Positions 1-64,000 of a stretch of DNA of 64,000 nucleotides are shown one piece after another (position 1 is the first letter of the stretch; each line of letters starts with the position of its first letter). Below the pieces are notes generated by a model. It was not told where the DNA came from and did no database searches. It was given only the letters and a program-made list of their open reading frames with translations. Made by a program: the position numbers and the translations under genes. Location: assembly GCA_963666975.2 (NCBI GenBank), contig CAXVYR010000004.1:960001-1024000 (forward strand), in the 5' to 3' direction. The DNA comes from Terriglobia bacterium (GTDB lineage Bacteria > Acidobacteriota > Terriglobia > 2-12-FULL-54-10).

Positions 1-1
1 A

Positions 2-337
2 CGCGCAGAGAGAATGGCTGATCTCATCCGCCAGGAACTGAGCGAGTTGCTGGAGCACAAGCTGAAGGACCCGCGAGTTGGCTTTGTCACCATCACGGGC
101 GTGGATTTTTCCGGGGACCTGCGCACGGCCCGCGTATCTGTCAGCATCCTGGGGGACGAAGAGCAGAGGAAACAGAGCCTGAAAGGGCTGGCGGCGGCGA
201 AGAGTTTCCTGCGCTATCAGTTGTCACATCGGCTTCGCCTGCGGCACACCCCGGCAGTTGAGTTTCAACTGGACCGGACACTGGAATCGGAGGAGCGGAT
301 CGAAGAACTGCTCCGGCGCGTGCGGGATGAATCCTAG
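2..337 (+). CDS. rbfA: Ribosome-binding factor A (5' end outside window)
   Basis: Frame is open from base 2 (RAERMADLIRQELSELL..KDPR..VTIT.V..S.DL..A.V; LRLRHTP.VEFQLD). Directly upstream of truB, the canonical order. Confidence 0.95.
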   Translation, partial: RAERMADLIRQELSELLEHKLKDPRVGFVTITGVDFSGDLRTARVSVSILGDEEQRKQSLKGLAAAKSFLRYQLSHRLRLRHTPAVEFQLDRTLESEERIEELLRRVRDES

Positions 338-351
338 GGGGCTGCTACTCT

Positions 352-1257
352 ATGGACGGCGCCGTTATACTGGACAAGCCGAAAGGAATTACCTCCCATA
401 CCGCCGTGCAACGCGCGCGGCGTCTGCTGTCGGAACCCCGCATCGGTCATTTAGGAACGCTGGACCCTTTTGCCACGGGCGTTCTAGTCCTGCTTGCGGG
501 CATCGCCACCCGTCTGGCCCGATTTTACCGGGACCGGGAGAAAAGCTATGAAGGGATCATTCGGTTTGGCTACTCCACCGACAGTTTCGACTGCACGGGG
601 ACGCCCACCTCTCCCCGGCAGGAGCCATGCCTCGATGCCGGTGAGCTTCGCCGCCTGTTCGGGGAGTTTGTCGGAGCCATCGACCAGCAGCCTCCGCCGT
701 TTTCCGCGAAGAAGGTCGGCGGCGTCCGGGCCTATCGTTTAGCCAGGAAAGGGGAGGAGCCGCGGCTGTCACCGGTCCGTGTATGCGTTCACGCACTGGA
801 GTTGCTTTCCGTCGAGGGTCCGCTGGCGGCCTTTCGGGCGCGCGTTTCCTCGGGGACTTATATCCGCTCGCTGGCGCACGATTTGGGAGAACGAGTGGGA
901 GTAGGCGCTCACCTCGCCGAGCTGCGGCGAACCGCCGTGGGAGAGTTTGCCGTTGCCGATGCGGCTGATTTGGCCCAACTGGAGGACAGAGTCCGGCAAG
1001 GTGAGGGCAGGAACTTTCTGATCTCGCCGGAGAACCTGCTTCCGGAATTTCCGGCCGTTGCCCTGGAACCGCTGGCCGCCCGGCGGGTATTGCATGGAAA
1101 CAGCCTGGAGATCCAGTCGGCTTCTCCGTGGGTGAGGCTGCTTCACGACTCCGGCAAATTGCTGAGCATTGCGGAGCGTGCCGGAGAGGGTCTGTTCCAC
1201 CCCGTTGTAGTTTTCAACCGCAATGCGGAATCGGAACCTGCCGGTTCTCTGCGGTGA
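352..1257 (+). CDS. truB: tRNA pseudouridine(55) synthase TruB
   Basis: LDKPKGITSH, GHLGTLDPFATGVL (catalytic Asp), QQPPPFSAKK, SSGTYIRSLAHDLG. Confidence 0.97.
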   Translation: MDGAVILDKPKGITSHTAVQRARRLLSEPRIGHLGTLDPFATGVLVLLAGIATRLARFYRDREKSYEGIIRFGYSTDSFDCTGTPTSPRQEPCLDAGELRRLFGEFVGAIDQQPPPFSAKKVGGVRAYRLARKGEEPRLSPVRVCVHALELLSVEGPLAAFRARVSSGTYIRSLAHDLGERVGVGAHLAELRRTAVGEFAVADAADLAQLEDRVRQGEGRNFLISPENLLPEFPAVALEPLAARRVLHGNSLEIQSASPWVRLLHDSGKLLSIAERAGEGLFHPVVVFNRNAESEPAGSLR

Positions 1258-1450
1258 CGTTCTCCGGAGACCTGCCGGTAGAACGCTGCTGCGCTTTTTA
1301 GGGCTGCCTGCACAGGCTGCCGGGAGGATTGACTGAATGCGCACAAGGCATTTCCCTTGCTCTTGTCCCGGCTGCGAGTCCATGATATAAAAGGGTTCAT
1401 TTCGTGCGTCAGTGGGCCAGTGGGCGAAATTGCCCGCTTTTGGGGGACTT

Positions 1451-2032
1451 TTGAGTTTTATCAATTTTGCCGCCAAGGAAATCAACTGCAAGCTGGTGTA
1501 CTACGGGGCGGGTCTCGGCGGAAAAACCACCAACCTGGAGAAAGTCTTCGAGATGTCTCCCAACAAGGGGAAGATGATCTCGCTGGCGACCGAGACGGAC
1601 CGGACTTTGTTTTTTGATTTTCTGCCTCTGGATTTAGGCACTGTGCGCGGGTTCAAAACGCGCTTCCATCTCTACACCGTTCCCGGACAGGTTTTCTACG
1701 ATGCCAGCCGCAAGCTGATCCTGCGGGGCGTGGATGGAGTGGTGTTCGTGGCCGACTCGCAGGAAGAGCGGCTGGATGCCAACCTGGAAAGCATTGAGAA
1801 CCTGGAGGAAAACCTGAAAGAGCACAAATACGATTTGATGACCATGCCCTACGCCTTGCAACTCAACAAGCGGGACCTGCCCAACATCCTGTCCGTCGAA
1901 GAGCTGAAAAAAGAGCTTTGCCGAAAAGACGAGCCGGTGCTCGAGGCGGTGGCCTACAAGGGCGTCGGGGTCTTCGAGACGCTCAAGGAAATCTCCCGCC
2001 TCGTGCTGGCCGAACTGCAAAAGGGCGGCTAG
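1451..2032 (+). CDS. mglA: MglA-family small Ras-like GTPase
   Basis: TTG start at 1451 after GGGGGA gives [27 protein letters not shown]. Also [33 protein letters not shown] and NKRD, the hallmark MglA motifs. Confidence 0.92.
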
Positions 2033-2070
2033 CCGTTCGTCCAAGAAACTCCACTAGCGGCTTCCTTCCC

Positions 2071-3489
2071 TCAACGCTGGCTGGCTTCCCGCTTCTTCTT
2101 GCCTTTGATCCCAATGTTCAGGCGTTTGATCTTTTGGTTCAGGGTGGACAGCGGTATCTGGAAGCGCTCGGCGGCTTCGGTCTGGCTGCCGCTGGTTGTC
2201 TCCAGCATTTCACTAATAACCCGCCGCTCGCAGTCCTCGATAATCTGAAACAGCGGAGCCTGCGGCTGACCTGCCGGCGCGGGAGAAAAACGCCAGGCCT
2301 TTTTGCCATTGCGGGCTATGGTTTCCGGCAAAATATCCGGACCTGCCTCGGCGTTCGGAGAAAGAATCACGGCCCGTTCCACCGCGTTTTCGAGCTCCCG
2401 AACATTGCCCGGCCAGTCGTAGTCCATCAGGATTTTCATTGTTTCCGGTGAAAAGGTTCGCAGAGGCTTGGCGTTCTCCTCGGAGTATTTTCGGAGGAAG
2501 TGATCTGCCAGCAGAGGAATGTCCTGCTTCCGTTCTCTCAAGGGAGGGAGTTGGAGGTTGATGACGTTCAGCCGGTAGAACAGGTCTTCGCGAAACTTTC
2601 CCTCCTGGACGAGGCGGAGCAAGTCCACGTTGGTGGCGGCCAGGATGCGCACGTCCACCCTCACGGTCTCGGTGCTGCCCAGGGGGATGAACTCCCGCTC
2701 CTGCAGGACCCGCAACAGCTTGGTTTGGGTATCCAGGCCGACGGTTCCGATCTCGTCGAAAAACAGGGTGCCGCGGTCCGCCAGCTGAAAAAAACCCTTC
2801 TTGGAAGCCACCGCGCTAGTGAAAGCTCCCCGCACGTGCCCGAACAAAATGCTTTCGAGCAGGTCCACAGGCATGCTGCCCGTGTTGACCGGCACAAAAA
2901 GCTGTTCGGCCCGGGGACTGTTGGTGTGGATCGCCTTGGCGATCAGTTCCTTACCCGTGCCGCTCTCGCCCTGAATGAGGATGGTCGCCCGGCTGGGCGC
3001 GATCTGCGTGACCAGTTCAAAGAGCTTCAGCATCGGGTCGCTTTTTCCCACAATCTGGGAAAAGTTGTAGCGCTGCTTGAGGGCTCGCTTCAGCTCGTGG
3101 TTTTCCTCCGTCAGCCGCTGTTGCTTTACGATGCTTTCGATTTCCGCCACTAACTTTTCGTTGTCCCAGGGCTTGGTGACGTAATTGCGAGCGCCGAGGC
3201 GCATGGCCTGGACGGCGTTCTCCACCGACCCGTAGGCCGTAATCATGACCACGGCCAGCGAGGCATCGGCGGCGCGAAGCTCCGGGAGCAGGTCCAGCCC
3301 GCTTTTGTCCGGCAGGGAGACGTCGAGCAGGACCACGTCAAACGGCTTCCGCTCGAGCCACTGCAATCCCTCGCCGGCGTTTGCGGCGGACTCAATCTCG
3401 AAGCCTTCCAGGGAGAACAGCGTCTCCAGGCTTTCCCGGATCTCCGGCTCGTCGTCGATCAGCAGCAGAGAACCTTTCGATTCAGGCAT
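2071..3489 (-). CDS. Sigma-54-dependent response regulator (REC-AAA+-HTH, NtrC family)
   Basis: LIDDE..LLDV receiver domain; GESGTGKE Walker A; GAFTSA loop; FFDEIG Walker B; FREDLFYRLNV; WPGNVRELEN; C-terminal Fis-like HTH. Confidence 0.95.
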   Translation of the reverse strand: MPESKGSLLLIDDEPEIRESLETLFSLEGFEIESAANAGEGLQWLERKPFDVVLLDVSLPDKSGLDLLPELRAADASLAVVMITAYGSVENAVQAMRLGARNYVTKPWDNEKLVAEIESIVKQQRLTEENHELKRALKQRYNFSQIVGKSDPMLKLFELVTQIAPSRATILIQGESGTGKELIAKAIHTNSPRAEQLFVPVNTGSMPVDLLESILFGHVRGAFTSAVASKKGFFQLADRGTLFFDEIGTVGLDTQTKLLRVLQEREFIPLGSTETVRVDVRILAATNVDLLRLVQEGKFREDLFYRLNVINLQLPPLRERKQDIPLLADHFLRKYSEENAKPLRTFSPETMKILMDYDWPGNVRELENAVERAVILSPNAEAGPDILPETIARNGKKAWRFSPAPAGQPQAPLFQIIEDCERRVISEMLETTSGSQTEAAERFQIPLSTLNQKIKRLNIGIKGKKKREASQR

Positions 3490-6370
3490 GCACTGCTTTC
3501 CTCAGAATCGGGAACTCCAGCCGGAATCGAGTGCCCAGCCCCTGCGGGCTTTCCACCTGAATTTTCCCGGAGTGTTCATGGATGATGCCGTAGGAGACGG
3601 CCAAGCCGAGGCCCGTTCCGCGTCCTGTGCTCTTGGTGGTGAAAAAAGGATCGTAGATGCGTTTCAGATGTTCCGGAGGGATGCCAATCCCCGTGTCGCT
3701 GATCTCAATGCGCAGCGAGGAGTTTTCCGCCCACGTGGTGATGCGGAGCCGTCCGCCCTCCGGCATGGCGTCTTTGGCGTTCAGGAACAGGTTCAGGAAG
3801 ACCTGCTGCAGTTTGTCGCTGTTGCCGGTAATGGGGGGCAGGTCCGGCTCCAGATGGCTTTCCACCATTATTCCGGCAGGCTGGAACTGGTGCTCCAGCA
3901 GAAGGAGCGTCTCCCGGATGATCTGGTTGATCTCCAGCGCCGAGAAGGATGCGCCCTTGGTGCGGGAAAAGTTCAGAAGACTGTTGACGATCTGGGAGGC
4001 GCGAAACGTCTGGCTGATAATTTTTTCGAGAATCCGGGAATGCTTGTCGCCGGGACGCAAATATTTGGCCAGTATCTGGGCCTGGGTGGAGATGACAGCC
4101 AGAGGAGTGTTGACCTCGTGCGCCACTCCGGCGGCCAGCAGCCCGACCGAGGACAGTTTTTCCGACTGGGCCAGTTGCATCTCCAGTTGCACTCGGTCGG
4201 TTACGTCGTCAAAGACAATCAGCCGCCCGATCGATTCGCAGTCCTGGGACAAAAGCGGCGCGATGGCGATGTTCAACACGCGCTCCTCGCCGTTTGCTCC
4301 GCGCACCCGGTGCTGATGCAGGTTGTGAATGCCTTCGTCCTCGCGGAGACGGTCGAGCTGCTCGGCAAGCTCCGCTGGAAGAATCTCCGCTAATTTTTTG
4401 CCTCGGGAGTCCTTGCGGAAGATGGGATAGATCATCTCGAGCGGCGTGTTCACCGCCTCTACGCGGTCTTCCAGGTCCACTGCCAGCAGTCCCACGTTGA
4501 CCGATTCCAGGATGTTTTCGCTGAACTGCTGCAGCCGCTCGTACTCGCCTGCCTTGGCGGCGAGCGATTCAAACAGCCTGGCATTCTCGACGGCGACGGC
4601 CAGATAGCCGGTGAGCGTCTCCACCAGCGCCACATCCTCTTCGGAAAGAAGCCCGCCTTCCTCCGTTTCACCCAGCCCCAACACGGCCACCGTGCAGTTC
4701 TTGGCCCGGCACGGAAAGTAGTAGTGCAGTTCCATCCGGGAGACGGCGGACTGCCAGGAGGGTTCCTCCAGCCCGCTCTGCCCGCAGTCGCCAAAAAACA
4801 GCCGGTTCGGCCGGGTCTTCTCCGCCGGGGAGCCGGGCTTGTCCAGCAATTGAAGAAAACCGAGGTCGGGCTGTTCCGGCGCCGCGAGCCCCACAGACTT
4901 GTGCAATGCGAAGGAGCCCTTCGCCGCCGGCAGAAAGACCGCCGCCCGGTTTATTTTCAGGGTGTGGATCAACTGATCGAGCAATGCGCCGATCATGCGG
5001 TCCAGGTCGGTCTCCGAACTCAACTCGCGTCCGAAGGCCAGCAACGCTTCCCGGTAGTCATACCGGTTCCGGAGGAAATACCTCTCCAGCTTGGCGCGAA
5101 TCAAGCTGGCGAGCGGCTGAAACAACAGGCCGGTCGCGATGACGGCCAGTACCAGCCCCAGAGTGCCCGCAGCCGGAAAATTCGTGCGGAAGAAGTCGCC
5201 CGCCAGCGCCGCCACAGCCAGATAAACGCCCACCAGCACTCCTGTCGCCAGCGTGCAGGCTATTCCTCTTCCCAGGATGACATCCACGTCCAGCAGCCGG
5301 TGTCGGATCATTGCATAGGAAAAGGCGAGGGGCAAAAAGATCAAAGACAGGGCCGAAAGGTTCATCCACTTGCCGGGTATGATTCCCCAAAAATACGGCG
5401 CCGCGTAGATCGCCGCGAAGGGCACTATCGCCAGCACGGAGCCTCCCAGCACCCAAAGCATCTGCTTGCGAATCACTACGGAGTGCGCCTTCCGATGGGC
5501 TGCCGCCAGCAGGCCGATGCCGGCCAGGAACATCACGACCAGGTAGCCCATTGCCAGACGGTCCAGCAGCTCCCGGACCTCCACCAGCGGCGCCGCGAAG
5601 CGCAGCAGCCCGGAGGCTGCGGCGAGATGCGCCGTCCACAACACCGCAGCAGGTCCATAGATCCACGCTAAAGTTGGGGCCAATATCCGGTTCGGATGCT
5701 GCAGCCCGCTGCCGTGCTGTTGTTTCCTGCCGCCCCCGTGCTGGGTCTGCGGATAAGCCAGGCAGAAATGAGCGAACAAAGCCGGTTGCAGCAAGAGAGC
5801 CGTTACGCTCGTCCAGTAGATGAACCAGTCAAAGGTATCCAGTTTGCCCGTGTAAGAGTACGCGAACAGGATGAAGGAGGTCAGGCAGAACAAGTAAAAG
5901 TGTGTTGCGCGCGGAGCCGTAAAGCGGCGGAACAACACAAAAAGACCCATCAGCAGATACAGCACTCCAACGATCTGCAAGTAGCTGCGAACGCCAGCCG
6001 CCTGCTGCTGTGCTTCCAGGATTACCCCGATCTCCATCGGCGCGCTCTGCCCTTGCCGCAGCACTTGATACCGGCCGAGGGCTCCAGCGCCCAGCCCGAA
6101 CACCTGCCGGCTTACCTCCGCAGTGGTTGCGACAGACTGCCCGTTGATGCTGAGCAGCAGATCGCCCACTTGCAGTCCGGCGGCGGCGGCCGGGCTCCCG
6201 GCGGCGATATCGCGAGCCAAGACCCCGTTCTGGAAATCTACCCAGACGACACCGTCATCAGGAAGCCGGTATTCCCGTTGCTGCCATAGATTCACAACTC
6301 CTGCCAGGACCCCTGCCAGCGTCAGCAGAACCAGCACAATGAGTTGGAGATCAACCCGGAGAGATCGCAT
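3482..6370 (-). CDS. Membrane sensor histidine kinase (PDZ, multi-TM, GAF-like, PAS-like, HisKA, HATPase)
   Basis: GSPAAAAGLQVGDLLLSING (PDZ); many hydrophobic helices; AGVAHEVNTPL (H-box); NLFLNAKDAM, DTGIGI, PFFTTK, GTGLGL. Overlaps the regulator start. Confidence 0.93.
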   Translation of the reverse strand: MRSLRVDLQLIVLVLLTLAGVLAGVVNLWQQREYRLPDDGVVWVDFQNGVLARDIAAGSPAAAAGLQVGDLLLSINGQSVATTAEVSRQVFGLGAGALGRYQVLRQGQSAPMEIGVILEAQQQAAGVRSYLQIVGVLYLLMGLFVLFRRFTAPRATHFYLFCLTSFILFAYSYTGKLDTFDWFIYWTSVTALLLQPALFAHFCLAYPQTQHGGGRKQQHGSGLQHPNRILAPTLAWIYGPAAVLWTAHLAAASGLLRFAAPLVEVRELLDRLAMGYLVVMFLAGIGLLAAAHRKAHSVVIRKQMLWVLGGSVLAIVPFAAIYAAPYFWGIIPGKWMNLSALSLIFLPLAFSYAMIRHRLLDVDVILGRGIACTLATGVLVGVYLAVAALAGDFFRTNFPAAGTLGLVLAVIATGLLFQPLASLIRAKLERYFLRNRYDYREALLAFGRELSSETDLDRMIGALLDQLIHTLKINRAAVFLPAAKGSFALHKSVGLAAPEQPDLGFLQLLDKPGSPAEKTRPNRLFFGDCGQSGLEEPSWQSAVSRMELHYYFPCRAKNCTVAVLGLGETEEGGLLSEEDVALVETLTGYLAVAVENARLFESLAAKAGEYERLQQFSENILESVNVGLLAVDLEDRVEAVNTPLEMIYPIFRKDSRGKKLAEILPAELAEQLDRLREDEGIHNLHQHRVRGANGEERVLNIAIAPLLSQDCESIGRLIVFDDVTDRVQLEMQLAQSEKLSSVGLLAAGVAHEVNTPLAVISTQAQILAKYLRPGDKHSRILEKIISQTFRASQIVNSLLNFSRTKGASFSALEINQIIRETLLLLEHQFQPAGIMVESHLEPDLPPITGNSDKLQQVFLNLFLNAKDAMPEGGRLRITTWAENSSLRIEISDTGIGIPPEHLKRIYDPFFTTKSTGRGTGLGLAVSYGIIHEHSGKIQVESPQGLGTRFRLEFPILRKAVHA

Positions 6371-6443
6371 AAAGTTAAAATTTCTGAACTCAGGTCACTA
6401 GGGTGACACTACACAATGACACTACGCCTAGCGACTATCCATA

Positions 6444-6461
6444 TAGCACGTGGATTTCCAA
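6444..6461 (-). promoter_or_regulatory. Putative sigma-54 (-24/-12) promoter of the kinase/regulator operon
   Basis: Minus strand reads TTGGAAATCCACGTGCTA (GG-N10-GC spacing), about 75 bp upstream of the kinase ATG. Further upstream is an AT-rich tract with an IHF-like AATCAATGAGATA and repeated CCATTTT motifs. Confidence 0.4.
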
Positions 6462-6746
6462 TTATAGAAGCTAATGCAGGCATCTATCTCATTGATTTGA
6501 AAGTATATTATAAAGCAAAAGGAGGTTGGAAGAAAATTAATTATTAAAAATGGTAGGTGGAATATGTAAAATGGAAGCTGCCTCTATCCGTTCGACTAGT
6601 TTCACAGTAGGTGTAGCCATGGAATCCCAAGGAACCGAAGCCGAACCCTTTGAAAGGCAGCATTCCGAAGCGCCGCAATGTGCTCTACACCAACGATGAA
6701 ACGGGTAAAATTGTCAGCGCTGATCATGATGTCTTTGGGTGGTTGG

Positions 6747-8720
6747 TCATGCCGGCGACTTCTGAAAGGAATTGAATATTTGCACATATTGAAGCACGGT
6801 CGACACAAAAGCCGAGTGACTCCATGTCAGAGGGGAAACAGAGAGGGGTCTGGCGTTCATCGGGTGAATTTGTTCGGCAAGAATTCCGGAGGTGAGGGAA
6901 TTTTTAGCACACCATTCAAGGTAGGGTATGGCTTCATGAAGCTGATCGACGGTTTGTGCTCGCGCGATAAGATATTCCGCAACCCAAAGTGTGGCGATTA
7001 CCCAGGGATTGCCCGGGAAATCCTTGGAGTTGCCGGAAGTGGCTTGGTAAGAATCATTTTGGTATCGCGCGAACCCGCCCACAGGGGTTTTGACCCACAA
7101 TTGCTCGCGGATGGCCTCCATGGTTTGGGCCACTTTAAGGTCATGGGCGTCGAGCACGCCCAAGGACACCAAGCCCGCGAGGCTGACGTCCAGCACTTCG
7201 TCAAGCTCGTATCCGGCGTTCTTCCGATAACCCGAACGGGCGTAACGCTTCAATTTCGGATGGTATAGATATTTGGTCAGAGCATTCTTGATCTCGACAG
7301 CTGCCGCTTCATAGGCCGTAGCCAAAGTGTGATCCCGAAATGTCTTAGCAAAGTTTGCTGCCGCCTGCAGCCCCGCAATCACCGCGGCGACCGTAAATGT
7401 GTGCACTCCATAACGCTCTTCCCAAAGGTCGTAGGAGGCGATAGGCAACAAGGTCTCGGCGTCCCGATGGGTAACCAGGAAGTCTGCGGATCTGGTAATG
7501 AGCGGTGTGTACAGAGGTCTGATGAATTCGATGTCCTTGGTGCATTCAAAGTGCATCCAGAGCGCCCATATCACCAGGGCGGTGGAATCCTCCTGAATGG
7601 GCAGGACGACCTTGCCATCCTGTATCCATGGGTGCCAATTGCTGGCCTGGGAGCCGTCGGAATTGTAGTGCTGAAATAGATAGCCTTCGTCCGAGAGGAC
7701 GGAAGAACAGAAGTTGAAGAATCGCCTGCACACCTCGGCATACCCCGACTTGGCCATAGCGGCGGCGACAAAGGCGCCGTCTCGACCCCACATGTAGGAG
7801 TAGGTATCACCTCCGAATCGCACGATGTCGGAATCGTTCGCCGCAATGATCGCTCCCTGGTTGTCGATCTGAGTCCTCAGGACAAGCAGGCTCCGGTTAA
7901 AAAGGTTGATAATTGTTGGGGGCAGGTCGGCGAAGGACCTGGAATCTTTATTGACCCATGTAACCCAGTAGTCCGAGGTCCTCATGATGATTTCCGCCGG
8001 AGAGGTTTCCTCTACGCGCTGATTGAGCTGAACCACTTCTTTGTATTTTGTGCCTGCCGCAATCCAGTAGTGGGCTACCGATCGACCGCCAGGAGGCAAA
8101 CGCAAGCGGATTGCGATCGTCGAATCGCTCGAACCCCAGGCTATCGGATTAGCGCTCAACTCCCCGTCCTCGGCGTCCTTCCGAGTCCCCTTCTCGCCGG
8201 AAAGCTCCTTGGGCCCGCAGGCGAAAAACTCCACTCCGTATTTTCCATTGACGCAACAATTGATGAGGAAATACCGGTTGGCCTTATAGTGGACGATGGA
8301 GCGCGTCCACGGATCAAAATAGGTGGTGTCGCCGATGTCGTTTCCGTAAAGATGAAGATCGTGATGAAAGAAAAGCCTCACATCCCGGTCTTTTTCGTGG
8401 AGGTTCAGGATATGGATTTCCTTCAGGTACACGTTCAGATCGAAATGCACCGCGTCGTGGCAGCGGAGTTCCACACCCAGGCCCTCGTTTTTGAGGGTTA
8501 CGTCAGTGACGGAGCTGAAGTTTTCCCGGTAGCGAAGTTTCTTCTGCCATCCGGCTCCTATCCAGGAGAATTGGCCGTCCACCCAAATTCCAAATAGGGA
8601 AGGATGCCCATTCGACTGATTTTCCTGGCCAATGTACGGGAAATAGATGTCGCGCAGACGGTAGTCGGAGTCAAAATTGAGAAGGAGAGAGCCATTGCTG
8701 ACGGGAATGTCTTTAGGCAT
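6747..8720 (-). CDS. Glycoside hydrolase family 15 (glucoamylase/trehalase-like)
   Basis: YSYMWGRDGA, QEDST, YDLWEER, GNPWVIATLW, LAEQI..SVSPLTWSH motifs. Confidence 0.9.
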   Translation of the reverse strand: MPKDIPVSNGSLLLNFDSDYRLRDIYFPYIGQENQSNGHPSLFGIWVDGQFSWIGAGWQKKLRYRENFSSVTDVTLKNEGLGVELRCHDAVHFDLNVYLKEIHILNLHEKDRDVRLFFHHDLHLYGNDIGDTTYFDPWTRSIVHYKANRYFLINCCVNGKYGVEFFACGPKELSGEKGTRKDAEDGELSANPIAWGSSDSTIAIRLRLPPGGRSVAHYWIAAGTKYKEVVQLNQRVEETSPAEIIMRTSDYWVTWVNKDSRSFADLPPTIINLFNRSLLVLRTQIDNQGAIIAANDSDIVRFGGDTYSYMWGRDGAFVAAAMAKSGYAEVCRRFFNFCSSVLSDEGYLFQHYNSDGSQASNWHPWIQDGKVVLPIQEDSTALVIWALWMHFECTKDIEFIRPLYTPLITRSADFLVTHRDAETLLPIASYDLWEERYGVHTFTVAAVIAGLQAAANFAKTFRDHTLATAYEAAAVEIKNALTKYLYHPKLKRYARSGYRKNAGYELDEVLDVSLAGLVSLGVLDAHDLKVAQTMEAIREQLWVKTPVGGFARYQNDSYQATSGNSKDFPGNPWVIATLWVAEYLIARAQTVDQLHEAIPYLEWCAKNSLTSGILAEQIHPMNARPLSVSPLTWSHSAFVSTVLQYVQIFNSFQKSPA

Positions 8721-8770
8721 TAGCTTTGGGAGGAAGTCTGCAGCATTTTACGGATTGATGTATAGGGGTT

Positions 8771-9055
8771 CGTCAGGGCACGACTTCAGTCGTGCCGCAC
8801 GAGGCCAGCCATTAGGGGTTTTAACCCCTGACGGGACCCGATAGAAACATATGAACCTCAGCGGCTAAACAGGCTGCTGAAAAAAGAACCAAAGTGGTAA
8901 CTTTTGGCGCTCTTCGCCGAAACGTTGGCTCGTAAGTTATTGAATCGTCATTCGGCAAAATTCCGATTTGATCCTTTCGAGCCTTTTTTCAGCAGCCTGT
9001 AAAGCCGCTCTGCCTCCCCTGCTTTTTTCGGCACGGTTAAAACCGTGCCCTGACG
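8771..9055. repeat. REP/REPIN hairpin cluster
   Basis: Hairpins GGCACGAC-TTCA-GTCGTGCC, AGGGG-TTTTAA-CCCCT, GCGGC-TAAA-GCCGC (interrupted) and GGCACGGT-TAAA-ACCGTGCC. Outer arms CGTCAGGGCACG / CGTGCCCTGACG are inverted. Confidence 0.8.
8870..8999. mobile_element. 130-bp MITE with 17-bp perfect TIR and TAAA target-site duplication
   Basis: CAGGCTGCTGAAAAAAG ... CTTTTTTCAGCAGCCTG is flanked by TAAA at 8866-8869 and 9000-9003. Removing it restores the hairpin GCGGCTAAAGCCGC. Confidence 0.85.
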
Positions 9056-9118
9056 CAGATCTCAGTTTCCATCTATACACCAATTTGAAAAATGCTCTAG
9101 CGCGACACAGGAAGCTCC

Positions 9119-10553
9119 TTACATTACTGGCACGGGAATTGACGGTGGCTCAAGAGGATGATGCTTGAATTGGTGTTCCTCGATAACTTGCCGATAAACG
9201 TCAATGTAATCTTGAACCATTCTGGCGAGGGAGAAGTTTTGTTGGATATGGCGGCGGCACGCGCGCCGGTCGATCGTATCGAGCCGCTCCAGCGAGGCGA
9301 CCATGCCATCCAGGGAATCTACCAGAAAGCCGGTTTCTCCGTCTACCACAATTTCCGGCAGGGCGCCCCTCTTCATCGCCAAAACGGGGGTTCCGCAGGC
9401 CATGGATTCGATCGAGACCAAGCCAAACGGCTCTCCCCACTGAATTGGAAACAGAGTGGCTATGGCATGCTGGTACCAATGCTTCTTTGCAGAGGTGTTT
9501 AATTCCCCAATGAAAATAACCTGCTTATCGCAGTCGACAAGGGGCTTGATCACTGAGCTGTAATAGTTCTTCCCGACCTCAAACTTGCTGACATCTACAA
9601 CCAAGTCGATAGAACCCCGTAGGGATTCAAAAAAGGCTTTGTCTTCCACCTTATTTTGCACAGACCCGGCTATGAAAAGCTTGCAACCGCTTTTCCGGGC
9701 AAGCTCAATGGCCTTGTCTTGTCCCTTGTCGGGGGTAATTCTCCCGATCGTGAATAGATAACCGTTTCCAATCGGTGCAGTCGACACGGGGAAGGTCTCC
9801 ACGTCGACTCCGTGGTGAATCACTCGATAGATATTTACCAGCGTGGAGTACTCTCGCTTTTGATGCTCACTAATGGCAATGAAATATACAGAAGGCTGCG
9901 GCTCGTATCCCGTTCCAGTGCTCAGAGACTTCATCGAGGCCGCTCTGCGTCGCGGGCACGTGCAGGGTGACGACGATGGGGAGGGGAGGGTTGAACACAC
10001 CATTGTATAAATGACGCACCCATTCGTGCATATGAACGACGTCGATATCCCCTCTCATCGCCCGTTTCAGGGTGTGAGTCAGATGGCTCAGCAGTAGTTC
10101 CTCTGATTCTTGGCCATCCTCCTGGCAATAGCCGCCAAAACCTTGACGAACCGTCACGTGCCTTTCTCCCACGGTTTGGGAGTCAGCGGAGCACGCCACG
10201 ATGGAGCGATGCCCCGCCGAGGCTAGCCCTTTGTCAACATTGCAGATTACTGTTTCGACCGGGCCATACCCCTGGTCAGGCCTGATAGCTTTATTCAAGG
10301 TGCCTACTTGCAAAACAGCTAGCTTATCGATCGCTTCTACTTTATCTGGGATACATTGTTTTCTGGGCCGAATAGCCGCGGGACCGATGCGTTGAGGGAT
10401 GTCCCCGGTGCAGTTGGAGGTCCTTGTGGGGATCCAAAGGTCATCCTCATCCATGCACTTGCTGCCCAGCCGGGACTCCATCCTGATGGCCATATCAACC
10501 AATCTTCCCATTTGTTGAACTTTTCTCCCGGACAAGCAGCATACATCAACCAC
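9119..10553 (-). pseudogene. Glycosyltransferase family 4, frameshifted
   Basis: The N-terminal part (VLQVG..PDQGYGPVE..GH..VHMH..VVTLH) lies in ORF 9870-10553. The C-terminal part (IAISEHQ..IHHGVD..IGRITPDKG..EPFGLVSIESMACGTPV) lies in ORF 9119-10003. The frames switch at about 9895-9915. True start uncertain. Confidence 0.8.
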
Positions 10554-10804
10554 ACTGTCGCGGCAACGGCTTCCCTGCGAAGCTCGAAGAGTGGAGGGCT
10601 TTCGTGAGAGCTGTCGTCACTTTTGAGGCGGGTGCAGTGGGGCTGCCAAAACCCATTTCTTTTCGCCACACCGCTGGCCTACTTCAAGGTAGTGGACAAC
10701 GATTCATCAGGTTAGTTTCATGGTTTCTGTAGACCGTATCCGCAGTTGGAAAAATCAAAGCGGAGGCGGCGTCGTGTGGAGTGGCGATTGAACAGAGTTC
10801 GGAC

Positions 10805-10831
10805 CCGCTCCCTGTCGGTCGCGGCTCGGAT
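10805..10831. repeat. REP-like palindromic element (CCGAGCCGCGACCG..AGGGAGCGG type)
   Basis: CCGCTCCCTGTCGGTCGCGGCTCGGAT. Its last 16 bp recur inverted at 18334-18349, and related starts occur at 46211 and 51433. Confidence 0.6.
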
Positions 10832-10912
10832 CGGCTTTCACAAGTCTACAGCATCCATGAAACTGGTCGGAAATATCCAGCAGGCCTTTATATTCAGAAA
10901 GTTAAAGGCTGC

Positions 10913-12721
10913 TCAAAAGATAACAGTAAAGCCGCCGCGGAAGGAGCGTTCGGCAGGGAATACATAGCTTGGCCCGTTAGGCGTCTGAACCGGCATGTAA
11001 CCCTGCGCCAGTAGGTTATGGAAATCGGCGAGAGCTTCAATTTGGACCGGCAGAATTCCCGGAGAAGGAAGCGGCTGCAAAACAACTACATTCAGGTAAG
11101 GATAAGCCTGAGCCAGACCCCGGTCGTAGGGATCAATGGGCACGAGGAATTTGTTCTGGACCCACTTATAGGACGTCCTGACCTGCGTCTCTGTCGCAGG
11201 AACGGTTGTACTCATCTTCAGCACGAGGGCGTGCCCGCGATGTGCCTCCACCAAGTCCCGCAAAGCCCGGGAATTCTCGGCGGCCAAATCATCGGAAACA
11301 GCCCGCAGTCCTCCGGCGTAGCTGTAACCCAGAACGAGCAGCGAATTTTCCGACAGTTTGGCTCCAACGGCAGTTCGCGCACCCGCCGAGGAGTAATCGC
11401 CCCCGCTCAGGAAATAGCGGTTCGAGAAGGGATCGCGGAGCAAGCCCGCCAGCACGCTCCCGGCGCCTTGCACCCCCATGGAGAGGGCCCTGTCGGAGAG
11501 AGAGTCATGGAAGGCTGCGGCTTGCAACACGTAACGGCCCCCCAATTCCTGCTCCAGAGAAGCTTCGAGATGCCGTCCTCTCTCCAGGACAGCATTGGAA
11601 GCGCCGTTGCTGCTGATTTGCGGGATGGCCAGCATCTGTTCCATCACGTCCCGGTCCGGTTCCAACCCCGAAGGCAAAACCCTGGGAGCCGCCGCAGTAA
11701 ATCCAAACTGCAACCGCGTTTGTTCCGCAGGCGCATAGGTGATATGGGCAAAAGGACTCCATCGGCTTACTCGGTCGCCGATGTGGAGCGTGTCGAAGAG
11801 CATGCCATAATGGAAGCGGAGATTGTTTGCCAGCGCCGTCTCATCCTCGTAGCCAATGGTCATCGACTGGATTCGCTCGCCGGAGGATTTTCCCGTCTGC
11901 ACGCTTCCCGGCCTGTACTCACCGGGAAAAGATAGCTGTCGCACGGTGGCGGAAAAAGAGGAGTTCGGCCCGCTGGCGGAGCGGCGGTTCCATGCGGTTC
12001 GGAAACTTGAGGCCGGCGTGCCGCGCTCCCAGCCCGCCGAGCCGGCCAGCCCCACGGTGTCAGTGCCCGTCAGAGCGTACTCCATGGCAAAGGTAGTATG
12101 GAGGCCCGGGTCGTTGCCGAATCCGCGAGACCCGGCCCCTGCCGAGACCTGCACCGTCCCCCGCAAGGCCCGCTCACGCGGGTCCTGAAGCGTTGCCGAA
12201 GAGTTCTTGCCGTTTTCTGTTTCCTCCAGGAAGCGCAAGATGGGACGCGTGGGAGCGGCGCTGCGGAGAATCCATTTCCATTCTTCGCGCGCCCTGCTGG
12301 CGTTCTCCGGCAGGCCGACCTCCAGGGACTCGGCCAATGTCCACAGGTTGATATGCATCGAAGCCTGTTTCCCGGCCTGGACGCTTACGGGAGCTTTCCA
12401 GAAGGGCAGGTAGCTCGGCAAGAAGATGGCGACCGCGTAATTGCCAGGCAGCAAGCGGGACAGGGTGAAGCGCCCTTCGCCGTTGGTATATACCTTGCGG
12501 GTGATCCGGCCGTCCCGGTGCGTCGCGGTAACAGGAACACCCGATTGCGTCACGCCCTTGCGATCGGTTACCTGTCCCGCTATCGTGCCGTAGCGGCCCG
12601 CGGCGGCCGCTTGGGCTGGAACGCCTTCGGCCGCAACCGTTGCCGGCCGGAACAAACCCAGCCCGCACAAACTCCCGCACAAACCCAGGATGAGAGGTAA
12701 GCTCCAGCTTCGTGAACTCAT
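10913..12721 (-). CDS. Secreted carboxypeptidase-regulatory-like domain protein with predicted C-terminal beta-barrel
   Basis: Signal peptide; GTIAGQVTDRKG..YTNGEGRFTLSRLLPGNY; WKWILRS..RPILRF; alternating beta-strand pattern; terminal Phe. Co-oriented with the GWxTD gene, 20 bp downstream. Confidence 0.7.
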   Translation of the reverse strand: MSSRSWSLPLILGLCGSLCGLGLFRPATVAAEGVPAQAAAAGRYGTIAGQVTDRKGVTQSGVPVTATHRDGRITRKVYTNGEGRFTLSRLLPGNYAVAIFLPSYLPFWKAPVSVQAGKQASMHINLWTLAESLEVGLPENASRAREEWKWILRSAAPTRPILRFLEETENGKNSSATLQDPRERALRGTVQVSAGAGSRGFGNDPGLHTTFAMEYALTGTDTVGLAGSAGWERGTPASSFRTAWNRRSASGPNSSFSATVRQLSFPGEYRPGSVQTGKSSGERIQSMTIGYEDETALANNLRFHYGMLFDTLHIGDRVSRWSPFAHITYAPAEQTRLQFGFTAAAPRVLPSGLEPDRDVMEQMLAIPQISSNGASNAVLERGRHLEASLEQELGGRYVLQAAAFHDSLSDRALSMGVQGAGSVLAGLLRDPFSNRYFLSGGDYSSAGARTAVGAKLSENSLLVLGYSYAGGLRAVSDDLAAENSRALRDLVEAHRGHALVLKMSTTVPATETQVRTSYKWVQNKFLVPIDPYDRGLAQAYPYLNVVVLQPLPSPGILPVQIEALADFHNLLAQGYMPVQTPNGPSYVFPAERSFRGGFTVIF

Positions 12722-12741
12722 GACATCGCCTCTTGTGCGCT

Positions 12742-14445
12742 CTACCGCACGGTGAATTCGGCAGAAGGCGCGATCGACTTTTTCGTAATATTGTCGGTGA
12801 CCTTCACCTGCATGGTGTACCGGCCCGGCTCCAGGGAGGTGAGAGGCAGCATCTTCTCGACGATCACCTGATAGGGAGAAGCCTCCGGCAGCGTCGCCGC
12901 GTCTTCCTCAAACTGCAAGACCGGTTCGTCGCCCTTCAAAAGACTGTATTCGATTGTGCCTGTCGGCTTGTGCCCGCTGGCATCCGGTTTCAGGTTGTAG
13001 ACTTGCAAATAAATTCCCAGCTTCTGATCCCTGTTGAACGAATCCGTCACCGTCGGCCGGACCTTGGTGCTACCAATCACAAACTGGCCCATCCCGATCG
13101 ATTTGCTGGGAACCTTCTGGATCAGGTCCGCCAGAATCAAGGTGCTGGTGGAGAGCTGGTCTTCTTCGAAACGAGGCACTTCCATCCGCAATTGCAGGGT
13201 TCCCATATTGCCGCTTTTGACGTCCTTCAGCGCCAGGCTCAGGCGGTACAGCCCCGGCCGCAACGGAAGCGACTTCCAGTAAACGGAAGGCTTTTCCAAG
13301 GTCTGTTCCAGCAAGGAATCCGGGATGTCCAGGGACATGGTGTCCTCAAAGGTTTGCACCACCCGGCGGGTCAGCGTGCTGACGCGCCCGAAAATGTTCA
13401 CCACCGCCTGCTGGACGCCGCTGTTGTTTTCAAACGTCAGGTCTTTGTTCGTCAGCGATACGGTTACGCCGGCCAGCACGGTGTCCTCGGTAAGCTTGAC
13501 GAAATCCATGCGCGCCTGGAAAGGCAGCGAGTTAAAGCGAATGTTGGTGGTGACGACTTCTTCCAGGTCCTTGAACTTGATGGCGGGAGCTCTTTGGATG
13601 TTGGCGAGCAATGCCAGGCGGTCAAACTGGTTTCCCTTGCCCATGGTGTGGCCGCCAGGGCTGCTGTCTGTCGTGCGCCGGGGCAGATGCGTTCCGTCGG
13701 TGCGGTTGAAACGGTCCACCTTGCTCGAAAGCCCCATCTGCTCCATCAGCGAAAGACCGGCGCCGGGTATGTGCAGCAGGGCGTCTTTTTCCGACGGGTC
13801 TATGGTCAAACGGTACTCGCCCGTCAGGGTGGGATCGACGAACTCCAACTCGATGTTCTGCCCGACCCCCTCAATGTATCGGTAGCGCCACGTCTCAAAG
13901 GGGAATGTGGAAGTCGATCCGCCGCCTTCTTCGATGGGACGGTTGTAGTGTCCGCCCGAGGGATGAGCGTCGATTTCATCCGGCGGGCCCCACATGATGT
14001 AAACGCGTCCCCGGTCGGCTTTCCAGCCCGGAATGCCGCTGGCAAAATGCTGGTTGACGTAAGCGATCCGGCGGTAGTGCTCTTCGCGGTAGTCGTTGTC
14101 CATCGATTCCGGGTCCGGATTGCGCCGCAGCCAGAATTGCTCGATGAACTGCTCCCGTTCCTCGTCGTTTTGCAGATTCTTGAAAACGTCCCGCTCCTCG
14201 TCGGTGATGATGTAGGAGACGTCCTGATCAATCCACTTCTTGAAGGCGCCCGCTAACTCCCGCTCGAGAGCTTCTTCCCTTCGCCGCCGCTCCCCTTCGG
14301 AGAGCTCCGGCGCATCGCTTTGTTCTACGAGTTCCGAGGGTGATTCGAGATCTGATTGCGCAGGAAGAAGGGTGGGGAAAATAAAACTACCGGCGAGAAA
14401 AATCAAAACGCTCAACGAGCAACAGCGACCCAGCATGCCCTGCAT
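12742..14445 (-). CDS. GWxTD domain-containing protein
   Basis: Signal peptide; KKWIDQDVSYIITDEER, FIEQFWLRRNP, EEHYRRIAYVN, GWKADRGRVYIMWGPPDE. ATG at 14445 follows GAGGGGAG. Confidence 0.9.
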   Translation of the reverse strand: MQGMLGRCCSLSVLIFLAGSFIFPTLLPAQSDLESPSELVEQSDAPELSEGERRRREEALERELAGAFKKWIDQDVSYIITDEERDVFKNLQNDEEREQFIEQFWLRRNPDPESMDNDYREEHYRRIAYVNQHFASGIPGWKADRGRVYIMWGPPDEIDAHPSGGHYNRPIEEGGGSTSTFPFETWRYRYIEGVGQNIELEFVDPTLTGEYRLTIDPSEKDALLHIPGAGLSLMEQMGLSSKVDRFNRTDGTHLPRRTTDSSPGGHTMGKGNQFDRLALLANIQRAPAIKFKDLEEVVTTNIRFNSLPFQARMDFVKLTEDTVLAGVTVSLTNKDLTFENNSGVQQAVVNIFGRVSTLTRRVVQTFEDTMSLDIPDSLLEQTLEKPSVYWKSLPLRPGLYRLSLALKDVKSGNMGTLQLRMEVPRFEEDQLSTSTLILADLIQKVPSKSIGMGQFVIGSTKVRPTVTDSFNRDQKLGIYLQVYNLKPDASGHKPTGTIEYSLLKGDEPVLQFEEDAATLPEASPYQVIVEKMLPLTSLEPGRYTMQVKVTDNITKKSIAPSAEFTVR

Positions 14446-14969
14446 ATCCAACTCCCCTCTTTACTCTAAACCCATTAGGCTAGTTTTAGTTATTGTATGT
14501 AGCTGTCCCCGAAGGAGTCAAGGAAAAAGACGGTTTCTGTTGCGAGAAAACCGGCCGTGATTTGCACTGCGACGCTGCCTTTCCGCTTGCACTTGCGTGC
14601 GGCAGCCGGTGCGGTTCGGTTGCGCGAATTCCGCTGTCCGGTCATGCTGCCTGCTGCCTGATTCTTTGCCACCCTAGATTCAAAGCTCTGCTTGACTCTC
14701 GACCTTAGCCTTCCAAATATCGGAGATCACCCCTGGATTAGGCCTCGACTTTTAGATGCCGATCCAGAACAGCCGTTGCATTGTATTGCACGATGATCGA
14801 CATCTTGTAATCCTTCCGTTGCATTCTTTCCTCCTCTCGGTTATTCGCCGAGTTCTCAGGGCTGATTCTCAAGCCGGATGTATGCCAGGGTAGAGATTTG
14901 GCAGCAGCAAAATAAAGTGGGAGAATTTATGTTCTGTCTATTTTGTTGATAATAAACAAAATATAATTC

Positions 14970-14998
14970 ATGACATTAATACGCTCATATTATATTAT
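14970..14998 (+). promoter_or_regulatory. Putative sigma-70-type promoter for hsp20-clpB
   Basis: ATGACA-N17-TATTAT in an AT-rich tract about 65 bp upstream of hsp20. Confidence 0.35.
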
Positions 14999-15063
14999 GT
15001 AATAACACTTATATAAATAAGGATCATCTGGGTGCCAGAACATCAAAATTTGGGAGGTGCAAT

Positions 15064-15528
15064 ATGTCAGCGTTGATTCGTTGGGAGCCATTCCGGAGCG
15101 TGCCATCATTCCCGGGCCGCCTGGACCGTATATTTGGCAACTTCTTTGGTCGGGGTAGCTGCGGAATCGATGAGGACCTTTCCGTGGGACTCTGGAATCC
15201 CTCCGTGGATGTCTATGAGACCAAGGACCACATCGTGCTGAAGGCCGAAATTCCTGAAGTGGACGGGAAGGATGTGGAGATCTCCGTGCAAGGGAATACT
15301 CTGACGCTCCAAGGCGAGCGGAAGCAGGATGATGAGGTGAAAGAAGACAGCTATTACCGCAGGGAGCGCCGGTACGGGAGCTTTACCCGCAGTTTTACCT
15401 TGCCCGACACGGTTGATCCTGAGAAAATCCATGCCAGTTTCTCTCAGGGTGTGCTCAAGGTAACTCTGCCCAAGCGGGAGGAAAGCAAGCCGAAGCAGGT
15501 CAAAGTAAAAATCGAGAGCGAGAAGTAA
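15064..15528 (+). CDS. Hsp20/alpha-crystallin small heat-shock protein
   Basis: PSVDVYET, LTLQGERK, RRERRYGSFTRSFTLP, GVLKVTLPK; RBS GGAGG. Confidence 0.95.
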   Translation: MSALIRWEPFRSVPSFPGRLDRIFGNFFGRGSCGIDEDLSVGLWNPSVDVYETKDHIVLKAEIPEVDGKDVEISVQGNTLTLQGERKQDDEVKEDSYYRRERRYGSFTRSFTLPDTVDPEKIHASFSQGVLKVTLPKREESKPKQVKVKIESEK

Positions 15529-15561
15529 AGCCGGTCCGGGCAATGTTGCCTCGGCATGCGG

Positions 15562-15599
15562 ACGGAGGGGGCTCCCGCAAGGAGCCGCCCTTCGTTTTT
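15562..15599 (+). terminator. Stem-loop with T-tract between hsp20 and clpB
   Basis: ACGGAGGG-GGCTCC-CGCAA-GGAGCC-G-CCCTTCGT followed by TTTT. Confidence 0.5.
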
Positions 15600-15669
15600 G
15601 CCGCTGGCGTCCGGAGCGGATTGCCGCAATTTCAAAGGAAAAGAGAAATCAGAAGAAAAGAGAAACCCC

Positions 15670-18312
15670 ATGCTGCGGTTTGACAAGTTCACATTAAAAG
15701 CGCAGGAGGCCTTGCAGGAGGCTCAGCAGAAGGCTTTTCAAAGCAACCATCAGTCGCTTGATCCCTTGCACTTGTTGCTGGCAATGGCGATTCAGCCGGA
15801 GGGAGTGGTCGGCCCGACGCTCGAGAAAATGGGAATTCCTCCGGACCGCGTCGCCATGGATGCCGAGACCGCCTTGCGGGCGATCCCCCAGGTCTCCGGA
15901 AACGCCGAGCAGTACGTCTCTCCGGCTCTCAACCGGATATTTCAAATGGCGTTCGAGGAGGCCAAGCAGTTCAAAGATGAGTACGTTTCCACCGAGCACC
16001 TGCTGCTGGCCGTAGCCCGCTTGAAGGAGGACCCGGCTGAGGTGGTTCTGAGGAAAAACGGAGTCACGCACGAAGCAATTCTGAAGGCGCTGGCCAGCGT
16101 CCGGGGAACGCAGCGGATCACCGATCCCAGCCCGGAGGACAAGTATCAGGCGCTGCAGCGGTACGCGCGCGACCTGACCGAGCTGGCTCATCGCGGGAAA
16201 CTCGACCCGGTGATCGGCCGCGATGAGGAGATTCGCCGTGTCATCCAGGTGCTGGCCCGGCGCACCAAAAACAACCCGGTTCTGATCGGGGAACCCGGCG
16301 TCGGCAAGACGGCCATCGTCGAGGGCCTGGCGCAGAGGATCGTCGCCGGCGACATCCCCGAGATTCTGAAGAACAAGCGCGTCGTGGCCCTGGACCTGGG
16401 GTCGCTGGTGGCCGGAGCGAAATTCCGGGGAGAGTTTGAAGACCGGCTCAAGGCGGTGTTGAAGGAGATTGACGAGGCGGCGGGGCAGATCGTCCTGTTC
16501 ATCGACGAGATGCACACCCTGGTCGGCGCGGGAGCGGCTGAGGGAGCCATCGACGCCGGAAACATGCTCAAGCCGGCGCTGGCGCGCGGCGAGCTGCACT
16601 GCATCGGCGCTACCACGCTGAATGAATACAAGCGATACGTCGAAAAGGATGTCGCGCTGGAGCGGCGCTTCCAGCAGGTGCTGGTGCAAGAGCCGACCGT
16701 CGAGGACACCATCGCCATCCTGCGCGGCCTGAATGAACGCTACGAGGTGCACCACGGCGTGCGGATCAAAGACGCCGCCATCATTGCGGCGGCCACGCTG
16801 TCGCACCGCTATATCAGCGACCGTTTCCTGCCCGACAAGGCCGTGGACTTGATCGACGAGGCGGGCGCGGCGCTCCGCGTGCAAGTGGACTCCATGCCGG
16901 TGGAGATCGACCAGATCGAGCGGCACCTCCGGCACATGGAGATCGAGCGGCATGCCCTCACGCGGGAGAACGACCCGGCCTCGCGCGAGCGGCTGGAGCA
17001 GCTCGCGCAGGAGCTGGCGAAGGAGCGGGAAAAGGCCAGCGCCCTGAAGATGCGCTGGGAGACCGAGAAGGAATCGATCGGCAAGACGCGCGAGTTAAAA
17101 GAAAAAATCGACAAGCTGAAGCTGGAGGAGGCGCAAGCTGAGCGCGACGGAGACCTGGGCAAGGTGGCAGAGATTCGCTATGGCACGCTGGCTCAGATGG
17201 AACAGGAACTGAAAGACGCCAGCGAGCGGCAGGCGGAGGTGCAGAAGTCCCCTCGGATGCTCAAGGAAGAGGTGGACGAGGAAGACGTGGCGCGGGTCGT
17301 GGCCCGCTGGACCGGGATTCCGGTGACACGAATGCTCGAGGGCGAGGTCGCCAAGCTGGTCCATATGGAGGACCGTTTGCGGGAGCGCGTCATCGGGCAG
17401 GAAGAGGCGCTGGCTCACGTCTCGAACGCCTTGCGCCGCAGCCGCGCCGGGCTGGCCGATCCCCGCCGGCCCGTCGGCTCGTTCATCTTTCTGGGCCCGA
17501 CCGGCGTTGGGAAAACTGAGTTGGTGCGCGCCCTGGCGGAGTTTCTGTTTGACGACGAGCGCTCCCTGGTCCGCGTCGACATGTCCGAATATCAGGAGAA
17601 GCATTCGGTGGCGAGGCTGATCGGAGCCCCTCCCGGATACGTCGGCTACGAGGAAGGAGGCCAGTTGACCGAGCATGTGCGGCGGCGTCCCTACTCGGTG
17701 GTGCTGTTTGACGAGATCGAGAAGGCCCACCCGGATGTGTTCAACGCGCTGCTGCAAATCCTGGACGATGGGCGGCTGACCGACGGGAAGGGCCGCACGG
17801 TGGACTTCAAAAACTCCATGATCATTCTGACTACCAACGTCGGCAGCTCCTACCTGGACCAGTTGAAAGGGATCGGCTTCAGCCCCCTGGCGGAGCGCCA
17901 GGACAAGGTGCGCGACATCCGGCACCGGCTGGATGAGGCCCTGCGCCAGACCTTCAAGCCGGAGTTTCTGAACCGCATCGACGACATCATCCACTTCAAC
18001 CCGCTCAGCGAGGAGGACATCTCAAAGATCATCGAGGTGCAGGTCGAGACGCTGAAAAAATTGCTGGCGGAGAAAAAAGTCCGCATCGAGCTGCAACCGG
18101 CGGCGCAACAGTTGCTGTTCAAACGCGGCTATGATCCGAACTTCGGCGCGCGGCCGCTGCGGCGTGCGATCCAGACGCTGATCCAGGACCCGCTGGCGCT
18201 GAAGATGCTCGACGGCGAGGTGGTTCCGGGCGACACCGTTCTGGTGAACGCCGACCTCGAAAAGGGCGTGATGACGTTTGAAAAAGCGCCGGTGACAACC
18301 ACGGCACAATAA
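15670..18312 (+). CDS. clpB: ATP-dependent chaperone ClpB
   Basis: MLRFDKFT start; two AAA+ modules ([16 protein letters not shown]); coiled-coil middle domain; [17 protein letters not shown]; GARPLRR. Confidence 0.97.
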
Positions 18313-18333
18313 GGGCGGCTGTGAAGTGGCGTT

Positions 18334-18440
18334 ATCCGAGCCGCGACCGTTTGGTAGCCACGGCGAGCGCTTTTTCTCGCCGTGGGCTTTTTACGAATTT
18401 ACAAACCCACGGCAAATTTGAACCGCCAATTTGCCGTGGC
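18334..18440. repeat. REP doublet (GTAG-type hairpins) next to a truncated CCGAGCCGCGACCG REP
   Basis: GTAGCCACGGCGAG-CGCTTTTT-CTCGCCGTGG (18354-18385) and CCACGGCAAATT-TGAACCGCC-AATTTGCCGTGG (18407-18439), between convergent clpB and mutS. Confidence 0.65.
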
Positions 18441-18606
18441 TTGTATCTTGATTTTCGTGTTACAACCCGCATGGGTCAAAGGTGTTGTTCCGGCGGGGAG
18501 GCCGCCCGTGGCAGAGGCCCGATTCGCAAGGATCGAGAGCCTGTTCGGTAGATCGGCCCCCCGCCCTCTACCAGGCGCTTGCGGCTCGGCCTTCCGCCTT
18601 CCCCTT

Positions 18607-21246
18607 TCACCCCTTCTCAATTTGCTTCTTCAATTCAGCCAGCAGATTCAGGGCGTCGAGCGGCTTCAGACTGTCGAGGTCCAATCCGGCAAGGCGCTCG
18701 ACGATAGCTTGGTTAGATGGAGTGAACAGGGTAAACTGCAACGCGCCGGGCGGCTCCTCGCCTGGGCTGAGGCGGTCACTCAGGCCGTGCTCGCTCTGCT
18801 CGTGGTAGGCTAAGACTTCGCGGGCCCGCTCAATCACATCGGCGGGCAGGGCGGCCAGACGCGCCACCTCGATTCCATAGCTGCGGTCGGCTTTGCCCGG
18901 CTCCACCCGCCGCAAAAAAATAATCTCGCTCCCGGATTCCTTCACCGAGACGTGCTGGTTTTTCACGCTGGGCAGATGGTCGGCCAGTTCCGTCAACTCG
19001 TGGTAATGGGTGGCGAAGAGAGTTTTGGCTGTGGTTCGGGAATGAAGGTACTCGACCACCGCCCAGGCGATAGCCAGCCCGTCATAGGTGGCCGTGCCCC
19101 GGCCGATCTCGTCCAAGATCACCAGACTGTTCGGCCCGACGGTATTGAGGATCACCGCCGTCTCGGTCATCTCCACCATGAAGGTGGAGCGGCCCCGCGC
19201 CAGGCTGTCGCTGGCGCCGATGCGCGTAAAGATGCGGTCAAAGACCGGCAGGCGGGCGCGCTCCGCCGGAACGAAACTCCCCATCTGGCCCAGAATGGCG
19301 ATCAGGGCCACCTGGCGCAGGTAGGTGGACTTGCCTCCCATGTTGGGGCCGGTGATGATCAGAATGCGCTCCCCGGTTGCGTTCATGTAGAGGTCATTGG
19401 GAACGAAGCGCTCGCCCTGCTGCGATTCGCCGAGCCGTTCCAGCACGGGATGGCGGCCCGCTGCGATTTCAAACTCCCCATTGGCGGAAAATTGGGGGCG
19501 GCAGTAATTGTAGTCTGCCGCCAGACCGGCAAAGTTGACCAGCACATCCACCTCGGCCACCGCCGCTGCCGTGCGCCGGATGCGGGCGGCATGCTCTCCC
19601 ACTGCGGCGCGCAGCTCCAGGAAGAGGCCCTGCTCCATTTCGAGCATACGGTCCTCGGCGTCGAGCACCTTGCGCTCGTATTCCTTCAACTCCCCTATGG
19701 TGAACCGCTCCGCATTCACCAAGGTTTGTTTTCGCTCGTAGCGTTCGGGAACCAGCGGCAGGTTGGGCCGGGACACTTCAATGTAATAGCCGAATATATC
19801 GTTGAACTTGATCTTCAGAGACCCGATTCCGGTCTCGGCCCGCTCCCGAGCCTCCATCTGCGCGATGGTCTGTTTCGCGTTGCGGCTCAGGCTGCGCAAC
19901 TCATCCAACTCGGCGTGGTGCCCCTCCCGAATCACCCCACCTTCATGGAGATTGAGAGGCGGACTTTCGACCAGCGCTTTTTCCAACTGGCCGTGCACGT
20001 CGGCCAGCTCATCCAACTGCTCCCAAAGCTCCCGCAAACGGCGCGACTCGATGCTCCCGACCAAAGAGCGGAGCGCGGGCAAAGGAGCCAGGGAATTTCG
20101 CATGGCGGCCAAGTCGCGCGGGGTGGCTGTCCCCATCGTGACTTTGCTCAGCAGCCGCTCCAGATCGTAGACCGAGGCGATCTCCTTGGCGATCTGTGCC
20201 CGTGTCATCGACTGCTGGAGCAACTGCTCGACCGCATCCAGGCGTGCCTCCATCACGGCTTGGCTGAGCGAAGGCCGCAGCATCCAGGATTTCAGCAAGC
20301 GGGCCCCCATGGCGGTTGCCGTACGGTCTATAACCGACAGCAGCGTGGCCTCCGGCTCCCCGGCGAAAAGTGGCTCCACCAACTCCAGGTTGCGGACAGT
20401 GACCGAATCGAGCACCATCCACTCCTGCCGGTCGTAAAAGCGGATACGGTCCAGGTGAGCCAGAGTGCCTTGCTGCGTCTCCTTCAAATAATGCAGCAGC
20501 GCGCCGCTGGCACAGACAGCCTGGGGCTTGCCTTCCAGCCCGAATCCATCGAGCGAATGCACGCGGAAGTGGTCCGTGAGCATCCGCAGGGCGTATTCAT
20601 AGCCAAAGACCCATTCGTCGAGGTCGGTACGGGTAAGGCGCAGGGGGCCGGACAGAGGTTCTACAAAGGCCAGCCGCCCCTCCGGCTCCGGGAACAACGG
20701 CTGGCCCGCAGGGGAGAGCAACTCGCGCGCTCCCAGATGGTTGAGCTCCTCGGCCAGCTTGGCTTCCCGGCCGGCGCCTCCCATCTCCGTGGCGCGAAAC
20801 TCTCCGGTGGAGAGATCCACGCAGGCCAACCCGATCCGTTCCCCGGACCGGCAGGCAGCGACCAGGTAGTTGTTCTCGCGCGGCGAGAGGAGGCGGCTGT
20901 CGGAAGCCGTGCCGGGCGTGATGACGCGGGTGACTTCGCGCCGCACCAGTTTTTTCGTGAACCGCGCGTCCTCCACCTGCTCGCAAACAGCCACCTTGTG
21001 GCCTTTCTGGATCAGGCGCGAGATGTAGGTGTCGGCGGCGTGGTGCGGAACCCCGCACATGGGCACGGCCACTCCCTTTTCCTTGTTGCGGGACGTCAAT
21101 GTAATCTGGAGTTCGCGGGCGGCCAGGATGGCGTCCTCGAAGAACAGTTCGTAAAAATCCCCCAGACGAAAAAACAGCAGCGCCTGAGGATATTTTTGCT
21201 TGATGGAATTGTACTGCCGCATCAGCGGCGTCGAGGCTTCAGGCAT
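18607..21246 (-). CDS. mutS: DNA mismatch repair protein MutS
   Basis: TPLMRQY, FFRLGDFYELF, MCGVP, ITGPNMGGKSTY, GRSTFMVEM, DEIGRGT, ATHYHEL, SYGIEVA. Confidence 0.97.
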   Translation of the reverse strand: MPEASTPLMRQYNSIKQKYPQALLFFRLGDFYELFFEDAILAARELQITLTSRNKEKGVAVPMCGVPHHAADTYISRLIQKGHKVAVCEQVEDARFTKKLVRREVTRVITPGTASDSRLLSPRENNYLVAACRSGERIGLACVDLSTGEFRATEMGGAGREAKLAEELNHLGARELLSPAGQPLFPEPEGRLAFVEPLSGPLRLTRTDLDEWVFGYEYALRMLTDHFRVHSLDGFGLEGKPQAVCASGALLHYLKETQQGTLAHLDRIRFYDRQEWMVLDSVTVRNLELVEPLFAGEPEATLLSVIDRTATAMGARLLKSWMLRPSLSQAVMEARLDAVEQLLQQSMTRAQIAKEIASVYDLERLLSKVTMGTATPRDLAAMRNSLAPLPALRSLVGSIESRRLRELWEQLDELADVHGQLEKALVESPPLNLHEGGVIREGHHAELDELRSLSRNAKQTIAQMEARERAETGIGSLKIKFNDIFGYYIEVSRPNLPLVPERYERKQTLVNAERFTIGELKEYERKVLDAEDRMLEMEQGLFLELRAAVGEHAARIRRTAAAVAEVDVLVNFAGLAADYNYCRPQFSANGEFEIAAGRHPVLERLGESQQGERFVPNDLYMNATGERILIITGPNMGGKSTYLRQVALIAILGQMGSFVPAERARLPVFDRIFTRIGASDSLARGRSTFMVEMTETAVILNTVGPNSLVILDEIGRGTATYDGLAIAWAVVEYLHSRTTAKTLFATHYHELTELADHLPSVKNQHVSVKESGSEIIFLRRVEPGKADRSYGIEVARLAALPADVIERAREVLAYHEQSEHGLSDRLSPGEEPPGALQFTLFTPSNQAIVERLAGLDLDSLKPLDALNLLAELKKQIEKG

Positions 21247-21413
21247 CTTGGTCCCGCCCGGCAAGGCTTCGGAGATACTCGCGACCGTGCATGAGACTCC
21301 GGCAGAGAAAATCCGCTCAAAAACAGACCGTATTATGCAACGGTTTCTCCTGAAGGCGCAAACGGCTCCGGATATCGGTTATAATGAGGGTCGAACGAGA
21401 TTCGGGTAGAGAC

Positions 21414-22223
21414 ATGAACCATTTGTGGCTGCGAGTGGCCTTGGCCTTGTACTCGCTCGGTTTACTTCACGCCGTGCTGACCGTCGTCAAACGCCGGCAG
21501 AGGCTCTTCCGGATAGCGCTGGGCGCCATCTCACTGGGCGTTGTCTTTCATTTTGTCGCCCTGGTGGAAGACGGCCTGGCGCTCCGCCATTTCCCCGTCA
21601 CCAGCCTGCAAGAAGCCGCCTCGCTGTTTGCCTTTCTCATCGCCTGCGCCTTCCTGTTGGTCTACTGGAGGTATCAGTTTCACTCCATCAGCGTCTTTAT
21701 TTTTCCGCTGGTTTTTGTGCTGACCCTCACCGCGGCGATGGACAGCAGCACGCATTACTGGGAGCTGCCGCTGCTCCGGACGGCGTGGTTGTACCTGCAC
21801 GTTTCGCTCATCATCTTGGGGCACACCGCGTTCTTTGTGACCTTCGTGGCAGGCGTGATGTACCTGATTCAGGAGCGCGAGCTGAAATCGAAAAAGCCCA
21901 GGGCGTTCTACTACCGGCTGCCGCCGCTCGACACCATTGACGACCTGGCCTACAAGTCGCTGGCCGTCGGATTCCCTTTCATCACCTTGGGAATCATCAC
22001 CGGAGCCTTCTGGGCCAATGCCGTCTGGGGGCCCTCCTGGCCCATCGATCCGAAAATATCCTGGTCCTTCGTCACCTGGCTGATTTATCTGCTGCTGTTG
22101 TTTACGCGCTGGACAGCCGGGTGGCGCGGGCGCAAGGCCGCCTACTTCGCCATCGCCGGATTTGCCGCCATGCTGATCACATGGGGCACCAATAGCGGCC
22201 TGCACTCGTTCGTGTCGCCCTGA
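21414..22223 (+). CDS. ccsA: Cytochrome c biogenesis protein CcsA/HemX family
   Basis: Multi-TM protein; WLYLHV; GAFWANAVWG..W..DPK tryptophan-rich motif; upstream of hemA. Confidence 0.85.
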   Translation: MNHLWLRVALALYSLGLLHAVLTVVKRRQRLFRIALGAISLGVVFHFVALVEDGLALRHFPVTSLQEAASLFAFLIACAFLLVYWRYQFHSISVFIFPLVFVLTLTAAMDSSTHYWELPLLRTAWLYLHVSLIILGHTAFFVTFVAGVMYLIQERELKSKKPRAFYYRLPPLDTIDDLAYKSLAVGFPFITLGIITGAFWANAVWGPSWPIDPKISWSFVTWLIYLLLLFTRWTAGWRGRKAAYFAIAGFAAMLITWGTNSGLHSFVSP

Positions 22224-22297
22224 AGCATTTTCGGGAGCTGCCACCGATGCATTGATTCATTTCACGCGGAGCGCAGTTCCGAGCACAAGAGAAAGCC

Positions 22298-23566
22298 ATG
22301 AACTTTTGCTTGGTCGGTCTGAGCCATAAAACTGCACCAGTAGAAGTGCGCGAACGGCTGGCGATAGCGGACGAGGAACTCCCCGGAACGCTGCGAAAGG
22401 TGGCTGCCCTGCCCGGCATCTGCGAGGCCTTTATCCTCTCCACCTGCAACCGTGTGGAAATCTTTACTCGCGCCGGATCAGACGATGGGAACATGGATGC
22501 TATCCTGGCGCAATTCCTGGCTCGCACCCGCCACCGGGACCTCTCCGAAATCGAGCCCTATCTTTACCAATACCGGCAACAGGACGCCATCCACCATGTT
22601 TTTCGCGTGGCTGCGAGTCTTGATTCCATGATCTTGGGCGAGCCGCAGATACTGGGGCAGGTCAAGGCCGCCTACGCTGTGGCTCATGCCACGGGAACGT
22701 TGAAAGGAGCGCTGGAGGAAGTCCTCAGCCGCTCCTTTGCGGTCGCCAAGCGGATTCGCACCGAGACAGGGATCGCATCTTCCGCCGTTTCCATCAGCTA
22801 TGCTGCCGTGGAGCTGGCCAAGAAAATCTTTGGATCGCTCGAAGACAAGCACATCCTGCTGATCGGCGCCGGAAAGATGAGCGAGCTTGCCGCCAAGCAT
22901 TTGCTGCACAGCGGAGCCTCTTCCATTTTTGTCACCAACCGAAGCCCGGAGCGCGCTCAGGAACTGGCCTCGCTGTTAAACGGCAGGGCGATTCGCTTTG
23001 AGCAGCTTTTTGAATACGCGGGCCAGTCCGACATTATCATCAGCTCCACCGGAGCCCCCCACTACATCATCAAGAAAGAAGACGGACGGCGGCTGCTGGC
23101 CGGGCGCAAGAACCGTCCCATGTTCTTCATCGACATCGCCGTGCCCCGCGACATCGACCCGGGGATTAACAAGCTGGACAACCTGTACCTGTATGACATT
23201 GACGATCTGCAGCATGTGGTGGATGCCAATCTCAAGGAACGGATGCGCGAGGCGCAGCGAGGCGAGGAGATTGCGCGGCAAGAGGTGGCAAAGTTGTTGC
23301 GGCGGCTGAAAACCCATGACGTGGTGCCGACCATTATCGACCTGCAGTCGCACATGGACGAGATCCGCCGGCAGGAGATTGCACGCCTGCGCTCTGAGTT
23401 CGGCGAGCTGACTCCCCGGCAGGAAGAAGCCATTGAGGCTCTCACCAAAGGGCTGGTCAACAAGATCGTTCACTTTCCGATCAGCCATCTGAAAAACCTG
23501 GCGCAGCAGCCTGACGGCTTGAAGGTGGTCGAGACCGTACGGAAAATTTTTAACTTGAAAGATTAA
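22298..23566 (+). CDS. hemA: Glutamyl-tRNA reductase
   Basis: GLSHKTAPVEVRE, STCNRVE, SLDSMILGEPQILGQ, IGAGKM, DIAVPRDI. Confidence 0.97.
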   Translation: MNFCLVGLSHKTAPVEVRERLAIADEELPGTLRKVAALPGICEAFILSTCNRVEIFTRAGSDDGNMDAILAQFLARTRHRDLSEIEPYLYQYRQQDAIHHVFRVAASLDSMILGEPQILGQVKAAYAVAHATGTLKGALEEVLSRSFAVAKRIRTETGIASSAVSISYAAVELAKKIFGSLEDKHILLIGAGKMSELAAKHLLHSGASSIFVTNRSPERAQELASLLNGRAIRFEQLFEYAGQSDIIISSTGAPHYIIKKEDGRRLLAGRKNRPMFFIDIAVPRDIDPGINKLDNLYLYDIDDLQHVVDANLKERMREAQRGEEIARQEVAKLLRRLKTHDVVPTIIDLQSHMDEIRRQEIARLRSEFGELTPRQEEAIEALTKGLVNKIVHFPISHLKNLAQQPDGLKVVETVRKIFNLKD

Positions 23567-23633
23567 AGATTCTTGAACCATTCTTGAACCAGGAAAGGCT
23601 GGGGCGCTCGGAAACGGCGCTTTCCCTAATCCA

Positions 23634-24626
23634 TTGCAGACCTCAAAATTCATTCTCGCTTCCCGCGCCTCTTCCCTGGCTTTGCAGCAGGCAAACTGGG
23701 TCCGGTCAGAGCTTGAGCGCCTGGTGGCCGGTTGCCGCGTGGAAATTCTGCGCGTGCGAACCACCGGCGACCGGATGCGCCAGGCTCCTTTGGCCCAGAT
23801 CGGAGGCAAGGGCCTGTTCACAAAAGAAATTGAAGAAGCGTTGCTCGATGGACGGGCGCATTTTGCCGTTCACAGCTTGAAGGACCTGCCGACCGAGCTG
23901 CCGGAAGGCCTCACCCTGGCAGCCATTCCGCTCCGGGAAGACACACGCGACGTTCTCATCAGCCGCAGCGGCCGGCCTCTGGGTGAGTTAGGCAAGGAGG
24001 CACAGGTGGGAACCGGCAGCGTGCGCCGCGCCGCGCAGTTGAAGCGCCTGCGCCCGGACCTGCGGATCGAGCCCTTGCGGGGGAATCTCGACACACGGTT
24101 GCGCAAGCTGCGGGAAGGACCGCTGGACGCCATTGTGCTGGCTGCGGCGGGACTGCGGCGCTTGGGACTGGCTGAGCAGATCACAGAGTATTTTGACGAA
24201 CAGACCCTGTGTCCGGCGGTGGGCCAGGGCGCTTTGGGAATTGAGGCGCGCGCCGGCGATGAGGATACTCTGCGGGTTCTTGCGGCGCTCGAAGACCCCT
24301 GGGCCCGCATGACCATCACCGCTGAGCGGTCTTTGTTGCAGAGGCTGGGAGGAGGCTGCCAGGTGCCGATCGCCGCCTACGCGCACCGGCAAGAGGAGAA
24401 CATCTGCCTGACGGCCATCGTCATCCGCCCCGACGGAAGCCAGTGGTGCATGGATACGGAATGCTCCCCGCTGCGGATCGCGGAGGGAGATGGCGGGCGC
24501 CTGATGGAAGCGGCGGAAGCGCTGGGAAGAAAGGTCGCGGAGAACTTGCTGGAGCAAGGCGCCGGAAAAATCCTGCAAGAAGTTTTGCGGGACGAGACCG
24601 CTTTGCCGTCGCCACAGACACCCTAA
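23634..24626 (+). CDS. hemC: Hydroxymethylbilane synthase
   Basis: SRASSLALQQ, GGKGLFTKEIE, VHSLKDLP, RGNLDTRL, PAVGQGA, GGCQVPI; TTG start. Confidence 0.96.
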   Translation: MQTSKFILASRASSLALQQANWVRSELERLVAGCRVEILRVRTTGDRMRQAPLAQIGGKGLFTKEIEEALLDGRAHFAVHSLKDLPTELPEGLTLAAIPLREDTRDVLISRSGRPLGELGKEAQVGTGSVRRAAQLKRLRPDLRIEPLRGNLDTRLRKLREGPLDAIVLAAAGLRRLGLAEQITEYFDEQTLCPAVGQGALGIEARAGDEDTLRVLAALEDPWARMTITAERSLLQRLGGGCQVPIAAYAHRQEENICLTAIVIRPDGSQWCMDTECSPLRIAEGDGGRLMEAAEALGRKVAENLLEQGAGKILQEVLRDETALPSPQTP

Positions 24627-24748
24627 GCGGAGAGCCGCCAGCCCACGCAGGGCAGCCTTTTGACAGCCTTCAAACCGGCTACGCCCTTCCCTCTTTTACC
24701 TCGACCTCGACCCCATCATTCCGTTCAATCCGTATGGCAGAACCCGGC

Positions 24749-25966
24749 ATGAGACTGGAAGATTTCAACTACCGTTTGCCGAGCGAGTTGGTGGCCCAGC
24801 AGCCGGCTCCTCGTCGGGACGATGCACGGATGCTGGTCGTCGACCGCGCCGCAGGACGTTTCGAAGACGCAGAGTTTCGCCAACTTCCCAAATTCCTCGA
24901 AGAAGGAAACCTCGTGGCCTTGAACAACTCGCGGGTACTGCCGGCGCGCCTTTATGGGCGAAGGAAGGGAATCTGCTCTCAACCCATTGGCAGGCGTACT
25001 CCCCGGCTCAGCGAGCATCTCACCGCCCCCATTGAAGTTCTTCTGGCGCGGCAATTGGACAAATGCACATGGGAGGCGCTGGTGCGGCCGGGCCGAAAGG
25101 TGCGAACCGGAGAAAAATTGATCTTTGCGGGAACCTCCGGTGCGGGAACCTCCGGTGAACGACAAGAGGAAGGGCAAAAAGGATGGAAAACCGGCCCGGT
25201 TCTCGAAGCCGAGGTTATCGGAAGAGGCGAGTACGGTCTGCGGACGCTCCGCTTCACGGATGTAATCTCGCCGGGAACCCCCCTGCCGGAGATGATCGAG
25301 AAAATAGGACACGTCCCGCTTCCTCCTTATATCCACCGCCCAGGCCAGAAAAAGGGTACGAGAAAAGACGAGCGACCAGATGAAAAACCAAATGAGAAAC
25401 CAGATGAGAAATTAGACAAGCTGCGCTACCAGACCGTATATGCCCGTCCGCCCGGCTCGGTGGCGGCTCCTACCGCCGGGCTGCACTTTACCCAGCAGAC
25501 GCTCGCCGAGTTGGAAAAGCGCGGCATCGAGAGGGTGGAGATCACCCTGCACGTCGGCTTAGGCACCTTTCAGCCCATCCATACCACAAAGATTGAAAAA
25601 CACCGCATGCACCCGGAGACTTTTAGCGTGACCCCTCAAGCGGCGAACCGTTTGAACCGGGCGTTGGAGCAAAAACGCCGCGTCGTGGCTGTGGGCACAA
25701 CGACCGTCCGCACATTGGAGCATCTAGCTGCCCTGCACAACGGGCGCATTGAACCGGGAGACGGCGAAACGCGGCTGTTCATCCTGCCGGGATATGAGTT
25801 CCGCGTGGCGGGGGGGCTGTTGACGAACTTCCACCTGCCGGGAACCACTCTATTGATGCTGGTTTCGGCCTTTGCTGGAAGAGAGCTGATTCTGGCCGCC
25901 TACGAGCACGCTGTCCGCGAGCGGTACCGCTTTTACTCCTACGGCGATTGCATGCTGATTCTGTAA
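24749..25966 (+). CDS. queA: SAM:tRNA ribosyltransferase-isomerase QueA (with loop insertions)
   Basis: DFNYRLPSELVAQQP, GHVPLPPYI, YQTVYA..GSVAAPTAGLHF, LHVGLGTF, TNFHLP, YRFYSYGDCMLI. Alternative start at 24734. Confidence 0.96.
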   Translation: MRLEDFNYRLPSELVAQQPAPRRDDARMLVVDRAAGRFEDAEFRQLPKFLEEGNLVALNNSRVLPARLYGRRKGICSQPIGRRTPRLSEHLTAPIEVLLARQLDKCTWEALVRPGRKVRTGEKLIFAGTSGAGTSGERQEEGQKGWKTGPVLEAEVIGRGEYGLRTLRFTDVISPGTPLPEMIEKIGHVPLPPYIHRPGQKKGTRKDERPDEKPNEKPDEKLDKLRYQTVYARPPGSVAAPTAGLHFTQQTLAELEKRGIERVEITLHVGLGTFQPIHTTKIEKHRMHPETFSVTPQAANRLNRALEQKRRVVAVGTTTVRTLEHLAALHNGRIEPGDGETRLFILPGYEFRVAGGLLTNFHLPGTTLLMLVSAFAGRELILAAYEHAVRERYRFYSYGDCMLIL

Positions 25967-26115
25967 TGCGGGGCTGCGGTCGGCTGGCGGAGTGACTTGT
26001 ACTATAATCGGCAGCTAATCTCTTTCTAAAGGCTGAACCTTGGCAGATACATTGGCAGATACATTTCCATATGAAGACCTGAGAGCTTTCGTGCGCGCGC
26101 TGGAACGGGCGGGCG
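25938..26115 (+). repeat. Direct repeat, copy 1 (queA 3' end, intergenic region, ubiD 5' end)
   Basis: Near-identical to 26790-26955, with an extra 12-bp tandem TTGGCAGATACA at 26040-26063. Confidence 0.95.
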
Positions 26116-26171
26116 GAGACGAGGGGAAAACCCGTTCGCCGTGGGGCTACCCGCTGTTGAAAAACTCATAG
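26040..26171 (+). pseudogene. Duplicated 5' stub of ubiD
   Basis: TTG-started MADTLADTFPYEDLRAFVRALERAG matches the UbiD N-terminus, then diverges and stops at 26169-26171. Confidence 0.8.
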
Positions 26172-26196
26172 TACGAGGGAAAAAGTCTGGTAGCCA

Positions 26197-26490
26197 TTAC
26201 GCGCGCGATTTCCAGCGAATCGAATCACGCCGCCCGTGCATACATGCGACGACAACAACGACTTCCTCGTACACGCGGTAGAAGATTGCATATGGGAACC
26301 GATGGACTAGCGCTCGCCGCGTATCTCGATGAATCAAGGGATGCCTGGTCGGATGCGTAACGATGTGGTCAAGCGCGGATTGAACGACCGCCAAAAACTC
26401 CTCTCCCAGGCCAGCACGCTGCCGCTCATACCACAGAAACGCTTCCTCGATGTCTGCGGCAGCCGCCGGACGGAGAACGGGGGGCATCAC
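26197..26490 (-). CDS. Type II toxin, RelE/ParE family
   Basis: RPAAAADIEEAFLWYERQRAGLG..F..RRALVHRFPYAIFY..VVACMHGRR; 4-bp overlap with the antitoxin. Confidence 0.9.
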   Translation of the reverse strand: MMPPVLRPAAAADIEEAFLWYERQRAGLGEEFLAVVQSALDHIVTHPTRHPLIHRDTRRALVHRFPYAIFYRVYEEVVVVVACMHGRRDSIRWKSRA

Positions 26491-26702
26491 CGGGCGCGCC
26501 CGCGAATTCGGCGGAGTACCTCTTCCCAGGGGATGCCGGCTGGCCCCTCTCGGTCCAGCTCGTCGAGCCGCCGGTCCAGTTCTTCCCGTTGCGCGTGGGT
26601 CAGCGGGACCGCCTCCGGGGTCGTGGAGAGACTTTCCCAGAGATCATCCAACAGTTGGAGCCGCTCTTCAGGGCTAAGACTGGCAATGTCTATGGCTGCC
26701 AT
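26487..26702 (-). CDS. Addiction module antitoxin (TIGR02574-like)
   Basis: LSPEERLQLLDDLWESL..ELDRRL..IPWEEV pattern, upstream of a RelE/ParE toxin. Confidence 0.9.
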   Translation of the reverse strand: MAAIDIASLSPEERLQLLDDLWESLSTTPEAVPLTHAQREELDRRLDELDREGPAGIPWEEVLRRIRGRAR

Positions 26703-26789
26703 ACCTGTTAGGATACCACTCTTTCATTCCAACTTCGTACACCACCCCAGACCCGAAGGAAGGTTTTGCAGCGCCATACCGAAAAAAAC

Positions 26790-26955
26790 CCTACGGCGAT
26801 TGCATGCTGATTCTGTAGTTCAGGCCTTCGGTCGGCTAGCGGAGTGACTTGTACTATAATCGGCAGCTAATCTCTTTCTAAAGGCTGAACTTTGGCAGAT
26901 ACATTTCCATATGAAGACCTGAGGGCTTTTGTGCGCGCGCTGGAACGGGCGGGCG
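26790..26955 (+). repeat. Direct repeat, copy 2 (166 bp)
   Basis: Begins CCTACGGCGATTGCATGCTGATTCTGTA (the queA tail), contains TATAAT at 26855-26860, and runs into intact ubiD. Confidence 0.95.
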
Positions 26956-28352
26956 AACTGAAGCGCGTCGCAGCGGAGGTAGACCCGATCCTGGAAATTT
27001 CCGAAATCGCCGACCGCGTTTCCAAAAACGGTGGCCCGGCCTTGCTGTTTGAGAACGTCAAAGGCAGCAGTATGCCGGTGCTCATCAATGCTTTCGGCTC
27101 CCCGCGCCGGATGGAGTTGGCGCTCGGTGTGGAGTCTCTTGATGAGATTTCCGGACGGATTCGGGAGTACTTGAACACGAAGCCGCCCGAGGGCTTGCTG
27201 GACAAGCTGAAGATGATCCCCCGCATGGCGGAGATCGGCGCGTTTTTCCCGAAGCAAGTCACCGACGGTCCCGCGCGCGAGGTGGTGCGGGAGGAGAATT
27301 TTTCACTCCTCGAGCTTCCCGTCTTGCAGTGCTGGCCGCAAGACGGCGGCAGAACCATCACCTTTCCGGCCGTATTTTCCCGGAACCCGGAGACGGGAAA
27401 ACGGAATTGCGGCCTCTACCGCATGCAGGTCTATGACGAGCGCACCACCGGCATGCACTGGCAGATACATAAACAGGGTGCCGAACACTTCCGGCGGGCC
27501 GGGAAAACTGCCGGCAACGGGCGCATGGAGGTGGCCGTGGCGATCGGAACCGATCCCACGGTTACTTTTTCCGCCATCGCGCCGCTGCCTCCCGATCTGG
27601 ATGAGATGCTCTTCGCCGGCTTTCTGCGCGGCAAGCCGGTGGAGATGATGCGTTGCCGGACGGTGGACATGGAGGTCCCGGCCACGGCCGAGATCGTGAT
27701 CGAAGGGTACGTGGACCTTGCCGAGCGCCGCACCGAAGGTCCTTTCGGCGACCACACGGGATTTTACTCCCTCGCGGACGAATACCCCGTCTTCCACGCC
27801 ACATGCCTCAGCCACCGCAAAGACCCCATCTATTCCACCACGCTGGTGGGCCGCCCTCCCATGGAAGACTGCCACATGGGCCGCGCCATTGAGCGAATCT
27901 TTCTCCCCCTCATGCAGCTCCAGCTTCCGGAAATCGTGGACGTTCACATGCCGTTTGAGGGAATCTTTCACAATCTGATGCTGGTCTCCATTCGCAAATC
28001 CTATCCCGGCCATGCCCGCAAGGTGATGAACGCCATCTGGTCGCTGGGCCAGGCGATGTTCACCAAGTGCGTTGTGGTGGTGGACGAGGACGTGAATGTG
28101 CAGGATGTGGGCGAGGTGGCTTGGAAGGCCCTGAATCACATTGATCCCGAGCGGGACATCCAATTTGTGCTGGGGCCCGTCGATTCTTTGGACCACGCCA
28201 GCCGGCTGGCGAACTTCGGCTCCAAGATGGGCGTGGACGCCACGCGCAAGTGGCCTTCGGAGGGCTTCCAGAGACCCTGGCCCGATGAAATCCGCATGGA
28301 CCCCAGGATCAAAGCTCTGGTAGACGCAAAGTGGAAGGACCTGGGGCTATGA
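26892..28352 (+). CDS. ubiD: UbiD-family decarboxylase (menaquinone/futalosine pathway type, MqnL-like)
   Basis: YEDLRAFV..LE..GEL, PALLFENV, RNCGLYRMQV, EGPFGDHTGFY, GRPPMED, MGVDATRKW; TTG start. Confidence 0.92.
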   Translation: MADTFPYEDLRAFVRALERAGELKRVAAEVDPILEISEIADRVSKNGGPALLFENVKGSSMPVLINAFGSPRRMELALGVESLDEISGRIREYLNTKPPEGLLDKLKMIPRMAEIGAFFPKQVTDGPAREVVREENFSLLELPVLQCWPQDGGRTITFPAVFSRNPETGKRNCGLYRMQVYDERTTGMHWQIHKQGAEHFRRAGKTAGNGRMEVAVAIGTDPTVTFSAIAPLPPDLDEMLFAGFLRGKPVEMMRCRTVDMEVPATAEIVIEGYVDLAERRTEGPFGDHTGFYSLADEYPVFHATCLSHRKDPIYSTTLVGRPPMEDCHMGRAIERIFLPLMQLQLPEIVDVHMPFEGIFHNLMLVSIRKSYPGHARKVMNAIWSLGQAMFTKCVVVVDEDVNVQDVGEVAWKALNHIDPERDIQFVLGPVDSLDHASRLANFGSKMGVDATRKWPSEGFQRPWPDEIRMDPRIKALVDAKWKDLGL

Positions 28353-28442
28353 CCGGGGGCGGTAAGAGAAAAAGCGCTCCCGCCCGGTAACTCTCGGCGG
28401 GGTTGCAGGTAAGTTATTACATTCCGGACAGTGTTGCGGCGG

Positions 28443-29048
28443 TTAATCCTCCGCCGGTGGAGCCTTGCGCTGTAATCTCAGGGTCAACAGGATCAGGACA
28501 ATGACTAACGCGACGGCCCCGGCGAAGGCGGGCCCTGAGTCGATGAACCAGTCCCACACCTGCTGTCCGTAGCGGACTCCCAACCATCCCTCCACAAAAT
28601 AACGGGTTCCACGGCCCACCAACAAAGCGAGGACAAACCGCTCCAGGCGGTACTGCGCCAGCCCCGCTGCAATCACAAACAGCTTGAAAGGCGTAGGAGG
28701 AGGCAGCACCGAAGCGGTAATGATAGCCAGCGCCCCGTATTTCTCCACCCAGCCTCGCACGCGAGGCAAGCCGGAATAGTTGGGGTTTTTCCTGCGTAAT
28801 ATTTCCTCTCCCTTGCGGGTCACAAAGTACAGCGCCAAACATCCTATCAGGGAACCGGTTGTGGCGGCAAAGACGTAGAAAAGCATCCGTGAGGGATTCA
28901 GGACGGATAAAGAAATCACCCACAGGTCCACTACGTTCGGCAGGGAAAGGAAGGAGGAATCGAGCACTGCGGCTGTAAAAAGCCCCCAGCCTCCCAGGGG
29001 AAGCAGGACCGTCTGTGCCCACTCGCCAAACTTTTTAAGAAAAGACAA
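28443..29048 (-). CDS. DedA/VTT (YqaA-like) membrane protein
   Basis: LDSSFLSLP..D, GSLIG, LPPPTPFKLFVIAAG, GRGTRY; TTG start with GAGG RBS at 29056-29059. Confidence 0.85.
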   Translation of the reverse strand: MSFLKKFGEWAQTVLLPLGGWGLFTAAVLDSSFLSLPNVVDLWVISLSVLNPSRMLFYVFAATTGSLIGCLALYFVTRKGEEILRRKNPNYSGLPRVRGWVEKYGALAIITASVLPPPTPFKLFVIAAGLAQYRLERFVLALLVGRGTRYFVEGWLGVRYGQQVWDWFIDSGPAFAGAVALVIVLILLTLRLQRKAPPAED

Positions 29049-29059
29049 ATAATCGCCTC

Positions 29060-29192
29060 AGTGCAGAAAGAGACAGTCGCGGCGCAGGCACATGCCTCCG
29101 CACATCGGCACGGGGGCCAGGCGAGGAAGGTTGCGGTTCTTCGAGGCGGCACGCGGCCCCCGAAGGGCGCACCCGCCTCTGATGTCTGCACT
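29060..29192 (-). ncRNA. Candidate structured cis-regulatory RNA in the 5' leader of the DedA/VTT gene
   Basis: Terminal stem AGTGCAGA/TCTGCACT; long hairpin GAGGCGG..CCC-TTCG-GGG..CCGCCTC; second hairpin CCTCGC..GCGGAGG; ends directly before the RBS. No known family recognised. Confidence 0.5.
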
Positions 29193-29201
29193 CTTCTAAT
29201 T

Positions 29202-29253
29202 CGGTTCGAGAAAGCGGTTCGAAAGAGCGGCTAGAGAGAGCGGTTCGAGAAAG
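29202..29253. repeat. 13-bp tandem repeat x4
   Basis: CGGTTCGAGAAAG CGGTTCGAAAGAG CGGCTAGAGAGAG CGGTTCGAGAAAG. Confidence 0.9.
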
Positions 29254-29329
29254 AGGAACATTGCGTGCGGCGCGGACCTGCTGGCCTCTCCATGCATTGC
29301 CGCTCAGAAGGCCCGCAACTCCCGGCCCC

Positions 29330-30154
29330 TTAGTTGAAACTTTTGATCGCCGTGGCTTCGTCCGAAAAAACTTCAAAAACAGTGTAGAGCTTTGTGATCT
29401 GCAAAAGGTCGTGGACCTTCTTGGTCAGATTCAGCAGCTTCAGTTGTCCTCCTTGATTGGTGAGGCTGGTGTATCCACTGATCAGTCCGCCGAGACCGGA
29501 ACTGTCGATGTAGTTCACATCCGCCAGGTTTAACAGAATTTTCTTTTGGCCCTTGCCGGCCAAGTCCTGGAGCGCTTCCCGCAGGATGCTGGTCGCTTCA
29601 CCGAGAGTAATTCGGCCACTAAGGTCTACGATCGTCACGCTATCCACTTGCCGACTGCTTGCTTTTATGCTCACTTTGCTGTTCTCCTGGAGGGCAGTAT
29701 TTGAAAGATGTTTAATCATTCTGACCTCCATGCCACTGGAAGCCAACCGACGCATGATAACTTCATCCATGCAGTTTTTCATTAGAAAAACTCCGCGGCC
29801 CGACTGGCGCAGGAGATTTTCCGGATTCCGCGGGTCCGGCAAACAGCCGGGGTCGAACCCTTTTCCCTCATCTTGAATGGCGACCATTACCCCGGCTTCG
29901 CTCAACTCTGCCTTCAGAACTACTTTTTTGCCCGGGTCGCCGCAATTGCCATGAACCACAGCATTCGCCAGCGACTCTCTGACAGCCAGCCCGATCTCCT
30001 CCCGCTGCTGCTCGCTGAACCCCCCCGCTTCAGAAAACTGCAGGACGAACGATTCAGCCAAATTTACACTTTCCAGCGTGCTCTCCAGCGTGAGCGCGAG
30101 ACGCCTGCTTGGAGTATTCTTTGCCTCATCTCCGGAAATCCGCTGTGCCGTCAT
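29330..30154 (-). CDS. Fused anti-sigma factor kinase (RsbW-like) and STAS anti-sigma antagonist (RsbV-like)
   Basis: N-half: LAVRESLANAVVHGN, DEGKGFD, SGRGVFLM. C-half: IVDLSGRITLGE, LNLADVNYIDSSGLG, LLQITKLYTVFEVF. No stop codon between them. Confidence 0.88.
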   Translation of the reverse strand: MTAQRISGDEAKNTPSRRLALTLESTLESVNLAESFVLQFSEAGGFSEQQREEIGLAVRESLANAVVHGNCGDPGKKVVLKAELSEAGVMVAIQDEGKGFDPGCLPDPRNPENLLRQSGRGVFLMKNCMDEVIMRRLASSGMEVRMIKHLSNTALQENSKVSIKASSRQVDSVTIVDLSGRITLGEATSILREALQDLAGKGQKKILLNLADVNYIDSSGLGGLISGYTSLTNQGGQLKLLNLTKKVHDLLQITKLYTVFEVFSDEATAIKSFN

Positions 30155-30211
30155 GATGAACCCGGCCACTAGATTACATGCGCCCTGTAAATTGTCAACA
30201 GGAGCGGTCCG

Positions 30212-30499
30212 CTATCGGTTCGTTTCACCGGTGTCTGCGTCGATATATGCGTCGATCACGCGCGCTTGCTTCAAATAGTGAGGCAACGCATACTCGGCCA
30301 GAAAGCTCTCCAGGATTACGACGGCGCCCCGCCATTCCCCGGCGGGATGAGGCGCGTTCGGCTCGTGCAAGCAAGAGCCGCTGCTTCCCTCTTCCGGACT
30401 GCAACGGCTGCTCTGAATCTCAGAAAAATGGCGCAGGCTTTCCCAGGCTTCGTTTCCTGTCGTCCCGCTGATATCGATCTGCAACCGCAGTTTCCGCAA
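30212..30499 (-). CDS. Small hypothetical protein
   Basis: TTG start shortly downstream of ilvD after a purine-rich tract (MRKLRLQIDISG..CLHEPNAPHP.GEW..ALPHYL). Co-oriented between ilvD and the RsbW-STAS gene. Confidence 0.55.
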   Translation of the reverse strand: MRKLRLQIDISGTTGNEAWESLRHFSEIQSSRCSPEEGSSGSCLHEPNAPHPAGEWRGAVVILESFLAEYALPHYLKQARVIDAYIDADTGETNR

Positions 30500-30533
30500 G
30501 CCGCCGTTCCCGTTCCTTCCTAAAAAAGCTGCC

Positions 30534-32231
30534 TCACCCGCAGACCGCTCCTTTGGAGGCCGAGGAAACCAGCCGTGCGTATTTCGCCAAGGCGCCCGAC
30601 TTGTACCGCGGAGCGGGCGGCTTCCAGCGGGCCAGCCGCTTCTTGATCTCCTTGGCCGGCAAATCGACGGACAAAACGCGGCGCTCCGCATCCACGGTGA
30701 CGATGTCACCTTCCTTCAGGGCGGCAATCGGTCCTCCCACCGCCGCCTCCGGCGCCACGTGGCCCGCCATAAGGCCGTGCGTGGCTCCTGAGAACCGTCC
30801 GTCGGTCAGCAGCGCGACATGATCTCCCAATCCTTCGCCGTACAGAGCCCCGGTTACGGCCAGCATCTCCCGCATTCCGGGCCCGCCCTTGGGCCCCTCG
30901 TAGCGGATCACCACCACATCACCGGCCTTGACCTTCCCTTTGAGGATCGCCTTCATGGCGGCCTCCTCGCTGTCGAAGACGCGGGCCGGTCCTTTGAGCC
31001 GCAGCTTTTCGACACCGGCCGTCTTGACCACAGCGCCTTCCGGCGCCAGATTTCCCTTCAGGACAACCAGTGTTCCGGTGGGCGAGATGGGCGAGGAGAG
31101 GGCCCGGATGACTTCTCTGTTGCCGTTCAGCTTGCAACCCTTCAGATTTTCCCTCACCGTTTTCCCGGTGACGGTCAAGGCGTCTCCATACAGCAGCCCT
31201 GCCTTCAGAAGCATCTTCATCAGCAAAGGCACCCCGCCCGCCTTGTCCAGGTCCGCCATGACGAATCTTCCGCCCGGACGCATATCGGCAATGTGAGGAG
31301 TGCGGCGGCTGATGCGGTCCATATCCTCCAGAGTCAGCCGGACACCGGCTTCCTGGGCGATGGCCAGCAGGTGCAGAACGGCGTTGGTGGAACCGCCGCT
31401 GGCCACTACCACCGTGACGGCGTTGTGAAAAGCCTTCGGCTTGAGGATATCGCTCGGACGGATTCCTTTCGCCAGCATGTCGAGCACCGCCTCCCCGGAG
31501 CGGAAGCTGGCCTCCTGCCGCCGCTCGTCCACCGCCGGCACCGTCGCCGTTCCCGGCAAGGCCATTCCCAGGGCCTCAATGGCCGAGGCCATGGTGTTGG
31601 CCGTATAAAGACCGGCGCAAGACCCCGCGCCGGGACAGGCGCTGTGCTCCAGGCGGCTCAGCTCCTCGAGCGACATTTTTCCCCGTGCGTGCGCCCCGAC
31701 CGCTTCAAAAACATCCTGGATCGTTACCGGCTTGTTCTCGTGCTCGCCGGGAAGGATGCTGCCGCCGTAAAGGAACACGCCAGGAATGTTCAGCCGGGCC
31801 AGAGCCAGAAGCATCCCCGGCAGGCTTTTGTCACAACCGGCAATCGTCAGCAACCCGTCGAACCGCTCGGCCAGGGCCATCAATTCCACCGAGTCCGCAA
31901 TCACCTCCCGGCTGACCAAGGATGCTTTCATCCCCGCGTGACCCATAGCGATGGCGTCGCTCACCGCGATGGTGCCAAACTCAAACGGCGTGCCCCCGGC
32001 GGCCGTGACGCCTTCCTTGCCCTTCTTCGCCAAGTGGTTCAGATGAAAGTTGCACGGGGTCACTTCATTCCAACTGCTGGCCACCCCGACGTGCGGGCGC
32101 GCAATCTGCTCGTCGGTGAAACCCATGGCGTGGAACATCGCGCGGTGGGGCGCGCGTTCCGGACCTTCGGTAACCTGCCAGCTCCGGTGCTTCATTTTAC
32201 GGTCTGTCTTCACCTTGCGCGCTGTCTTCAT
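30534..32231 (-). CDS. ilvD: Dihydroxy-acid dehydratase
   Basis: [64 protein letters not shown]; ATG after GAGG. Confidence 0.96.
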
Positions 32232-32389
32232 CTGGCACCTCAACTTTTTTGACCCTGAATGCGGCCCCGGCTGCGGTTCTCGGGGCTTTCTACCTTCGCT
32301 ACTGCTTCCAGCGGAATAGGCGGCAGATTCAGGAACCAACTAGTATAACGCAGAACTTCGCGGGCCGGGCTTGCGGGCCGAGCCCCCGG

Positions 32390-34498
32390 CTAGCTTGCTG
32401 TTGCTAACTGCCGGGCGAGCGCCTGGGGATCAGAGGTGGGCATTTGGCATGCATAGTTCCGGCAGACGTAGGCGGCAGGTTTGCCGTCAAGGAGTTGCTT
32501 GTCCGTCAGCAGCGGGATGCGCGCAATACGTTCCGGCGCGTCCGGAGCGCCCGGGTCGAGCAGGGCCACGACCTTGTTGGGAAGAAAAGTGCCGGAAATC
32601 GTTCGGAGCAATGCTTGAATCTTAGGGTCTTGAGATTCACCCACGATGGCGATCTCCCGGAAGCCTTCGTGGAAGGCTTCCATGCCGCAAAGCAAACGCT
32701 CGTGCCCGAACGAGGACTGGGCAACGCTGGCGCTGAACAGGCTGAGGATTTCCGCGGCCTTGTCGCGAAGATCGTTTCGTCCCAGCAGGAGGTGGAGCCT
32801 CAGAAGATTGGAGACCATCACGGAGTTGCCCGAGGGAATAGCGTTGTCATTCGCGAGCTTGCTGCGAACAATCAGCTTTTCGTGGTCGCCGGCGGTAAAA
32901 AAGAAACCTCCTTGCTCCCGGTCCCAGTAATGCTCGATGGCGGTGTCGGTCAGCCGTTCGGCCTCCGCCAGCCAGCGAAGATCGCCGGTCGCTTCAAAAA
33001 GCCCTGTCAGCCCGTCGATGAAGAAAGCATAGTCGTCAATATAGGCCGTCAGGTTCGCAACACCTCCGCGATAGGAGCGCAGGAGCCGCCCGTCCTTTTG
33101 CATCCGCGCGAGGACGAAGTCAGCGGCGCGGGTCGCCGCATCGAGATAGTTCGGTTCCTCTAACACTGCCGCGCCTTTCACCAGGCTGGCGATCATCAAA
33201 CCGTTCCAGGCTGCGAGGATTTTGTCGTCGAGGCCGGGCCGGACCCGCTTTTGCCGGACCTCGAAGAGCTTGCTCCGGGCAGCGGCGAGCCTTTTTCTTA
33301 GCTCCTGCGGATCAATGGAATGCTGCCGGGCCACTGCTTCGAGCGGCTGAAGAATTCGCAAAATATTCTTCGGCCCCGACGGCACGTGCGCGTCGCCGGG
33401 ATGGTCCCAGTTGCCCTGCTCGGTGACGTCGTAGTAGGAGGCGAACAAGCGCGCCTCCTCTTTTCCCAAAGCCTCTTGCACTTGCTCCAGGGTCCAGATA
33501 TAAAACTTGCCCTCCATCCCTTCGCTGTCGGCGTCCTCGGTGGAGTAGATTCCGCCCTCTTCGCTTTGGAGGTACGAAGTCACGTATTCGAAGATGCCCC
33601 GGGCCGCTTCCGCAAAGAGTTTCTTTCCGCTCGCCAGGTAGCCATCCAGGTAGATGGCGCTCACCAGAGCCTGGTCGTAGAGCATCTTTTCAAAGTGCGG
33701 AACCAGCCACTGCGGGTCGGTGCTGTAGCGATGAATTCCGCCGCCCAGGTGGTCGTAGATGCCCCCGCTTGCCATTTTCTCCAAAGTGAGTTCCACGGCT
33801 TCGAGCATCTCCGGGCCTCCGCCGTTGCGGTGCTCCCGCAGCAGCAACTCCATCGACATGCTGGGAGGAAACTTATTGGTTCCGCTGCCGACGCCTCCAT
33901 GACGGGGATCGTAGGCATGGAGCATTTGCCGGGCAGCTTCGGAGACTGCTTTCCGCGAAAGCATCTCCCCTTTCGCGGTTTTGTGGAAGTTTCCAAGTAT
34001 CCCGACAACCTGGGTTGCGTCGTTTAGCAAATCCCCTGCCTTCTCCCGCCAGAGCCCGGCCAGCCGCTCCAGCACGGACTTGAATCCGGGCCGCCCGTAG
34101 TAGTCCTCGCGGGGGAAATAGGTTCCGGCGAAAAACGGCTTGCCGTCCGGCGTGAGCCAAACGCTCATGGGCCATCCGCCGTGCCCGCGCGTGTACAGGA
34201 CGGTAGCGTTCATATAAATCTCGTCCAGGTCGGGCCGCTCCTCCCGGTCCACTTTGATGGGGATGAAGTGCTCGTTCAGGAAACGAGCCACTTCCTCGTC
34301 CTCAAAGCTTTCGTGCTCCATCACGTGACACCAGTGGCAGGCGGCGTAACCGATGCTCAGAAAAATGGGCTTGTTCTCGCCGGCGGCCAGACGCAGCGCC
34401 TCCGGCCCCCAGGGATTCCAGTTCACTGGATTGTGCGCGTGCTGCAGCAGATAGGGGCTGGTCGCGTCGATGAGGCGGTTCGTGAATTTGTGTTCCAT
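32390..34498 (-). CDS. Thioredoxin domain-containing protein YyaL/DUF255 (SPATA20-like)
   Basis: [70 protein letters not shown]. Confidence 0.93.
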
Positions 34499-34630
34499 AG
34501 TAGCTGCTTATAACCTACACCGAATGGGTCCCTGCCGTGCAGCAGTTAAACTCTGCGGATTCGATTGACTCGATTTTGGGGGAAGACTAACATCTAAGCA
34601 CAATAACATTCTGAGGGAACAGCAAAGGCA

Positions 34631-35281
34631 ATGGATAGTCAAACATTTGTAAAAGAGTTGGAAGCCTCCAATCAGGTGCAGCTAGCAAAGCTTGCAGAGC
34701 TGGAACCTTCCGGCGGAGAAGCTCCTGATGTCGAAATCAAACAACTGCTCCAGATCGCCCTTGTCAATGAGATCAACGTCAGCGAGTTGGCGGCGGCCTG
34801 GGTGCCCTCCACCCCGGAGATGGACGTCAAGCTTGCCCTGGCCCAGCAAGTGGGTGATGAGGCGACCCACTTCAGCCTGGTGGAAGGCCGCATGCGCGCG
34901 CTGGGATTCTTGACCGACGGGTTCCAACCGCCGCCGGGCAATCCGCTGTTTGCTTACCTGAAGAGCTTGGCCACAACGGTGGAGAGAGTCGCAGGCGACC
35001 TGTTTACATTGGAGTCCATTGCTTATCAGGTGAATGAGCAGTTCATGAAATATTGCGAGCGGCTGGGCGAGAACGAAACCGTAAAGCTTTATCAGACACG
35101 GATTCAACCCGACGAATTGCACCACCACCATTTGGGCAAGGCGCTGCTTGAGAAATATGCCGTCACCCCGGAAGCCCAGCAACGGGCGCGGCAGGCCGCT
35201 GCGAAGACTTTGGCGATTGCGCTCGAAACCCGCCTCCTGATGACTCAGAAGCTGGGGACGGCCTGTTTTCCAGGTTGTTAA
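34631..35281 (+). CDS. Ferritin-like di-iron domain protein
   Basis: All-helical pattern with paired ExxH motifs (DEATH, DELHH) and acidic ligands (NEINVSE, LESIA); ends CFPGC. Confidence 0.7.
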   Translation: MDSQTFVKELEASNQVQLAKLAELEPSGGEAPDVEIKQLLQIALVNEINVSELAAAWVPSTPEMDVKLALAQQVGDEATHFSLVEGRMRALGFLTDGFQPPPGNPLFAYLKSLATTVERVAGDLFTLESIAYQVNEQFMKYCERLGENETVKLYQTRIQPDELHHHHLGKALLEKYAVTPEAQQRARQAAAKTLAIALETRLLMTQKLGTACFPGC

Positions 35282-35300
35282 TCTCATACGACAGCCCTCC

Positions 35301-36866
35301 ATGCCCGGCCTTGATATGCACAATCGGGATTTAGACGCCCTCTGGAACTATCACAACACCACCAAGCATTCCTACCAGAGTGTCAGAACCAATGCGCACT
35401 ACCTGGACTGGGCCAACTATCCTTTTCCTTTTAAGATTTATTCGGACCTCGATCCGATTCCCTTGCCGCGGGAGTGGGCGGGTTCGGACGCCGATGCCTT
35501 CTCCGTGGTCGCCTCACCGGGAACGACCACAACAGAGGCCGTGCCGGATTTGAAGACGCTGGCCGCGATTCTGTTTCATTCCGCCGGTGTCACACGGCAC
35601 AGGACTTTCCCGGGAGGAGACCTCTATTTCCGCGCGGCGGCCTGCACGGGCGCTCTCTACGAGGTGGAGCTGTATCTGGTCTGCGGCCGCCTTCCAGAAC
35701 TAGGCGCGGGCGTCTATCACTTCAATCCCGGTGATTTTGCTCTTCGCAAGCTGCGGGACGGCGATTATCGCAGCGTCCTCGCAACCGCTTCCGGAAATGA
35801 AACGTCCATCGCCAGCGCGCCGGTAACGATTGTTTGCACGGGGATTTACTGGCGCAACGCATGGAAATACCAGGCGCGGACATACCGCCATTTTTTCTGG
35901 GACAACGGAACCATGCTGGCCAATCTGCTGGCCATGGCTGCTGCCTTGCGGATGCCGTCACGTATCGTAATGGGTTTTGTGGACACAGAAGTCAACCGCC
36001 TTCTGGACCTCGACACCCACCGCGAGGTGTCGATCTCGCTGGTAGCGCTGGGAACAAGTTCTGCGCCGCTGCCGGAAGCTCCAGCGGAGATCGCCCCGCT
36101 GGCTTTGAAGACGGTTACGCCGTCCAAACAAGAGATTGACTACCCGCTGATGCGAAGCGTCCATGCGGCGACCTCGCTCGAAAGCGCGGAACAGGTGAAG
36201 GCATGGCAGGGCCAAACTCCTGCGGCACGGCCCGCTGCATCGGGTGCGCGGACAGTGCTTCTGGAGCCTCTCCCGGACGAGCGGCTGCCCCACCCCAACA
36301 TCGAGCAGGTGATCCTGCGCCGGGGCTCCACGCGACAGTTTGCCCGCCTGCCGATTCGCTTCGATCAGCTTTCCACACTGTTGACCCGAACAACGCGCGG
36401 GGTTCCCGCAGATTTTCTGGACCCGGCAGGATCGAGGCTCAACGACCTGTACCTGATCGTGAATGCGGTGGAAGGCCTTCCGTCCGGGGCTTACTTCCTC
36501 CACCGTGACGCATGGAAGCTGGAGCTTCTGAAAGAGGGCGATTTCCGGGAGCAGGCGGGCCGCCTGGGCTTGGAGCAGCAGTTGCCCGCCGATGCCAGCG
36601 TTGCTGTTTTCTTTCTGGCCGACTTAAAGTCCACACTGGAGCGGTTTGGAAACCGTGGATATCGCGCGGCGCAGATCGAGGCCGGCATCCTGGGAGGAAA
36701 GCTCTACCTCGCCGCCTACGCGCAGAAGCTGGGCGCAACGGGCCTGACTTTTTTTGATGACGAAGTGACGGAGTTTTTCTCGCCGCACGCCTCCGGCAAA
36801 AGCGCGATCTTCCTGACGGCGATCGGTGTCTCGGCCAGAAATCCGCTCCGGCAGGTCAGCCCTTGA
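35301..36866 (+). CDS. SagB/ThcOx-family dehydrogenase (two nitroreductase-like domains)
   Basis: YHNTTKHS, LDWANYP.PFK, RAAACTGALYEVELY, WKYQARTYRH, RRGSTRQF, RGYRAAQIEAG, GATGLTFFDDEV. Confidence 0.88.
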   Translation: MPGLDMHNRDLDALWNYHNTTKHSYQSVRTNAHYLDWANYPFPFKIYSDLDPIPLPREWAGSDADAFSVVASPGTTTTEAVPDLKTLAAILFHSAGVTRHRTFPGGDLYFRAAACTGALYEVELYLVCGRLPELGAGVYHFNPGDFALRKLRDGDYRSVLATASGNETSIASAPVTIVCTGIYWRNAWKYQARTYRHFFWDNGTMLANLLAMAAALRMPSRIVMGFVDTEVNRLLDLDTHREVSISLVALGTSSAPLPEAPAEIAPLALKTVTPSKQEIDYPLMRSVHAATSLESAEQVKAWQGQTPAARPAASGARTVLLEPLPDERLPHPNIEQVILRRGSTRQFARLPIRFDQLSTLLTRTTRGVPADFLDPAGSRLNDLYLIVNAVEGLPSGAYFLHRDAWKLELLKEGDFREQAGRLGLEQQLPADASVAVFFLADLKSTLERFGNRGYRAAQIEAGILGGKLYLAAYAQKLGATGLTFFDDEVTEFFSPHASGKSAIFLTAIGVSARNPLRQVSP

Positions 36867-37109
36867 AAGCGGCAACGGAAGGCGGCAACTTCCCGCAATC
36901 ACACGGATGACCTGCCCGGCAACATCCTCGCACAATTGAAAAGCTGATTCCAATGCACAGCCCTTTGACAACCCATTGACAACCGAGTTGCGGCTGGATT
37001 AGGGTGTTGTTAAATCGCTTGACGGTGGGAAAGAATCCAGGCGCGGAGCGCCCGGTTGGATTTGCACCCGGCTGCTGCGAGATATCTGTTAGGAGGCTCG
37101 GGAGAATTT

Positions 37110-37862
37110 ATGGTGAAGAAGCTGGTGCTTGCTTCCTTACTAATCATATTTTCCCTGACCCTCTCGCTGGGGAACCAACGCCAACGACAACGCGGTTATT
37201 CTCTTCCCGAGGAGCCGAAAGACACGGAATTCATCTTCGCCCGTGTTTGGTTTTCCAGTGGCCGCGGGTTTAGCAACTTCAGCAGGCGAGCCGGCTGGGC
37301 CCACGATTATCCGGACGCCGAGGAGCACATCCTGCAAGTCGCCAATGAAGCCACCGGGATTAACTTGCACAAGATGTCCTATGTCATAGTGCGGCTGGAC
37401 AACGAGGATTTGTTCCGTTACCCCTTCTCGTACATGAGCGAGGTGGGCGAGATGAATATGTCCGAGCGCGAGGTGGAGGTCCTGCGCGAGTACCTGAACC
37501 GGGGCGGGTTTGTCATGGTGGACGATTTCGACAGCCAGTATTCCCTGGACTGGTTCGCCTCACAGATGAAAATGGTTTTTCCAGGGCGTGATTTTGTAGA
37601 GCTGACCGTAGAGCACCCCATATTCCACACTTTCTATGAGATGCCCACGTTGGATGTCGAGTCTCCTTATCAGTACAGGGCAGGTCCTCCTAAATTTTAC
37701 GGGTATTTCGATGACAACGGGCGGCTCTGCATGATCATTAACCACAACAACGACATCGGCGACTTCTGGGAGTGGATCGATCAGCCGCGTTATCCGCTGG
37801 AACCCTCCACCGAAGCGCTTCGGTTCGGCATCAATTACTTCATCTATTCGCTCACACACTAG
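37110..37862 (+). CDS. DUF4159 domain secreted protein
   Basis: Signal peptide; FIFARV, WAHDYPDAE, YPFSYMSEVG, LREYLNRGGFVMVDDF, HPIFH, NNDIGDFWEW, FGINYFIYSLTH. Confidence 0.85.
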   Translation: MVKKLVLASLLIIFSLTLSLGNQRQRQRGYSLPEEPKDTEFIFARVWFSSGRGFSNFSRRAGWAHDYPDAEEHILQVANEATGINLHKMSYVIVRLDNEDLFRYPFSYMSEVGEMNMSEREVEVLREYLNRGGFVMVDDFDSQYSLDWFASQMKMVFPGRDFVELTVEHPIFHTFYEMPTLDVESPYQYRAGPPKFYGYFDDNGRLCMIINHNNDIGDFWEWIDQPRYPLEPSTEALRFGINYFIYSLTH

Positions 37863-38115
37863 ACATTTATTTTACTCACACATTAAACTCTGCCAGCATA
37901 GCATTGAGCCGCGTTACCTGCCGCAACCGCCGTCACAGCCGAAAGTCCGCGATAAATGATAGCTGCTCGTGTACCTTGCAGGGCAAGCGACACTTCCGGA
38001 AAAAGAGGCTTGGCGGAAGGAGCAGGTCCCGGTAGAATTTAACGACAAGGAATATGGCCGGCATGAAGAAGGAAAAGGTCAAGGATCGCGCCTCTTGGGA
38101 TTGTTAAGGATGCGT

Positions 38116-38643
38116 ATGGTTCATATGCGGACGCTGATATTTGTTTTTCTGTGTTTTTCCCTGCTGGGGGCGGCTAGCCTCCCCGCCGGAAAGCTGCCGG
38201 GCGGTCACTGGGAGCTGCTGACCGTGGCCTATCCTCCCGACCGCGACGTTTTGGTCGCGCTCGGCGGCACGGAAAAAACCTTGACCACGAAGGGAATCTG
38301 CAAGGTGAAATGGCAGAATGGGTCCGCTTCCCTGGAGATCAAAGTGAAAGACCTGCCCGCTGCCAGCGAGATCAACTGGGCCGGACGGCGATATGTCCTT
38401 TGGGCGATCGACTCGGAGAAACGCAGCGTAAATCTAGGCCTCGTTCCCTTGAATGGGAAGGACGCAAAATGGAAAGTTCAGGCTCCCTTTCGGGTGTTCG
38501 GACTGCTGGTGACTGCTGAACAGAATCCCAGCGCGGAGGCCCCGAGCGGAGCCGTCGTCATGGAAAGCCTCCTGCCCACGGACCCGAGCCTGGTGGTTCC
38601 CGTTTTTCGCGTGGACGTGGCGCTCGTTCCCGCCCAAAGTTAG
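38116..38643 (+). CDS. Secreted hypothetical protein with RskA-C-like motifs
   Basis: Signal peptide; YVLWAID..VNLGLV..FGLLVTAE..PSGAVVMES. Start could be 38110, 38116 or 38125. Confidence 0.6.
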   Translation: MVHMRTLIFVFLCFSLLGAASLPAGKLPGGHWELLTVAYPPDRDVLVALGGTEKTLTTKGICKVKWQNGSASLEIKVKDLPAASEINWAGRRYVLWAIDSEKRSVNLGLVPLNGKDAKWKVQAPFRVFGLLVTAEQNPSAEAPSGAVVMESLLPTDPSLVVPVFRVDVALVPAQS

Positions 38644-38673
38644 GGCCTCCACCCGATTGATTTACCCTCCCCC

Positions 38674-39480
38674 TTAAACCGATGTCTCGATCCACTTCGC
38701 AGCCGCTTGGTCCGTCCACCAAGTAACGGCGCCTTGAATCGGCTGCACTGCCGCTGCCGGGCAACGCTTCCAGTCGTCAGATGCATCCGTCTTGCCAGCC
38801 AGCGCCTGCCGCAGCGCGCCGAACTTTTCATCACCCGCTACCAGGAAATAAAGCTGTGCAGCATGGTTGAGCACGGGCAGGGTGAGCGTCAGCCGTTGCC
38901 TCGGCTCCACCGGCGCACGGGAAGCCGCCACCCATCGCTCTTGCTCATCTAAGACCGGCGTATCCGGAAACAAGGAAGCGGTGTGCCCATCCGGCCCCAT
39001 GCCCAGCAGCACAAGGTCGAACCGCGGCCAGGCAGCAGGAAAATGCTTCCGCAAAAAGTTCTCATAGACCGTTGCCGACTTCTCTGCTTCGGGGAATTCG
39101 GTGGGCATCGGATGCAGATTTGCTTCCGGAATCGGCACATGGTCGAGCAGAGTCTCGCGGGCCATGCGATAGTTGCTGCGCGGGTCCGACGGAGGAACGT
39201 AGCGCTCATCCCCCCAGAAGAGGTGAACCTGCGCCCACGAAACCTGTTCACGATACTCCGACGCCAGCAACCGGTACAGAGCGTCCGGTGTGCTGCCGCC
39301 TGCCAGGACGAGGGAAAAAGAGGGTTGCGTTGCGAGGGTGGTTTTGATCCGGCCAACCAAGCTGCGAACTGCTGCCTGGCTGAGCGTCTTCACGTCCGGG
39401 AAAATGCGCAGGTCGCGAGGGCCGGAGTCTGCCTTGGAGTTGACATCGGATATCCAGGAGGTTTTTCTGGGGGATTTCAT
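38674..39480 (-). CDS. pgl: 6-phosphogluconolactonase
   Basis: [33 protein letters not shown]; ATGA overlap with zwf. Confidence 0.95.
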
Positions 39481-40937
39481 AGCGGAAACCATTCATGGCC
39501 GTCTTTCTCGAGCAGACCATCTGCCGCAGGCGGCCCCCAGGTTCCGGCTTCGTAGGAGTGCGGCTGTTGGGACGCTTCCAGATATGGACGATACAGTCCC
39601 CATGCCGCTTCCACCTCATCGGAGCGCACAAACAAGGTCTGGTCTCCCATCAGGATATCCCGCAACAGGGTTTCATAGGCATCCGGGAGCTTGGCAAACA
39701 CGTCCCCGTAGTGGAAATCCAGCGAATGCCTTTGCAGCGTGATTGTCTGGCCGGGGGCCTTCACCTCAAAGTAGAGATCAAACCCCTCCTCGGGCTGGAT
39801 GGTGATGACCAGGACGTTCGAGTGGATCAAGTGGGCATCGGTCGACTGGAAGATCGATACCGGAGGACAGCGGAAAGTGACGACAATCTGAGTCAACCGG
39901 CGAGGCATGCGTTTCCCGGTGCGCAGATAGAAGGGAACCCCTTGCCAGCGCCAGTTTGAGACGCTGAGCTTCAGAGCAGCAAAAGTTGGGACCGGGGTGT
40001 CCGGCGCCACGCGGGATTCCTGCCGGTAGCCGGGCACATGCTTGCCATCGACCTGCCCCTGGGTGTACTGGCCAAACACGGCATCCTCCGGACCTAAGGG
40101 AAGGACCGAATTCAGCACTTTCACCTTCTCGTTGCGGATGGCGTCGGCCTGGAAGGTTCCGGGAACCTCCATGGCGACCAGCGTCAGCAATTGGGTGAGG
40201 TGATTCTGCACCATGTCTCGCAAGACACCGGACTGTTCGTAGTACCCGCCCCGGTCCTCAATCCCCAGGTCCTCTGCCACGGTGATCTGGACGTTCTCGA
40301 CGCGGTCACGATTCCAAAGGGTCTCAAAGATGGGATTAGCAAACCGGAAAACCAACAGGTTTTGCACCGTCTCCTTCCCCAAATAGTGGTCAATCCGATA
40401 GACCTGCGACTCGGTGAAGCGCTCATGGACCAGGAGGTTCAGTTCCTGCGCCGAGGAGAGATCGTGGCCGAACGGTTTTTCAACGATCAGCCGCGTCCAG
40501 CCGGCGCTGTGGTTCAACCCGGCCCCTCCGAATCCATGGATGATCGACGGCAAGGCGGCGGGAGGCAGGGCCAGGTAAAACACGCGGTTGCCGGGCAGGT
40601 TGTGTTTCTGCTCCAGCTCCGCGATGCGTGCCGCCAATGTCCGGTACTCTTCCGTCCCGCCCTTGCCGATGGTCTGGTAGTAGAGGCACTTGTCGCACCA
40701 ACTGGGCACCCGTTCTTTTGCAGGCAGTCCAGCCTCTCCGAGCGCTTCGCGCGCCTGGGTTCTGAAACTGGCGTCGTTCAGTTCTGCATTCCGGGCGCAG
40801 CCGAGGATCAGGCTTTTCTCGTGGAACAGCCCTTGGGTGGCGAGGCGGTAGAGTGCCGGGAGAAGCTTGCGGTGCATGAGGTCGCCCGTCCCCCCCAGCA
40901 CGACGAAAATGTGAGGTTCCGCATTCGTTTCAGACAT
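39477..40937 (-). CDS. zwf: Glucose-6-phosphate dehydrogenase
   Basis: [49 protein letters not shown]. Confidence 0.97.
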
Positions 40938-40939
40938 AA

Positions 40940-41860
40940 CTACTCCTTCTCCTTTTCCTTCCGCTTGACCCCGTGGCCGCCGAACTGATCTCGCATCACG
41001 GCCAGGAGCTTGTCGGCGTAAGAGTCTTGGTCGCGGGAGCGCAAGCGCGCCAGCAACGACAATGTGATCACAGGCGCCGGAACGTTCTGGTCAATCGCCT
41101 CCGCCACCGTCCATCGCCCCTCGCCCGAATCGGACACGTAGGGTTTAATGCCATCGAGACCCGGATTTTCCGACAACGCATCAGCGGTGAGGTCCAGGAG
41201 CCAGGAACGAACCACGCTGCCGTGGCGCCATATCTCGGCTACCTGATGGAGGTCCAGACTGAATTGCGCCTTGCTCTGCATCAGGGCAAATCCCTCTGCG
41301 TAGGCCTGCATCATGCCGTACTCAATGCCGTTGTGTATCATCTTGGTGAAGTGACCCGCGCCGCTTGGCCCTACGTATCCCCAGCCTTTGTCGGGAGCGG
41401 GGGCCAGCGTTTCAAAGACCGGGCGGAGCCGCTCGACGAACTCTTTCTCTCCTCCGATCATCAAGCTGTAGCCTTCGGCCAGACCCCAGACGCCGCCGCT
41501 CGTGCCCACATCGACGAAACCGAACCCCTGCTCTTTTAGCTCCATGGCGCGGCGCATGGTCTCCTTGTAGTTGGAGTTTCCGCCGTCCACTATCACATCA
41601 CCCGCGCTCAGGTGGGGCACAAGCGCCTGGATCGTCTGATCCACAGGGTCGCCCGCCGGGACCATCATCCACACGGCGCGCGGGGAAGTAAGCTGTTGGG
41701 CGAGCTTTTCCGGGGAATCGGCCCCAACCGCGCCTTTCTCTTGTATACGGCGAACCGCAGCCGCATCCCGGTCATGGCCCGTCATCCGGTGTCCGCCACG
41801 CAAAAGCCGCTCCACCATGTTGGCGCCCATGCGCCCCAGTCCGATCATGCCTAGTTCCAT
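40940..41860 (-). CDS. gnd: Decarboxylating 6-phosphogluconate dehydrogenase (short form)
   Basis: [55 protein letters not shown]. Confidence 0.95.
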
Positions 41861-41886
41861 GCTGCTCTTCCTTTCTTGTGCTCTCT

Positions 41887-41967
41887 GCACATATCGGCAC
41901 GGCAACCCATGTTTCAATAATCAATCGACTAGGATTTTCACATAGTTCGCGTTTTTCCGACAGACAT
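41887..41967. repeat. 81-bp direct repeat, copy 1 (gnd leader)
   Basis: 73/81 identical to 44778-44858 by manual alignment. Confidence 0.93.
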
Positions 41968-42097
41968 ATAACCCGAGATTTACTCGATAGGGCGCGCTTG
42001 AAAGTCACCGCACACGTGAGAAGGATTGTTCAGTCCCCCCAAAGGGAAATGGTTTGCCTTGAAAGTTGATGAACTGTAATTGGTCGCGTAAAAGGAT

Positions 42098-44500
42098 TTA
42101 AAACCGGAATCTCAGGCCCATGGTGGCGACTTGCGTCTCTAGGAAGTTCTGGTAAAGCGCCGTGAAGCCCTGCCCGTCGATTTCATGCTCAACCGCGAAG
42201 TCGTTGAGGATATCGGTGAACGTGAACAGAAATACAGCGCGATCGTTCATGATCGGCCAACTGGCGGCGAGGTCGAGCGAAGAGCGTGCGCGCTCCCTGC
42301 CCTGGGGAACGTTGCGTTCCGCGTAGTAGATGTAGCTCAACTGAAGCTCCATCCCACGGGGTAACCGGATCTGGTTGTTGATCTTGAAATCCCAGGTGCC
42401 GTCCTTCGAGGCGGCCAGCGCGAACGGTCGCCGCGTGGGGAAGAACAAGGTCGTCTCAAGCGCGTCGATATTATTCTTGAACCAGTTGGCGCTGCCGGAC
42501 AAACGCCATGAGTTCCTGATCTGCTGTTCCAGGAGAACCTCGATCCCGGTCTGGGCGGAGTTGCCGGCATTCTCGAAGATCCGGTTGACGATGTCGTAGT
42601 TCGGGTTTGAGTCGTCAATGGCGAAAACGCGCAGGAACGAGTCCTTGATGTCCCGGTGGTAGAGAGCCGTGCTGATCGATCCGCGCTCCCACGAGCGAGC
42701 GAAGCCGAGCTCGACCGCGTTGGTCAACTGCGGCCGGAGAAACGGGTTGCCGACCTTGAGAATCTCCGGATCGTCGTACTTGGGAAAGATGCGCAGTTCG
42801 GGCTCGCCCGGCCGATCGATTCGCCGGTTGTAGGCGGCGATCAATCGATTCTTGTCGCTCAGCCGATAGGTGAGCTTGACGTTGGGAAAGACCTCGAAGT
42901 AGTCGTACTTGTCGCTGCCCTCGTAGTAGATGTTATCGTCTGGAACTGTGTAGGAGACGCCCGTCTGCTCGATGCGCACGCCGGCCTCCAGCGTGTAGGA
43001 GTTCTTCACTTGTACCAGGTTGCCGTACAGGGCAGCGATGTCCTCGTTCCAGTCGGAAAAATCACCAAGACCTTCGTAAATTACGCTTTGCACACCACGG
43101 TCCACCGCATAGGTGACGGGCAGCCAGCGCCGCTGAAGCTTCGTGCCGAGCTCGATCCGACCGCTGCTTAACGGGCGTTTGTAGTCGATGCTCAGCGGCA
43201 AAGTGTTTTCCTTGGCCACCAAGTGGGTCATGTCCGTGCCTTCGCGGACCCTCGAGACCTCGTTGAGAAAGTAGGCTTCGTCTTCCCAGCCGCGTGTGTA
43301 CTGGAGATTGACGATCAGCTCGTGCCCAGGTGTTCTGAATTCACGCTTCAGGTCGAGGCTGATGTTGGCAAAGCCCGTATCCTCCTGCTCCCGCCAGAAC
43401 CAGAAACGCTCTCGTTCGCCGGTGGACGCCAGGATGAAGGGGACCTGCGCACGGTCGGTATGCGTTTCAAAGTCGTAGATCCCTGAGATCGAGAGGGTGT
43501 TGGCGGCGCCGACTCTAAAGTCGGAGCCGAGTCTGACGATGTAGTGGGTCTGCTCGCGGTTCTCGGGAACCTGCGACTCGATGACGCGACCATCGTCATA
43601 GAAGCGAGTCGTGAACTCGTTGTTCGGCAAATCGTCCTGAACGAGGACCTCCGCTTGGACGAAGCTGCGCACCTTCTCCGTGTTGTAGTTCAGGCTCACG
43701 CTGGGGATGATCTTCTCGTTGTTGGAAAAGCTGCCGAGCTCGGTCGGTAGATCGGCGCGCTGTTTGGAGAACTGGCCTAAGCCGAAGGACAGGCCGACGT
43801 CTCCCGAGAAGCCCAGTTCTTGCTCCTTTTTGTAGATGATGTTGATGATCCCGGCCATTCCGGCGGCGTCAAAGCTTGCGGAGGGATTGTGGATGATCTC
43901 GATCGCCTCCACATTGGCGGCGGACACGCTGTCGAGTCCTCGCTGACTTCCGAAACCTGTCAGGCTCGACTGCCTGCCGTCGATGAGAATGGCGACACGA
44001 TCGCTGCCGCGAAGCGAGACTTTGCCTTCTTGATCGACCGTCACGCCCGGAAGGCTCTTCATCGCATCGAGCAGCGATCCGGTCGACTGGGCAGGTCCTT
44101 CGTCGAGCCGCACAACTTGGGTGTCGATCCCGGCCACCCGGATTGCGTTTGCGGTAACCGTAATCTCCTGCTCGAGGATCTCCTGACGAACGAGGCGGAT
44201 GTCACCGAGGTCGTAAGACTGGTTGAGTTCGGAGACGAGCACGTCGAACTCCGCAGGGAAAAACCCGCGAAACGACATGTGGATCGTGTGCTCGCCCGGC
44301 GCCAAACCCTGCACGAGGAAGCGACCGTCTTCGCCGGCAAGCACGCCGGACAGCGTCTCTCCGGACTCGGCGTTCTCGACCACCACCGTCGCGAAGCCGA
44401 TCGGGGAATCGTTGGTGATATCCAGCACGTGGCCGGAGAGGATCGCCGTGCCCTCTTGAGCCAAAGAGACCACCGGCAGGAGCAGGAGGATGAGAATCAT
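42098..44500 (-). CDS. TonB-dependent receptor (carboxypeptidase-regulatory, plug, beta-barrel)
   Basis: Signal-like MILILLLLPVVSLAQE; LSGHVLD..PIGFATV; LPGVTVD..SLRG..ILIDG; IEIIHNPSASFDAAGMAGIINII; GNPFLRPQ; terminal RFRF. The frame stays open upstream to 44854. Confidence 0.9.
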   Translation of the reverse strand: MILILLLLPVVSLAQEGTAILSGHVLDITNDSPIGFATVVVENAESGETLSGVLAGEDGRFLVQGLAPGEHTIHMSFRGFFPAEFDVLVSELNQSYDLGDIRLVRQEILEQEITVTANAIRVAGIDTQVVRLDEGPAQSTGSLLDAMKSLPGVTVDQEGKVSLRGSDRVAILIDGRQSSLTGFGSQRGLDSVSAANVEAIEIIHNPSASFDAAGMAGIINIIYKKEQELGFSGDVGLSFGLGQFSKQRADLPTELGSFSNNEKIIPSVSLNYNTEKVRSFVQAEVLVQDDLPNNEFTTRFYDDGRVIESQVPENREQTHYIVRLGSDFRVGAANTLSISGIYDFETHTDRAQVPFILASTGERERFWFWREQEDTGFANISLDLKREFRTPGHELIVNLQYTRGWEDEAYFLNEVSRVREGTDMTHLVAKENTLPLSIDYKRPLSSGRIELGTKLQRRWLPVTYAVDRGVQSVIYEGLGDFSDWNEDIAALYGNLVQVKNSYTLEAGVRIEQTGVSYTVPDDNIYYEGSDKYDYFEVFPNVKLTYRLSDKNRLIAAYNRRIDRPGEPELRIFPKYDDPEILKVGNPFLRPQLTNAVELGFARSWERGSISTALYHRDIKDSFLRVFAIDDSNPNYDIVNRIFENAGNSAQTGIEVLLEQQIRNSWRLSGSANWFKNNIDALETTLFFPTRRPFALAASKDGTWDFKINNQIRLPRGMELQLSYIYYAERNVPQGRERARSSLDLAASWPIMNDRAVFLFTFTDILNDFAVEHEIDGQGFTALYQNFLETQVATMGLRFRF

Positions 44501-44725
44501 GCTCAGCGACTTAGTGCGTTTTCTGATCCACCGACATGTTTCAACACCTTGCATACCTGGCATCATCCAGTCCAGAACTGCCAAGCGGGGAGCCTCCTCC
44601 TCTTGGAGGGTTTGCCAAGCCTCCTTACTGTTGCATGCACTAATCACCGCGTAACCCCACTTCTTAAGAAACATTTCCAATCGAAAATTCCAGTATGGCC
44701 TTCCGGCTGCTGTAATGATATTCAC
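44501..44725 (-). pseudogene. Truncated response-regulator receiver remnant in frame with the TonB receptor
   Basis: GTG at 44725 gives MNIITAAG..LKKWGYAV..EAWQTLQ..APRLAVLDWMMPGMQGVETCRWIRK. It lacks the acidic pocket and the C-terminal half of REC. Confidence 0.7.
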
Positions 44726-44777
44726 ATGGGCCTGAGTTGGAGCACATTTCTTGCCGCTTGAACTCCCTGTACTTTCA

Positions 44778-44858
44778 GCACATATCGGCACGGCAACGCA
44801 TGCGTCAATAATCAATTGACTGGGATTTTTACATAGTTCGCGTGTTTCCGACAAACAT
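44778..44858. repeat. 81-bp direct repeat, copy 2
   Basis: Matches 41887-41967; lies upstream of the REC remnant/TonB receptor. Confidence 0.93.
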
Positions 44859-44971
44859 TAAGATGCCCGACCAGATCGTTTGACTGCAAAACTTCAGTCA
44901 ATACAGCCGTAAACCAGTTGGTCGGAAGGAGTAAAATAGAAATAGAGAGGTTGGAACAGGGGAAAGAAGCG

Positions 44972-46114
44972 ATGGCAACCTTGCGGGACATTGTCGATGA
45001 AAGGGTTCGCGAGGGAGAGCTTTACGAAAAGCTGGACCGCAACCGCGTGCGCTGTTTTGCCTGCGGGCATTGCTGCCCGATCCCGGAAGGCCAGCCCGGG
45101 GTCTGCAAGGTGCGAATCAACCGGGGCGGGACTCTCTATGTCCCCTGGGGCTATGTCGGCGGCGTGCAATCGGACCCTATCGAAAAGAAGCCCTTCTTCC
45201 ATGCCTATCCCGGAGCGCTGGCCTACAGCTTTGGAATGCTCGGCTGCGACCTGCACTGCGCTTATTGCCAGAATTGGGTCACCTCGCAGGCGCTGCGCGA
45301 TCCCGCCGCCGTGGCTTCCCTGATCCAAGCCACGCCGGAAACAATGGTCCGGGAGGCGCTCCGGGAGGGAGCCAAAGTGGTTGTCAGCACATACAATGAG
45401 CCGCTGATTACCAGTGAATGGGCCAAGGCCGTCTTCCAGGAGGCGCGGGCGGCGGGGTTGGCGACCGCGTTTGTCTCCAACGGAAACGGCACCCCGCAGG
45501 TGCTGGAATATTTGGGGCCGTGGGTGGACCTCTACAAAGTGGATCTGAAGAGCTTTGACGACGCCCACTACCGCAAGCTCGGCGGACGGTTGCAGCCCAT
45601 TCTAGAGACAATCCGCAGCCTGCACCAGATGGGCATATGGGTTGAGATCGTCACCCTGGTGGTTCCGGGCTTTAACGACTCGGACGACGAACTGAAGCGG
45701 ATGGCGGAGTTTCTGGCGAGCGTTTCTCCCGACGTTCCCTGGCACGTAACGGCGTTTCACAAGGATTACAAGATGACCGATCCGGAGAACACCAGCCCGG
45801 AAACGTTGCTGCGGGCCGCTCGAATCGGACGGAAAGCGGGCCTGCGTTATGTTTACGCGGGAAATCTGCCCGCGCAAGCGGGCGATTGGGAAAACACCCG
45901 CTGCCCGGATTGCCAGGCGCTGTTGATTGAGCGGCGCGGGTATCGCATTCAGAGCTACCATATATCCTCCTCAGGCTCTTGCTCCTCCTGCGGCAAAAAG
46001 ATTCCAGGGAGGTGGGACGCCTCCTTCGCGGGACAGATCACTTTTTCACCACTCCATCCGCGAAGGTCCCGATCTGCCGGCTTGCCCCATATCCAGGGAC
46101 CAACCAGCCCGTAA
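44972..46114 (+). CDS. amrS: AmmeMemoRadiSam system radical SAM enzyme
   Basis: CFACGHCC..CKVR, DPIEKKPFFH, GCDLHCAYCQNW (CxxxCxxC), TYNEP, YVYAGN, TRCPDC. Confidence 0.92.
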   Translation: MATLRDIVDERVREGELYEKLDRNRVRCFACGHCCPIPEGQPGVCKVRINRGGTLYVPWGYVGGVQSDPIEKKPFFHAYPGALAYSFGMLGCDLHCAYCQNWVTSQALRDPAAVASLIQATPETMVREALREGAKVVVSTYNEPLITSEWAKAVFQEARAAGLATAFVSNGNGTPQVLEYLGPWVDLYKVDLKSFDDAHYRKLGGRLQPILETIRSLHQMGIWVEIVTLVVPGFNDSDDELKRMAEFLASVSPDVPWHVTAFHKDYKMTDPENTSPETLLRAARIGRKAGLRYVYAGNLPAQAGDWENTRCPDCQALLIERRGYRIQSYHISSSGSCSSCGKKIPGRWDASFAGQITFSPLHPRRSRSAGLPHIQGPTSP

Positions 46115-46210
46115 CTTCGCAAGCCGGCCTGAAACAACAAAAGCCTTCCAGCGTCACCTGGAACGGTCCTCGTGATCGTGCAGACCAAGATTCACCGGAA
46201 GCCGCGCCAA

Positions 46211-46293
46211 TCCGAGCCGCGCGCGCCTGTCCCGCCTGCCCTGCCTGCCCTGAGCGAAGCCGAAGGGAGCGAAGCCAAGGGATCAGCAAGCGG
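46211..46293. repeat. Compound nested REP
   Basis: CCGAGCCGCGCGCG..TCAGCAAGCGG interrupted by CCTGTCCCG-CCTGCCCTG-CCTGCCCTG-AGCGAAGCCGAAGGG-AGCGAAGCCAAGGG. A similar copy is at 51433-51498. Confidence 0.8.
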
Positions 46294-46319
46294 ACCCATA
46301 CACCAGTTTTTCAACAACC

Positions 46320-46892
46320 TCTTAAAGACGGCTCAGGCGCTTGCCGATAGACCAAGTGAGGTTATTGAGATGGCGATTAGTATTTCATTCTCGGCGACAA
46401 GCCTGGAGTTTTCATTCCTGATTCGCCCGAATACGGAAGCAATCCTGCTCACCGAAGGGCCTGTGAAAGCCGAGCTTCTCACAGAGGAAGTGGAAGAAAG
46501 CGGAGAGTCGTCCGGGGAAGCACCCACGAAAGCAGAAGACCTGGGCGAAGAGCCATTAAGCTTCGCTGAACACGTAGCTTCTGCCGGTTTCCGCTCGCCG
46601 AGCACCCGCAACGCGCTCTACAAGTTGCACGATCGCCTCACGGACGGTCTGGATGGAGAGGCAGTCGCCGAAGTGGAAGCCTTGCTTGCCGAGGCGGTGG
46701 AGTTGGCCGGTGAGCTTGCCGCAGCCGATCAGCGACCGTTCGGCAGGAGCGTCGAACCAGCTCAAGCAGATATTCAACGTGGCCTCCAGACGCCATCCCG
46801 TACTCCCGGAACTCGCTCCTACCACGGAGCCCTCCTCTGAGCCCGCGCCCGATGACGGCGATCCGGCTCCCGCCCTGGACGTCGCCGTCTAA
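46320..46892 (+). pseudogene. Fragment of an unknown acidic protein gene, probably frameshifted
   Basis: Protein-like frame (LKTAQALADRPSEVIE..ELAAAD) begins right after an IS-like end (TTTTTCAACAACCTC). It appears to continue in a second frame (..NQLKQIFNVASRRHP..LDVAV*). Confidence 0.4.
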
Positions 46893-47036
46893 GACCGCTT
46901 GCCGTCTTTCTTACTTACTCTCTGGCTGATTCTGTGAACAGAATGGGGAATTGACTTCCGTGTGGCTGGGCTGTGCCGGCAGGGGCCGCGAATTCCTTTC
47001 ATGCGCGGCCAGCCTGCAGGCTGTTTCTTGATTAGA

Positions 47037-47963
47037 CTACTGCTGAATCTTCAGCGGAATATTGAGCAGCATCGGTTCGCCCGGCTTGGTCTCCAAGCGA
47101 TACATGGTTTGCGGAAGGGGCTCATCGTGCGTCAGCAGGCGTGTCCGGTCCGTGGCGGCTGCTTTCTCTGCTTTCGTGTAGGACTTGCCCGTTTGCCCCC
47201 GCGCCTCCAGGCGCTGGACTTTGGAGCCCCACCGTTTCTCCCAAGCCGAGACCTCGTCCTGTGTCAGCCGGAGCGGGTCGCGCCGAATCCTCAGGCCCGG
47301 CAGGGGATCGGGCGTCACCAGAATGGTCAGCACTTCCGCTGTCTGATCGGGCCGGCTCGTCCGCATGGAGAAGTAGCGCGGGCGGTCGTCCCAGGCGGGG
47401 ATTTCAATCAGACGTCCGGCCACCACTTCATTATTGCCGCCGTGCGTCCGCAGAGTGGGGAAGATCAGCAAGGGTGTGCCGAAGGTGCCGTCTGCGTACT
47501 GCTCCCGGTCGATCACATACAGGTAGCCGGAGCGGGCCGTCTCGATGCTGACCCGGACCTTCTGTCCTTCCAGCAGCGGGGTCTCAGCCTCGACGCGCTC
47601 CGGTGTCAATTCCCCTCCCCCGTCCAGGTCGGAGATGCGAATGTCTTTGTCGTCTTCCGGGAGGGAGGCGCGCAGGAGCCAGATGGTGATGCCCACCAAC
47701 GAATCGCCGGGGTCTTCTGCGCCCAGCTGTGGCGGCGAGGCCGCAGGGGGCATCGGCGCCGTCGTGGCAGTCGAAGGGGAAGCGGAGGCCGGTTTGGGCT
47801 CAGCGGGCCGCTTGGCGCGAAACGCCGTGTTCCACAGTTGCCGCGTGCGGTCTCCCGAGGACGTTTGCTGGGCTGCGGCGGGGGAATGTCCCCATACCAA
47901 TAGCAATACGAACGCCGCCAGTCCCAAGGTTCCGAAATCAACAAAGCTTGGTTTGTTTGTCAT
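47037..47963 (-). CDS. Secreted DUF4384-like domain protein
   Basis: Signal peptide (..VLLLVWGHSPAAAQQ), Pro/Ala linker, EGQKVRVSIE..SGYLYVID..LIFP..IEIP..EVLTILVT; RBS GAGG. Confidence 0.75.
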   Translation of the reverse strand: MTNKPSFVDFGTLGLAAFVLLLVWGHSPAAAQQTSSGDRTRQLWNTAFRAKRPAEPKPASASPSTATTAPMPPAASPPQLGAEDPGDSLVGITIWLLRASLPEDDKDIRISDLDGGGELTPERVEAETPLLEGQKVRVSIETARSGYLYVIDREQYADGTFGTPLLIFPTLRTHGGNNEVVAGRLIEIPAWDDRPRYFSMRTSRPDQTAEVLTILVTPDPLPGLRIRRDPLRLTQDEVSAWEKRWGSKVQRLEARGQTGKSYTKAEKAAATDRTRLLTHDEPLPQTMYRLETKPGEPMLLNIPLKIQQ

Positions 47964-48005
47964 AACTATGCCTCTTTTTGGTTTTCCAATCATTGGGGGA
48001 TCCAA

Positions 48006-50435
48006 TCAATGGTGCTCCAAATTCAACAACCTGACTAAAATATCGCCGTTCCCTTGGACGTTTGTCTGCTTGCGCACCTCATCTCGTTCCACAACGGAGG
48101 GCGATTCACTAAATTTCTCCAGAAGCGCCTGGATCGAGCTGGTCAGGTCCGGGTCGTCTACGACCCCCATATGCTCTGCATCGGCAAATTCCTTGACGGC
48201 CTCCAGTTCGGCAACGCTTTTGGCGGTCCAGATCATCCATAATTTTTCCGTCCCCGCCTGCTCGTCAAACTGTATCCAGTACTCTTGTTCGGCGGGTATC
48301 TGAATCCTCTGATCCGCAGTCAGCAAAGCCGGCTGGCCCTCGCCCGGAAACATGACGTTGTAGCTGGGCATTCCGGCTTGCAGCACCGGCCCTTCGTTGA
48401 GTATGTAGAGATATCCGGCTTGCGGGCTACTGATAACCAGGCGAATGGCATAGTCTGCCTCAAAGATGATTTCGCCCGGCAGCGGGAAGGGTTCCCGGAA
48501 GGGTTCTCCGTCCCGGTACCGCTGCACGATGATGGAGTAACTGAACATGCGATCCGGCACGGAAACTGCGGCAGGCGGAGCAAGCTCGGATGGGGCGGAT
48601 TGATCGGAGGACCGGTTGAAAATACCAATGCCGATTCCCGCCACGAGCAATACAGCAACGGCGATAGCAGCCGCGATGAGAGCCGGTTTCTTCTTGCTGG
48701 CCTCGGCGGCTCCGGCAGGGAGCTTCCCCCGGGTGGAGGCCTTCCGGCCTGCCGCGCCGGAGCGCATCTTCTGCGGTAATTCCCGGTTGCCTGCATCCTC
48801 CGTGCAGAGGTTAAAAAGGTGGACCCGCACGCCGTGCTTGACCTCTTGCTCTCCGAGGTCCTCGAGATGCGATGACCAATCACTCAGTTGTGCCAGGACC
48901 TCCGCCACGGAGCGGGAGATAATAATATGCCCCGCATCGCCCGAGTCCATGACCCGCTGGGCCATATTGATCCCGCCACCGGCCACGTTTCTGTTGGCAT
49001 TGATGTCCGCCACGCGGTACACGGGTCCGGTATGGACACCGATACGCAGCTTGATGTTGGGATAGTCCTTTAAGGAGCGGCTGACCTCGGTGGCGCATTT
49101 GACCGGCGCGACTGGATCGCGGAAAAACACCAGTGCCATGCCGTCTCCGGTCGGCAGCTTAATCAGTTCCTCGTTTTCCTGCGCGCGCTGGAATTCCTCC
49201 GAGCTGGAGATCACATCCTGCAGTTGCTGGAGATATTGCGTCTGGAGGTCCATCGGCAGCAGAGAGTAGCCTACGATATCCGTAAAAAGGATGTGGGCCA
49301 TCTCCAAGGCGGGTTTTTTGGAACCAGAGGAGGCGGCAACCGTCTTATGCTGCATGGGGGTGGTCGCAGCGAAGGCGCTCGGATCGGAAGAGGTCCCCCT
49401 CGGGAGGGTTTGCAGCATTTCTGCCCCGCCGGTCACGGCGCGGGCGAACTCGTCTCCCAAGTCCCGTGCGCGGGCGTGGCGCTGTTTGGCGTCGAAGGAA
49501 AGCGCCTTCAAAATGCAATCCTCCGCCGCCGGAGGCAGGCTGGAATGAAAGTCCCGCGGCTTTGCTTTGACCCCTTCCTGCTGCAGGACGTACAGTTGGG
49601 CCGGCGAGTCCGGGTTGAATGGCCGCCGCCCGGTGACCATCTCATAGGCGATGACGCCGAGAGAATAGATATCGCTGGCGCTAATGGGCTGCCCCAGGAG
49701 CTGCTCCGGAGCCATATAGGAGCCCGACCCGGCAACCCGCGTGGCCTCGGACCCCGCTGCCGCCTGCGATTCCATCACCGTGGCGATTCCGAAGTCGATG
49801 ATTTTCACCAGCTCCTCGCCGCCTCCCAAATTTTGCAGCATGACGTTTTCCGGCTTCAGGTCGCGATGATAAACGCCGCGGTCGTGCGCGGCGGTGAGCG
49901 CCTGGCCGATCCCTCGCACGATCTGCGCAATGCGCGAGAGGGAAACCTGCTGGCTCTTCATCACATCCCGCAGCGTCAGCCCGTCTACGTATTGCATCAC
50001 CAGAAAGGGCTTCCGGTCCGGCATTTCTCCGGCGTCCAGCACGCCCACAATTCCCGGATGGTCGATGCGCGAAAGAGCTTCTCTTTCCTGGCGGAATTTC
50101 TTGGTGAACCAGGCGCTGTCGGCCGATTGTTTTTCGAGCAGGACCTTAATCACCACCAACCGGGAGTGCAGTTGCTCGTCCCGCGCCAGATAGACTATGC
50201 CAAACCCCCCGCGCCCCAGTTCCCGCTCAATGCGGTAGCGGTCTTTGATTTTGGCTCCGCCGTACGGCTTCTCTTGCGGCAAAGGCGCGGTGTTGACGAC
50301 CTGAGTGGCTTCCGGGGTGACGGCGGCGGTGGCTTCGGTGGCGCCACCGGCAGCAACTTCGGTAGCGGCGTCAGCAGCAATGGTCTGCTCCTGGTCGCTG
50401 GGGGTCTTCTGGTCTGGCTGGCCATCTATCGGCAT
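48006..50435 (-). CDS. Ser/Thr protein kinase - class III nucleotide cyclase - TM - DUF4384-like protein
   Basis: Kinase: GRGGFG, VVIK, HRDLKPEN, DFG, YMAPE. Cyclase: ILFTDIVGYS, PTGDG, LRIGVHTGPV, GINMAQRVMD. TM: LIAAAIAVAVLLVAGIGIGIF. C-terminal IRLVISSPQAGYLYILNE..MFP..IQIP..GTEKLWMIW. Confidence 0.88.
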   Translation of the reverse strand: MPIDGQPDQKTPSDQEQTIAADAATEVAAGGATEATAAVTPEATQVVNTAPLPQEKPYGGAKIKDRYRIERELGRGGFGIVYLARDEQLHSRLVVIKVLLEKQSADSAWFTKKFRQEREALSRIDHPGIVGVLDAGEMPDRKPFLVMQYVDGLTLRDVMKSQQVSLSRIAQIVRGIGQALTAAHDRGVYHRDLKPENVMLQNLGGGEELVKIIDFGIATVMESQAAAGSEATRVAGSGSYMAPEQLLGQPISASDIYSLGVIAYEMVTGRRPFNPDSPAQLYVLQQEGVKAKPRDFHSSLPPAAEDCILKALSFDAKQRHARARDLGDEFARAVTGGAEMLQTLPRGTSSDPSAFAATTPMQHKTVAASSGSKKPALEMAHILFTDIVGYSLLPMDLQTQYLQQLQDVISSSEEFQRAQENEELIKLPTGDGMALVFFRDPVAPVKCATEVSRSLKDYPNIKLRIGVHTGPVYRVADINANRNVAGGGINMAQRVMDSGDAGHIIISRSVAEVLAQLSDWSSHLEDLGEQEVKHGVRVHLFNLCTEDAGNRELPQKMRSGAAGRKASTRGKLPAGAAEASKKKPALIAAAIAVAVLLVAGIGIGIFNRSSDQSAPSELAPPAAVSVPDRMFSYSIIVQRYRDGEPFREPFPLPGEIIFEADYAIRLVISSPQAGYLYILNEGPVLQAGMPSYNVMFPGEGQPALLTADQRIQIPAEQEYWIQFDEQAGTEKLWMIWTAKSVAELEAVKEFADAEHMGVVDDPDLTSSIQALLEKFSESPSVVERDEVRKQTNVQGNGDILVRLLNLEHH

Positions 50436-50646
50436 AAAGAACTCCGGCGGTGAACGGCTCTGAATCGACGGCGAAGCCTTCCCCACCTGGGGGGATATCT
50501 ATTGATAATAAATCTCTTCTGCAAGCTTGACAAGAGGGACATTCGTGATCTTCTGTTCGGTGTTGTTCTTTACAGCACGCCTCCAGTCTGCTATTTTGCA
50601 GTTTTAGTTCTCGCATCCTGGGTTGTAATGACTGAGGACTGTAAAG

Positions 50647-51361
50647 ATGCCCCTGTGGCAGACGCACTTATCCGCACTGATTACGCTACCTCGCCTTAAA
50701 ATCGCCGCCGGCAGCCTCCTGTGCCGGGCGGTCATTTTCGGACTAATAACGCTTCTTTGTTTGGCTGTTCCTTCCTTGTCCCGCGCGCAGGGCGTCATTT
50801 CCACGGCGGCGGGCACCACCTGGAGCTTTTTCGGCGATGACGGTCCGGCCATACTTGCCTCGCTGGATGGCCCTACCAGTGTGGCGGTAGATGCGGCTGG
50901 CAACATTTTTATCGCTGACCGGAATAATAACCTTGTCCGCAAAGTCGGCGCCGATGGAATCATCACCACTGTGGCGGGCAACGGGGATTTCTCCTTCGCG
51001 GGAGACGGCGGCCCGGCCACCGCCGCCTCGCTCGATCCCCAGGGCGTGGCGGTCGATGCGGCCGGCCAACCGCGGGGAGTTTCTTTCGATCTTCTGCACT
51101 GGACTGGGAGCGGTAACGAACCCGCCGGCGAGCGGAGCCGCGGCAGCAGGCGATCCGCTGTCGGAGACGATGGCGACCCCGGGCGTAACGATTGAAGGCG
51201 TTCCGGCGACGGTAACGTTCTCCGGGCTGGCGCCGGGCTTTGTGGGGCTCTATCAGGTGAACGTGGTGATTCCCCAGGAAGTCTCTTCTGGCCCGGCGGT
51301 CCCCCTGATACTCACCATCAGCGGCGTCCCCTCCAATGCCGTGACTATTGCGGTCGAGTAG
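50647..51361 (+). pseudogene. Internally deleted NHL-repeat / Solibacter C-terminal domain (TIGR03437-like) gene
   Basis: Signal peptide and about 1.5 NHL repeats (GDGGPATAASL..VAVDAAG) jump out of frame at about 51060 into PANRGE..IFCTGLG..FSGLAPGFVGLYQVNV..SNAVTIAVE*. Confidence 0.8.
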
Positions 51362-51401
51362 CACGTAACAAATTCGTGCGGTTTTGTCCCACCGAATCCA
51401 A

Positions 51402-51588
51402 CCAGAACGGTTTCACAGTTCGTGTATAGTCAGAGCCGTGCGCGCCTGTCCCGCCTGCCCTGCCTGCCCCGAGCGAAGCCGAGGGGATCAGCAAGCGGTC
51501 ACAAGCGCTGGAGAACGGCCTATCGGATGGATCTACAAACATGTATCTACAAGCATGGCGCTTTACACCAACCCTGAAATTGCCCTAA
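51402..51588. mobile_element. Second degenerate IS630-type MITE, enclosing a compound REP
   Basis: Left end CCAGAACGGTTTCACAGTTCGTGTATAG and right end CTTTACACCAACCCTGAAATTGCCCTAA each match the 9073-9100 end at 19/28. Confidence 0.4.
51433..51498. repeat. Compound nested REP (copy 2)
   Basis: GAGCCGTGCGCG-CCTGTCCCG-CCTGCCCTG-CCTGCCCCG-AGCGAAGCCGAGGGG-ATCAGCAAGCGG. Confidence 0.8.
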
Positions 51589-51838
51589 TGATGCCATGCT
51601 GGCGTGACTGACCGAGTTGTTCTTCGTGCAGTGGCTGCGAGAACACTCTGCCCTCTTTGAACCATCCGGCAGGACATGAACCGCAGCCCCATATAGGGAA
51701 TCGCAATCTTGACGGAACGCGAGGTAATGGTTTTGGCACGGCCCGGCCTGTGCAGCAGTCCTGTTTGCTATAATCAGGGCCACCAAGCTGCTGTCCTGCA
51801 ATAGGACGTATAAGGTCATAAAGCAAGAGAGAGGCATT

Positions 51839-52548
51839 ATGAGCGCTTGTTTGCGTTATTTGTTGTTTGGGATTTTATGCTTGGTGTTGTTGTCAACACA
51901 GGCCTCCGCCCAGGAAATACTCTGGGAAACGCATAACGAAGAAGGCAACCATTCTTATCAGCAGGGCAAGTATGCCGAGGCGGAGAAGCAATTCTTAGCT
52001 GCCTTGCGAGAAGCGGAAAAGTTTGGGTCAGCGGACCGTCGTCTGGCCAGGGCCTCACCAGCCTGGCAACACTCTACCGCACACAGGGCAAATACAACGA
52101 CGCAGAGCCACTTTACCAGCGGGCATTGGAGATTGACGAAAAGGTTCTGGGGCCGGAAGACACTCAGGTAGCTGCGGAACTCAACAACCTGGGGGTACTC
52201 TACCACGCCCAGGCCAAATACTCCGAGGCCGAGGCGCTCTACCGGCGGGCTCTGCGGATTGACGAGAAGGCCATGGGGCCGGATCATCCCAGCCTGGCCA
52301 CAAACCTCAACAGCCTGGCTTTCCTCTACCATGACCAGCGCAAGTACGCCGAGGCCGAGCCGCTTTATCGGCGGGCATTGGCGATCATCGAGAAGGCCGT
52401 GGGACCGGACCATCCCAAGGTGACTGCGACCTTGGAGAGCTACGCCGCCTTGCTACGGAAGACGAACCGGGAGTACGAGGCGTTGAAAATGGAGGCCCGC
52501 GCCAAAGCCATCCGTGCCATGCACGCGCAGCAGAATCCAGCCAAATGA
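51839..52548 (+). pseudogene. Secreted TPR-repeat protein, frameshifted
   Basis: Signal peptide and YQQGKYAEAEK; an apparent 1-bp loss at about 52050 (RLA^GLTSLATLYRTQGKYNDAEPLYQRALEIDEK); three kinesin-light-chain-type TPRs follow. Confidence 0.8.
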
Positions 52549-52777
52549 AAACAGACCCGCCTTGCCGAAAAGGCGCGGTTTGGCAGCGCAGTAGGCGGAG
52601 CACGCGCGGTCCCTACGGGCAGGTTCCCGGACTCAGTTCTCCGCGCGGCCACAATCCAATTTGTGTTTTCGCCTTGCCGTGACAGCAATGTACGGTAAAA
52701 GAACGACGGAGAGTAAACGATGGAGAGTAAGGGTTGCCCGCATAGCGGGGAATTGCGCAGGCCGAGCCAATTGGTTC

Positions 52778-52813
52778 CCCAAACGGATTCCCAAACAGAT
52801 TCCCTAACGGATT
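52778..52813. repeat. 12-bp tandem repeat x3
   Basis: CCCAAACGGATT CCCAAACAGATT CCCTAACGGATT. Confidence 0.85.
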
Positions 52814-52904
52814 ATAAGCTGAGAATACCCACCGAGAAGTGCTCACCGCCAGAGAGGAGAAAATGAGAGCCGCCGAATTTTTACCAGCCAATCGGAAACG
52901 GAGC

Positions 52905-53025
52905 ATGCAAACAACCGCTCGGCAGTTGTTGCAAAGAGAGCGCGTGTTGCCAGGGGCGCTTATCACGCTGATTCCCGTCCTGATCCCCATGCTGTTCCTC
53001 GCCTGCTCGCCCGTCGCGCCGCCTG
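52905..53025 (+). pseudogene. 5' stub of a lipoprotein gene truncated by IS630
   Basis: MQTTARQLLQRERVLPGALITLIPVLIPMLFLACSP has a lipobox-like FLAC, then runs abruptly into transposase sequence. Confidence 0.45.
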
Positions 53026-53768
53026 TTGCGGGAGCAGCCAGACCGCACGCTGGTGGAGTTGCAGCAGGGGTTATGGGAAGCCGAGAGGGTGCACTTCAGT
53101 ATTCAGCATCTGTGGCGACGGCTCCGGCGGATGGGCTTGCCGCTAAAAAAAGTCGCTCCGCGCCCAGGAGCAAGACACGCCGGAAAACCGGGAGCGCCGC
53201 AAGGCGTGGCAGGAGCAGAGCCAGCTGATGGATCCCCGGCAATGGGTGTTTGTGGACGAGAGCGGCGCGACCACGGAGATGACTCGGCGCTACGGTCGTG
53301 CGCCCCGCGGGGAACGGGTGCGGGAAGCTACGCCCGCCGGCCGCTGGAGCACGCTGACGCTTCTGGGAGCGATGAGCACCGAGGGATGGTTGGCGACCCT
53401 GACCGTGGAGTCGCCCACCGACGGAGATGTCTTTCTGGCTTACCTGGAACACGTGTTGTGTCCCCGGCTGGAACCGGGCCAGATCGTAGTCATGGACAAC
53501 CTGGGGGCGCATAAAGTTCAGGGAGTCCGAGAACTCATCGAAGCCACCGGAGCGAAACTGATGTACTTGCCGCCGTACTCGCCCGACTTCAACCCGATTG
53601 AACCATGCTGGGGGAAGGTGAAACAGAAGCTCCGTTCGCTGAAGGCCCGCACCGTGGACGCGCTGCAGGAGGCGATCTCCGAAGCCATCGCCACGATCAC
53701 CCCCAACAACGCCTCCGCCTGGTTCGCCCATTGCGGCTATGATCTACACTAACAGGAGAAATGCTCTA
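53026..53768 (+). mobile_element. IS630-family element, 5'-truncated
   Basis: [20 protein letters not shown], then a +1 shift at CTAAAAAAAG into [37 protein letters not shown] (DDE). Right end ..AAATGCTC-TA. Left end and N-terminal HTH are missing. Confidence 0.9.
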
Positions 53769-53780
53769 GTGTTCGTAAAT

Positions 53781-54398
53781 TCAAAAAAGCCCATGACGAA
53801 AGACCTTTTCTCCGTGGCTTGTATCTACCTGCTTACCCTTCGTCAGCGCCTCTTCGATGCGGTGCAGCATGAACACATCTTCTTTGTTATAAGTAAGCAG
53901 CTCGTTCAGGTAGCGCGCATCCCGGGATTCCTCGTATTTCTTCCAAGTCTCGTTGGCCCAGGCCCCGTCTTTGCCGGGGAGTTCCCTCTTGAGCCCCAGG
54001 GTTTCTTCCACCTTTTTCTGACCTCCATAAAGGCCATGCTCCCAGCACAGCGGCACGAGGTCAACGTGCTTGAACACTTCGTCAAGCACAACTCCGAGTT
54101 GGGCGGCTATCACGGGAAAATCGAATCCTATGCGGTGATTGATCCTGTCAGGAATGGAGCGGCCGTTGTAGGTCACGATGCGCCCGACTCCATCGAGCAC
54201 CTGCATCAATTGGTCTTTAGAGATGTCCTCACCGGTAAGCTGATAAAAAGAGTCATTGGTGTTATCCATAACTCGGGTGCTATCCATAACCCGAATTCCA
54301 AGCACAGTGATCTTATGATTCTTGAAATCCCTGCATAATTTGGGAAAAGGCAGCCGGCCGAGATAACTCGTCTCGATGTCAAGATAAGCTGCTTTCAT
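53781..54398 (-). CDS. RNase H-like (DnaQ/YprB-type) exonuclease domain protein
   Basis: AYLDIET, IVTYNG..FDFPVI, HVDL, GLYGGQKKVEETLGLKR, LLTYNKEDV (DEDD pattern). Confidence 0.85.
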   Translation of the reverse strand: MKAAYLDIETSYLGRLPFPKLCRDFKNHKITVLGIRVMDSTRVMDNTNDSFYQLTGEDISKDQLMQVLDGVGRIVTYNGRSIPDRINHRIGFDFPVIAAQLGVVLDEVFKHVDLVPLCWEHGLYGGQKKVEETLGLKRELPGKDGAWANETWKKYEESRDARYLNELLTYNKEDVFMLHRIEEALTKGKQVDTSHGEKVFRHGLF

Positions 54399-54596
54399 GC
54401 GATTCCTCTTTTTCTATTTTCTGCCGGGCAGCATAGCATGAATCCGCCCACTGCGCGGCCAGCGGAAAAGCACATGGCGCAAATCGGCCCGCCAGATGTT
54501 TCCCCGCCCGAATGGAGGTTTTCGGGCGATAATGAAGCCCCGGATGATGCACGCGGATGGCGGTCGGGATGACGTCCGGGAGGCTGGCGGTGGCCC

Positions 54597-54869
54597 GTGA
54601 AATTGACGGTAAATAGTTACAGTGGGTATAAGGCGAATGAAAGGCCGCTTTTATTTGCGCTCGACGGCCACGAATATCAGGTGGAACGAGTGCTCGACCA
54701 ATGGTACGGACCCGACTCGGTTTATTTCAAAGTCCAGGCAAGCGACGGGAACCTGTACATCTTGAAGTATCATCAATCGTCCGATGAATGGAGCCTGGAG
54801 TCCTACCGCAGAGGGGCCACAGAGACCGGCGATATGCCGGCTGATCTGCCTACGGACCATCCCATCTGA
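54597..54869 (+). CDS. Small conserved hypothetical protein (DUF6504-like)
   Basis: [31 protein letters not shown]; GTG start after GGAGG. Confidence 0.7.
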
Positions 54870-54983
54870 ACCTTACAACTCGGAATGCAGAACCCGCAAT
54901 GAAGGATTCGGAATTGACCCTTGAAAACCGAGCGGGCCGAGCAGTATTGTCTTTCGGAGACTTCTGCTCGCTGAACCACATTG

Positions 54984-56939
54984 ATGAAACACATTATTGT
55001 CGGCACAGCCGGACACATTGACCACGGCAAAAGCGCGCTGGTGCGGGCCCTGACCGGAACCGACCCGGACCGCTGGGAAGAGGAAAAAAGGCGCGGCATC
55101 ACCATCGACATCGGCTTTGCCACGCTCGACCTGGACGCGGAGCACCGCCTGGGCTTCGTCGACGTTCCCGGCCACGAGCGGTTCGTCAAGAACATGCTGG
55201 CGGGGATCGGCGGCATTGACATGGTGCTGCTCGTGATTGCCGCCGACCAGTCGATTCAGCCGCAGACGCGCGAGCATTTTGACATCTGCCGCCTGCTGGA
55301 AGTGCGCCGGGGGATCATCCTGCTCACCAAAGCCGACTTGGTGGAGCCGGACATTCTGGAGCTGGTCAAACTGGAGGCGGAGGAGTTCGCCGCCGGGTCG
55401 TTCCTGGAGGGTGCGCCGATCCTGGCCGTCAGCTCGCGCACGGGCCAGGGCATGGACGCGCTGAAACAGCAGTTGTTGAGCCTGGCCGCCGAGGCGCCCG
55501 CCAAGGACTCTTCCCGCCACTTCCGCCTGCCCATCGACCGTGCCTTCGTGATGAAAGGATTCGGCGTGGTGGTGACGGGCACGCTCATCTCGGGCGAGAT
55601 TCACAAAGAGTCGGAAGTGGAGGTCCACCCGGTGGGAAAGCGGCTGCGCGTGCGGGGCATTCAGGTCCACAACCAAGCGGTGGAGACGGCTTCCGCCGGG
55701 CAGCGCACGGCCTTGAACCTGAGCGGCGCCGAGACCGGAGAGCTTGCTCGCGGCATGACGCTGTCGGACCCCGGCCGCTTCCTGGCCACCAAGCGCGCCG
55801 ACTGCCTGCTGCACCTACTGCCCTCGGCGCGGCCTCTCAAAAATGGCGCTTCGGTGCATTTCCACTCGGCGACCACTGAGGTAATCGGCAAGGCGATTCT
55901 CCTGGAGCAGCCGGCGGGCAATGGGGCCGCAAGCCGAGTGAAGAAAAACACGGAGAATAAAATGGAACCGGGCACAAGCGCCTGCGTGCAGTTCCGCCTG
56001 CGCGACCCGGTGCTGCTGTTGCCCGGCGACCGCTTTATCATCCGCCAGGTCTCTCCGGTGATTACGATTGGAGGCGGCAGGGTGCTTGAAAACTGGGTCC
56101 CGCGCCATTCGCTCCGCCGGATGGCGCGCGAAGACGTGATGAAAGCCCTGCGGGTGCTCCAAAGCGAAAACCGCGAGAGCATCCTGGAGACCCTGCTCCG
56201 CAACAGTCCGGGGGGCTGCCTGGGCGCGGAGGATTTGATTGCCCGCACGGGATGGCTGCTGGCCGAATGCAGCCAAACGGCACAGCAGTTACAGAAGGAG
56301 GGCAAGGCATCTGTCCTCTCGGAAAAACCTCTGCTGGTGGCGGAGGAAGCCCGCCTGGAGCAGTTGCGCCGCAGGACCGTCGAGACGCTGGAAAAATTCC
56401 ACAAACAAAATCCCCTTCTGCCCGGCATGTCCAAGGAAGCGCTCCGCACCAAGCTGTTTGCCCGCGCTTATCCCGCCCTCGCCGAGCCTGTCCTGAAGAA
56501 GCTGGCCGATCTCGGAAAAATTGCCGTGGCCGGAGAGCTGGTAAAGCTGGGAGGCCACAAAATCGTCTTGAAGGACGAAGAGCAGCAGGCCAAGCAGCAG
56601 ATCGCACGCGCCTTTGAGCGGGCCGGGTTGAGGGTCCCCGCCGTGAAAGATGTCCTCGGCAAACTCCCCTTGGAGCGGCAACGGGCGGAGAGAATTCTCA
56701 AGATTCTGCTCCAGGAAAAATTGTTGATACGGGTTTCAGACGATCTGGTATTCCACGCCGACGCCATCGGCAAGCTCCGCCAAACGCTGGCACAGTACAA
56801 AACCACGAGCGACCGCATCAAGGTCGGCGCTTTCAAGGACTTGGCGCAAATCAGCCGCAAATATGCCATCCCCTTGCTCGAATATCTGGACCGCGAACAC
56901 GTCACACGACGGGCCGGCGATGAGCGCATCCTGCTGTGA
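54984..56939 (+). CDS. selB: Selenocysteine-specific elongation factor SelB
   Basis: [42 protein letters not shown], and C-terminal winged-helix [13 protein letters not shown]. Confidence 0.97.
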
Positions 56940-57071
56940 GCCCGCTGCCGCTCCTCTACTCCTCCAAGCCGCTTGGCAACCCCCTCTCTCCAAAGCAAAG
57001 AATCTCCTCAATCTTGTTGTTGTATCAGGGCTAGGAGAGGCCTAGAATAGAGGCGGAGGCGAAGGATTGAA

Positions 57072-57284
57072 ATGGAACAAGCTATTGGCATGTTTATGAT
57101 CGGGCCCGTCGGGCCGATGGAACTGGTCATCATTGGGATAATTGCCGCGCTGGTATTCGGCGGCAAGCGCCTCGGGGATTTAGGAAAAGGTTTGGGAGAA
57201 GGCATCCGCAACTTCCGGAGCGCCGTCAGTTCGAAAGAGGAGAAGGCCGTGGAAGGGGACAATCCTACGAAACCCTCTTCCTAA
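57072..57284 (+). CDS. tatA: Twin-arginine translocase subunit TatA
   Basis: GPMELVIIGIIAALVFGGKRLGDLGKGLGEGIRNFR; alternative start at 57090. Confidence 0.92.
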   Translation: MEQAIGMFMIGPVGPMELVIIGIIAALVFGGKRLGDLGKGLGEGIRNFRSAVSSKEEKAVEGDNPTKPSS

Positions 57285-57340
57285 GCAGCCGATCTGACCT
57301 CCTGTGCGCTCTTCCCAGCTGCAATGATGCTGCAACGCTC

Positions 57341-58072
57341 TCACGGGTTGTTGCCGCTCCCCTTGTCTTGCCGCGCGGATTCGATTTTCTTCAACATCAG
57401 ATAGACCACCGAGACGGGCAACCCTACCACGTTAAAGTAGCAGCCGTGGACCCATTCCACGAACTTTGACGCTCTGCCCTGAATCGCATAAGCGCCTGCT
57501 TTGCCGAGCGGTTCCCGGGTGGCGACGTATTGTTCAATTTCCTGTTCGGTGAGCCGGCGGAATTTTACGGTGGTCGCGACTACGCGCACGTTTTTCTTGT
57601 GCGCAAGTTTTCGCGCGGGCCGTGGCGCAGACTTCTGCAACGCTCCTTGCAACGCCCCTTGCGATGAAGGCCACAGGAGGCAGAGCCCGGTCAGGACCTT
57701 GTGCTTTTTTCCGGAGAGCAACCGGAGCATCCGCCGCGCCTCTTCCACCGAAGCCGGTTTGCCCAGCGTTCGCCGTCCCAGCACAACCACCGTATCGGCC
57801 CCCAATATGGGGAGAAGGGAAGGTTGTGGAAGCCGCGCCAGGGCAGCTTCGGCTTTCTCGGCTGCCATTCGGGCGACGAACTTGCTTGCGGGCTCGCCTT
57901 TCCTCTGCCGCTCCCGGATGGATGTGCGGATCGCCTTATAATTGATTCCGGCAGCCCGTAGGATTTCGCTTCTTCGGGGGGAGGCCGAGGCCAGGATGAT
58001 TTTTCTCGCCGGGCTGTTCTTGAATGGAAACCCGGATGGTGAACGTCCAGATAAAGACAACGGCGGTATCAT
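57341..58072 (-). CDS. maf: Maf-family nucleoside triphosphate pyrophosphatase
   Basis: IILASASPRR, GADTVV..LGKP, LSGKKHKVLTG, KAGAYAIQG, NVVGLP; start uncertain. Confidence 0.93.
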   Translation of the reverse strand: MIPPLSLSGRSPSGFPFKNSPARKIILASASPRRSEILRAAGINYKAIRTSIRERQRKGEPASKFVARMAAEKAEAALARLPQPSLLPILGADTVVVLGRRTLGKPASVEEARRMLRLLSGKKHKVLTGLCLLWPSSQGALQGALQKSAPRPARKLAHKKNVRVVATTVKFRRLTEQEIEQYVATREPLGKAGAYAIQGRASKFVEWVHGCYFNVVGLPVSVVYLMLKKIESARQDKGSGNNP

Positions 58073-58183
58073 GCTTTACGGTCCTCTTGACGGAAATAGC
58101 GCGTAGCAGGGTATGTTACAAGAGTTATGTTACAATGCGCGCATTGAGAATCCCGTAGTGGCCCAAGCACAGTGGTCTGACCC

Positions 58184-58657
58184 ATGAAGTCTTTCCGAGA
58201 GAGCCTTTCGGCGAATTTCCTAAAAAACATCGAGCGCGAAGTGGGCCGCGAGGAAAGCCTGCGTCTTCTGTGGCCTGTTGTTGTCGGCCGGCGGCTGGCG
58301 GACAATACGCGGTTGAAGGGGATACAAAACGGCCGGTTGATCCTCGCTGTGCCGGACCGCAGTTGGCGCGCATCGCTGGGGTCTGTGGATATAGAGAAAA
58401 TGATTCTGGACGCCGTGAACAGCTTATGGGGAGAGCCTGTCTGTCACTCCATCGAGTTCTTCGAAGACCCCCGGATGGCCCCTCCACCGCAAGAACAACG
58501 GAACAAGCGTCCCCAGCCGCTCCGGGAACCGCCCCCTGTAGATTTGCCAGCCGCTGCAACAGTGGCCGATGATTCCCTCCGGAAGCTCATTGTTCAATCC
58601 GCAAGCAAATACCTTGCCCGGCAGGAGGAAAGCCCTCAGGAGGAAAACCTAAGGTGA
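58184..58657 (+). CDS. DUF721/DciA-family protein
   Basis: LWPVVVG..LADNTR....NGRLILAVPDRSWRASL pattern; overlaps the gatC start. Confidence 0.7.
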   Translation: MKSFRESLSANFLKNIEREVGREESLRLLWPVVVGRRLADNTRLKGIQNGRLILAVPDRSWRASLGSVDIEKMILDAVNSLWGEPVCHSIEFFEDPRMAPPPQEQRNKRPQPLREPPPVDLPAAATVADDSLRKLIVQSASKYLARQEESPQEENLR

Positions 58658-58953
58658 AGATCACCGAAAAAGACGTTCGCTACGTGGCTGCCCTGGCCCA
58701 TTTGGATCTCACGGAAAAAGAAACCGCGCAGCATGTGGCGGAGCTCGATTCGATCCTAACCTACGTGGAAAAACTGAATCAGCTCGACACCTCCACCGTG
58801 GAACCCATGGCGCAAGTGCTCCATGAAGCCGCAGAGCCAACCGCGCTCCGGGAGGACCGCGACCGTCAGGGTTTCCGCCAGGAACAGTCGCTCGGGAATG
58901 CTCCGGAGAGCGGGGCCGGACACTTCAAGGTTGCCAAGGTGATCGCAAGGTGA
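58654..58953 (+). CDS. gatC: Asp/Glu-tRNA amidotransferase subunit C
   Basis: [45 protein letters not shown]. Confidence 0.95.
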
Positions 58954-58960
58954 TTCAAGA

Positions 58961-60439
58961 ATGAGCCTGGACATCAGCAACTGGAAAATCGATGACGTGC
59001 TGCGGTCGCTTCGCTCGCGCGAGGCCACCGCCACCGAAATCTGCCAGGCGAGCCTTGCCCGGATCGCCGCAGAGAACCCCAAGAACAACTCGCTGATCAC
59101 CGTCACCCCAGAGCGCGCCCTGGCTCGCGCCGCTGCAATCGACCGCATGGCAGCCAGCGGGGAGCAGTTGCCTCCGCTGGCCGGGGTTCCGGTGGCCGTC
59201 AAGGACGTCATCGTGACCGAAGGGGTCCGGACCACCTGCGCCTCCCGCATCCTGGATAATTATGTACCGCCCTACACGGCGACCGCCGTCGAGCGGATGG
59301 AAGCGGCGGGAGCCATCGTGGTAGGCAAGGCCAACTGCGACGAGTTCGCCATGGGCTCCTCGAACGAAAACTCGGCGTTTGGGCCGGTCCGCAATCCCCA
59401 CGATTTAGAGCGCGTGCCGGGAGGCTCCAGCGGCGGCTCTGCGGCGGCCGTGGCCTCCGGCATGGCGGTGGTCGCGCTTGGCAGCGACACCGGGGGTTCG
59501 GTTCGCCAGCCGGCTTCTTTTTGCGGCGTGGTGGGATTGATGCCCACTTACGGCAGAGTCTCCCGGTACGGACTGGTGGCCTATGCCTCCTCGCTCGACC
59601 ACATCGGCCCTGTCGGGCGCTCCGTCAAGGACGTGGCCGTGCTGCTGTCGGCGATCGCAGGTCACGATCCCTTGGACTCCACCTCCGCGGCCGTCCCGGT
59701 CCCGAACTACGCCGCGCAGCTCGATGGGGATCTGAAAGGATTCAAGATCGGCGTCCCTCGGGAATACTTCGCCGAGGGCCTTTCCTCCGGAGTTCGCACC
59801 CAAGTGGAAGCGGGCCTCCAGGCGCTCGGCAAACTAGGGTGCGAGATGGTGGACATCACGCTGCCGCACACCGAGTACGCCACCGCCTGCTACTACATCA
59901 TCGCCACCGCCGAAGCCAGCGCCAACCTGGCCCGCTATGACGGCGTCCGCTACGGCTACCGGGCGCCGGGAGCTGCCTCGCTTTCGAAGATGTACCAGAA
60001 GACTCGCGGCCAGGGGTTCGGCGCGGAAGTCAAACGCCGCATCATCCTGGGCACTTATGTTTTGAGCGCCGGTTATTACGACGCCTATTACCGGAAGGCT
60101 CAAAAGGTCCGCCATCTGGTAACGGGGGATTTTGGGGAAGCCTTCGAGAAGGTGGATGCGATTGCGGCGCCTACCTCTCCCACGCCCGCCTTCCGGATCG
60201 GAGAAAAAACGGCCAACCCGCTGGAGATGTACCTGTCGGATGTCTACACCCTCCCCGGCAGCCTGGCGGGAATCCCCGGAATCTCAGTCCCGTGCGGGTG
60301 GAGTTCAGCGGAAGGCGGCGGGAGCTCTCCCGAAAAGAAAAAACTCCCGGTAGGACTTCAATTGCTGAGCAAGCACTTTGACGAAGCCCGGCTACTTTGC
60401 CTGGCGCATCAGTTTGAACTGGCGGGCGGAGTTGCTTAA
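58961..60439 (+). CDS. gatA: Asp/Glu-tRNA amidotransferase subunit A
   Basis: [70 protein letters not shown]. Confidence 0.97.
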
Positions 60440-60614
60440 AGCTTCTCCGTTCCTATAGCGGGGAATAGGGCGGGAGCCAGGAATCGACGCTCCGGGTGCG
60501 GCTTGTTTTTCCGGATTTTCTTGTGGCACAATCGGTCCATCATCGGAAGTCCGGCCGGTCGCGGCCAGGCAGAATTCATTTTGCCGCAGAACGAACCCCT
60601 TGAGGGAGGAAAGT

Positions 60615-60953
60615 ATGGAAGCCATTCGGTTGGGAGACACCATCGACGACCACTGTTCGCATTGCCGTTTGCTGACAGACCACTCCGTCGTGGCGTTGAT
60701 TGGCGAGGAAGTAAAAAAGGTGCGCTGCCGCACCTGTAATTACGAGCACAATTTCCGGCATGGCAAGGGCGGACAAAAAAAGAAACCGAAGCTCTCCGCT
60801 TACGAGCAGGTGCTGGCTTCGGTGATGGCGGGAATGCCGGGTGGACCGGCCACGAATGCCGAAGACGACGCCCCGCCGCCCGGCGCAACTCACCGCAATC
60901 GCACCCGCACCCGCACCCTTCCCAAACGCAACCGGCCCCTGTCCCGGCGTTAG
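60615..60953 (+). CDS. Small zinc-ribbon hypothetical protein
   Basis: RLGDTIDDHCSHCR..H..VRCRTC..EH (two CxxC); RBS GGAGG. Confidence 0.75.
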   Translation: MEAIRLGDTIDDHCSHCRLLTDHSVVALIGEEVKKVRCRTCNYEHNFRHGKGGQKKKPKLSAYEQVLASVMAGMPGGPATNAEDDAPPPGATHRNRTRTRTLPKRNRPLSRR

Positions 60954-60981
60954 TTAGCGGACTTTCCTGGCAAGCTTCCGC

Positions 60982-61329
60982 CTACCCGGAAACCAGCGAC
61001 TCAGCCTGCCCGGCCAGCTCGATGGCCCGCTTCGGAGCCGCCGTGAGAAACGGCTCTTGAACCGCCTCTCCTTTTTCGAGCAGCTCCTTCAGGAAAAGGC
61101 CCGCCATTTGGATGGCCATGGCGTCGGTCAGCGTCCGTCCGGTGCGCCGCTCGTGCTCGGCAAAAGCGATATGCGGAAGGGCGATCACAACCCCTTTCCC
61201 GTCGACCAGAAACTTCACATCTACGGTATCGCTATGGCGCGGCGCGATTCCGGTCGTCAGGGTGGAGAAGCGGCAGTGGTATGTTTTTCCGCCGGCGGGA
61301 GAGGAAACAGAAAATTCTTCGTATGCCAT
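60982..61329 (-). CDS. Hypothetical protein
   Basis: 115-aa ORF with RBS (AAGG); GIAPRHSDTVDVKFLVDG motif; protein-like composition. Confidence 0.65.
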   Translation of the reverse strand: MAYEEFSVSSPAGGKTYHCRFSTLTTGIAPRHSDTVDVKFLVDGKGVVIALPHIAFAEHERRTGRTLTDAMAIQMAGLFLKELLEKGEAVQEPFLTAAPKRAIELAGQAESLVSG

Positions 61330-61470
61330 ATACCTTATCCCAATCCAGCCGGTCAGGGAGGCCCCTTCCCTTTTTTACGCTCCCGGCTTCGAGAATTGTA
61401 TCGGAAATTACGGTGAAGCGAGAGGAGGAATTTCTCCTCTGCTGGTCAGCGCCGCACCGATTAACATCGC

Positions 61471-62790
61471 TCAGGCGCGATGGTGCCGCTGCTTGATGAG
61501 GATGGGAGTTCCCTGAAACCCGTACTGCTTGCGCAATTGATTGATCAGAAACCGCTCAAAGGAAAAGTGCAGCCGGTGTTTCTTGTCGGTGAACAGCACG
61601 AAGGTGGGGGGGCTGACGGTGGATTGCGTCATGTAGTAGATCTTGGGCCGCAGGCGGGCAGGGCTGGTGGCTCGGTCGAGATCGATCTTCTGCAGAAAAC
61701 GGTTGAGTCCCGCAGTGGTGATCCGCAAACGACGCGACTCGGCAACCCGGAGCACCTCCGGAAATATCTTCCCTACTCCCAGGCCGGTCTTGGCCGAGAT
61801 AAACAGCCTCGGCGCATACTCCAAAAATTTGAATTTCCGGACGGCTTCCTGCAGCAGCTTCTTCCGGGCAACGCCGCGTTCCTGCACCTGATCCCATTTA
61901 TTCACCAAGATGATTATGGACTTGCCGTCCTCGTGGGCGTAACCCGCGATGGTGGCATCCAGGGCTGCGATGTCTTCCGTCCCATCGATCAAAAACAAGG
62001 CGACGTCGCACATCCGGAGGTGGCGACGGGCCATTACCACGCTCAGTTTTTCGGCCAGCAGCTTCGTCTTGCCTTTGCGGCGGATGCCCGCCGTGTCCAC
62101 CAGCCGGTAGGATTTTCCGTCCTGCTCCATCAGCGTATCCACGGCGTCGCGGGTCGTTCCCGGCGTCTCAGAGACAATCGAGCGGTCGCTCCTCGCGAGC
62201 CGGTTCAGCAGCGTAGACTTTCCCACGTTCGGCCTGCCAATGATGGCGACGTTGATTTCGTCCCTTTTCTCGGCGACCTCGGAGGTGGTGGCGGGAAGCG
62301 CGGCGGTAATCTCGTCGAGCAGATCATCCAAACCGACGCCATGTTCAGCCGAGATGGGGAAAAGCCGGGGAATGCCCAGAGCGTAAAATTCGGCGGCAGG
62401 CGGCATCTGCTTGAGACTGTCCACCTTGTTCACCGCCAAAAGCAGCGGCTTGCCCGTGCGCCGGAGCAGCCTCGCCAGCTCCTGGTCCGATGCGGTGATT
62501 TCGCTTCTCCCGTCCGCCACCATCACCACCTGCTGGGCCTGGTCGATGGCGACTCGGGCCTGGACAATAATCCGCTCCGGAATCTCTGCGGAGTCCCCCA
62601 CCAGCATTCCGCCGGTGTCCACCACTTCAAATTCCTTGCCGAGCCACTCCGCCCAGCCGTAGATGCGGTCCCGCGTCATGCCGGGCTCGTCGCCCACAAT
62701 GGCCCTCCGCCCGCCCGTGATGCGGTTGAACAAAGTGGATTTGCCGACGTTCGGCCGCCCCACGATGACTACGCTGGAAAGCAATGGCAT
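61471..62790 (-). CDS. der: Ribosome biogenesis GTPase Der (EngA)
   Basis: Two GRPNVGKSTL G-domains (TRDR, DTGG, NKVD; TTRD, DTAG, NKWD) and a KH-like tail (PPTFVLF). Confidence 0.97.
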   Translation of the reverse strand: MPLLSSVVIVGRPNVGKSTLFNRITGGRRAIVGDEPGMTRDRIYGWAEWLGKEFEVVDTGGMLVGDSAEIPERIIVQARVAIDQAQQVVMVADGRSEITASDQELARLLRRTGKPLLLAVNKVDSLKQMPPAAEFYALGIPRLFPISAEHGVGLDDLLDEITAALPATTSEVAEKRDEINVAIIGRPNVGKSTLLNRLARSDRSIVSETPGTTRDAVDTLMEQDGKSYRLVDTAGIRRKGKTKLLAEKLSVVMARRHLRMCDVALFLIDGTEDIAALDATIAGYAHEDGKSIIILVNKWDQVQERGVARKKLLQEAVRKFKFLEYAPRLFISAKTGLGVGKIFPEVLRVAESRRLRITTAGLNRFLQKIDLDRATSPARLRPKIYYMTQSTVSPPTFVLFTDKKHRLHFSFERFLINQLRKQYGFQGTPILIKQRHHRA

Positions 62791-63011
62791 AGATTAAGCT
62801 AAATTGTACAGTCAAACGAGGCTGCTCAGCGCAGCGGCCAGAAAACAAGTTGGGAAAAGTAGCTCACCTGCCAATCATCCTAGCTCTCCACCACATTGTC
62901 GTCGGGCAGAGAGTTCCACTGGGCAGACTCAAAATGGATTTCTGTCTTACTGCCGCGTTTTCTTATTCCGAAGGGAGGTTGCCCGCTTCCGAGGACAAAG
63001 GCTCCGGCCTC

Positions 63012-63743
63012 TCACTTTCTTCTGACCAGGAAACCTTGCGGGGAAAAGGTCACCAGATACTTCTCATAATCCGGGTCGCTCGCGAAGCCGGGATTTTCCG
63101 CCAGAAATTCTTTCAAGGCCGTCATGGGGTTGTCGTGACTCCAGGAAGGATCGCCATTCGGCACGCCGGCCAATTGCTGGCAGATGGTGTCAAACAGCAC
63201 CAGATATCCGCCCACGGAAACATACCGGGAAAACAGCCGCAACTCGGCCAGGGTGTGGGTATAGCTGTGGTCTGAATCGAGACAGACCAAAACATTGCTT
63301 TCCCCCGCCAGCTCCTTTTGGAGTTCGCTGTGGACGGCGTCTGACGTCGAGTCGCCTTCAATCAAATGAATTCGGCGGCTGAAGGGAAATGCGGCGATGT
63401 TGTTGCGCGCGGCAGGATTGATCTGTATGTCAATGGAAACCACGCGTCCGTCAATCCCTAAAAGTTCCAGGATGGAAGCATAAAAAACAGCCGTCCCTCC
63501 CAGCGCCACGCCGGTTTCGACAATCATGCGGGGACGCAGCTTGGCCATCAGTTCCTGCAATATCACGAGGTCCGTGGGCCACTGCCAGACCGGCACGCCC
63601 AGCCACTGGACCTGCTTCCATAGCGAGTCATTCCACATCGCTTGGGTCCAGCGGCGGGCCAGGTCCCGTGTTTGCTCCTGAGCCGTATCCTGAGTCGCAT
63701 CTGGGGAGAGCGGTTTTTTCATTTCAGTGTTTTCATTCGCCAA
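63012..63743 (-). CDS. CmcI/cephalosporin-hydroxylase-family methyltransferase
   Basis: WLGVPVWQWPTDL..LQE, IVETGVALGG, EGDSTS, LDSDHSYTH.LAEL, VGGYLVLFDT, NPMTA. Confidence 0.88.
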   Translation of the reverse strand: MANENTEMKKPLSPDATQDTAQEQTRDLARRWTQAMWNDSLWKQVQWLGVPVWQWPTDLVILQELMAKLRPRMIVETGVALGGTAVFYASILELLGIDGRVVSIDIQINPAARNNIAAFPFSRRIHLIEGDSTSDAVHSELQKELAGESNVLVCLDSDHSYTHTLAELRLFSRYVSVGGYLVLFDTICQQLAGVPNGDPSWSHDNPMTALKEFLAENPGFASDPDYEKYLVTFSPQGFLVRRK

Positions 63744-63770
63744 CCCAGCATTCTCCTAATCAGCGTTTTC

Positions 63771-64000
63771 CTAACCTGCCTCGGGCTGCTCTCCCAGTTC
63801 GACCTCGATCTCCATCCGCTCGCGGCCCCGATACAGCGTAACCCGGATCACTTCTCCCGGCTTCATCCTCATGACGTACCGGGACAGGTCCACGGAGCTT
63901 TCAATGGGATTCCCATCAATCGCTACAATCAGGTCTCCGCCGATGACGAACTGTTCATTGCCGATCATGGCCAGCCTTCGTCCGGCCCGTATGCCCGCCC
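63771..64000 (-). CDS. C-terminal PDZ domain of an HtrA/DegP-like protease (partial)
   Basis: AGIRAG..GGDLIVAIDG..PGEVIRVTLYRG..VELGEQP; the 5' part lies outside the window. Confidence 0.75.
   Translation of the reverse strand, partial: AGIRAGRRLAMIGNEQFVIGGDLIVAIDGNPIESSVDLSRYVMRMKPGEVIRVTLYRGRERMEIEVELGEQPEAG

Follow-up and report, generated by a model that had tools for sequence, protein, structure and literature searches.

Two neighboring minus-strand genes in a 64,000-nucleotide stretch of Terriglobia DNA (the window) raise the question of whether a membrane receptor that combines a kinase with a cyclase works together with the secreted protein encoded directly downstream of it. The first gene (gene A) encodes the putative receptor and the second (gene B) the putative partner. 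The features of the locus are as follows.

50505–50533, minus strand: promoter-like site TTGTCA-17-TATTAT, 10/12 (consensus scan, pattern match only)
48006–50435, minus strand: gene A, receptor of 809 amino acids plus stop codon (open frame, Pfam, more than 3400 relatives)
49476–50237, minus strand: Hanks-type Ser/Thr kinase domain, residues 67–320 (PF00069, E 2.1e-46; motif positions)
48801–49304, minus strand: class III cyclase homology domain, about residues 378–545 (PF00211; alignment to 1ybt)
48618–48689, minus strand: predicted single transmembrane (TM) helix, about residues 583–606 (read from the sequence)
48009–48575, minus strand: DUF4384-type extracytoplasmic domain, residues 621–809 (AF2 pLDDT 89.8, pTM 0.86; PF14326, 25.8 bits)
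47964–48005, minus strand: intergenic spacer of 42 nt with an AAGAGG ribosome-binding site (sequence reading)
47037–47963, minus strand: gene B, secreted partner of 308 amino acids plus stop codon (open frame; AF2 pLDDT 86.3, pTM 0.79; PF14326 in 29/29 relatives)

Organization of the locus

Both genes are intact, as the preliminary description held. The coding sequence of gene A (48009–50435) runs through 809 codons with no internal stops to a TGA at 48006–48008, and that of gene B (47040–47963) comprises 308 codons. The ribosome-binding site lies 7 nt ahead of the gene B ATG, which is itself 42 nt from the gene A stop codon. The promoter-like site is located ~70 nt 5′ of the gene A ATG, and the scan of positions 46300–51000 returned five such sites against 1.4 expected. 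With this site and the ribosome-binding sites as signals, the two genes may form an operon, an assignment that belongs to the explanation developed below and shares its roughly even chance of being correct. Neither a CHAT gene nor a sigma-factor gene adjoins the pair. The surroundings, initially described as a region full of pseudogenes, deserve that name locally, as apparently broken or fragmentary genes are concentrated at 50.6–53.8 kb; across the window, long ORFs account for 88% of the DNA and most encode ordinary housekeeping families.

Kinase and cyclase domains of gene A

The motifs that define the Hanks kinase family are the Gly-rich loop, the VAIK lysine, the HRD and DFG aspartates and APE. 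All are present in gene A, as GRGGFG (residues 74–79), K97, HRDLKPEN (190–197, with D192), DFG (214–216, with D214) and APE (242–244), and the PF00069 (Pkinase) match to residues 67–320 scores 158.9 bits against a cut-off of 31.7. The PF00211 (Guanylate_cyc) match is partial: it pairs gene A residues 456–535 with profile positions 95–172 of 183 and scores 35.2 bits (35 in the genome scan), above the cut-off of 21.9. Alignment to solved cyclases spans residues ~379–536, phmmer placing query residues 9–166 on the Rv1900c domain. The nearest solved chain is this Rv1900c/LipJ cyclase domain (1ybt, E 9.9e-09), and Ma1120 (4wp9) matches at E 1.8e-06.

The cyclase is the most conserved part of the gene A protein among the 120 listed relatives. 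Five of its residues are invariant in this set: D386 and D431, which we take to bind metal, N490 and R494, to which we assign transition-state roles, in both cases with the 1ybt alignment as a guide, and the C-terminal K533. Equally invariant in the 120 listed relatives are L427 and N483, which occupy the substrate-specifying positions, and the canonical pair (Lys/Asp for ATP, Glu/Cys for GTP) is absent from gene A. That pair is a criterion of substrate specificity rather than of membership in the class III fold, and because Leu and Asn replace it the nucleotide product is not predictable. The genome that contains the window encodes three genes with cNMP-binding domains; possible receivers of a cyclic nucleotide therefore exist.

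Every NCBIfam model scored below its cut-off for gene A, including the PASTA kinase model NF033483 (PknB/Stk1; 264 bits against 450, kinase part only), the TIGR03903 equivalog (147.3 bits against 705.75, kinase part only) and LipJ (35 bits against 800), and gene B had no NCBIfam matches. PADLOC matched gene A to generic kinase models only (PD-T4-6, mad6, PglW) and gene B to none, and returned no Pycsar or CBASS cyclase. Judged from Pfam, motif positions and the sequence itself, gene A is a single-pass membrane protein with an intact set of Hanks kinase motifs and, after the kinase, a class III cyclase domain in which no metal-binding or transition-state residue is missing, and the composition initially reported for it (kinase, cyclase, one TM helix and outer domain) stands.

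The outer domain and its secreted paralogue

The predicted TM helix of gene A is hydrophobic, bears KKK on its cytoplasmic side, and is separated from the cyclase by a low-complexity linker of roughly 45 residues. Beyond the membrane, the model of the outer domain shows a DUF4384-type β-sandwich with a small α/β part and the conserved LEHH at its end. Gene B begins with a hydrophobic signal sequence (residues 1–31, closing in AAA|QQ) that follows its own ATG, as expected of the signal-peptide protein originally proposed 42 nt downstream of gene A. A conserved TRQLWNT.F..KRP helix (residues 36–52), a variable Pro/Ala linker and a DUF4384-type body (residues 85–308) complete its layout.

The preliminary description had seen one domain signature in both proteins and had made its proposal depend on the homology of the two outer domains. 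Direct BLASTP of gene A against gene B gives a weak match (E 0.021). When 31 outer domains and 29 partners were compared as profiles, hhalign returned a probability of 97.3% with E 2.6e-11 over 97 columns, which places the resemblance beyond chance. The scores of PF14326 (DUF4384), with a cut-off of 27 bits, are 22.9 for whole gene A, 25.8 for its outer domain alone and 27.2 in the genome scan, and 19.3 and 21.9 for gene B; at E ≤ 0.01 the family is found in all 29 partner relatives and in 24 of the 31 outer-domain relatives, with best values of 8.5e-08 and 3.3e-10, respectively. Gene B is, by these profile comparisons, a predicted secreted paralogue of the gene A outer domain.

Structural searches with the models were less specific. 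Foldseek against the PDB gave nothing at E ≤ 0.001 for the partner (best, RhoGDI2, 1.8e-02), and the wide VIA-align search, in which Z values below 8 count as uninformative, peaked at Z 6.7 for both models, with filamin C (7ouu) for the outer domain and the AGS-C domain of EcPycC (9ard) for the partner. We read the predicted fold of both as a generic Ig-like sandwich and claim no kinship with the Pycsar AGS-C domain. The ESM Atlas contained a cluster of the protein's own kind (Guanylate_cyc 92%, DUF4384 17%, Acidobacteriota); its other rows, at 0.84, were under the lead threshold.

Conservation and linkage of the pair

At E ≤ 0.001, at least 3451 relatives of gene A residues 370–809 and at least 3439 of gene B were found, and the partner is represented by 554 clusters at E ≤ 1e-30 among 1.84 billion representatives. 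Linkage was assessed in 401 genomes of the phylum by asking, for each non-self match, whether the same strand of its contig carries a partner gene no more than 10.5 kb away. A partner gene was linked to 27 of the 28 matches that include the outer domain, the one exception lying at a contig end, and to none of the five non-self cyclase matches that lack it. The kinase-cyclase paralogue without an outer domain in the window's own genome likewise has no partner gene. The partner thus tracks the outer domain and not the kinase or cyclase. Paralogous pairs are linked one-to-one, and G137, G362 and G386 have three outer-domain and three partner matches apiece.

Seeding with the partner gave 80 loci. 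In 46 of them a same-strand outer-domain gene lies upstream, either adjacent (18 loci) or at 2.9–5.2 kb (28 loci). Among the 34 others, 15 have less than 5 kb of upstream DNA and 19 have at least 5 kb and no outer-domain gene. In L017 and L019 the genes upstream of the partner encode Lon, a GTPase and Rho, which indicates that the partner can stand alone. Across 26 loci, divergence of the outer domain correlates with that of the partner at r 0.82, compared with 0.72 for kinase and partner and 0.63 for kinase and outer domain; the partial correlation of outer domain and partner given the kinase is 0.67 (permutation p 0.001). The window pair fits the working definition of the module, a same-strand partner downstream of an outer-domain gene, with its 42-nt gap. 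Both searches bear out the expectation that the pair is conserved elsewhere in Acidobacteria. On this genomic evidence, receptor and partner are passed on together throughout Acidobacteriota, and a genome often contains several paralogous pairs. The openly accessible papers searched gave no account of the receptor-partner pairing and no experiments on a kinase-cyclase-DUF4384 receptor.

Inner modules and neighboring exported genes

The inner modules joined to the outer domain vary and comprise kinase, kinase plus cyclase, cyclase, and TIR. In a profile search for longer proteins with the outer domain, each of the 28 matches listed was a kinase, either fused to a cyclase or lacking one, and the name Pkn2 did not occur among them. 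The cyclase can be the sole inner module, since L009 is a kinase-free protein with a cyclase, TM helix and outer domain, and 17 of the 120 listed relatives are shorter than 560 residues. The partner-type body is itself fused elsewhere to kinase, cyclase, TIR and phosphoesterase modules, and also to TPR (P0339) and WD40 (P0326).

At many Blastocatellia loci, receptor and partner are separated by an exported TPR-CHAT or WD40 gene, and the order kinase, small ORF, TPR-CHAT, partner was observed among the loci examined. Of the genes directly upstream of the partner, 29 in the 80 loci are TPR-CHAT and 10 are WD40, both kinds with signal peptides. All 28 spaced loci have another exported gene in the interval, TPR-CHAT or WD40 where identifiable, and in none of them does the receptor carry a cyclase; all eight cyclase loci belong to the 18 adjacent, protease-free ones. 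Further upstream of these adjacent receptors the genes are unrelated (ABC transporter, oxidoreductase, FBPase, Tricorn protease, TonB receptor), and an ECF sigma gene was sought there and not found. The one TPR-CHAT gene in the window's genome lies on another contig and encodes 644 residues with TPR from residue 3, seemingly short at its N-terminus. The interpretation as a two-gene system holds for the homologous outer domains and the conserved pair, but the unit is wider than first noted, as the partner accompanies the outer domain whatever the inner module and a caspase-like protease gene stands between them in other lineages. By gene content, the window version is a minimal form of this wider modular family.

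Comparison with known systems

TIGR03903, a TOMM kinase/cyclase fusion, likewise combines a Hanks kinase with a cyclase-like domain, but the model has 1267 positions and gene A matches it with residues 93–331 only, i.e. the kinase part; by this measure gene A is not a member. Kinase-cyclase fusions are reportedly also the subject of Biswas et al. (J Mol Evol, 2009).

The animal receptor guanylyl cyclases, such as the ANP receptor, are single-pass proteins that couple a kinase-type domain to a dimeric class III cyclase, and ANP receptor chains are weak sequence matches to the gene A cyclase (E 9e-04). The likeness drawn initially is superficial. Their order is outer domain, TM helix, kinase homology and cyclase, as opposed to kinase, cyclase, TM helix and outer domain in gene A; their kinase part is a pseudokinase, in contrast to gene A with its complete catalytic motifs and its ~45-residue linker; and their outer domain is unrelated and lacks a secreted paralogous partner. 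Rv1900c and Ma1120, the best solved relatives, share the FTDIVG and GDG metal motifs of gene A but are soluble or lipase-fused and have no kinase, TM helix or outer domain. In logic, the pair may be compared to LuxP-LuxQ and TorT-TorS, in which a sensor kinase requires a periplasmic binding protein, in that a co-encoded periplasmic protein would modulate the outer domain of the sensor. Those sensors are histidine kinases with partners of unrelated binding-protein folds, whereas the partner here is a paralogue of the sensor domain.

The statement that no characterized system has this architecture was too strong. A 2005 paper on Myxococcus xanthus Pkn2 (PMC1262709) describes a kinase, an adenylyl/guanylyl-cyclase-like domain, a TM segment and ~200 outer residues of unspecified type, by that description the same order of parts as in gene A, and cites the kinase activity as experimentally shown. 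According to the same paper, its cyclase specificity positions are Glu/Thr, as opposed to Leu/Asn in gene A; those of Ma1120 are given as Lys/Asp in PMC4215837.

Proposed mechanism and alternatives

The explanation that we favor, at about an even chance, is that a two-gene operon encodes a receptor that senses the envelope, together with the periplasmic partner that belongs to it. The partner would act on the receptor outer domain in the periplasm, by direct binding or by presenting a ligand, and so alter the oligomeric state of the receptor. As the connection between cyclase and membrane is floppy, proximity or dimerization would be a more probable signal than a rigid helical push. Dimerization could then permit kinase trans-autophosphorylation together with assembly of the two-subunit cyclase active site, with phosphorylation and a cyclic nucleotide as outputs. 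Contact and dimerization through the outer domains are supported indirectly, by the co-divergence and by the one-to-one linkage of paralogous pairs; a mirror-tree correlation can also stem from evolutionary rates that periplasmic proteins have in common, or from reshuffled kinase modules, with no contact between the two proteins. The 19 partner loci that have 5 kb or more of upstream DNA and no outer-domain gene, the non-canonical residues at both specificity positions with the partial Pfam match, and the unspecific fold searches likewise count against this explanation.

That the reading frames of the two genes coincide, with a single TGA between LEHH and the next ORF, would fit one gene split by a nonsense codon. 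This reading was rejected as having a negligible probability: gene B is equipped with a start codon (ATG), a ribosome-binding site and a signal peptide of its own, gene A closes in the family-wide C-terminal LEHH/LEHQ motif like its relatives, variable gaps or whole genes separate the two in those relatives, and the partner occurs alone. A different doubt concerns the outputs. If the cyclase-like domain made neither cAMP nor cGMP, and served as a dimerization scaffold for the kinase or used another substrate such as a pyrimidine nucleotide, the claim of two outputs would be wrong or incomplete. The Leu and Asn at the Lys/Glu and Asp/Cys positions, the partial Pfam coverage and the closeness to Rv1900c, whose cyclase is weak and asymmetric and departs from the usual specificity residues, point in this direction. 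Yet D386, D431, N490, R494 and K533 do not vary among the 120 listed relatives, and the cyclase occurs as sole inner module in L009 and the short relatives; with the catalytic residues invariant and the cyclase the most conserved part, catalysis fits better than a scaffold, and we consider the alternative rather unlikely.

It is possible, though doubtful, that the partner makes no contact with the receptor and that a third exported component, a TPR-CHAT caspase-like protease or a WD40 protein, has the two of them as clients (substrates, adaptors or co-sensors), the window form being a reduced remnant or using a protease encoded elsewhere. The frequency and signal peptides of the TPR-CHAT and WD40 neighbors suggest this, as do the TPR and WD40 fusions, a Rosetta-stone hint, and the single TPR-CHAT gene on another contig could supply the protease. 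Since an exported gene intervenes in 28 of the 46 linked loci, the product of that gene may be what the partner mainly works with; such a gene is missing beside the window pair. Against a third component stand the 18 adjacent loci without a protease, all eight cyclase loci included, the unrelated genes further upstream of them, the unlinked and seemingly truncated state of the sole CHAT gene, and the tighter co-divergence of the outer domain with the partner than with its own kinase. The fusions of the partner-type body to kinase, cyclase, TIR and phosphoesterase modules also suggest that the partner may be an independent sensor rather than a receptor ligand. A broader and quite improbable proposal is that the DUF4384 outer domain and its secreted paralogue form a portable sensor that watches over the envelope as part of a conflict or cell-fate system. 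The sensor would detect an extracytoplasmic event, for instance an attack on the envelope, contact with a phage or a signal from kin, perhaps by being cleaved by exported caspase-like proteases, and would fire whichever inner effector is attached; the kinase-cyclase of the window might then produce an unusual nucleotide signal. The interchangeable effectors (Hanks kinase, cyclase with non-canonical specificity residues, and TIR) belong to domain types found repeatedly in systems of anti-phage defense and programmed death.

Significance

To our knowledge, bacterial Hanks kinases mostly lack known signals, and sensing in Acidobacteriota, a dominant soil phylum, is almost uncharted. A very large receptor family that comes with a dedicated, co-evolving secreted partner offers a concrete handle on this sensing. 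Its modularity appears clean, with one outer sensor pair, kinase, cyclase, kinase-plus-cyclase or TIR outputs, and optional exported caspase-like proteases. The kinase-cyclase form, with cyclase specificity residues unlike those of known adenylyl or guanylyl cyclases, would be a rare case in which one receptor could yield both phosphorylation and a cyclic-nucleotide signal.

Architecture of the receptor and its partner

The receptor (gene A) and its secreted partner (gene B) comprise the following features.

48009-50435, minus strand: gene A, stop-free translation of 809 aa, TGA stop at 48006-48008
Gene A residues 67-320: Hanks kinase domain (Pfam PF00069, E 2.1e-46)
Gene A residues 74-79 (GRGGFG), K97, 190-197 (HRDLKPEN), 214-216 (DFG) and 242-244 (APE): complete set of kinase motifs
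Gene A, class III cyclase domain: PF00211, 35.2 bits, exceeding the curated cut-off of 21.9
Gene A, about residues 584-606: single hydrophobic transmembrane (TM) helix after a KKK cluster, read from the sequence
About 70 nt 5' of gene A: promoter-like site, a pattern match only
Before gene B, minus strand: AAGAGG ribosome-binding site
47040-47963, minus strand: gene B, 308 aa, start 42 nt past the gene A stop

The positively charged flank of a TM helix marks its cytoplasmic side (positive-inside rule). Because the KKK cluster precedes the helix, the kinase and cyclase domains are predicted to be cytoplasmic and residues 621-809 to lie outside. The C-terminal part of gene A scored 22.9 bits against DUF4384 as part of the whole protein, 25.8 bits as a domain alone and 27.2 bits in the genome scan, the cut-off being 27. 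The extreme C-terminus of the receptor (48009-48020, minus strand) reads L-E-H-(H/Q/R), nearly invariant in the alignment of 31 outer domains, and may serve as a tag for recognition or processing.

Gene B opens with a signal sequence that ends in AAA|QQ and would leave residues 32-308 as the mature partner; next come the conserved helix TRQLWNT.F..KRP, a Pro/Ala linker, which is variable, and about 225 residues of conserved body. Pairwise BLASTP of gene A against gene B gave a weak match (E 0.021); comparison of the outer-domain profile (n=31) with the partner profile (n=29) gave 97.3% probability and E 2.6e-11 over 97 columns. At E <= 0.01, PF14326 was matched by 29/29 partner relatives and 24/31 outer-domain relatives. 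The preliminary description of kinase, cyclase, single TM helix and outer domain in one intact gene is confirmed by the open frame, Pfam matches and motifs, as is a signal-peptide protein encoded 42 bp downstream; the same domain signature claimed for both genes is borne out by the profiles.

The AlphaFold models of the partner (pLDDT 86.3, pTM 0.79) and the outer domain (pLDDT 89.8, pTM 0.86) are confident, and each consists of a beta-sandwich with a small alpha/beta part after it. Foldseek against solved structures returned no match at E <= 0.001, and VIA-align gave a best Z of 6.7 for either model. As these structure searches returned only generic Ig-like matches, the modelled fold is uninformative on function.

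The cyclase domain

Among solved sequences, those closest to the gene A cyclase belong to Rv1900c/LipJ (cyclase domain 1ybt, E 9.9e-09) and Ma1120. When gene A is aligned to 119 relatives, conservation within the protein is highest in the cyclase region, where the metal-binding aspartates (D386 in FTDIVGYS, D431 in TGDG), the transition-state residues N490 (Asn) and R494 (Arg) of GINMAQR and the C-terminal VKHG lysine are invariant. The purine-specifying positions are L427 and N483, a Leu and an Asn that do not vary in the alignment; in known class III cyclases, Lys/Asp at these positions specifies ATP and Glu/Cys GTP (PMC1262709, PMC4215837). Judged from these residues, the gene A cyclase is probably an active enzyme, with a nucleotide preference that they do not predict.

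The genome holds three genes with a cNMP-binding domain and three with a cyclase domain. One of the latter, about 110 kb from gene A, is a 750-aa kinase-cyclase paralogue (G000:C4:1119873-1120619; locus L105, 946-3198, minus strand), in the order kinase-cyclase-TM, Pro-rich linker and C-terminal helical (coiled coil) part. The cyclases of this paralogue and of gene A share 57-68% identity, and the paralogue has neither a DUF4384 domain nor a partner gene. Two database entries marked as originating from the window, P0003 (544 aa) and P0132 (220 aa), are shorter than the window genes and differ by TGDD for TGDG at the metal-binding motif and by one additional Lys in the partner. The window sequence matches close relatives at both places, and the stored gene calls may derive from a different, more error-prone assembly version.

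Genomic surroundings

The window consists mostly of ordinary genes (rbfA, truB, mutS, clpB, hemA/hemC, ilvD, zwf, selB and others) with a long-ORF cover of 88%; the pseudogene-rich region described earlier shrinks to a cluster of fragmentary genes directly upstream of gene A. Several loci drew attention.

50647-51361, plus strand: NHL-repeat remnant, two overlapping frames of 182 and 156 aa
51839-52548, plus strand: split TPR protein, 110 aa whose start is signal-like, followed by 140 aa matching TPR_12 strongly
53026-53752, plus strand: IS630-like transposase, overlapping frames, the first of 162 aa lacking any Pfam match and the second of 174 aa matching DDE_3
46172-46837, plus strand: acidic ORF of 222 aa, convergent with the partner gene, without Pfam match
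42101-44854, minus strand: TonB-dependent receptor gene, longest ORF, with a Response_reg fragment (residues 59-122, profile 14-76 of 111) at its start
9122-10553, minus strand: split glycosyltransferase, overlapping ORFs with a Glyco_transf_4 part, then a Glycos_transf_1 part

The closest relative locus, L002, shares about 91% DNA identity over 46343-50309; the acidic-ORF DNA is conserved there, the alignment reaching window position 46343. In L002 an NHL-repeat gene of at least 1131 aa is divergent from the kinase gene, and about 0.7 kb of that gene is left in the window; NHL-repeat genes adjoin the receptor in 5/8 cyclase-bearing loci (L002, L005, L009, L013, L064). The TPR protein is split either by a frameshift in the gene or through an assembly error; for the transposase frames the choice is between programmed frameshifting and a broken copy. 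The Response_reg fragment, part of a receiver domain in frame ahead of the TonB-dependent receptor's own signal peptide, resembles a truncated regulator gene with read-through into that ORF.

Conservation and linkage of the pair

At E <= 0.001, gene A residues 370-809 have at least 3451 relatives and gene B at least 3439; partner relatives fall into 1456 (E <= 1e-3), 863 (1e-10) and 554 (1e-30) clusters among 1.84 billion 50%-identity representatives. The best 80 of 218 genome stretches encoding a partner relative, almost all labelled Acidobacteriota, were taken as partner-seeded loci. An outer-domain gene lies adjacent upstream (<600 bp) on the same strand in 18 of these 80, with inner (cytoplasmic) modules of kinase plus cyclase (7), kinase only (7), cyclase only (1) and TIR (1), two being cut by the locus end. 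In a further 28 it lies 2.9-5.2 kb upstream on the same strand, with kinase only in 22, six cut by the locus end and none bearing a cyclase. It was not found in the other 34, of which 15 have less than 5 kb of upstream DNA. In the TIR receptor (L006:4763-5905) a TIR domain (TIR_2, E 8e-12) replaces the kinase or cyclase ahead of the DUF4384 outer domain, and the partner gene comes directly next.

Among 401 sampled genomes of the phylum, gene A residues 371-809 found matches in 23, and the partner profile in 21 of the same genomes. Partner and outer domain go together one-to-one, regardless of inner module: of the non-self matches, 27/28 with the outer domain are accompanied by a partner at no more than 10.5 kb, on their own contig and strand, against 0/5 cyclase matches lacking that domain. 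The sole outer-domain match without a partner (G201) is 1.2 kb from a contig end. Three partner genomes have no outer-domain match to the query (G034 and G290, weak; G221, strong), and three (G137, G362, G386) have three outer-domain and three partner matches apiece. The gene-neighbourhood check thus finds the pair conserved from both directions, the partner-seeded count being 46/80.

Proposed mode of signalling and relation to known systems

The cyclase is tethered to the membrane by nothing more than some 45 residues of low-complexity linker, and signalling by proximity or dimerisation would for that reason be expected. The partner may promote receptor pairing, block it or present a ligand. 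Both catalytic domains suit dimerisation, as Hanks kinases are activated via trans-autophosphorylation and class III cyclase active sites sit at the dimer interface.

Pairwise divergence was compared across the 26 loci in which the kinase, outer-domain and partner segments are all complete. The correlation was 0.82 between outer domain and partner, 0.72 between kinase and partner, and 0.63 between kinase and its own outer domain; with the kinase controlled, the first gave a partial r of 0.67 (permutation p 0.001, related sequences being non-independent). This co-divergence is only suggestive of a functional or physical link between outer domain and partner, and shared periplasmic rate regimes or swapped kinase modules could produce it without one.

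The main rival reading is that receptor and partner both work with a third exported component, the caspase-like protease of other lineages. The partner's immediate upstream neighbour, tallied by ORF in the 80 loci, was TPR-CHAT in 29, a receptor in 16, WD40 in 10 and another gene in 16, the remainder being a locus edge (4), an opposite-strand neighbour (3) or loci without a called partner ORF (2). TPR-CHAT and WD40 neighbours carry signal peptides, and loci with the gene order kinase, CHAT, partner were observed. The window's own genome has one TPR-CHAT gene, unlinked and possibly truncated. The partner-type body also occurs C-terminally in proteins that begin with a different module: TIR (P0233, P0316, P0391), cyclase (P0305), kinase (P0320, P0370, P0216), calcineurin-like phosphoesterase (P0397), TPR (P0339) and WD40 (P0326). 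The partner type can thus act as a receptor domain itself, and the TPR and WD40 fusions tie it to the repeat types of the exported neighbours. Small ORFs of about 130 aa without Pfam match are frequent between kinase and CHAT genes; in Blastocatellia loci such ORFs, there about 125-180 aa long, recur between receptor kinase and TPR-CHAT genes, sometimes in two copies (among others L025:710-1729, L042:2308-2688, L075:789-1214, L076:220-1325).

The architecture had been described as without a characterised counterpart. Its parts list was printed in 2005 for Myxococcus xanthus Pkn2, which by its description likewise has a kinase, a cyclase-like domain, a TM segment and about 200 outer residues of unknown type (PMC1262709). 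For the receptor-partner pair, no printed account of it or of a cyclase assay was found in the openly accessible literature. A 2025 preprint (10.1101/2025.01.12.632604) mentions DUF4384 fused to bacterial kinases, and two further papers mention fusions to proteases or orthocaspases. The likeness drawn to animal receptor guanylyl cyclases holds for the idea of a kinase-type domain beside a cyclase and for nothing else.

Overall, the earlier observation is borne out and its interpretation supported in part. The receptor-partner pair is a real, widespread signalling module, of which the window holds the minimal form, receptor plus partner, with the minority inner module of kinase plus cyclase.
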